Positions 1 to 64,000 of a stretch of 64,000 bases of DNA are shown one piece after another. The position numbers and the translations under genes were made by a program. Under the pieces are notes generated by a model, which was not told where the DNA came from, searched no databases, and saw nothing but the letters and a program-made list of their open reading frames with translations. Position 1 is the stretch's first letter. Each line of letters opens with the position of its first letter. The DNA comes from Perna viridis (taxonomy: Eukaryota), in assembly GCA_037379345.1 (NCBI GenBank), contig CM074517.1:8370001-8434000 (forward strand), written 5' to 3'.

Positions 1-367
1 TGGGGTACCCCTAGCATGTTACATGCTAGGGTAGTCAGGCCATAATACGGAAAACCTGACCGCAAACCATAGTGGTGCAACGTGTTGGGAAACATGTTAC
101 CTTCCTTGAACGTTAAAGAACCATTCTATGGTATTTTCCCGGAGTAGGAACCATCGGCCACAGGAGTCTAAATGGCCCGACCCTACCCACCTCTCCCTAT
201 TTCCATTGGCAATCAAAATTTGTCGACCCCATTATCCTTGTTTCCCATCCCATTTTTAATTTCATATCATTTCATGTTCATTTTATCATCCTTTTAATGT
301 TCATCACCTGAATATAGCTGAAATATTGCTGCTCGGGCGTTAAACGGCAACAATCAATCAACCAACC
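1..367 (+). mobile_element. SINE-like retroposon, copy 1 (3' part; 5' end beyond window edge)
   Basis: Reverse complement of the 31427-31903 and 44962-45476 copies (shared cggaaaacctgaccgcaaaccatagt, cgttaaagaacc, aatatagctgaaatattgctg). Ends in a (CAAT/CAAC)n tail at ~348-367. Confidence 0.85.
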
Positions 368-440
368 GTCTTTGTACTGGATTCAGAAACTCCACAAGAA
401 TCCATACAAACAACGTTACATAGCTGGACTTGTAACTCTT

Positions 441-800
441 ACGATATGCCAGAGTTTACCGTAACTACGCAGACTTTTTGTATTGCGCTAGGCATCTTAC
501 AATTAGGCTTCTGAAACAAGCATGTTGCTACAGGATTGAAGTCTTAACTACAGAACTCGTGGATCAATACGATGTACCCATCTGCACCATGAACACAGAT
601 TTGTTCAACGTGTCATAGTTATCCTTTCCTCTTTCGTCTACCATTGACTTTTATGACAACTCGGCAGGCGTTTCAAGAAAAGCAGAGGACGCTTAACCTA
701 CCAGTACACCTGTGTGTGTTTGTTTTCCATGTCTGGTCTTTCTCTCTGGATTACATTCTTTTGATTTCTGCAGGAATCTTGTTGCCCTTGATTTACCCTC
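441..800 (+). mobile_element. Penelope-like element (Naiad-type) 3' fragment: RT thumb end + 3' UTR, internally deleted
   Basis: Aligns by eye with 53256-53844 and 8640-9097 (actacgcagactttttgtat, gatttgttcaacgtgtcatag, aaagcagaggacgctta). Confidence 0.8.
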
Positions 801-974
801 CTCTACTAAGGTTGGCTTTCTCAGGATTTTTCTTAGCACCAGCTGTACCAAGTTTCTTTTATCGTCGTCTTTAGTATCTTATTCAAAATAATGGGGACTA
901 ATAGACTTCCGTATATCATATGTTTTACCCATGTTCTAAAGGCCTCTAATATAATGCACATCATTGATATATTA

Positions 975-1480
975 TCGTGCACTGTGTTGGAAAAGGAATC
1001 CAAAACTGATTTCCATTCCAATTCAGTATCACCGATAGAAGGAACGTTTAGCTTAGGCAGTTCATGATACATACTTGCATTCGTAAATCTTGATGTTAAT
1101 GTGGAAAGGACTGAATAGGATATGCGTGCTGATCTTTGTTTAGGCTGCTTGCAATAGGTGTACGATTGGGAAAATCTTACGAGGCATGCTTGTCTAACAA
1201 TGATGAATATGCGGGATGTCGAGGAGCGTCTTTGGCGAGGGTGTGAATGGGATGGCAGTAGAGCTAGTAGCAGCATCGATGTTTAAAGACAGTTTTAAGA
1301 TCATCTTCAGGTCATCAATACTGCTACATCGGAAAAGATTACTAACCGCACATCTGTTGCCTCCAGTTTTAATCAAGACCAGTCCTCACAACATACGCAG
1401 TACTTTCCACAAGCTACCATAAGTACGTCAGGATTTGCATGTACGAATGCATCGATGCACAACAAGATCAGTGGTTTCAC
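975..1480 (-). mobile_element. BEL/Pao LTR-retrotransposon gag relic (DUF1759-like)
   Basis: ORF 833..1276 contains LPKLNVPSIGDTELEWKSVLDSFSNTVHDN, resembling the BEL/Pao gag motif LPKLxLPxFxGxxxEWxxFWDxFxxxVHxN. Boundaries approximate; no LTR recognised. Confidence 0.55.
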
Positions 1481-2424
1481 TCATGATCTTTACGTTCCAT
1501 ACAAAAAATGATCGTTATGTATCGCGACGTTGCTACTGTTGTTACGTATCATTACGCCAACTGACGTTACAATATTTTGTTAACAAAAAGTGACAATTGA
1601 AACTAACGAATTAATTAACGAACTATTTCTCAACATGTACATTCAAAACCGCTGATCAGCTATATCTTTATTAAAACTCATTTCATAGTCGAGGCTTACA
1701 GAACATGGAGGTATAGTGATAACGTGGGTCAAAGAGGTATTCGTCCTTTCTTCATACATCTGTTACGTAGAGGGGTATCCTTCTATTCTTCCATATTCCT
1801 ATTGTAATAATAAAAACTAAATGCAATATAACGAAGATAACTCTATTAAATCATTTCAGGTTTTGATCTGAATTATTTTTTTTATTTAGATTTCTTCAAC
1901 AAAACGTGGACTTTTCCTTTTATAACATTAGTTTAACTGTATTTTATTGAAAGGTAGCAAACATCTTGTGCCATTCATGTATATGTATATTTACGAACAA
2001 ACTTCGATAGGAGTTGGTAAGAAGATCGTTCCAGGTTTTGTTGATGAGTGTCTTTTTATAATTGTGGTGTAAATATACCCATATCTTATCAAGTAACGTT
2101 TACAGAATCTTAAATCATGTTGTGCTCCTTTTATTAAAAACTTTGTTTAAAATCAATTTAGACGTTAAGAGGTTAAATATGGAGCGGGTTTTTAGTTCAT
2201 TTTATGGTATAGATTATTGATTACATTAACAAACAGGCTTGCAAATCTTGCAATAATTTTTTTCGCAAATATTGTTATTACATGGAGTGAAATTTTAAAT
2301 TTTTTAAAGACGAAAATAAAATAAACTAATTATATTCTTATATGGTTAATATTGCTTTTACTGTTACTTCTCAATAAAGCAATAGTTGTTGATAGCATCT
2401 GTATCCAATTCAATGGGTTTGCAG

Positions 2425-2521
2425 GCCGTGAAGAAGTTATAGAACTTTACAATAATGGAAGCAAAGTACAAATTCTAGCGCATGACAGAAACTACAGTTA
2501 TGACCAACCAGTTCTACACAG
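2425..2521 (+). CDS. Internal exon of DBH-like monooxygenase (MOXD1/tyramine beta-hydroxylase-like; Cu2-monooxygenase C-terminal domain)
   Basis: Acceptor ttgcag|G at 2424/2425 and donor CACAG|gtatgt at 2521/2522. Encodes (G)REEVIELYNNGSKVQILAHDRNYSYDQPVLH, the segment that follows the HxH motif in this family. Phase-2 end matches the 6451 exon. Confidence 0.8.
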
Positions 2522-4330
2522 GTATGTTCTCATTTACTGTTCAATTTTCTGATTAGAATACTGCTTAACCAGGTAGATTCTGTTATGGTGGCACATGGTA
2601 AATTTTATCCCACCATTTGTTTTTTTGTTCCAATGTAATTTTTTCTTGATTATTGTATAATTTTTAATCTTTCTGTGCTCATGCAATTATGAATAGACAA
2701 TGACAGAATTTATTTTCACTTTCATCAAGAAAAAAAAATCTTTCATATCGGCGTCATAAAATGCATGTATGTGATTTTTCCAAATTTTGTCACGTATGGT
2801 TCCAGTAATATTAGAAACATGATCGATTGCTTAAGTATTTAGTATGTGCATATAACCGTGTATTGTTTACAAAGGAGCAACATAAGCATTTAGCCCTATG
2901 GTGGAAGTAATTGTAAATCTGGTTTTAGACTGTAACACAGATTTAATATGGTTTTAACGACAGCAGTTCACTCAGTTCTTAGATCTTTTCTGGTCCTTCC
3001 ACTAAGAAATTTTGATTTTGTTTTGTAATGAACCAAGGCTGTATATTGGTGAAGTTTGGCAAGTGCCATACTCCTTCACTCTGTGAAACCCGTTGAAAAA
3101 GCCATTTATGTTTGAAACCACCCGAATGACCTGATCCGTCAGTGGTTTGTAAGACTGTAAAATTCAGACGAAAGCCATTTTTTTTTATTTAACTGTCATA
3201 AAAAAACACTAAAAATTGGCAAACATATTTGACTTTCATTTGAAAACTAACTTGGAGAGGGCACCCGTAATGTAGTTGTAACGAGCGTCCGATTTTCTGC
3301 CATGTATTTTTAAGCAAACATATGTTTGTTATAAATTTGAAGCTGACATAAGAAAAATCTTGTAAAATAGCCACAATTTTGATTAAAAGTGTTTTGAAGA
3401 AAGTAACTCGAAGTCTATAAAAATTAGAACTTAAAAAAAACAGTCTATTTTTGGTATTTGATATATATTGAAAGCCTACAATTGATGTAACGTCAACACC
3501 TGAGAATGATAAACAAATATATACATATTGTATATCTAAGAACTATCATCATAGATGATCATGACTTTAAACCGTTAATCAACTTAACCCCGGTTTTCAT
3601 TTTAACTGTAACCGCCACTGAACAACAAGCTTTATCACTTTACCATCACGCACATAGAACATATGACATTATTATTTCGTAATGTAAGATTTCTTGTTGT
3701 CACGTTTGAGTTAAATAGTTAGAAGTTGTACTTACTGTGGTCCTTTTAGTTCCATTCTAATGCAACATCTATTTATTTTAAATGCAGATCAATCCTTTTT
3801 ATGTTTTACTTTGCGTTTCCTTGTTATTTCTTAAAGATAATTCTGGAAGAACAAACTAAATCTCGTAGGTCATCGAGCCTTTATGATGGTGATTGTTTGA
3901 CAGCAATGATATGATAAATTTTGGAAATGTGTCATATTATACGAACAAGTGAAATGATTACCTAGAGAATTTCTGATCATTATCGGGCAGCAAACTTTTT
4001 TCTGCTTATCTTATCCCCAGTACCTTTCTATGGTTTCACTTATCATTTCTAACGTTTCCATTTATTCACATGTTAAAAAAGTGTCACTGTGAATTCCCAG
4101 GACAAATGACATCTTGAAGTTGCATACCACTGTGACGCTTTGAAAATTATTGCTTTCAAAATCTTTATGTTAATAGTACGATGATCGTAGAAATTTTCCA
4201 CAAAATTTAGTTAAATAAATAATACTTAAAATCCACATTTTCACCTTTTCTGTTTATTGACAGCATGGAGGCAAATTACTCACACAAACAAAATCCAAAC
4301 ACTTTTGTTGTAAATTACAAAGATGATTTT

Positions 4331-4907
4331 AAAGAGTAATGAAGGGAACCAAGATTCTAGAGGAAATCAAAAGAATTTAATCCAGGGACAAAGACCAGAC
4401 ATGAAAAACAAACACAAAAATGAACATAAAGTAACTAAAATAATACATACAAAGTAACAAAAGTAAATGAGCAACTCGAACTCCACTATTAACTGGGAGC
4501 ATGGACCCAGTTTTCATGGTGCAGATGGATACACCATAACGATCCACGAGTTCACGATGACAACCATAAAACTTCAGAAGTGGTGACTTGTAGCAACATA
4601 ATCCTGTTCCAGAATTGTAAGAAGTCTAGCTCGATACAAAAAGTTTGCTACGACAAGCTCTGGCATAACGTATGAGTTGTGATATGAAAACTCCATACGC
4701 AGGTGCTGAAGCGATGTTGCCACAGATGAAAGAAAAGTTGACAATTCTGAATGAAAATTCATCACGTTTGTCGTAAAGTTTAGTCAATAGTTTTCCTTTA
4801 CTATAGATCTCTTTGTGTAGGTCAAGATAAGAGGCTGATTTCACAGTGTCTGTAGCATCTTTTATCTCAAGTTCTTTGTGGTAGATGCGATGTATCCTAT
4901 CCCCGAA
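4331..4907 (-). mobile_element. Penelope-like element (Naiad-type) 3' fragment: RT C-terminus + 3' UTR
   Basis: FGDRIHRIYHKELEIKDATDTVKSASYLDL...LLTKLYDKRDEFSFRIVNF...APAYGVFISQLIRYARAC is PLE RT motifs 6-7 plus thumb. Ends in the family terminus ttccctt(g/c)attactcttt. Internal deletion near 4505. Lies in the monooxygenase intron. Confidence 0.85.
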
Positions 4908-6450
4908 AGTACAAATACTCACATAATTGTGGACAATAAATGAGCATACGCACAAATTATGCACTAACAATGCATAGATCTAGGTTCAGTGTGTTTCTGG
5001 TACTACACAGAGGGGTTGTAATTTGGGTCGGAAGTGGTGAAACCTATAGAACATTTTCTTACAAATTATTTTCTCTTTGGAACAGACTGTCTAGAACAAA
5101 TCATCAAAGAATGTTTGCTTATTGAAAATATTAATATATTAGTGTAAACCTGAAAGCTGATAAGAATTGTGTAATAAAGATTATGTGTTCGGTAGTTTTG
5201 TTTTTACCCTTATAAATATAATTAACCTAGAACTTGTCAAGCCTTATGGGGCGTGTCCATCTGTCCATTTTTTCTCAGGGGATGTTTGTAACAAAACACA
5301 CAGGAGACTAATAAGTGTATCGTTGGCATGTCCATTATCCGTAAATCTATTAAACTCGTAGTTTTGGTTTGTTTTGTTAGGTTATTTGTTGTTTTTTTTG
5401 TGATGGTAATAGCAACGATACCATAATTATTACGATATTCATGTTTTGAAGACAAAAACAAGACTAAGAAATGAAAAAAAAGACAAATAACCACGAATAA
5501 CACAATTGAATTAAAAGGCTACACACAAAATTAAAAAAAAAAGTGTAGATTAGGTCCACTTGTATGCCCAATGTTCATATGCTGTCATAAGAAATTTAAA
5601 AGATAAAGACACTGTGAACTTATACCGTTGATTAGTGGCAACGTGCGTCGATTTTGACGCGACTTGTAAGTAGCCAAATGGTTTATTGCTTGTTTTTGTA
5701 TTAGTGCATGTGCTGAGATATCGTCCCGTGCAACCCCACTCATCAACCAAAATATTATTTTTAGCGACCTTATAGCTTTTATTAACGAATCCTTTTGTTG
5801 CTATAAATTCCATTTTTTTTTACGTTTTTTGATTTTCCGAACTTCTATCTACAAAATTAATGTATAAACATGTAGACCAATGACTCATGATGACAATGAT
5901 GTCAATACCCCTGGAGTATTATTGTTACAATTAAAATGATATTTTCTGCTTACTGTTATCACGTTTAATACTTCTGAAGTTCTTTTAATGACTTGTGGCG
6001 ATTTTTGTAGTCCAAAATTATAAAAAAAATGCAAAAACGGGATATTCGAATTTCCCGTATAATACGTATATAATCGACTCCACAAGTTATTTCAGTTTTA
6101 CATATGTCGTCCAAGGTGGACTTAGACGCTCAACACATTGAGTCACAAAAAACTTGGGGGTCACCCAGGTGTGCATGGTGGACTCTCCCAGCCCATGGAC
6201 TATATGTGTTTTCTTTACATTTTCTGTGAGGTTTATTCGTTATTTCTATTTTAGTCCATTTTGTCCTTTTTAAAACGTTTAAACGAGAGCCCCGTCTAGA
6301 ATTATTGTTTTGCTAAATGTCAAAGGCAGAGATATGGGAAAATATCAAGTAGTCTCAAGCAGATCAAAAATGAAGATTTTGTATGTAGCATTTTTTTGAA
6401 AGGACAATCTGTGTTAGACATGTGTTTTATTGCTTAACATCAATTTGTAG

Positions 6451-7069
6451 TTTTCAGAATCCAGTTGAAGTAAACCAAGGTGATCAAATCAATGTACGAT
6501 GTATATACTCAACAATGTCAAGGTCAACCAGAGTTCTATTTGGCAATTCAACATCCGACGAAATGTGCCTTGGTTTCATTACATACTTTCCAAAGGAAAA
6601 CTTAAAGGACCCTTACTGCATGAATTGGAAATCTGTATCAATGTGCCTACTCTGGAATAGGGATTCTGATATGAACGTTCAAGGCTGTAATATACAGCGG
6701 TTTTTTCAAGGAAAAGATTCAACAGCTAATGCAATCATTCAAAACATTGTTCAGTCATGTGACCCATATAAAACGTGCTCTGATTGGTGTAAATATTCTG
6801 TAAACGTTGCAAAGCAACATCCTTGTTTCAAGGGCGATGTTTTGGACTTTATAGGATTTAAAAAGAGAAATAATTTTCCAGATTTTCTCATTCCATTTAT
6901 TATATGTGATCACAGGAAGAGTATGAACTTTTCTGTTGAAATTATATTTAAAAATCCTTCCAAAACAACAGTAGAGCCGACTAACTGTTCTTCGAGTATT
7001 AAATATTATATGCTATCTACGGTCTTTCCACTGTTATTTATACTTTTTTTTAAGTCTAATATATACTAA
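6451..7069 (+). CDS. Terminal exon of DBH-like monooxygenase (MOXD1-like)
   Basis: Acceptor tttgtag|T at 6450/6451 completes AG|T (Ser) with the previous exon. Encodes FQNPVEVNQGDQINVRCIYST...FGNSTSDEMCLGFITYFP (GD..x.C.Y and DEMC CuM-Met motifs), a Cys-rich tail and a hydrophobic C-terminus. AATAAA overlaps the stop (7068-7073). Confidence 0.9.
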
Positions 7070-8639
7070 TAAAAATTATAAAGCATTCTAGTTACTATAT
7101 AAAAGAACAGAATGTTATGATTTACGAAATGAGAATGCTAAAAGTTAAATATCATTAAATTTGTAATGATTGGTTTTTGAAATATTTACGTCTAGTTAAT
7201 GTTTAACATGAATGTATGACAGTTTTTTAAAATTCTTATCGGGGTTCATCGGATTTCTTACTTATGCATTGATATTTTAAACTTAACTCACTAAACGACA
7301 TAATGAACCCAGAAATCGTTAAGTTTGCATGCAGAACAGTCTTTGAATACTTACTGTATTTTATCTGCTATAAACCGTAAGCATTACGGAGATAACTGCT
7401 TACTCTGCAAAACATTAATATTACATAATGTCATAACATTTAGAAAAAAACTGTTTTCAGACGTGCACTTTCACCATTTGGTTTATATCTTTTTATTGTT
7501 ATTATACAAAAGGGTTTTTCTTCAACATTACATGGTCTTAGATTATTTGCATGTTTTAGTAGTACTATGTTGAAGCCCAGAAATGGTTCTGAAGATCTTT
7601 TCTGAACTTATTTTATTTAATAAAAGGCTTAATATGTCTTCATATGATTTGTATGATACCACCATCTATAAGAATAGGAGTTATTATTCCAGGACGACGC
7701 CACATTTGTTATTATAATATGTTGTTTCCATCTTCCTGTTTCTCAGTTCTCTGACAAATAATTAAGGAAATCATACAAAATGTCTGTACGCCATCATCTA
7801 TTACAACCGGTCTACTTCATTTAGGCGTCTTTTGTTTGTATATCTGATTTTACAGACCAGGTCAATTATACCCTTGTGAGTTTTCTACCAAACAAAATTT
7901 GTTAGTGATTATATATCCCCCTCTATAAGCTATTGTTTGATTCTCCCAGTCTGTTTGTCGCATTGTTTGTAAAACTGTGTTTCCAATACCTCTACAGTAT
8001 TTGTGTTAAACATTAACAACTATACAGTTATAGACATAAAAGCACTGGGCATGTACGTAGGTTTCCCAAAACCAAAACAATAGGAGATATATAATTTTTC
8101 TTGTATTGCGAAACTTTTGTAAACCGAACCTCTTTTGATTCGGTTTGCTACGGTTTAAAATACATTTAAAATTGATATAAAGGGATTTTAAAAAGTGTCT
8201 CGTTTAGACGGGTGGTCGTATTATTCACAGGGGAATGAATGTTTTGTCTGTTTTTCCGACGCAGTCGGTATAGTTTCGCTTTGTACCCTTTGACCTTAAA
8301 GACCCTCTTCAACGCAAGTCACTTGATCGCAATTCTGTTTCCCGATAGGCCAAATACTGATAACGTAGTGGCGTTCGAAAAAACTATATCGAAAATTAGT
8401 GCGTGACATGTAAATGAAATGTAGAAATTTACAAGTAAAAAGAAATAATTTTACTGGGTCGGTTATCTTTATTTTTAAAGATAGTACTTGTTTTTATTTC
8501 ATTTTATTTACTTTCCTTTTTGTTAACCATCAGATAATATGTCATGTCGTTTAAATTGGAGTTATTTTGTGTAATATCTTTTTGTTTTTTTTTACCATGA
8601 GATAGTGTGTGTTTAAATGTTGTCCTTTTAATAACCAAT

Positions 8640-9097
8640 GTACGCAGACTTTTTGTATCGAGCTAGAATTCTAACAATTAGGCTTCTGGAACAGGGTTAT
8701 GTTGCTACAAGATTGAAGTCATCACTACAGACGTTTTATGGTCGTCATCATGAACTCGTGGATTGTTATGGTGTATCCATCTGCGCCATGAAAACTGATT
8801 TGTTCAACGTGTCATAGTTTTCCTTTCCTCTTTTGTCTACCCCGGACTTGACTTTTTATGAGCAACTCGGCGGGTGTTTCTAGAAAAGCAGAGGACGCTT
8901 ACCCTACCGGTGCAGCTGGTCCATGCTCCCAGTTTTTAGTGGAGTCCGAGTTGCTCATTTGCTTTTGTTACTTTGTATGTATGATTTTAGTTACTTTTTG
9001 TTCTTTGTTGTGTATATCTGTTTTCCATGTCTGGTGTTTGTCCCTGGGTTACATTCTTTTGATTACCGCTATAACCTTGGTTGCCTTGTTAACTCTT
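8640..9097 (+). mobile_element. Penelope-like element (Naiad-type) 3' fragment
   Basis: Close match to ~53404-53844. Encodes YADFLYRARILTIRLLEQGYVATRLKSSLQTFYGRHHELVD, then the 3' UTR with a 13-bp inverted repeat. Confidence 0.85.
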
Positions 9098-11639
9098 TAA
9101 AGGCTTCTTTCACTGAAAATACTGGGTAAAAAGGAAGTCTTGAGCTACTTGAAAAGTGTTCACATATCATGTACCCTGACGTTCCAATTGAACTATTTTC
9201 ATTTGGCGAAGTGTTTTTCTGTCGATTCTGTTTTGTTTTATGTTTTTTTTTTTTCGAATTTCTTATTTTGCTATATACGTGATAACCTTTCAATATCCTA
9301 GAATGTCAAGTTTTATAGTTTAAACATAGTTTGGCAGATTTTCCGTATAAGAGTAACATAATATCAAAAGTTAATAGTGAAATGGATAAATGAACTAATG
9401 CATGATGAACAAGTATCCGGCTCTCGAAAAACGTACATGTACAAATACTAAAAATACAGAGGAATTTGCGTTTATATTTATAGATTTAATTTACCATATA
9501 TTAGTATGACATTTATTCCATATGTTAATAATATAATTCATAAATTTGAATACCCATAAAGTATGTGAATGAAGAACACAGATAAAGCAATATTTTTGAA
9601 TGAAATTTCTTCCAAGCTAAATAAACCTAAACTACATACTGTATTGTCTTAACCTAAAGCTTTATCAAACTGTACGTTAAACTGCACAATAGTACAAGGA
9701 ACAACAAAACCCCAAAGAAATGGCATTTCCTCTATTTTCTAAGATAAAAAAAAAAGAAAAAAATTGAAACAGTGGTAAACTGTATTGATTTTTTAAAATT
9801 AATGCGGGATCTCATATTTTGTTTATTTTATCTTCTTAGAAGTTTTGGAAAATGTCCAAACTGAACATGATTGCAATAAAAATATTATGGTACCATTCTT
9901 TAAAACATTAATATACATAAACTTAGAAGGTCATCTTCAAGTGAAATACTAAAGACGTCCTTTTCATTTTGGTATCGACTTTTTTAAAGTTTAAAAGTTT
10001 CTTTTCTTGCATGATTAGGCAAACCCTTTGAAAGTTAGAATTTCTAACAGAACAGATTCCTTTTTTACAGAAATTGAAATTTAAAAAGCATGAAAAAAAC
10101 CTTTCTAAAATTATTTTAACGATATTTTCTGAATAACTATAACACTGATAGACCCAACATGTATTCAGGGATAGATACAACATAATTTCTTTGTCACATT
10201 TTCGGACATACAGACCTTAAGGAAATATAAATATCCGTTTGCTGCAGACAAATTCAAATAATATACTTCCATTAAATGTATGAGTCATAATATGTCTATT
10301 GTTCCTTTCTTAACTGTAATTTCTTGCTGTCAAAGACAAATGTAGGGAGTTATACCTGGAATATAATAGAAAAAAGGTGATATTAAAATTTTTAGCAGGT
10401 AAGCATATCCGCTGTAAAAAAACTTTAAACGAGGAAGGCTTCTTAGGTTGACTTTATTGAATGATTGGCATCTATTACACTAAAGTCCATATGATAAGTT
10501 TATGTCCGCCCGTTGATTCAATGTTCAAGGTACCAATAAGTGAAAATGTTTTGACGTATGTGTAATTAGAAATTAAGGACAAATTGATTTGAAGCAATTT
10601 CTCAGTATAATATTGAGTAAATTATGGAATGAATGAAGTGTAATGTACACGCCTATATCTATTTATAATATATACATATCTAAAGATAATCGACCAATGT
10701 TCATTAATACCTATTCTTTCAATGCATCAAACATAACTTCCTTCAACTTAGCTAATATCCTTTCTTATTTCATCAGGATTCATCTTGATTTTACGCCCCT
10801 GTTGACGTAAATAATGGGATAAACTTCTTTAATGAAGATGTCCATGATTTCTGCATAATTGGATTATCCAACGTTAGCATCGTTATTTGATTTGGTTCCT
10901 AATGAAAGATATTTTCCTTCTATATATCATTGCTTACTTTCCTGAATATCCTTCAGAGGGCAAAAGGTCACGATGGGATACTTAAAGGAACTTAATCCAA
11001 ATAAAAAAGCTAACAAACATTTGCTAAAACAAAACGAAAAAGAAAATATTTAAATAATATCACAATAATAATAAATAAACTTTGAAAGGAACCAATTCGT
11101 TTTTTAAATTGCTACCACTATTAATAGTAAATGACGCTTTGTGTTATTTATTTTGTCTCATAATTTTTAAATGCTATGACTGTTAATATCCGGCAAATTT
11201 AATATAACAAGAATGAATGACTGCAACATCAACAACCAATATGAATTGGAAATATATAATTAAATGCACCCTGTAGTAATATCAATATTGATAAAATAAA
11301 AATCATTTATCAATATTTTTCCCAAGGCGCATGATCCTTAAAGCATTATGAAAACGAACAAAACCATAAGGTATTTCAAATGCGGGGTTGGAGGAAAATT
11401 ATTGTATTGGACAACAAACTAATCCACATTTATTTTACTCTAACTGTGCGGAAATATTCTAGAGAGTATAATTAACAAAAGTAAAGGGAAAAACTCGTAA
11501 CGTGTACGATGACTTTTTCTCACTGTCATATTCAACTTAAAACGAATGTTCCTTCCAACGTTTTTTATTATCTGTCATCTCATAGAACTTGTTCTGCATG
11601 CTGAAAAAGTAAACCAAATGGTGTCTTGTTAATACTTAC

Positions 11640-11828
11640 ATATTTCAGATCTATAAAATGAATCAGAAACTCTTTCATAGGTGCGTTTACTGTGTTGATG
11701 CTCACAGGCCTTAACACAATCCTGGTACTCTCCTATCATTGACATCAAATTATCCCGCAGAGGTACAAGTCTGTCATATCGCGTTGATGCAGCTATTAAT
11801 GACTGTACAAATGCCTCAAATGTCATAT
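11640..11828 (-). CDS. Putative coding exon (phase 1-1) of an uncharacterised secreted protein
   Basis: Acceptor catttcag|AT at 11829/11828 and donor ATAT|gtaagt at 11640/11639. 189 nt open, encoding MTFEAFVQSLIAASTRYDRLVPLRDNLMSMIGEYQDCVKACEHQHSKRTYERVSDSFYRSEI. In frame with exon 23443-23623. Downstream exon unresolved; unspliced read-through stops at 11629. Confidence 0.55.
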
Positions 11829-13816
11829 CTGAAATGAATATTTCATGGAAATATCAGCATAAAAACATTGGCATGAGGCTTTCGTGTTGATGAATGGTTT
11901 TTCGAATATAACATTATAGGGAGAACTTTCTATTTCTTTAGTGCTAAGTATCTTAGTATTATCGAAGTGCGTATGAACTGTCCATATTGTTTTTTTCACA
12001 ACACAAACGGAATTCAGTACAAGTGTAATGGAGAAACAGAGACGGACTGAGTTCTGAGTCAAAAGTGATAGAAGTAACAAAAGAATCAATATTAAAACAA
12101 ACAAACGAACACGAACAGTTACAATTTATCCACTCACAAAAGTCGTATTTAGCCTATCAAGTTGGATTTAAACAATTCGCACACATTAGGTAACCGATAA
12201 TGAAGTTACGTCCCTAAGATACTTATTTTTAATCGCAGATATATCAAACTGTATACTCGTAACTGTATTATTATTGTTTTATCATGTTGTTCTTAAAATT
12301 CAAATGTTAATTAATACACAATTTTGCCGATAAAGTTAATTTTATCATTTTAAATTATAGTTCAAAACAGTTGAATTGTTAAGTTACATGATATGTTCTA
12401 ACAATACATTCTTTAAGACACGATAAATACATCCAATGTTTAATGTACAAAAGTTTTTCTTAATAAGCGTGTATACAAAAGCGATTTATACTTTATAACT
12501 TTACTTTGTGCTTTGTTTTAAAGAATGAACATTTCTGCAAGAATCTGATAATCAAAATAATAAATACGTTGAGAGAGAAAATTAAATAAGATGTATCACT
12601 AGAAAGTTCAAAACTTTCAATCTTCTGTGAAATATTTTTTTCTTTTTGTTACGAAGTACTTCATTTCGTGTTGAATAATAGCTTTCTTGCCAGTATTAAT
12701 GGTTCCTTCTACAAACTAAATTCTGTCCACTCATGCAGACCGAACATATTGTCAAATGATATTAAATGGCGTTTTTGTCGTTTAAATTAAAAGGAAAATA
12801 CTTTTGTCTGAAAGTTCTGAACGTCAGTTGAAAAATGAATTTGCTCATTTGTCAAAGACTATTTCTTTTCAAATATGTCTAATCTTATTTGACACAAGGG
12901 CGTTAATGTTTTTTTTTTGTGAACGTTTGAAATGTGTTTCAGAGTAAATTGAGTTATATGCAGTAGTCTGTTTCCCTTTATGGTTGTGTGTACATGATTA
13001 TAAACTTTTATTTTATCAAAAGAAATATTAAAAAGCATTCATATTTCCCCGATGTAAATAAAACTGATGAAATTGTCTATAAGAATGTGCGTGTGTGTGT
13101 TTCTGTCGTTTTAATCAGAATATCAAATTACATGTATGAAACTTTTGAGAACATACTCTTCACATCTCATTGAAATGAGTTACTTTTTTTATGACGATTC
13201 ATCTATTTTAACGATAAACATAACATAAGATCATTTTCAGGCTAAATTGTCAAACGATATGTCCAACAAGTGTTATGTATATCCTTATTCTTTTTGCCCA
13301 TCCTTATAACAATGACGTTACTTGTTCCCATCACCAAGAAACCCCCAAGATTTTAATACCGATCCTCCAATGAAAACAAATAACAAACTGGCCAAACAGA
13401 TGCCCCTAAATTACAATTATAAGTTCTAATTATTGTAGTCGGTGTGCATATCAGTATTAAACAGAAAACAAAGTCTACCAAGAAATGACATTTGAGGGAC
13501 TTCAAGACAGAGAAAAATCAATGATATTTCCATTTCACCGTTACTCGTTATCACTTATAATTTGTAGATTTCCTAAATGGCGGTCTACAAAGGAAAGTAT
13601 TGAAAGCTTAATAAATCTGTTTTATCAAGAGAAGCCATTTAATTTGGGTTTTTGTGACTAATGATCATTTTGGAGATGGTATTGTCATTTCAAGAGACTT
13701 CAGCAGTCACCCACTTAAGGTAGCACAGTGTAAATCACAAATGTATACGATGTTCATAATCAATGTATGAATTCCGTTATCTCGTTTGTTATGTATATCC
13801 TGTTTAGTAGTCTATA

Positions 13817-14022
13817 TGCTGTAAATTAAGAAATTACGGCGTGTATTCAATATTGCAAACTTGTGACCTTAATGGGAATTGCGAATTAAATTTTTGCAAT
13901 TACATGAAATGTGCAATATCTCTGAAAAAACTTTCCGTCATGTGACTTTTAATCATTGCAAATTGACGCCAGTTAAATATTTGGCAATGAATAAATATCA
14001 ATAATTTCTGAATTAACATAGC
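13817..14022. mobile_element. Decayed MITE (~200 bp) with imperfect terminal inverted repeats
   Basis: Left end tgctgtaaattaagaaatta versus reverse complement of right end tgctatgttaattcagaaatta. Confidence 0.4.
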
Positions 14023-14810
14023 ACTAAGAATTCCATATTCCGCGTTAAATTCATATTCATTAACAATGCATTTTGGATTTTTATGTACTTGATTCTAATG
14101 TTGCTAATGATAGGGAACTCTTTAAAACACGTGTCTAGCATGACGACATGTTTGTGTTTATGTATATCCATAAAGGTAATGTGTTAAAGATTGGCATGCA
14201 AAGAATCATTTACATCTGTCTTTTTATGTTTTAGACTGTCATTATTATAATTTGTAATTTAGGATAAAAAAGTTATCGGATGCAAATGAGTAATGTCCAA
14301 CCAAACTGTAAGTGATTCCATGATTCCAGAATTCTTACGTTTCTAAAACTGTATCCATGAAAGGTATTAAAGAGCTTATTGTAGGATACGAAAAATCATC
14401 GACTAGAACATTACAGATCTTAGATAGGGACCAATATTTTAAGACGGCAATACAAAACGATAAAGACACCAAACCACATACACAGAAACAAAACAAAAAT
14501 GAAGCAACACATGTCATCCAGAGAAGTTTATTATAAATTTATGTTTGTACCATTTTCCTTAAGGAGTTAGCACTTCATTGCAGGGGCTATAATTTGGAGT
14601 GTTTAGTTTTTGGTTCATTGCATGCCACAAAGGTGGCAAAATATGAACAACACATTGATATACTACACATGAGAAAAAGCAATCCTGTACAATCTAACGG
14701 ATCCTGAAGCACATTCAATCTACCAACTTTTAGTCGTGGTATGCTGAGAAAGATACATTGAGCCTGAAATACATTTCAATCTATCAATGTTACGTTGTGG
14801 AATGTTGAAG

Positions 14811-16709
14811 TTTGGTCAATAGTTTTCCTTTTACCACCGATTTCTCAGTGTAGGTCAAGATATGAGGCTGACTTCACAGTGTCTGTAGTATCCTTTATCT
14901 CAAGTTCTTTGGGGTAGATGCGATATATCAAATCCCCGAAATTAGGATTTTTAAATATAATACGTCATCTATATCGTCCTTGGTAGAGAGACCAAAAGTA
15001 GATAGCACAAATTTATGGTTTTCAACAATCTCTTCTTTGGACAGTGTGGTAGCAATATAGGTCTTATTACTGCTGTTATTTGCTAGGTCTACGTCTGATA
15101 ATAAACATTGGATGTAAAACGTTTTGCAGACAAAAACAATGTTTTTTGGGGCTTTGTCTGCTGGTACGACAACATATTTGTCATGTATAGTAGACAATGT
15201 TTTTGTTACATCGGGGTCTTTGAAAACTGATGTAACTTTGGCACTCATTGAACTATTTAAAACTTTCATTCGTTTCAACATTAAAGACTCCACAGCCTTT
15301 AACCACTCTGACAGAGAATTAATGTCTTCTTGTTCTTGTTTTATCCATTTTCTTGCATAGTCCTCGACGGCATCCATAAGAACTTTAAAGTTATAGTTCC
15401 TATTTTTGGAGTGTGATTCACGGTACTTGGGACCTTAAGATAGGATATTACGCAGAGATTCGTTTTCGATGATGGTTAAATCTCAGGTGGTTTAGCCTTG
15501 AAGTCCTCAATCTGGAGGTTCTGAAATAGCCTTTTATAATTGAAAATTTTGGATGCAATGGGTGAAGTATAGGAGTATGAAATAATTGGTATGGATTTGT
15601 CTTTGAAATTTCGGGGAATTTTGTTAGTGACGTTTTTGTGATGGAGGATGTTAGCCAAATTAATTGCATCTATACCTTTGTTGACAAACGGTAGTGGAAG
15701 AAATGATCGTTTTTCTTCATCTTGACTTTTCACACAAACTGGTTTAAAGAGTCTGTGGAAACCAATATCCAAAATGATGGCAACAAGTCCGTATAATGAT
15801 GAGGTGGGGGTCAGAAACAGGAGTGTAAAAACTTGTTTTGTAACGGGAGTGTAGTAGAGTGAGAGGTATAGAATAAAGTTTGGTTCTAATGTGATGAAGT
15901 CCAAGAGGTTTTTGTATGAAAGGAAGGAGTCCATCTTTGGAGACATCATGTAACTTAGGTGACGTATAGTGGTGATGTTTTTGACTCCTTTCCCGTCTTG
16001 GATTTTTGTCAAATAAATTCATCACGTTTATGCTATTGTTATATAGGCTTTAAAGGTTTCCTATACTTTTGATGTTGTCATTGCATCAGTAAGGTATTGC
16101 AGTACCTAGTCTGCATATCCAGTACTCCTCTCTTTCCCTGCGATAGTTTTTACTTAGAACGGGACTGTTCGTAGGATGGTAATTTTTTTTTCTAAAATAC
16201 GGACTTTCATAGAGAGGATTGAATGATCTTGTTGATTAAAGTGTTGATAAACTGTCAGTAATTAGGTGGTGTTAATTCCCGAACGATGACCGCACATTCT
16301 TTTGTTTAATCGTTCTTGCGTTTCTCCGACATATACTAAACCACATAAATTGTATTCTAATCCATATATTAAGTTTGTTGATTTGCAATTTAAGTCATCG
16401 TGACTTCTTGTATGGAAGGTTTTGTTTGTAACGGAACTGGAGAAGTAAGAGTCGGTTATAAGAATGTCGCATCTTTTGCAATTTTTAATTTCCACATTTT
16501 GATATGTTACAATGCGGTTCGTCAACGTTGTAGTCAAATATATCATTTAAAGTGATGTAACATGCTTTGATAATTTTGAAATAGTCAGAATTTTTGTACT
16601 GGAATATATCATCTGCAGACTGAACGTGTGATTGGGTACTTTTAGTTGAATTGGTCGGGGCACTTTCCATACCAGACGTGAGTGTGCTAAGATTCCCATC
16701 TGGGGACAT
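14811..16709 (-). mobile_element. Penelope-like retroelement with N-terminal GIY-YIG endonuclease (Naiad-type); decayed, RT core deleted
   Basis: 5'->3' on the - strand: Cys cluster (KCGN..NCKRC), GIY-YIG (NLIYGLEYNLCGLVYVGET.ERLNKRMCGHR ... REREEYWICRLGTAIPY*CND), linker ORF 15476..16012, PLE pre-RT motif YVVVPADKAPKNIVFVCK, then a direct jump to IDDVL...RIYPKELEIKDTTDTVKSASYLDL. Several frameshifts. Confidence 0.85.
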
Positions 16710-16714
16710 CAGTT

Positions 16715-18833
16715 AGCCGTAAATGAAGTCACATATGATCATGTTATATTAATTGGCGATTTTAATGAAAAACGAGAAAATGTAAACCCACACATGAAAC
16801 GTATTTGCACAACTTATAGCCTAGATCAATGATTACTGATCCAACAAATGTCACAGAAAATACATCGCCTGTTATTTATCTAATTGCTACTAGTAGTATC
16901 TATTTCGTACTTCCGCTGCGTAAAACAAATTGGGGACGGTTCGGAGGGGGAACTTTGGATGGTTGACGATTAATCTTAAGAAACTTATTCGTAAAAAGGA
17001 ACGTATACACTCCAAAACGCAACGTAGAAACCGTGATACCGATTGGACGAACTTCAGTCGTAAACCAAACTTGGTAACTTTAAAAATGCGAAAAGCCAAA
17101 CAGAGTCACCAAGATCAAATTATAGGTTAAAACGAAAAACTGTCAATGCAGACGATTTCAAACCGAATTACATGACGCTTATTCTCATCTCTTAAATCCT
17201 TCCATAGAAGAAATGATAAAGATCATTTTGCATTACAGAACCCGCAGTAGAAAATATACTCAAGAACCCTAACTTTGAGAAGGCATCCGGTCCCGACCTT
17301 ATTAGCCCGAGACTCTTGAAAGTCTTGAGAAACTATCGTCTTATTTTACTTTTCAGTATAATTTCAAAATGTTTAGAACGTTGTGTTTACATACACATTA
17401 ACACTTATTTGAGAGATAATCAAATTATACCGCAGGGATCCATACTTGGTCTTCTACCTTTTCTTGTTTTGATAACGACAACGTTATCGACGTCAATGCA
17501 TATATCAAACTATTTGCCGATGACGTTAGTCTATATTTTATAGAGAGTCTCCAGATATCGTAGCGCTTGCTTTGAATAGAGACATCGAAAAAATTCAACA
17601 ATGGGCTTTGCGATGGCTTGTTCGATTTGATCTTTAAAGACAGAACGATGCTGATATCATGTCAACCCGCCCGACAGGTTCACCCACCTCTACAGATGAA
17701 CAATTGTGATCTCCAGCACTTGTTTAGTCACAAACACCCAGGTGTTTTTTTTCTGATGATGACTCTTAGCATGACAATATTGAGTATATCGTTAAAAAAG
17801 CTTACACTAGGATCAATGTTCTTCGGCGGGTCTGATTGATTATCGATCGGTCTAAACTTGGGAAAATGTATATTACGTTTATTAGACCAATATTTGAATG
17901 CGGGGACATCGTATGGGCAAATGGTCTTCAAATTTCGATTATCAAGCTCGAAGGAGTCCAGATAGAAGAGATGCGTATCGTAACTGGTGACAGGAAATTA
18001 ACATCACTAGAAAATTTTTATCGTGAAACCAGATATGAAAAACTCGCCGATAGAAGGAAAAAAAACAACACAAACTCGTGATGATGTATGATAAAATGAA
18101 CGGTGATATCACCGAGGATTTAAGGACCCTGGTACAAATTCGCGGTCAGACTTCCATAGCCATATCCTACTGTTTACTATTAAGATGTTGAATGAACTCC
18201 CCGTAGCCGCTCGTAATGCGAGATCACTGAGCATATTCAAATCTTACATTAATGTATCTAATAATATCACACGCCATCGTACTGTTAAATTGGTAGTATA
18301 CGTGGTCAGATCTTGCCAGCTTGCATAAGAACAACAGTTCTCTCAACGAGCATCTATTCAGGCGTAACATGGTTACCAGTCCGAACTGTTTCTGTGGCCA
18401 AGTAGAGACAAGCAACCATTTCTTACTAGAATGCAACAAGTATTCCGGCGTCTCTATCCAAACTTTGAGATTTCAGGTTAATATTATTGGTCTTCTTAAA
18501 GGATGTGATGCTCTTACAACAGAACAAAATACTGAATTATTCTTAAAGATGTAATCTGACATTTTAAAAAGTGAACGATTAGTATATTGACACTAAAATT
18601 GTATGTTTTTTTTCTTTCTAATGCATTTCATCATATTCCCTCTGTTTTACCTACATGTCGATCTTCTTTCAAAATATTGTTTTTTTCTATTTCATTATTG
18701 CATAAACATATCTATTAAAGCAAGCTGATTCAATGTGTTGATATTTTATTTAGTTTCGAATCTTTATGGTGCATTACTCTTGTATTAATTATAATTGATG
18801 TATTTATTTGAAATAAAATATGTGTAAACTAAC
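16715..18833 (+). mobile_element. Decayed CR1/L2-group non-LTR retrotransposon (APE + RT remnants)
   Basis: HVILIGDFNE (APE), KASGPDLISPRLL, NYRLILLFSIISKCLER, PQGSILG, KLFADD, FIRPIFECGDIVW, C-terminal CFCGQVETSNHFLLEC. Tail aataaaatatgtgtaaact. Many stops and deletions. Confidence 0.85.
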
Positions 18834-20660
18834 TCTTTTATGAATTTCCCGAGATATTTTTCCAGGAATTATAGTTGCATCCTTACTTATAATAAGTACA
18901 TAAGCCATTTGAGAGTTAAGTTCAATAAGAAGTGTATTTATTGAAAATAATTATTTATTCTAATCCTAGCAGAAATTACAAAATGGCCCCAAAGTCACTC
19001 GTGTATATTAAAAGTTCCTTTATAATTATGCTTGCCTTTGAGCAAAGACATACAAATCAAGTATTACCGTGATTTATTACAATACTATGACTACTACATA
19101 TTTTTATACTCCCTTATCTGATAATCACTCCAGTTTAAACAATAAATCCCTTCTTCAGGAAGTATAGAATCCAGTTTATATTGAAAAGCAGAAAATATAT
19201 CATTGATCTAAAAGTAAACATTTCATTAATACTATGACTGAAAAAGAGAAAGTATTTATGAAACAATATGTGTGGATGAAAAGTTATTTTTGTTTATTAG
19301 TGAAGAAATGTAACCACGGATTTGTTGTAATGTACAAATGGAGACTGAAGGAAAAACATAAAATAACGTATATTAGACAGGCAAAAAGACACTAAATGCA
19401 GATGATAATAAAAATAATATCAACTTAAATATCATAGCTTCCTCCAACATGTATTATTTTTTCTTTATTATATACAAAAAATACTATCAGGTAGGACACA
19501 CCGTTAAAACCTTGTTTTATTGCTCACTTAGAAATATAAAAAGATAATTGTTCAAAAACAAAAGCATCCGGTATTATTGCAAACACAGAAAGTAGCTAAT
19601 GGTATTGATTATCTACAGTGTTGCATTGCATGAATATTTAACACGTATGACTTCAAATATTATACTTTCTTCTATTTGTTTGTAAGAAAGTAAATATAAG
19701 GTATCACGCCAATAACAAATCAAGCAAAAAATAAAAATTTATTTGAAGATTAAAAGAAATAAACGATGTAGTATAAACAAACTGAAGTCATAAAATAGAC
19801 ACCCTTCATTAGATATAAAACAGCATATTTGAGGACAATATCTTGGACAGAAATCGAAATGCATTTAGACATTATTATTGATAGACAAAAACTCCTGGCA
19901 ACAGCCACAAAAACAAAGTCAAAAGAAGTAACGTTCATATGTTCACATAAGAAACAGCAGCATCAAGGTAAAACCCGAAAAGTTTGAAGAACCGCAATTG
20001 TCCAGACTTGGTGAAGACATTAACTAATGGTTAACTTCCATATATTAGAAACTTAAACGAGAAGACCATATTATTGTGCAAGTCATAAATGTCGAAACTA
20101 TCGGGAGCTATCGGTAAAAATCAATAAAAGCTGGCTATGATCTTCTTTCAGTTAGGAGAGTTCTGCAAGATGGCTAACCACTTATATTTCAAGGATTTCA
20201 AACTTTGCATAACCTTGAGCATTTTATAAAAGCGCATTTTGCATTAAAGGTTATTTATTTTTGTTTACATGGGTATGATTTATCATAGAGCTCAACTTAA
20301 TGCAAAGGTGGTCTTTCCCTTTAAAGGTAAATATCTTCAAGAAGTTAGCTTCAAGTAATTTGAAAAAAAAAAAATCTACTTTACAATTTTAAAACGAAAA
20401 TGTGTAGTATAGGTTGCACTTGTTATCCTGATCATTTGATTTCAGCCTGTATAATCAAACTTATGAAAAAAGGTAAGAGCAAAAATTGGGTACCACTATT
20501 GTATTGTATTTTATCAAAATCGATTTAACAATCACATAAATCAGAAAATAATATAAAGTATAATAAACAATAATCGTAACAAAGTGTAGAAAAGAGTACT
20601 TAGTTGAACACAACAATTGGGATTTTATGGCATGATTGAAAACCGAAAGAAATCTAGTTC

Positions 20661-20822
20661 GTGCTCCCAGTGTTTAGTGCAGTCCGAGTCGCTCATTTAC
20701 TTGTATGTATTATTTTGGTTATTCTATGTTCTTTGTTGTGTGTGTCTGTTTTCTATATCTGGTCTTTGTTCCTGGAATACATTCTTTTGATTTCCGCTAG
20801 AATCTTGGTTCCCTTGATAACA
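20661..20822 (+). mobile_element. Penelope-like element (Naiad-type) 3' UTR fragment, 5'-truncated
   Basis: gctcccagtgtttagtgcagtccgagtcgctcattt...ttggttcccttgat matches the family 3' end. Confidence 0.8.
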
Positions 20823-23442
20823 TTAGTGCTTCCTATTGACTAGTAGTGCCTACATGTCGCCATACATTCGCTGTTTAATAGTAACTTAACATGGCAGATG
20901 AAATATTTACTAGACATATTTGTGGCATTGTAAAAAATCAAAGTTATTTTCATTAAGCGTAAGTGTAAAGGGTATGGGAATAATTGTGACTTGCCCTTTT
21001 CGTCCTTAGAATGATTTTTGAATTGCGACCGATTGTTTTTTGTTGTTACATTATTTCAAATGTTTATTCTCTTGTCTATACCGATATTAACTAAAATGTC
21101 ATGTATAGAAAGCAATAGTCTAATAAAAACTTTTAAAAATGATTACATAATATCTACAAATGTCGCAAGTATAACCAACAATTAATCCGCAAATTAAGAT
21201 TTTTTTCTTTAACTGCAATGAAAACATGCTTTTTTCTGATGCAAGCGTTTTAATTGTGTCCTTAAAAAGAAAACAATTGCCAGTAAGCAACACTGAAGGG
21301 GTTATCCATGCATATAACCAGAAAAAGACAATAGGCAATTAAAATGAAAATTGAAAATGAAACATTTTAAGAAAAACGTCTTCCATAAAAATCGGGAGTC
21401 AACTTTGGCGTTCTTGAACGGTAGGTTGTTTTACCTGCATATTGCAATGCTCGATATTTCTAGGACTCCCCTATTCAAAGTATATTGAATATTATTGCAA
21501 TTTAATTCACGAAACTCTTTTTAATGAACCATTGGGATGTCGAGTCTTGATGATGCTTTTTCATCGCTTTAATGTTAAGAACACATGTTAAACATAGTTT
21601 AATTGTAAAATTGTTAAGTAGACCCGCAACATTAAAGTTAGAAATACAATTTATTTCATTCAGCCTACAGCAAAGATAACTGTTGTATACAAGGTTGCAA
21701 TGGACACTGTAATGTGAAGCAAGTCATCACGCTGTTTTCACAAAGTTTCAACAACGTGCGCACGAAAAAAGTAGCACAAGACAAGCGTTTCTTATTTTTT
21801 TAAATAAAAACAAACCAGTTTTCTACCTTTCAGTTACTACTGAGTGTGCCTTGGTTCGTTTTGCCATACATATTCTACCCGTTTTGAAATCAAAATCTAT
21901 TTATTAATTCAAAATTACTTTATGACAGGGTTTAGAATTGGCAACGCGGCAGCCCATCTAAACTATCAAATACTTTTCACGAAAATCAGAAACACAGGTA
22001 CATGATTACATGTTGATGTGTGTATTAGTATGTGATCAAAAATACCACATCGAACATAAATGCGTATGGCCATCCCTCACTCAAGAAAATGAAGAGAAAG
22101 GAAACATCAGTCGAACAGCAAATTAAAAAAAACTCTTAACATATAAAAAACAATGCTTTAATTCTTGTCTGTTGTTAACTTCATGTTTTGTTCGTATAAT
22201 TTATTTTTTTTTTATATTTATTATTCTAGCGCTGAGTGTATTGATAAAATTTATATAGCTATTTCAATTAGAACAGAATAATCATTTACTCAAATTAACT
22301 ATATCACTCTTCGAGTAAAATAAACCGTATTCTGCAATACACTGGCCCATATTGAAAACTCTTAACTTATTATCTTCAAATGTGTTTCATTAACAAATAA
22401 ATAAATTCCACTCAAAGAATTAGATTGAAACTTTAGACTAAATACCCAAACAAATATGGTATCGAATAACCTTTGAATCCATGTATGAAAATAAGAGTAT
22501 TAATAGGAGTGCGAAATGTGCAATCATGATAAATTTGAATAAAAATGTCAACAAATGGTAAACAAAGTATTTGCAATCAGTATATGTAAACGTCAGCATC
22601 AATACACTCGCCAATATTAACTGTATATTAAAGAAACATTCTCTGTGATATTGTCTTTTTATCTACTTCTTGGACGGCTAGATATTTTGCGATATCATAT
22701 TATGGGACAATGTTATATGAACTAGTGGTTTTAAAAATTAGCTGCATTGTCGATAAAATCTTATTGGTCAATTGTGACGTTTCTTACATTGTTGTAACGG
22801 AACAAATGGTGACGTCATAGAAGGACGAACGCTTACATTTTCGCGATAGCTGATGTCGATTGTCACATATTCCACAGAACAATGGAGAAAAACGTTTTAT
22901 AACTCGTGAAATTTGAATAATGCAAAGTCATTTAATATCGCCGAGGCTCTTTTATTATGATGTTGAAATCAAATAACTTGCGTTGATATTTTTCGGTATT
23001 CAACTTTCATTTATTATGAAACCACGAACTTCTTTGCATAATTATGCATCAATTCAATGACAAAGCAAACTGTAGACGTAATCATTTTTGCAGTAACGGA
23101 TTCGTTTTACCATTTTTATTTTATTTTATAGTTTCAAAATTATGATAAGCGTTTAATAGTGTTAAAATAATTCTGTGGGTACTAAATATCGCGCATTTTG
23201 TCTACTGCGACATTGCCAAAATAATGCGAAAAATAATATGTTAACAATAACTTAGTAAATCTCTTTCAAAGTAATATTTGAATAAAGTAGTACACGAAAA
23301 AGACCAACGCAAATATTGAACTGAAATAAAAAGCAGCATGCATACACTGATGGGAAATATAAACAAAATGTGCACTTTTTTGTTATACATTTGATAAATT
23401 GAATACTCGATATATGACATCAAAATATATGTTTCAACTTAC

Positions 23443-23623
23443 TTTGTCGTCCAATTCGCTTGGACATTCGATGCCACAATGTTTTAAGTGTTATCAGATA
23501 TGGTGTAGCACTTTCGCATCGTTTTTCACACAATGTAGACTGTAAACTGTCAGTATTTCCGGAGCTAACGATAACAAAGACAATCAGTAGTGTGTACAGT
23601 GTTTTGTATTTAGATATGGTCAT
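23443..23623 (-). CDS. Putative first coding exon (signal peptide) of an uncharacterised secreted protein
   Basis: Acceptor tttcgtttcag|GTGATG (exon starts 23626, ATG at 23623) and donor CAAA|gtaagt at 23443/23442 (phase 1). Encodes MTISKYKTLYTLLIVFVIVSSGNTDSLQSTLCEKRCESATPYLITLKTLWHRMSKRIGRQ. A 64-nt gtaagt...cag intron at 23627-23690 implies a 5' UTR exon. Confidence 0.65.
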
Positions 23624-24138
23624 CACCTGAAACGAAAAGACGTACTGTAATAACATTTGTTTGCGATGTATAATTTTATTTTGCACTTACTTGGTAGATT
23701 AAAATAACGAACACTTATCTGCGAATATGTTCACTAAAAAAATAATGGAAATTTGCAACAGCGAAAATTGATATGATAAACATTTTATTTCATTTATTTG
23801 TTTCTATGTTGTTTTTTTAACTAGCATTGAAATGATATGGGTTGACCTCTGCTGTCGGGGCCTTTCAGAGATGACTCAAAGATGTGTTTACACTTACTGA
23901 AGACCTTTAAAAGTATTTACTATTTTGTATTTAGATTATGCTTTGGTGCTTTTGTTACGTTGCACCATATCTTTTCTTTTTCAATTTAAAATCTTTTCAT
24001 ATATAAAATCAAGGAAATCTATAGTAAATTAAAACTTTACAGGTTTAATTACAAAGTGGTTATATGTAAAACCAGAAAATGTATAAAAAGAAATACAATT
24101 TGGTTTACAAATTTGTATATCTAAATCATATTATTTTA

Positions 24139-24873
24139 TTTCATCCTGATTCAGTACACCTCATGGACATCAAGATTTTCATTTCATCCTGATTAAGTAC
24201 ACCTCATTTACATCTGATTCAGTACACCTCATGGACATCTGATTCAGTACACCTCATAGACATCTGATTCAGTACACCTCATGGACATCCCGATTCAGTA
24301 CACCTCATGGACATCCTGATTCAGTACACCTCATGGACATTCTGATTCAGTACACCTCATGGACATCTGATTCAGTACACCTCATGGACATCCTGATTCA
24401 GTACATCTCATGGACATCAAGATTTTCATTTCATCCTGTTTAAGTACACCTCATGGACATCAAGATTTTCATTTCATCCTGATTCAGTACACCTCGTGGA
24501 CATCCTGATTCAGTACACCTCATGGACATCTGATTCAGTACACCTCATGGACATCCTGATTCAGTACACCTAATGGACAACTGATTCAGTACACCTCATG
24601 GACATCCTGATTCAGTACACCTCATGGACATCCTTATTCAGTACACCTCATGGACATCCTGATTCAGTACACCTCATGGACATCCTGATTCAGTACACCT
24701 AATGGACATCCTTATTCAGTGCACCTCATGGACATTTGATTCAGTACACCTCATGGACATCCTGATTCAGTACACCTCATGGATATCTGATTCAGTGCAC
24801 CTAATGGACATCTGATTCAGTACACCTCATGGACATCTGATTCAGTACACCTCATGGACATCAAGATTTTCAT
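24139..24873. repeat. Minisatellite, ~26 copies of a 25-26-bp unit (cctgattcagtacacctcatggacat) with occasional 43-bp variants
   Basis: Directly visible head-to-tail array with very few substitutions and no unique spacers. Confidence 0.95.
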
Positions 24874-25329
24874 GTAGAGACAAAATATTTCCATCGCTTA
24901 TATGATATTAAGGAATAAGTAAAAGTGTTGAGCTCTCGTGCATTATACTTAATATTTCATTTGCGATAAAGATGATTAATTCTCCGATTGAAATAAGTTT
25001 AAATTTTAATACTTTTTTCTAGGGCAATTTACTCACATGGATTGATACAAGTACAAGCCAGAAGCTGAAATGTCGTTTACATTATGGATTTAAACAGAAT
25101 AATTAAAACGTATGACAACATTGGGAATTTATCGTTGAATGTAGATAAAATATTCAATTACTGACGGAGTTTTACATCATATTTTGCTCAACATGGCAGA
25201 TATTATGTATTACTGAAATGAGTATTGTTTGATCAAACACAAATAAGAGACGAAACGCATTTATGAAATGAAAAGACATCATCATTAAAAATCATCGTTA
25301 AAAATCACATAAAGCACAATACACTTAAC

Positions 25330-25650
25330 ACCCCTTTCCATTTTCTCTTTTTAAAATTCCCATTCCACGTACATGTACGATAGCACCTATTTCCACATCC
25401 TTTTTTAAAAATGCATATACATGTACAATAGCTCCCCTTTCCACTTCCTCATTTTAAACATACCCATTCAACATACATGTACGATAGTACCCCCTTCCAC
25501 TGTCTCCTTTTTAAATATCTAATTCAACATACATGTACGATAGTACCCCCTTCCACTGTCTCCTTTTTAAATATCCAATTCAACATACAATAGCACTCTT
25601 TTCAATTTCCTCTTTTTAAAAAATTCCGATTCCACATATATGTACATATA
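25330..25650. repeat. Degenerate tandem repeat, ~57-60-bp unit, ~5 copies
   Basis: Recurring atacatgtacgatagtaccccttccactgtctcctttttaaatat...attcaac. Confidence 0.8.
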
Positions 25651-28600
25651 CATTTCTTTATAATGAAATGTCGTGTTCATTTATTACTACTTTTGAATGT
25701 TTTCTAAATTTGATATTTATCTTTATTTCATTGAATCAAGTGGTCATCTAAGAGCGTATTAGGTACTTAATTGTTGAAATTATTGATATCTGTGGTCAGT
25801 AATGACTTGGCCAAATAATTAAATTATGGTCGATTGATACTGTCGGGCAATTACAATCAGTTCTCTCTTAATGTTATATTTAACGTGAAGTTTGTCTGCT
25901 CTTATTACAACCTGAAACTCAATTGCTACATTATTTAAGTGCAAAACCATTGTGAGAGCAAATAATCGAACCAAACTTGTAGAATTATGTGCTTTTAATT
26001 TTGTATCAGTAAGAAATGATGTGAAAGTTGTATTAATCATTTGACACCATATTTGTGGTTTTCAATGTGTTATCAAAATCGATTTTTGTCCACAAAACGT
26101 ATACCTTCCCTTTTGTTATAAAATACGCAGCACATAAGAAGTAAAAATCATAATTTAATCGTTAAAACTCTTTGAATTTGGACGAACCATTTGAGACCCG
26201 AGAGTAACGGAGATTAAACAATGTATATCAAATAGTCAAATCGAACAGCAGGCTAACTGCATCCAAGGACATAAGATGACAAGATAACAGCCATTCATGG
26301 TTATGAGTGTAAAGATATATATGGATATGATGATTAATTGAATAGCGTGAATAACCAAAATAGATCATGAGTGCCGACGAATGCATATATCTAAAGAGTG
26401 GAGGAGCTTGTTCCTTGCACGAGTTAAATCTTGATGCGTTCTCTGCATGAGTGATCATATTTTAGTTATTCACAATAACTAATTGATTATCCTGTTTATT
26501 GTATAGACTTTCTCCCTTATGTATTGCTATTTTCGACATTAAATTTATTTTTTTGAACGGCAGATTGATGTTCATGTTGTGATGTTGTGTGATTGTTGCC
26601 CAAAAGTGAAATTGCCGAATATACTATCGAAAACCTTTACACTGGGAACGTTCGGTGAATCGCTACTATCTATATGTTAATGTGTATTAATATATTTTTC
26701 AATTATATATCAACTGTTAACCTATTTCTTCCATCTAATTTATACTTTCATCATTATAACTCAATTAGTATGTACACTGTACAGACTATTCCTGACAAGA
26801 CTTGAGATTGTTTGATTTTAAAGCTTATGGAGAATACCAATGAAAAACAACCAGAACCAGATTCACCAGCATAGAAACATATTATACTTCTTTATATGCA
26901 ATCTGAACAATACCTGAGGAAGTGTCGTTTCAAGAAATGAATAATGACTAGAGTGAACTTTTCGACTCATGCTAATTCCGTAAGTGGCAGAGAAGAGAGG
27001 ATGTACTACACAGCTTGCCATAAAGTTTCACATGAGAAAGGTGCTACATTATACCTTAATAACAGATGTATTTTTGTTTTATATAAATGCTGCAGTGTAC
27101 CGATATTTGTTTTTGTATTTTCGGTTGTACGTTTGGTTACGGTACAAGTAAAAAAAGTGTTCAGCAGCATTAGGCAAATCCAAATATTCAAATAGAAAAA
27201 AATATTTGTGTAAGTAGTTAACACCTAAATCCATCGGAAAGTTAAAATATGATGTAATAAAATTATTTAAAAAAAAAAAACAGGCTGCTAGAGATATTTG
27301 AATACTATGGCTGCAAGCAAAATGAATGCCACAATATGATTTTATTTGAAAACTTGACTCCGCCTAAATATAGGTCCAATAAAAGAAAAGTTAAAGTAAG
27401 TGACCTCTAAACTTAACCTTAAGTAAAGACAGTGACAAAGAGAATTACATAAAATATATGTTCAATGTACAATGTACAATTGACATTTGCTCTAGGTCAT
27501 AAATTTAATGTGCAGTTTCCCTAAGTTGACACATATCTTCTCTTAAGCTTGTTGCACGTTTATACAATTTGTCAAAAACTATCACGAACACTCTGTCTCG
27601 ACTGATAGCTCGTTTATAACCAGGATTAACTAAGCTATTAGTTTTTCATTATCTTATGTGATATCGCTTCAATTATAAATCTTACAACGTTTAGATTAAT
27701 ATTGTAATGACCAGTGAGACTATAAATAATCATCGGTAATACAGCGTGAAAGTTTATATTGGTCTTTTACATTTTAAAGAATATTTTGTGGTAGTATTGA
27801 GGAAAACGTTTAGACGGTGAACTATTTTTACTGTTCACATTAAAGTATGATATAGACAGATTCCGGTTTAATAAAAAGTTTCAAACTGAGATTTTCTGTC
27901 TGAAAGAACAATTTGCTCAATTAATTGATTGAAAGAAAAAAACTCAGTTATGGGAGTATTTCCTAATCTGAGATGTATATAAAACCCTTGCAAGGATCCG
28001 CATTGCTAAACCATTATGATACATTTTGTTTGTTAAGTTGGAACATGAAAAACATATACTTAATTTAAGTATTGATGGTTGAGCGACATAAAACAGAAAA
28101 AAAACCCAATTTGCTTCTTAACAAGCACAAAGTGTTTCTAATGCAACCTGGAATGACTACCTGGAAATGAAAATCTTAGAAAAATGTCACTCTATTACCT
28201 TAATGGCTTGATTCACTGAAACATAAAGTGGTAGAAAATGCTTGAGAGTAGATCAAACATTAAAAACACGTTTTCACCGAACGATTTAGAATGTGATTAT
28301 TTGCCTTAATTCTCCAGTATCAAAGGAATCAGGAATCCCTAGTCGTTCGTCCCGACTTGATTTACCTAATCAATGAAGACTCTAATGTGATCTTAGCGAA
28401 ATTGCTTTTATTGCAATTTGTAGATTCTTTGATTTTTCTTATATAGATTAACTTAAAATGAATATGCAGTTGTTCTGTCCAAGGTATTTGCTAATTTTTA
28501 ACTTAAAGCTAATGTTGATAACAACCCAACATACGGGTTATTGTTATCCATGATATATGATACAATTATTGAAACTTGTTCAAATGACCGAGTGTGGAGT

Positions 28601-31426
28601 GAAATTGGAGTTAATCACTTCTCTCACCTCTTGTGGAATACTTTATTTGGTTTTAATATTCATAAAGGAAATTCATTAATAGCTATATCTAATTAGCATA
28701 TGCCTTTTCCGTGCATTATGATTGGTTGTTTACCTTTTACGACCTCAGCGATGATAGCTGTTACAACAACGTAAATTCTTTTTACATATTGTCAACGATA
28801 TCGTTACCATCTTTTCATAGAAAAGCAGACTCGATGAAAGACGTGAAACGATATTATCTGCTTTCCTCCTTTCATTTTCGGCATCGTATATAAAAAAAAC
28901 AGTATTTGATTTTTTATAGATTCGAGGGATAGAATGTATAATTGCATTGGAGAATCTGGAAATGTACAAGAGAAAGGGCCCTTACCCAATCCAAAACATG
29001 TTTAATTTTAGACAAATGTGAAAAATAAGCATTATATTAATTTTTTGTCGTTAATAAAGTACTTATCAACGAATTAGTTTCATTGTTAAGACAAGATTTA
29101 ACATTTAAAAATGCACAATTTCAGAAGGGGGTCCTGACCCCGTACCATCCCCACCCCCATGATCCGGCTGTGAATACCCTCGTAAATACATTTGATGTGT
29201 GTTTTAGTTGTAATTAATGCTTACTATGACTTTACATCTCTAAGTACCTTTGGCATATCTAGACAACTCAACAATTCTTTCACTACTGATAACATACTAA
29301 ACTAACAATCATTTGATGTCTGGCTTTGTAAATTACAATAATTGAAAACCAAGAGGAATATATTTTTTGTAAAGTCTTCAACACGTTGTTACTTAAATGT
29401 AAATAATTAGTTAATAATGCCATTCCTCTCCAATCTTCGCCGCCATATAACTTATAAAGGTCTTAATGCTTTCAATTCTTCACTTAAATGTCCCACAAAA
29501 GTGATATTTAAGTGCCTATAAATTAAGGCTTTGTCCCCATTACTGCTCGTTCAGGCATTATAATGAACAGGTTTTTCTTAATGGACACAGTTCTCAACCC
29601 ACACCATGCTTTAATTAACTAGTCGGTAATAAAATGAAAGCAACTCAAATTTACAAAATAGAAGATAAAATGATTTTTATGAATTAAAACGATAGACAGC
29701 ACACGAGGCTGCTATGAAAATAACGTATAACATAATACAGTTGTAATTTGCAACATATTGACTTTGGGAATTTCCTTTGGGAATTTCCTTTGGGAATCGT
29801 AAATTGAACTAACGTTGTGTGATACTGAATAAACTTGTTAACTCTATAGTGTTCATTTGCTCCCATGTCCGTTTCATTCATTTTTGTATCATTTTTTTTT
29901 TATCGATAAACAGTGGGATTGCTCAGTTCTTGTTTTATTGCAATTGTGTGAATACAGCATATCAACTAGCATTTAATCATCCTCTTCCGCGTTAGAAATG
30001 CCCCTAATATTTTATTGTTGTTACCACTTTATTCATGTTCAAAAGACTTCCTGACTTTTCTAATCATTTAAAAGAGAAGAAACTCAAACATTTTCCTCAT
30101 CAGTAAATGCAACTTAATATTTGGAGCGGAGTAAGTAAAAGACAAAGAAAGGTCAAAGTAAAAGACATGATGATGAAAATGGGGGAGGGGGTCTGTCAAG
30201 TTTAAACCTAAGAAAATGCCATTCTGATCAACAGGTTTGTACTCGTTTCCAGCCAAACATTTGTAGTTTCATGGAGATTCTGAAATTAAGATTTCCATCA
30301 AATTCTTTCCAAAATAACATTCCAATTGGTTGTAAATATCAATCAACATTTATTCCAAAGTGCAAAAATGGAATGACAGATTGAAAATGGTTTTGTGGTT
30401 TGTAAATGCTTTTTGAATTAGAAATTGAAATGAAAATTGTGAGTTTTTGGCGTTCATGATCCCACCTGTCTGATGTTTGGAAAGTCTTCTACTTAAAGCT
30501 TAAAAGCATTGAAGAAATTCTAAATTTGAGATTTCTAATAAAACCCCGTTCAGTTACATACAAAACGAACGTTTAATAGGATATCATACAAACATGGATA
30601 CAAAAGCCACAGAAAGATTCCTAGATAGAAGCTGTTGTATTTAAGATTTATTAGGATAACCAAACAAATTATGGAGTATCTGCATTTATTTGTAACTAGT
30701 GGTATGATACAATTCAAATCAGAAACTACAACGAACGAGAAGAGAATTAATAAGTATGGAATAGCGTAAATTTTCAACTGATGAAATGAAAGCCTTCCTA
30801 ATCATTATCTGAGTTGATAACTTCTGCAATCCAAACAGGCGACTTAGTACAACAAAACTTGTAGTTTAGAATAAAAAGTTCGATCTAGGTAAGCTAAACT
30901 GTTCATGTCAGCTATTGATAATGTTTGCGTGTAGACACCATGGAAGTTTAACATAGTCTTCAACATTAACACTCTACAGTGGAAAATGTTGAAGCACGAA
31001 ATGTTTACAAGCGATCACTTATAACCATATGGAATAGAAGTGAGCTAAGCAGAGACTTACATCCGGATAAATATAGCTAGTTAATAGGGGAACAAGTTGT
31101 AAATGTGTTATTTGTTTTATATTATGATGAAGGTCGTGTACCAAATGATATTATACTTTTTATACCGAAAAGTCAAATGAATGGTACTTTCCCTTTAAAG
31201 TAGTCTTAGCTGACATGTTAAGGACTGTGTATAAAAATTTCATTACAACTGTCTATCTACAAAACTTGAGCGTACATTTTTGTCTTTGTTTTTTAAAGTA
31301 AAGAACCAACATTAAAGAAAATGGTGTAAGAATTAAATAAAAAACGACGTTTATTTTAAACATTGAAAGGAAACATTTAAGATACAAAAGTTTCGACACT
31401 TATCCTCGTGACAGGGAAGCTAATTA

Positions 31427-31903
31427 GTTTGTTTGTTGGGGTTTAACGTCCGAGCAGCAATATTTCAGCTATATTCAGACGATGAATATGAAATTGATGA
31501 TAAAATGAACATGCAATGAAAAAAAAAAATAAATTGATTGCCACTGGAAGTAGGGAGAGGTGAGTAGGGTCGGGCAATTTAGCCTCCTGTGGCGGAGCCC
31601 TATGGTTCCTACTCCGGAAGAATACCACAGTAGGGTTCTTTAACGTGCGAGGAACGTGGCATCTTTCCCAACACGGTGCACTACTATGGTTTGCGGTCAG
31701 GTTTTCCGTATTATAGCCTGACAACCCCAGCATGTTACACGCCAGGGGTACCCCATTCAACCACCTGGGGCACACATCCCAGTTACTCTGTGGACAGAGC
31801 GCCCTAGCCCCCGGTTAGGGTCCTGAGCACTATTTAGTCGCCTTTTACGACAAGCTTACCGCTGCCGCAGGCCTATTCTTTCAACATCCGGACCTGCACG
31901 GGT
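31427..31903 (-). mobile_element. SINE-like retroposon, copy 2 (both ends present) with 14-bp TSD
   Basis: Perfect TSD agggaagctaatta at 31413-31426 and 31904-31917. (CAAA)n tail; head cccgtgcaggtcc. Collinear with the other two copies. Confidence 0.9.
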
Positions 31904-34900
31904 AGGGAAGCTAATTAAAGGCGAATATATAAGTGTACATATTTTTACTGTTGTCAACATTGTCATAAATGAAATTTGTTTAGTTTTGTGTAACAGTTGA
32001 ACACACAAAAATATTGATATAAATCAAGATATCAACCTTTAGAAAGTGAACATGTTATATTTTATTTTCTGTTAGGTGTTATCATAATAATGAACGTTTT
32101 GAATATTCTTCAGCAGATATTTGAGGTTTGATTACTCTCAAAGACCAAACCCAACATGGCAATCAAATCTTAATCTAGAAATCGTATAATGTCATATCCA
32201 TTTATGGTTCATCGGTTTGACTCATTTGGACCTCAATCTGCATATTTCGCCTCATCAAAAAATTAATAATGAGTAAGTCTGTATCATTTGAGTGCATTTT
32301 TCATATCATGCTATCGGTCTTTCTAAGTGACAAGATTTTTTATCATATGGGGAAAAATCTGCAGGCAATTATGCTTTATGGCTAAAGAGTATTCAGAGCA
32401 CCTGCTGACTTTTTAAAGCTACATTAAACTCAATATCAGTAATTTGAAGACAAAACAATGGCAGAAGAAAAACACCTGAATCAAATAGTAAAAGATTAGT
32501 TCATCAGGCTCATCTGATGTGAAATATTTTCGTTTTACTCGTCTAAAAGAATGAAATCGTTATCATTTATGTTTTTGACACTGTCATTGAAAAAAAAGAA
32601 AATTATATAATTGATAATTTTATGTTACGTTAAATTTCCCATTTGTTATATTAGTAGAGAAAGATTAGCGCATTTCAAAAGAAAGTGGAAGATTTGTGGA
32701 GGTCCCATAGGAACACAAATTTATCGAACATGACGTCTAAAATCCGATTAAGACAATAAAACAGTAGAATGAAATAAATGATGAATTGTGCACTGAATCT
32801 CTGACTTAATGTTCAAATTCGGTGACAACTAAGCTGTGTAGAAATGCCTGTAAATATGTAGCTCTAAAACTCCTACAATGTTGTGTGATCTTGTCCAATC
32901 CTTTAAATTAACGAATGATTGGTTATTTTCCCAACGGATGTAGCTTTCTTCACATTAAGCTTTAGAACAAATTAAGTGCTACTGGTCAGAGTCAAAATAA
33001 TTTCAACAATATGCCTACTAATGAAGCAAGCTATATCTATAATATAGAACCATTCATTTGCCAAATATGGAACCCAATCCTAACCCATGTTATTTACATT
33101 TATACTTAAAGCTGTCAAAAAATGTCATCTGATAGCATTAAACTTGTTACTCAAGAGTATGTTTTTTTCTCTTTTTTTTTAAATATCTGAAGAACAATTT
33201 AAAAAAAAAACTTTGATTCTATTGTTGTGTATATGTAACATCATTAAGACCATTGAAGTTGATACTCTACATAACACATTTCCACATAAACAAATAAACC
33301 TCAGATTTAAACATTTTTATAAAACCCTATTCTTTAGGAAAAAAAGGAAGTATGTTGACTGAAATTCGTGTTTCGTTAGATAAGATTGATTGTTTGATCG
33401 GATTCAATTTCCTACGGCAGACCTTTCATATATCCGAAAATGAAAACATATGCTTTGATACGTAGAGACAGGTATTTAATAGACTTGCTGTAGAAAGCAA
33501 ACGTGTGCAGATAAGCATTTCACTCCACTCGGGCACATTAATCTGACTTCAAGCCAACTAGTCGTTACTGCATCTTTTTTTTGCACGCACCTTGAGTCAG
33601 CACTCTACCAACAACTGAGGCCGTTCGTTAGGATAGAACCCAGTAACTTTCAAACTTCTCCGAAGTAAAAAAAACAATTAACAAATACTGGGCTTTCGAT
33701 TCTAGATTTGGTGATTTTCTCGATCGCATGAGTCTCTATGAACTAGAAAAGTTTGTTCATCAATGTTTTATTCGTTTGCTGTAACTTTCTATTTGCTACT
33801 ATATACAAAGTGTATATGGACTCATATGTCATTTTACAGTATATTGACGTAAAACGTAGTATTTTTTCGGGATCAATATCATGCATGCTTTTTGGGTATG
33901 ATTATGCTTCAATCTTACTTTACTTATGAATGTTCCCAGTTGTATTTGGGTAGGGTTGTGAAATTATTTTTGTTCGAGAAGAGATATCTCATTAATTCAG
34001 ATTTACTTTGTTTTCATTTGTAACTTGTTCCTGTTTCTCTCTCCGTTTTATTTTCTCATGTTCCCTGGGAGTAAGATCCTAGCATTAAATGTTCCTGTGC
34101 TTGATGCATGATTTCAATTCCAACAATTTTAATTCACGATGTATATTTTACTCAGTTTTCAAACAAGGCACTTAACTTTGAGAATAAGCTCGTAAATATA
34201 AGTCTTATCTTTGTACAGTATTATGTTTGGCTTGTGAATTGTGAACAAGCTGTGAAAAATAAACATCAACAATTTATATGCATAAAGTTTGATTACATAG
34301 AGATCTTACAAGAAAAGAAAACGCGGAATGAAAACCGCTAGCATTATACTACCCTAATGGAATAAAAAGTGATCACAGTTCATTTCTAAATCCTACACAA
34401 CATTGTCTTTCAAGAGAAGGTATTAAGGGTTTTATGAAATAAATTGATTGGTGTTAAAGTCACAGTGGTGTCAATAGGTACTTATCAAACATGTGAATAG
34501 TCATTTCTACCATGATCCGATTGTTTATGCCAATCTCAAATGATGTGACATACCTTCAAAGGCTATATTGGTTGCTTAACGCCACTTCACTCGTCATGCA
34601 AACAATTCAATGCAATTGATATATTTTTGCGGAGGTTGAAATATCATGAAATGAATTTAGCCTTGGACTGTTTTGATTTTAACTGCCAGAACCCCATCAT
34701 ATCTAGTTGCACTTAAGGGTTACAATTAACCCAACCTTTTTAATTGTTCAATCGTTGAATATATCTTAATGCCTTGAATAAACTATTCTTAAAACTATAC
34801 TTTCATATGTTTTATTTCTGTTAAAATGTTATTACTAGTATATACATGTGAACAAACAGTTCTCATAGACATTGTGGATTTCATTTCATTTCAACCATGA

Positions 34901-35339
34901 AATCGATGATAGTGCACGTACTATACTTTCGTGTCCATGCCACACTACAGCAATATAATAATGTAAAATATTTTTTTCTTCATACAAGGTACTTTGTTCT
35001 TATGAACAAAACTCCCCCATACCCTATTATGCATTTAAATATACAATATGTGATTGAAATCTACCAATAAACACCTTGTGTATGTATCCTTTGCTTATTT
35101 ATTTCATTGATATAATCATTAACCTATTTCAAGGATAAATGTAGAACCAGACCGAAGGTGGGCATCAAATCAACACCTTTACTTGCTAATCCTTCACTGA
35201 AGTTTTATGATGCTGATTTTACAAATTATCTACTAAAATAAATCCGCAAATTGGTAAAGTCTTTAAGTTCCAGTGTCTGTTTCAAAGTTGATGTTTTATC
35301 AATAACTAATTATAGCTTTGGGACATTCTTCATCTTATC

Positions 35340-35790
35340 TACTCAAAAAGAGCTTGAAATTAAGGGCATTACAAGACACTTAAGTCTGCGTCTAATCTTA
35401 ACTTTGAATATGATGAAATAGGGAAAGCGTTCAACTGAACTCAATAACAACGGCTTTGATTTCCCCGTTGTAAAGAACGGTTTGTTGTGTTATAACATTC
35501 AAGTTGTGCCAGTGGCCATTTATGTGTTATTTAATGTCAAAATTATGTGGATTTTTGAAAAAAAAACTATAGGAATGAATATGTGCTTCCCATAAGTTCT
35601 TCAGCCGTCGTTATGACATAATAAACCGATACTCAATGGCCAACTTTAAGTTTACAAACGATCTCCATCTGTCAAAGGTATGTTCCTCATCAACCTATTT
35701 GACTTAGGCGTTCAATGAGCAGCACAGCGAGTGTCTTGCAAGAAGCCGACTTGCCGAGTTCCTGCTTTGTTTTACTCTTTGTACTTTTGA
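35340..35790 (+). mobile_element. Old, diverged Penelope-like RT-thumb/3' UTR relic
   Basis: aaagagcttgaaattaagg...aagtctgcgtctaatctt (KELEIK..KSAS.L), tttgatttccccgttgtaa (FDFPVV) and an atgagcagcacagcgagtgtc UTR remnant. Confidence 0.55.
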
Positions 35791-37365
35791 GTCATTTGTG
35801 TTCTTCCACTTTGTTTTCATTTTTTCCTTTTGGTGTTACTGATTATGATTTATTCACGAATTTACCACCGTTTTACTTTGCGTTCGATATTGTTACTTCT
35901 TTTCGGTTTAAAATGAAAAAAAAATACATATTCCAAGATAAATTTGGTCCATTCGTTGATTTAAATTACATCTATAATTTAAAAACATACGTTATTATCG
36001 CCTCTTTTTTAATTCTTATACAACACCTTATATGAAGCAGGAAAATTTGATGACCAGCTGTTTCTTACAAATGGCACGAGGACATCAAACATCGGCAAAA
36101 ATGTAAACTTTCAAAATAGATATGCAATTTAGAGGCAATTTAAATCAATTACATGAAAAAATGTAAAAATAGCAAACAGATGCTGTATACATACACACTG
36201 AATATAACAAAATATATTTACATATAAAGTTGAAAATAAGATAAACAAAACACCCCACACAAAACCATTGCTCTTGCTAATACGAACTCACACAAAATTC
36301 CTGGAATGACATCAAATGCTCCGAAAGGGTAAGCAAGTCCTTCCCCACATTGGCACCCGGTATATTACCAGTGAGTACAATCTGGTAAGTGTCAAGTTCG
36401 GTGGGTTGTCAATTCGAAAAGAGGTGAAAACTTATTGAAAATATCTACTGTCGTGTATATGATAGAGCTTTAATCCAGTCAATCAAATTATAACCGCTAA
36501 ACGGCTGTATTGCTTCAAACAGTGCAATGTTTTAGACTTCAACATTTATTCACCATACATTATTTTAGAAAAAGTTTTGAAAAGAAAGAACGATTTTATA
36601 AAGTTTGGTTTATTAGTCCAAAAGATTTCTACTACCGTGTGTCTATTAAGCGACGCCTCCATATTTTTAATGTTTCATCTTATATCATGTGAAAGTTCAT
36701 TCTTCTAATGTGAACATAGTTCGTTAGCATTCTATAATCAAACAATTTTTCATTAAGCCATGTATCATTGATAAACTATTTTAAACAGAGTGTAAATGCA
36801 ATAAATAAGGTATCATCCAATTTGTTGTCATAGCCATTAAGAAAGATTTTTATAATACTTGATGATAATACTTATTTATTTGAACTCCATTTTCTATCAG
36901 TTGTCAGACTAGGATTTACAGAGAAGGATGACAGGAGGACAGTAATGTATTAATCGGAAGCCGGAGTTTTATAATTCCTCTCATGATTTGCATTTAATTT
37001 TACAGTTTTACTTAACCAGATATACCGACGAAGGACAAACAATGATTCTACTTTGGTTTTCTCTTCAAACGAACTTAACGGAAATTTTGTTTTGTCCTAG
37101 AAATAAAAAAATAGTAACAAAACTGTGGTTTAAATATTTTAATCATCTTGCCTTATCAAATACATGTTCCAAGATTTTCAGAAAATGCATAAATGAGTAT
37201 ATATTAAAAATATTGCATTTATTGGCAGAAGTAACTTAAAGGTTCTCAATATAGCTTTGTTGTCTATTGAAAAGTAAACATTTCAAATTAATATTGACTG
37301 ATACCCAAATTAATCATTTTTAAATACCAAACTTCAAATAAAGCAATTATTTTACATGAATAAAT

Positions 37366-37410
37366 TAACAAAACAACAACAACAATAGCAACAACAACAA
37401 CAACTACAAA

Positions 37411-37450
<40 letters not shown>
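37366..37450. repeat. Compound microsatellite (AAC)n/(AAT)n
   Basis: Visible trinucleotide runs; these explain spurious ORF 37288..37506. Confidence 0.95.
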
Positions 37451-37452
<2 letters not shown>

Positions 37453-40400
37453 ATTTATTATTATTATTGATATATTTACTATGATATTAGTGTCATTAAT
37501 AGTCACAAATAGTGAAATGACAACATTTATATAGCAAATGAATAAAAGGTAATCATACAGTAATAAACTAATTCATTCTTAAATGAAATATCAAAAGGAA
37601 CGACGATAATACTTACTCGTCAAAAATGAAATATGTTGAGCTAGTTTTTTCCAGGTTATAATCATAAGCCCATTTTGGTAATATTAGAAGAAGCACCTAG
37701 GTATCAATGTTCTTTTCAATACATCCAGACTAACAGTGAATTGAATAAGATAAGAGGAGTTATTTAACTGTTTGTTGTACTACTCTTGTTACAACCAAGC
37801 TATATATATCTCTCCTCTTTCTTTTTAAAACCTTGTATTGAAATGAACTTGGGAATTTCACATTAACGAATCTATTCTGGTGTTAAATAAGAGAAACAAT
37901 AATAAAAATAGATTTACCGGATACAACAGACGATTGTCCTGTCATAATATCAAGCAAAAGCACGAAAATGTTATTAATTATCGTTTGAATTAAATGATTG
38001 ACGTATTGACCAATAAATGCTATGATGACATATAGTAATAACCAATCAACAAATCGTTTACATGAAATGATAGAAAAGCTACAGTGATGCAATTACCGGC
38101 ATGCTTGTAAAACGTCTGGTTGTGTTTATTTAATTGATACGATATCCGTGAATATGATGCAATAAAGTATATAACCAGCATGACCGTATTCATTACACGT
38201 AGAAGGTAGTTTTCCTCGACCGAACGAGGCTTTATTATATTTTATGTTTTTATACACAAAAATTGACGGTTTTAATATCAGCACCAGTGCGTCGTGTAAT
38301 TTATTGTTTTAATCCAATCCGATATTTCATTTGCATGATAGCAATGCCCACGGTATAAAATTCCATATCGAATAACTCTTCGGGATTACTAACGCTGTTT
38401 AATACGAATCTTACAATCTAAAATATTGTTATAGGAATGTTTACTCGTCCAGTAGTAGTACTAACTCATACTTTGATTTGATTTTTACTAATAATAACAT
38501 TAATTTTGTCCTTCAGAAATGATAAACTAAATTTTAAAAAAATGTTTTAAATGCATGATAACGGCCGTCAGATTGTTATTTAGATAACAGTTACATTTTT
38601 GACGTTTTCTCCTCACAAAGTTTATATGAAAGAGAAAATTAAATGATAACAATTTAGTTACCTCACAATCTATATATATTTCACAGTGCCTGAAGTGGTC
38701 TTGATTTTAAGCTCTATTAAAATGCAATCGACATAAGATAATACATAGCTTCCTTTTTTAGGGCCGCTAAATGTTAACTCAATGAATAACCGAATAGTGA
38801 CAAGGATACTTTATTAATCAATGGTAATGATTTTAATCTTAAAGTGCAGATATAAGAAGAAAGGAATTCAAGCACAAAAGTTTCAAATATCCGATATATC
38901 GGACGTAAAATGTAGAATAGAAATAGGACATTTTTGTGACCGTAATTTTTAAAGTATATGCTTCTAAGACTACGTTTGTGTCGTGCAAAAAGGCCCCTGT
39001 CTTTATTTTGTTTTAAGATCTTTTTGATATCACCCATAGATGTAAACTTTTTTTTCCTTTGTCATTTTTGGTTGTTCATATAAATCCGCCAAAACTGGCT
39101 GAAAAGTTAACAAAAACGCAAGCCTTTTGACTATTTTGTTTTCTTGTTTAACTGTGCATCATCTTAAATCTTATCATCTGTCTTATGAAAACATGAATAA
39201 AAACGTTTGACCTTTATTACCTTTACCCTTATGTCAAGACATGAAAACCTAAAGGAATGCATAAAACAAAAAAAAAGCAAACACAAAAACAAAAACAAAC
39301 AAAAACAAACTAACTAACAAACAAAAACAAACAAACTAACAAACAAAAAAGAAAAAAAAACATTTAATTGACGTTCGTCAAACACAAAACAAAAATATCA
39401 ATAAACAACAAACAAAAACAATATATACATGAACATGCCTTCTGTAACAAAGTTCTAGGTAGACGAATGTCAGATCCGTTAAAGAAGACGTTGTTTACAA
39501 ATTTTGAAATGGAAGAATTTGAGTTTCTCGTGCTTGTTTTGACGCGCGGAAATATAATTTTGTTGTAGAGGATCTTTCGAGTATTTTTCATTGTAAGTAT
39601 TTCGTCCAGTCATTAACAGAATTCTTTTTAACAATTCGTTTTCATGATAGGTTATTTCAAACTTTATCTCCAACAATTTCACACGAATATCTTACTGTTA
39701 TCATTAATAAATATTTTCTTTATATTTGTATCATCGTGACATTTGACTTATAATCAATTTAATACCAACTAATTTTCTTACTTGCAGAAAACGTATTGCC
39801 ACCGCAATACTCCGTAAACTAGTGAATGTTTGCTAAATATGCGACGGAGATTGACTCTGGAGATATGTATAGAAAACATAAACGGTTAATAAACTTATTT
39901 TCAGTAAAAATTGGCAATGCAATGTTTTCTAATCATAAAAAAAACTTATTCATTGTAAGTAGAAAACAAATGAAACTAATAGCAAAGGGGCTGTCACTTG
40001 GTATTAAGAATTTAATACTTTTATTTTTATTACTTTTTAAAAGGATGAGCTAAACAGACATATTGATTTTTTGGCCATTAAAGGATAATGAAATCCCGGA
40101 GAATAGATAATCCCTGATCAAAATATGAAATTTAAAATATAATTATAGAATAGTAATAGTTTTTTATTTCATTAAATTGAGTAAAAATAAAATGGCTAAA
40201 AGGCTCTGAAATGTCATTTTGCGAATTGATGTTCACATTATTTACTTTTCGTGAACTCGAACGGAACGCTTGCATTATGTTTTCTGCTTGAAAGTGTGGG
40301 CGGTTAGGCATTATACCTTCTATGACTAAATCCTGAAATTTTACGCTGAGAAATAACTTAATGGCTTAAGCCTGACCATCCTGAACACCACTACAATCAC

Positions 40401-53844: not shown

Positions 53845-54277
53845 CTGAGTGTTATAAATGTCTTGATATTTTTGCTCTCATAAAAATAAATAAGAACAAT
53901 GAAAGAACTTAATTTTGGATATATAGAGCTTTTATCTGCAACTTTTATTTGTTTTGTACTCCTTGCCAGCTGATTAAAGCAGTTGAACCTCGAAAATTAT
54001 TTATTCTAACCATAGCAACCAGTCTGCTTGTTTCTGAAATTTGAGGTATAAAATAAGGAAACGAGTGTTTCCAAACAAGTGTCATTATCAAATAACGAAA
54101 GATGAAGTAAAAAACACATTAATCATAAATTTTATAAAGAGATAGAGCATCAGTTTTATACATTATATCTGTGCTTCCTGATAAATCATAATGCAGAAAG
54201 GGGTGGCTCCTAGAAAACGGCCACAAGTGTCAAGTGAAAAAAATGATGACACCAAGGCCACTTGTATTTATATTGAT

Positions 54278-54490
54278 NNNNNNNNNNNNNNNNNNNNNNN
54301 NNNNNNNNNNNNNNNNNNNNNNNNNNNNNNNNNNNNNNNNNNNNNNNNNNNNNNNNNNNNNNNNNNNNNNNNNNNNNNNNNNNNNNNNNNNNNNNNNNNN
54401 NNNNNNNNNNNNNNNNNNNNNNNNNNNNNNNNNNNNNNNNNNNNNNNNNNNNNNNNNNNNNNNNNNNNNNNNNNNNNNNNNNNNNNNNNN
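54278..54490. other. Assembly gap (213 N)
   Basis: Run of n characters. Confidence 1.
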
Positions 54491-54930
54491 NAAATTTATA
54501 ATCAAAACAACAATAACAAAAATATATTATACAAGTTTGTGATACAGCACATTCATTTAGATAAACAATTCTTGCTTTTCAGTCACTTTTTTAAATAATA
54601 AGTTGTCGTAGTCATAATCTATGTATTAACAGCATTTCATTAGATGTAGCAATATTTAAAACACGGCTAACACATCACGAAAAAAAAAAACATTTTGTTT
54701 TACAGTATTTCTGCCCCTAATATCGAACATCTTATTTCTACGGTCGACAGTTGTTCGTCCATTTACACCTAACTAGAGGGTGCATCTGAATAACAACTAT
54801 TTAAATTAAATTTAAAACAAAATGTTTTAATTTTGTCAACTTTTGATTTTAATATAAGTATCCTTCATGATATATGGGCAAAACAAATAAGATTCAATTT
54901 TATGTATATTGTATGTGGGAAAAAAGGTCT

Positions 54931-57900
54931 TTAACCTATTCATACCAAAATGATCATTTTGGCAACCTTATCCACAGGGCGCAATTATCCTGAAGGATAC
55001 ATGGATTTCTTTTTTAGACATAATTTTTCGAAATACACATACGTACGTTAAAATAACTAAACATGTCAAAAATAATTGACTGACATTTAAGAATCCTCTT
55101 GTTGATTTTATCAGAACCTGGTTTTGTTATCAATAAAGCCTATCAGATGTTTTTTACTAAATAAATACGGAATTTCTTTCGAACTTTTCACAAAATGGCG
55201 GTCGATATTTGTTTAACATTTATCAAATTGTTTCGCAAGATTGCCAATTGTAAATTGGCAAACAATGGAAAATTAAACATATTTAATGGTTGGAAATCGT
55301 GCGACAAATCCTCGCCTCGTGAAGACCGCAAAATATAATCGAACAGCCTTCCAAACAGGTGCCCGTTTTGTTCGTTTTAAATCCGAAAGACTTCCGAAGA
55401 GTTTCATCGTAGCAAACAGTTCCATTCGACACAAAAGAGTTTTAAAATGATAAAAAATATTGTATACGCAGTTATTACCTCTTGTTTATTTCAATTTATT
55501 TCTCAAATCACAAAACGTGTTCTAATAGTAGAACGGGAAGGCCCTATCACTAGATAATTAAGTAAACAATATGGCTGTCCGCGATTCAGTAACACTAGAT
55601 GGATCGAGGAAAGACGCAAAATATAAGCTGTTTTACGGTTTAAAATTATATCTTTTTTTGAGTAATTTATATCATGATGCATGTAGCCAGGTTGCACTTT
55701 GTTGTGTCTGTAATTATTTTATGACATCTCTGTCAAAAATGTCGTCTGCTTCTGATGAAATTGATGGTTTTAATGCAGCTGAGGTTCAGTAAGCTGAAGC
55801 TATGCTTCGAAGGCTACTGCAATAAAAAGGTATAAGGGATGATGATACTGATGCTGATGGTAAATAAGTTCTAAAAAAATCTGATACTGACGGTTTCCCT
55901 GGCCCGGAAGGTGATGCCCAGTTGAATAATGTTTGGCATGATGACTTTGTGTATCATAAAAGAGGTTTTTCTCAACTTTTAAATCCATAGCACTATGTAC
56001 AGGGCCAATAACGAAAATGGGGCAATAGAAAGATCCTCTTCACCTCTTTAAATTGCAGCAGTCATTCAATTTCTAGTCACAACAACTGACCGGTATACCC
56101 AGTTACAAAAAGTTTTGCATCCAAATGAAAAAAAATCATGGTCTAGTCCAACAATACGTGAGATGAGTGCTTTTCTTGGGCTCTGTTTCATGATGGGAAT
56201 TTGGTCGTAAACCTTTAATAAAGATCTATTGGTCGACTGATTCATTTCTTCGTTCTACTTTATTTTCACAAAGTATGAGCAGAGATTACAGTTCAGACAA
56301 AATATGCCTAAACAAAACTTATAAATGGGAAGTAAAAGCATGGGTCAACCATTTTCCTCATTTATTCCGGTAGAAATTGAAACCAACAAGAAAATCTTTG
56401 GTAAAAGGGTGTCTAAAGAATTCAAATTTGACTAACAAGGGTTATCATGTTTATACCGATTACTGTTTTACCAGCTCTAAATTTTTTCTCTGATTTGTAT
56501 GAAAATGTTGGAACGTCAGCTTGAAGCACTGTGAAATTCAACAAAACAGGTCACCCTAGAGACATAATGTGCAAAATAAAAACTGTTTGCATTAATGAGA
56601 GAGGTGATGTGAAATTTCGGTCAAAGGGATGTCTTGTTGGAAGGACAAGAACATTATCTACATGTTGTCCACTATATATGACAATGGAACATGAGCGGTT
56701 CAAAGCACAGTATGAATTGATGATTAGTTGATGAAGTACGTAAGACCACACCGAACAAAATTAAAATAGATCACTTAAATATTAATAGTCTTAGAAACAA
56801 ATATGATGAGGTTAGAACAATGTTAACTGATAACATTAGAAACAAAATTGGACAGCTCTTTCAGAGAATCTCTTTTTGACGCTGATGGGTTCTAGCTCCA
56901 GTGCAAAGTCAGAGATAAACATGGCGGAGGCCTGGCAGTCTGGATAAGGGGAATATTCCACCCAGGAGACGTAAAATGAACAACTTGGTATCTTGGTGTA
57001 TGATGTAATGCTTGATAGTATGAAATGACTAATTTATGGTGTCTACAAACTACCATCAATGCAAAATGACACATTAGTAAAATTATAGACCGAGGTATTC
57101 ACCATTGTGAAAATAATATTGTTGTAGGAGATATCAACTACGACATGACTGCTGTAGATAAATCGCAAACTCTGTTCGACCTCTGCAAATTGTGTAATAT
57201 GAATAACCTAATATCAGAACCATTCTGTTATAAAAGTAATTGTTATCCTTCTTTAGTGGAGGTATTTGTTTATTTTTACAAATAAGCTAAACATTTATGA
57301 AAAACCAATTAAGAGCAATACTTGTATAAGTGATTGTCACCACCTAGTATCTACATTTAATATCTAAAATTTAATATGTCAATTCTAAAACCTCAGAATT
57401 GCACATATAGAAATTTCCAAAAAGTTGATATGAATAGTTATCAGGAGGATTCACCAAAAAATATAATATAACCTCTTCATGAATATCAACCAAACATTGA
57501 TGTGAATGAGCAATACAATATTTCACAGATGACTTATCTCGGATAGAAGATAAACATGCATTTATCAAATCTAGGCTTCATAGGAAACAAACTGTACCCT
57601 ACATGAATTCAGAGATTAGAAAAGCAAATTATCAGATACAAATGCTGAGAAACAAATTTGAAAAATTTAGAACAAATTGTAATGGGGAGAAATTCAGAAA
57701 ACAAAGAAATTAGTGACAAAGTTAAAAAGAAAGTCAATTCAGCTGTACTTTTTAAAGAGTTCTGCTGGTGGTTAGAAATCCAGGATTTCTGACCACCAAT
57801 AAAACCATTTTTGTCTAAAAAAGAAAATCAGGTCAGCAAAACAGTATACTGAAATGTAAAAATAGTATTAAAAATAAACGTACAAAGGTATATGACACTT

Positions 57901-60104
57901 TTAATAATTTCTTGTAAATGACGCACAAGATATGAGAAAAGGAGTTTCATATAACCCAAAAACATATCCAAGCATAAAAGCAATAAAAAACAAACCAAGC
58001 ATCCCGGCAGAATCAAATGGTTTTTTTTCAAAGTCTAAAAACATTAAAAGACTCGGGATTTTCAGTAACCAAATTATGAAGAGGTATCTGAAATAATATC
58101 AAAAATTGATGTCAAAAAAGCAACTGGAGTTGACAACATTTCAGCAATATTATTGAAGGCAGGTGCCTCTGTTTTAATTTCTTATATAACAACTCTTTTC
58201 AAATCTTCTTTTAAACGTGGTTTGTTTCCTGATAAATTGAAACTTCACCAAGTGACAACATTGTTCAAAATGAACCTCTAGAAGTAAAACAAAAACACCG
58301 TCCAGTAAGTATACTGTCAATATTTTCAAAGATATTTGAAAATATTATATCAAATCAATTATCTGAGTATTTTGATAGTTTTTTTCACAGTTTCTTAGTG
58401 CACTTAGAAAAGGGCATTGTTGCCAAACAACATTATTAAGATTGTTAGAAGATTGGAAAGCAGCATTAGATAAAAAAATCTATTTCATAGCAACAGTATT
58501 AATGGATTTGTTAAAGGCATTTTACTGTCTTCCTCGTGAGATCTTATTGTGTAAATTATAAGCATATGGTTAATCTGGGTCACCAGTCATTCTTTTGAAA
58601 AAAATTTTATCTAATAGCATGCAACAAATTAAAATAGAAGGTATTGTGCGCCAATGAGCATGCATTAGTTAATGTGTTCCACAATAGACCATACTTGGTC
58701 CTTTGCTATTATACAGTTATGCAGATGACAATACATTAGTTTTTGCTTATCCCGACAATGCTTTAATTGATACTTTAGGAGAAGAATGTCTTACTTTAAC
58801 AGTCTGCTTTAAAATAAACTGTATGCAAGCTAATGCTGACAAGTTTCAGGCTCTGGCAGCAGGAAACAAAACTCACAAAAATAATCCGGTATTCAATATA
58901 GACGCTGCCAATATATCATGTGATGAAATCGTAAACTTTCTTGGTTTAAATATTAATAATGAACTGAATTTTAGTAGTCACATAAGGAGCTTGTGACGAA
59001 AGGATTCACAGATATTTCATGTTTTAAAACATATTGGCTCATATTTCTCTCGGCTTAATAAATTAACAATTTTTCACACTTTCATATTATCTAACTTTTA
59101 CTTTTGCCCTTTGACTTGATATTTTTGTTCCAAAACTAACACAATAACGCTAGAAAAAATTCAAGAGCGTGCACTTTGGTTTTTGTACAATGACTATGCC
59201 AGATTTTATTACTGCAAACATTCCATCCCTTCACATTAGAAGTATGAGAATAATGGCAATAGAAACATTCAAAATTTTGCATAGAATTGCTCCTCCCTGT
59301 CTTGATAATATGGTTCATTTTAAAAATAGTAATTACAGTTTTCGATATTCTAATATTGTAGATATACCCAGAGTTCGTACAATATTTGGAAAACGGGCAT
59401 TCAGATATAGTGCTGCAGTTATTTGGAATGACTTACCCGAGGATATCAGAATTTTAATCAATTTACAAATCTTTAACAGTCCTGAAACGGAAACATCTGT
59501 AGTTACGATATGTTCGTCTTAATTCTTGTGTCTGGTAATATCAGATATGTTGTTTCAATCCAGCTTTAAAATTTTTATTCATCTGCATGCTTTTTAAAAA
59601 AAAAAACATATTTTTGTGTTACTGCTAGTGCTTTGTTGTTAACCATATGTGTTTTTGTTTTTTGTTTTTTTGCTTATTAATATGCATGCCTTTCATTTTA
59701 TAGTAATACTTATCTTAAGCTTTGTATACATACATGCATGTGTGCTGTTTATTTATATATTTCGGCATAAAGCTTTTCAAAGCTTGTGTTTGTCTATTTG
59801 TGTACATACTGACTCTCAATTAAACTTGTCTTATTTCCTATTGTTATTATAATCACGGGCCAACCAATACTTTGAATAGCATCACTGATACTTGTTCTTT
59901 TTCCCTGTTAATGTCAATTGCATTAAGTGTAAAGAAAAATTCCATTTAGCTGGGATATCAATTGTGACTTTTGGAAAATGGCACCCCTAACTCCTTCATG
60001 CTACGACGCATTTTGAATTAATTCTCTAAGGCGACGTAGCTGCAATGATTAACTCGGCACTGGAAGTTCGCCAAAAAATATTGATTCAGGGTTGAAAGTG
60101 TTAA
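54931..60104 (+). mobile_element. piggyBac (PGBD4-like) transposon relic, interrupted by a LINE
   Basis: Transposase remnants at ~55740-56650: EMSAFLGLCFMMG, YWSTDSFLRSTLFSQSMSRD, FRQNMP..KWEVKAW, NKGYHVYTD, TVKFNKTGHP. Candidate ends are TTAA-cctattcatacc (54931) and gggttgaaagtg-TTAA (60104). The TIR match is weak, so the ends are tentative. Confidence 0.7.
56755..59850 (+). mobile_element. Decayed CR1/L2-group LINE (nearly complete ORF2) nested in the piggyBac relic
   Basis: HLNINSLRNKYDEVR, RDKHGGGLAVWI, IVVGDINYD, ISDCHHLV (APE); KKATGVDNIS, RPVSILSIFSKIFE, LMDLLKAF, VPQ*TILGPLL, YSYADDNTL, MQANADKFQ (RT); FGKRAFRYSAAVIWN. Tail aattaaacttgtcttatt. Confidence 0.9.
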
Positions 60105-61783
60105 ACGATGTTAAAAGGTAACGAAAGTATTTAAGTCTATTACTGCTCTCCATAGTGACGGTTCATTTTATGAAATGGCAGCAATGTCTCTGTCTGTCTA
60201 TCATAAGGTTAAAAATAAAGATTTACTGTTCATGTTTAAGAAAGGTTTAAATTTCATGTTTGCTGAAATACTTAATGTTGCAAAATACATCGTTTCAGAA
60301 AATTTAAAATGAGGTTCGTTTGACAGTAGAATTGAAATAATCTCACAACTCTGTATTAACAGATAATTTAACAGAAAGTCCCGTCTCCGGCAAATGAAAG
60401 TAAACACAAATCAACCGCGGTTAGGACATATTAGTTCGTAATTGGCATGTAGAAATAAATAAATGAATAGATATACAATATGATTGCAAAGATCCAGAGA
60501 TATAATATAAGATGGAGTAATCAAAATGGTAATCAATAAGAATTTAACCTTTGACCTTAGGAGCACTGAGAGCCTAATTTCAGTCGAACAGAAATTAGCC
60601 TGTAATATTGAGTGAGGATCTTTACTAGATTTGTATCTTAAAAAAAAACAAAACAAAGTGTTTATCCTTTTAAGTAGCGGTCTTTATAAAACAAAATCAG
60701 ACATGCGCGTCAAAAACCAAACAAAGTTAGTTTTATTTCTTGTTCAGAAACAGTAACTGATTACATAACCAATCTTAGTTTTTTATATGGTTGTTGTGTT
60801 TTCGACATAAAAAATATATAGATTGTACATGAAATTTGCTCTTTGCAAGAGTTATCGTTATTGATGTCGTTTCATTTGGTTGATTTTAGTGGGAGATAAA
60901 TGTATAGTTTTCTAAAAAGCGCAGATCTAAATGCAGAAATGGTTATCGTTATGTGAATATATAGCATATGTAGACCGCATCATTTGTTTGGTGTTTTTTT
61001 TCTACACCAAAAATCACTTTACCGTAGGCAGTGGCTAAATTTTCTGTGGACTTGTACTTAAGCACACATCTTTTAGTTTTGTTGATTTGTGTAGAAAAAT
61101 AAGTCCTAGTTGATGTAAACATATAAATGTATAATCATAAAAAAATCCAAAACATTCAACTTCGTCCTTTGAAAGGATACATCTGCGTCATATTTTTGTA
61201 CAGTAATATTTTATGAATTGAACGTCAAATCAATTTTGTCTAGATACGGTACAGATTGATTCACAGTCTTTACACAATTGTAAAAGTATAAACATTTCTT
61301 GCGCCAAATTCACACATTGTATATCAATCACAGCAACCTCTTCGAACTTAAGTTAATGAGTTTACTTTCACTCGTCGTTGCATCTTACCGTGTTCGTATG
61401 TTTTTATATCAAAGAGTAATTATAAGTTATATATTTCAACATATAGCAGCAGTTAAATACAAATACAAATGCCAGACAACAATAATGTTTTATTAGTGCT
61501 GTGGACAGGTATCAAAAAGTGCGTTAGTTTTCGAGTTTAATGGGCCTAGAGGGTATACGGCTATATTATATGTCAATGGAAAGATAAATCAATGCAGTTT
61601 TTGAATATCCTTCTTTTTAAACTGAAAAGTGGTAGAATTTTCAGCCATTTTCCATTAACTAGAGGTGGGGTCTAAGATCAAATTTACCCAATACCCTTTG
61701 ATAAGTAATTTAAGTGAAATAATTTATTGTAGGTATTAGAAAACAAGTAACATGTAAAAGTCACATGTATAGAATTTCAAAAA

Positions 61784-61965
61784 TGGTCCATGCTCCCAGT
61801 TTTTACTGGAGTCCGAGTTGCTCATTGGCTTTTCTTTACTTTGAATGTAGGATTTTAGTTACTTTATGTTCTTTGTTGTGTATGTCTGTTTTCCATGTCT
61901 GGTCTTTGTCCCTGGATTGCATTCTTTTGATGACCCTATAGCCTTGGTTCCCATGATTACTCTTT
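61784..61965 (+). mobile_element. Penelope-like 3' UTR fragment, 5'-truncated
   Basis: tggtccatgctcccagtttttactggagtccgagttgctcatt...ttcccatgattactcttt, with tttcaaa on both flanks. Confidence 0.85.
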
Positions 61966-62052
61966 CAAATAAAATCGGCCTTTACTATCATATAGACTGC
62001 GGAAAAGTTTCCAAGTTATGAATTGCTTATTTCCGATTCCTAGATTTTACAG

Positions 62053-62135
62053 CATCTTCGTTAGGCCAGGGTTACGGTCATGCCCCTTCAATTGTGTGAA
62101 GGGAGGGACAAGACCGTAACCCTAGGGTAGCAAAG
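62053..62135. mobile_element. 83-bp palindromic mini-MITE with 8-bp TSD
   Basis: Direct repeat ttttacag at 62045-62052 and 62136-62143. Internal perfect arms agggttacggtc / gaccgtaaccct. Confidence 0.7.
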
Positions 62136-63778
62136 TTTTACAGTTGTGATCCCATATTCAATTTAATTCTTTTTGGTATTTAGATTATAACAAAACAGAG
62201 TCAGTGTGAACTATAAATTGGCTCACTTATTCATTGTATGCGTGACTCATACATGCTTACTGCCCGAAAATTAAAACCATGATATTGTAATTGTTCAAAA
62301 CAACTTCCCTACTTTGTCAAAATATGACAATAGAAGTAACGCACAATTCAATGCACAAATCACTTACTACAACTGCTCTGTACATGTAAGTTTAGGACAA
62401 CTTATAGACAGTAAATATAGATTGTTTCCATGTTTTTAAACGTCTTGATCACAGCCCTTCTTTTTTTAATATTCTTGATCCGCCCCTGGCCTGGACAGTG
62501 ATGTTTCCTTTGAACTAATATTCTATAACAACTATGTTACCATTGTGTCCTATTCATACGACTACATAAACTGGAGTCTTTTTGAGAGGTAAAGCAAATC
62601 TTAGAAGATTTTATTGCATCTGAGCTTCTTTCTTCTTTTTGTGTTAGAATTTTTACAAGGAATCTAGGTTTTTTTATCAACTCGTTTAGTATAATCCGTT
62701 CAGAGCAGCGGCGGATCCAGAGGGGGTGCATGGGATATTGTCATTTTCATTTGTAAAATTGACAAAAATGAGTAATAATATCCTAGTACACACACACAAC
62801 CTTTTCTGATGAACCCCGTCCTTTTCACATTATGGATATTTCATTACAAGCATCAGTCTGGCGCACAGTTAAACATCATAAGACATAAATATTGTGACAA
62901 CATGCATTTGCATGTTTGCACATGCTTCACTGCAAAGTTCACACTTTATGTTTTGTCAACTTTATTACGAAATCCAGCCTTACCATAAACCCCCAAGTTT
63001 TTTTTGTACATTTTTGTTTGAGAATCCTGATACATGGTTAAATCTTTAAGGTTTTATTTGAAGTCCAATCATATAAAGACAAATGAAACAAATACAAAAA
63101 AAAAATATGTATGATTTTTGTATGTGCAAAATTAAATTTCAAAACCTGAAGTCTTTTAATCAAAACGTACATGTGTCTCTGTCAAACAAATTGTCCGGAA
63201 ACGATTCCGTGTTATACAATTTTAGTACAATTAATAGTTCAAATATGTGGAAATTTGCAACTTCAAACTCATTTTGCAAAGCACATGTTGCAGATCGAAT
63301 CGAGAACGTTGAGTTTATTTTATTTGTTATTTAGTAACGAATATTTAGATATACATTGTAATTTTCTACGGTGTCTTATTATCTCTTAATCATTGAAAAA
63401 GCGCTAAAATGAAACCAATTTTAGGGTCACTTTTGTTATGTGGTTAATAGTCAACTTTTGACACATTCATGAAATTCTATACATATGATCTTTACATATT
63501 ACTTGTTTTCCGTTACGTACAATGAACGATTTCACTTAAATCACTTATCAAAGTGTATTGGGGTCGACTGATCCTTGACCCCTCCTCTAATTAATGGAAA
63601 ACCGCAGAACACTCTACCATCTTTCTGTTAAAAAAGAATGATATTAAAAAAATACATTGAATTATCTTTCCATTGACATATGATACGGCCATATACCCTC
63701 AAGGCCCATTAAAGTTCAAAAAATCCTCAGCCGTCCGCAGCACCACATAAGGTTAAAATCCTGAACATTGAAGGTTCT

Positions 63779-64000
63779 TCACTGAGGTCTTATTTTCATT
63801 GATATAGATTTTAAAGCATCAAAATTTCTAAAACCTCTCCAGTGGATTGAGTCGATTCCTGAATATCCAGCCGATTTATACAATCCGTTTGGATTAGAGG
63901 CAGTACAACCTCTATACCACCAACCTCCCATACGGCTGTCCCTAGCACAGTGTAAACTCATCGACACATCATTGTCTTTGTCTGGCGTCGAAAACATCAT
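63779..64000 (-). CDS. 3' end of a fibrinogen C-terminal domain (FReD/FIBCD/ficolin-like) protein gene, partial
   Basis: MFSTPDKDND...HCA....GGWWYRGCTASNPNGLY...IHWRGF....LKSISMKIRP* is the canonical FBG domain terminus. The rest of the gene lies beyond the window. Confidence 0.93.
   Translation of the reverse strand: MMFSTPDKDNDVSMSLHCARDSRMGGWWYRGCTASNPNGLYKSAGYSGIDSIHWRGFRNFDALKSISMKIRPQ

Follow-up and report, generated by a model that had tools for sequence, protein, structure and literature searches.

A 64,000-nt stretch of the Perna viridis genome (the window) carries on its minus strand two short reading frames separated by a very long gap, which raises the question of whether they belong to one gene and, if so, what kind of protein that gene encodes. 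A first-pass annotation had read them as exons with strong splice sites that join in phase, and the RNA data agree; the join is in phase 1, behind an ATG at 23623. The joint 23443^11828 was present in transcript-like contigs of runs X1 and X2, which come from two studies, and in one raw read of X17; loose ends of it also occurred in X1, in X3 and in five reads of X16. GT/AG consensus splice sites accompany both exons (23626-23443 and 11828-11640), and the intron between them contains transcribed repeat remnants.

A further exon had been expected after 11640. It exists, at 10355, where the earlier annotation did not find it. The joint 11640^10355 (listed as 10352-11637, with the cut shifted by +3) was recovered in contigs of X1 and X3 and in ten reads each of X15 and X16. 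In the latter two runs, stranded read depth extended over 9503-10411 and was zero across 10412-11623. Read-through past 11640 to a stop codon and a 39-nt mini-intron were both rejected, because depth was zero at 11523-11623 and reads join instead to 10355. Three spliced exons thus encode 131 aa, six of them cysteines, and not the 123-126 aa previously proposed; the last exon adds Cys 124 and 130. Expression was low, with 22 (X15) and 45 (X16) reads across 3 kb. Genome-wide searching placed the gene at a single locus and found no paralogue in its own genome, nor did a local profile search over 154 kb.

The 5' end was less simple. A 64-nt intron in the 5' UTR had been proposed (23691^23626), and its sites conform to consensus, but this joint was absent among those listed for four runs. 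Both contigs reach position 23627 and read G there; an A would be expected at the end of the proposed upstream exon. Contig X1 runs on for another 72 letters, which had no placement or joint within 10800-24000 among the matches listed. Since raw-read depth was below 1 at this point, the intron may still mark a minor isoform. Searches with the N-termini of Mytilus isoforms over 23.6-64 kb and 60 kb beyond located no convincing upstream exon; the best candidate sits inside a long repeat-like reading frame and was discarded.

Coordinates of the gene and its encoded features, numbered from the first letter of the window
Feature	Position	Strand	Remarks
Coding exon 1	23443..23626	-	ATG 23623-23621; putative signal peptide; ends in phase 1
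First CxxxC (C32, C36)	23530-23516	-	in coding exon 1
Internal KR (55-56)	23461-23456	-	in coding exon 1
Intron 1	11829..23442	-	11,614 nt, GT-AG; joint 11828-23443, CT..AC on + strand
Coding exon 2	11640..11828	-	predicted helices 3-4; phase 1 at both ends
Second CxxxC (C98, C102)	11718-11704	-	in coding exon 2
Invariant His104		-	in coding exon 2
Invariant KR (108-109)	11688-11683	-	in coding exon 2
Intron 2	10356..11639	-	1,284 nt, GT-AG; overlooked in the first-pass annotation
Last exon, coding part	10330..10355	-	completes Cys124; C-x5-C ring C124-C130; stop 10332-10330
3' UTR	9500..10329	-	end approximate; AATAAA at 9827 and 9517; stranded read depth
Proposed 64-nt 5' UTR intron	23627..23690	-	consensus sites present; splicing not seen

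The protein has the features of a hormone precursor. Its N-terminus is basic and then hydrophobic, with a Kyte-Doolittle 9-mer peak of 3.5, as in a signal peptide, and the homologues share this arrangement. The two CxxxC motifs and two KR sites noted earlier are present. So is the N-glycosylation sequon at residue 61, where the phase-1 intron falls inside the predicted mature region, but it is conserved at that position in just 2 of 27 aligned proteins.

The gene had been described as an orphan. Relatives were found across bivalves and gastropods, in mussels, oysters, clams and snails, so it is not lineage-specific; every named one is labeled 'uncharacterized' or 'hypothetical', and a full-library search with one exon as query returned no named member outside Bivalvia and Gastropoda. 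Identity over the core is 70/78 with Mytilus, 55/78 with oyster and 39/78 with Aplysia. The homologues uphold the prohormone-like reading, in that the four core cysteines and the second KR are retained in 27/27. In order, the residues C, R, C, L, W, F, F, Y, C, C, H, K and R, which include both CxxxC motifs, His104 and KR108-109, were invariant in all aligned proteins (27/27 and 37/37). Conservation begins at the first cysteine and ends abruptly past this KR, while signal and tail are variable. A conserved stretch bounded by processing sites and flanked by variable sequence is the pattern expected of a mature peptide. Among 45 distinct cores, the first cysteine lies 75-81 residues from the KR, and the residue preceding the dibasic site is Ser in 44, Arg in one and Gly in none. 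The family tree roughly tracks mollusc taxonomy, with weak deep support, which together with the single locus in this genome argues for slow, low-copy evolution.

Both of two AlphaFold models showed four helices, with one CxxxC on the first helix and one on the last; their mean pLDDT was 76.9 and 75.4, and their pTM was modest (0.49 and 0.58). The models thus bear out the helical half of an earlier proposal of a disulfide-linked helical protein; the disulfide pairing is conjectural. That proposal had recognized no family, and our searches likewise matched no characterized one. Pfam gave nothing near cut-off for either exon or for the 27 members. A PDB sequence search gave no matches with query A2 and five chance matches (E ~0.7) with A3. 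Foldseek returned no match at E<=0.001 and VIA-align none with Z>=8; the best fold matches were Nup133 complexes at background level (Z 5.6, rmsd 4.1, 81 aligned; Z 5.0, rmsd 5.6, 99 aligned), and matches this weak are no evidence of a new fold. ESM Atlas neighbors of the Aplysia core were, among the matches listed, mostly neuropeptide precursors (NPS, NMS, NMU, FARP, PYY, DH2, PDH) at 0.79-0.84, a lead only; a third of shuffled proteins attain a score of 0.8. The Mytilus protein had no usable ESM Atlas match.

The gene, with its three coding exons, belongs to a conserved, unnamed mollusc family that is likely secreted. Taken as a whole, these observations make it probable that its product is a prohormone cut at the invariant KR108-109 to give a predicted four-helix peptide of ~85 aa, likely with two disulfides, which would signal to a receptor at the cell surface in the manner of a hormone or neuropeptide. 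The signal peptide would be removed near residue 22-24, and the cysteines would pair as C32-C102 and C36-C98. Convertase cleavage at KR108-109, followed by trimming of the basic residues, would leave a free-acid end of the form H-x-x-S, with no amide donor. Cleavage at KR55-56, in the loop that follows helix 2, would be optional and could produce two linked chains, and in bivalves a 22-aa tail carrying the C-x5-C ring would be released. The receptor may be a GPCR to which the invariant C-E-H-x-x-S segment at the C-terminal end would bind.

The first-pass annotation had gone further and suggested that the peptide may be cleaved into two linked chains. If both KR sites had to be cut, two disulfides would hold together a 30-residue A chain (helices 1-2) and a 50-residue B chain (helices 3-4). 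The location of the internal site speaks for such a form: it lies at the end of helix 2, ahead of a 6-residue loop, in both models, with one CxxxC on each side, and a dibasic site is kept there in 41/45 distinct cores (KR in 24/27 aligned rows). Four proteins lack it, however (two from Haliotis, one from Gigantopelta and the second paralogue of Argopecten), although they retain all the other invariant residues, so its cleavage cannot be needed family-wide. With 3/27 rows (4/45 cores) lacking the site, the two-chain cut is optional at best, and we regard an obligate two-chain hormone as doubtful. Less probable again is a secreted protein outside the endocrine system, such as a cytokine of the immune system, a peptide used in defence or a pheromone carried by water. 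Cytokines typically fold as small helical bundles, the core is basic, amphipathic and helical, and the family did not turn up in the ganglion neuropeptide lists that were searched. Yet this gene occupies a single locus and diverges slowly, whereas families of defence peptides or species-specific pheromones tend to multiply and change quickly; a Pfam match to myticin fell far below threshold (E 0.035, 14.8 vs 28.5 bits); and, as weak evidence, no cytokine fold was prominent in the Foldseek and VIA-align searches.

In a narrower version of the prohormone explanation, vertebrate FAM237A/B (NPGL/NPGM) would have its protostome homologue in this family, a non-amidated, doubly disulfide-stapled ligand that would act on feeding and energy storage through an orphan lophotrochozoan receptor of the GPR83 type. 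We hold this identification only tentatively. FAM237A consists of a signal, an 80-aa helical peptide, a dibasic site and a C-terminal propeptide, with His78 essential; its mature part, ~80 aa that follow straight on from the signal and end at a dibasic site, resembles the Cys-to-KR span here, and the His in 27/27 members likewise sits four residues before the dibasic site. The C-terminal fragment of rat NPGM reads D-C-x5-H-x3 up to its dibasic site, and D97-C98-x5-H104-x3-K108-R109 shares that register, so that the last FAM237 cysteine matches C98. When alignment was anchored on the dibasic site, FAM237 L24, W28, F39, L46, D71, C72 and H78 met columns 89-100% identical, and a 16-position pattern scored 26.2 against -6.4 +/- 7.5 (0/2000 permutations; 0/600, three gap settings). 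The lead was, however, chosen after the fact from the C-terminal motif, and the ten published core residues alone (W17, L24, W28, F39, W40, M43, L46, F58, L61, F65) were less discriminating: seven fell on hydrophobic columns, four of them near-identical, and nulls matched in 2-20% of trials (597, 165 and 63 of 3000 under three nulls; 17-30 of 600). FAM237 W17, W40, L61, G79 and G81 have no match in the family. The amide-donor Gly, absolutely conserved in vertebrate FAM237, is replaced by Ser or Arg, although amidation is essential for FAM237A binding; four cysteines are invariant, against two (one disulfide) in FAM237; and an intron splits the mature region, whereas mouse knockouts of NPGL and of NPGM each removed the mature peptide from inside a single exon. 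FAM237 was also missing from the ten listed of 30 ESM Atlas rows for the Aplysia core. Genomic context is divided. The gene lies on contig C7, which bears the Hox cluster, and human FAM237A and FAM237B lie on HOXD- and HOXA-bearing chromosomes; but of the presumed neighbors of FAM237B, CFAP69 is on C11 and the sole Obg-family gene found is on C5. In favor of a receptor partner, receptors of the GPR83 type are a bilaterian class to which lophotrochozoan members belong.

A literature search found no papers mentioning 12 gene or protein accessions of family members, one irrelevant match to the motif strings, and nothing tying NPGL and NPGM to invertebrates, evolution or orthologues. No family motif was found in the line-wrapped supplementary files of five surveys, two of them cut short; neither the oyster orthologue accession nor the motifs appeared in an oyster visceral-ganglion neuropeptide supplement, nor the motifs in a scallop ganglion survey. 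Of eight looser 'ACEH' places in survey supplements, both of the two listed were unrelated. Long non-repetitive prohormones slip past motif-based neuropeptide surveys. This family spans bivalves and gastropods, among them farmed oysters, scallops and abalone as well as the models Aplysia and Lymnaea, and offers a concrete ligand candidate for orphan GPCRs of molluscs. Should the connection to FAM237 prove right, GPR83, one of the bilaterian receptor types without a known invertebrate ligand, would gain a partner. The family would then point to an old control of feeding and energy storage that bears on growth in aquaculture, and the origin of the FAM237-GPR83 system for feeding and fat storage would go back to the last common ancestor of bilaterians.

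Several known peptides invite comparison. Eclosion hormone carries paired CxxxC motifs. Described in oyster (PMC8398477), it is like the family a secreted, helical, disulfide-bonded peptide; it has six cysteines in the mature peptide, whereas the family has four, its pairs 62 residues apart, and Pfam found no eclosion-hormone match in the 27 members. Doppelganger-related peptides of the Triangle and CHH types (PMC10501145) are also uncharacterized helical peptides secreted by spiralians; they have one or two disulfides and a proposed signaling role. The Triangle type differs in having 59-65 aa and two cysteines and was not found in Aplysia data; the CHH type has 71 aa and two disulfides and is acidic, whereas our Aplysia member has ~78 aa and is basic, and the accessions of the other Aplysia Doppelganger-related peptides differ from it (PMC10501145). 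The haliotid growth-associated peptide HGAP (PMC11108583) is another small, secreted, cysteine-containing mollusc peptide called a neuropeptide, but it has 96 aa and nine cysteines, is restricted to abalone, and its accessions are not those of the family's Haliotis members. The vertebrate neurosecretory proteins FAM237A/NPGL and FAM237B/NPGM, agonists of GPR83 (10.1101/2022.09.27.509696, 10.1101/2023.05.04.539513, PMC4625114), share with the family the order of signal peptide, ~80-aa helical peptide with a long C-terminal helix, dibasic site and propeptide, the D-C-x5-H-x3-dibasic register, and the L-x3-W and F-x6-L spacings. The mollusc proteins depart from them in their four core cysteines arranged as two CxxxC motifs, Ser in place of the amidation Gly, a usual internal dibasic site, an intron within the mature region, and four predicted helices rather than three.

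Two minus-strand exons and a third further downstream make up the coding gene, as judged from four RNA runs mapped on 10800-24000 and a second mapping on 9200-12200. The first mapping recovered the junction 23443^11828 in contigs of X1 and X2 (runs from two studies) and in one X17 read, with no X15 read across it; in the second, X1, X3 and five X16 reads showed it as loose ends. The RNA data confirmed the splice proposed in the first-pass annotation. Exon reads all fell on one strand, as expected of a minus-strand mRNA.

Coordinates of the gene and of neighboring features in the window
Feature	Position	Strand	Remarks
Exon with start	23626-23443	minus	ATG at 23623; GT/AG consensus sites, phase-1 end
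Second exon	11828-11640	minus	GT/AG consensus sites, phase-1 ends
Tail after KR108-109	10330-10355 + 11640-11682	minus	22 aa, bearing a C-x5-C ring
Short tandem-like repeat	about 24140-24300		upstream of first coding exon
Repeat remnants in long intron	14769-16973 + 20061-20942		heavily transcribed; retroelement-like broken reading frames
Cu2_monoox_C exon	6389-7066	plus	E 6.6e-14; dopamine-beta-hydroxylase-like monooxygenase, convergent with the prohormone-like gene
Opposite-strand reads	9200-9500		adjoin 3' UTR of the prohormone-like gene
Endonuclease/reverse-transcriptase remnant	50180-50497	plus	PF14529, E 5.6e-4, under cut-off

Homologues end in an extra Cys-containing octapeptide, and a scan of the window gave an acceptor at 10355 as the sole match. 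The joint 11640^10355 was present in X1 and X3 contigs, 10 X15 reads and 10 X16 reads, with no depth inside the intron in the 9200-12200 mapping. An exon after 11640 therefore exists, and the protein is 131 aa long, not 123-126. The 64-nt 5' UTR intron also proposed (23691^23626) was missing among the joints listed for the four runs on 10800-24000; X1 and X2 contigs both extend to 23627, a G that the proposed upstream exon lacks. Mytilus and oyster isoforms have alternative N-terminal extensions, and a search with the Mytilus N-termini across 23.6-64 kb and 60 kb beyond found no convincing upstream exon. Pfam gave no match for two of the long-intron repeat remnants.

The product contains six Cys (32, 36, 98, 102, 124 and 130), KR at three sites (34-35, 55-56, 108-109) and one sequon (61); a Mytilus isoform of equal length shares 109 identical residues. 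Protein searches with the second exon or with alignments returned 14, 40, 48 and 43 proteins (from the 40-protein search, seven long multi-stretch rows with the appearance of repeat artefacts were left out), so the gene is no orphan. Bivalve members came from mussels, ark shell, oysters, pearl oyster, scallops, Mya, Mercenaria, Mactra, Dreissena, Sinanodonta and Solemya, and gastropod members from limpets, abalone, Gigantopelta, Pomacea, Babylonia, Aplysia and pulmonates. Each named member is annotated as uncharacterized, hypothetical or unnamed; the JGI label 'ribonuclease HIII' on one single-exon metagenome fragment has no other support. A genome search found one family locus in P. viridis. 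Argopecten has two members, P0044 and P0052, on a record of equal length, the divergent one being without the internal KR and tail Cys; two members each also come from Bradybaena and Candidula.

Alignments of 27 and later 37 proteins, selected for having both motifs, had the same 13 invariant columns, and the conserved stretch ran from the first Cys to the second KR. The Cys motifs and second KR were conserved, with Ser directly before that KR in 44 of 45 cores, and the internal dibasic site was frequent (24/27 rows; 41/45 distinct cores); the sequon was not, occupying the equivalent position in 2/27. The tail held two Cys, no more and no fewer, in 17/27. A 33-row tree, well supported on 12 of 30 branches, broadly separated heterodont bivalves, pteriomorphs and gastropods, with Solemya and the second Argopecten paralogue on long branches.

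AlphaFold models of the Mytilus protein P0004 (pLDDT 76.9, pTM 0.49) and the clam-type P0060 (75.4, 0.58) predicted a helical fold: each had four helices, with the first CxxxC on the first, the second CxxxC on the last, and a short loop after helix 2, which ends at the internal KR. For the tail ring, a small hairpin was predicted. Pfam, PDB sequence, Foldseek and VIA-align searches gave no family match above background, and ESM Atlas no usable match for the Mytilus protein; for the Aplysia core, the matches listed were mostly neuropeptide precursors (0.79-0.84, lead level).

The protein is probably a prohormone, the likeliest reading of these data. Gene structure, transcription and conservation were observed directly; every step of the mechanism is inferred. 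The signal would be removed near residue 22-24, and a four-helix core would fold with two disulfides, of putative pairing, tying the terminal helices. Convertase cleavage at the invariant KR108-109 would leave the C-terminus as a free acid, and in most lineages KR55-56 may be nicked as well. The receptor-binding part is likely the invariant C-E-H-x-x-S end. Beyond it lies the variable tail, which may give a further, cyclic peptide; its C-x5-C ring is kept in most bivalves, and gastropods vary in this respect.

This family of prohormone-like secreted proteins in bivalves and gastropods is real and conserved, and apparently undescribed. Literature searches by accession and motif string, with figures, subscription journals and bioRxiv supplements outside their reach, found no description, nor did the supplements of PMC5996578, PMC6425005, PMC10501145, PMC8557429 and PMC8398477; PMC12621736 gave no match. 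By the accessible descriptions, the family is distinct from HGAP (PMC11108583), from the DREPs (PMC10501145 and supplement), and from both EH and oyster clionin (PMC8398477).

A likeness to vertebrate FAM237/NPGL was tested against published data. In the available text, FAM237A is described as three-helical, amidated and 80 aa long, with a single disulfide and an essential H78-G79-L80 (10.1101/2022.09.27.509696; 10.1101/2023.05.04.539513; PMC5768754). Counting against membership, the mollusc family has four core Cys and lacks the amide Gly; an intron also falls within the mature region here, unlike in mouse, as far as PMC13538515 describes it. Rat NPGM, in the part of PMC4625114 available, places D-C-x5-H-x3 ahead of a dibasic site, the same C-terminal register as the molluscs. 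A 16-position FAM237 pattern, which includes the motif that suggested the idea and D71/C72 inferred from NPGM, did better than 2000 of 2000 permutations. Ten core residues alone had their score reached by 597, 165 and 63 of 3000 in three nulls and by 17-30 of 600 in further nulls; the paper's 13 FAM237 residues were reached by 1-5 of 600.

The contig holding the gene (C7; 49.7 of 723 Mb) favors homology in also bearing, at 14.88-15.50 Mb (G000:C7:14877001-15499635) and 6.5 Mb from the window, eight Hox-type homeoboxes on the same strand, which by signature we take to be lab, pb, Hox3, Dfd, Scr, Lox5 and two Lox-type genes; human FAM237A and FAM237B presumably lie on the HOXD- and HOXA-bearing chromosomes. 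Against it, CFAP69 and one Obg-family gene, whose families we take to be FAM237B neighbors, were found on other contigs. We do not class the family as FAM237, and homology appears doubtful. GPR83, the FAM237 receptor, is a bilaterian type present in lophotrochozoans except phoronids, according to the accessible parts of PMC5818035, PMC11521371 and PMC8557429, and the FAM237-GPR83 link offers a lead that can be tested.
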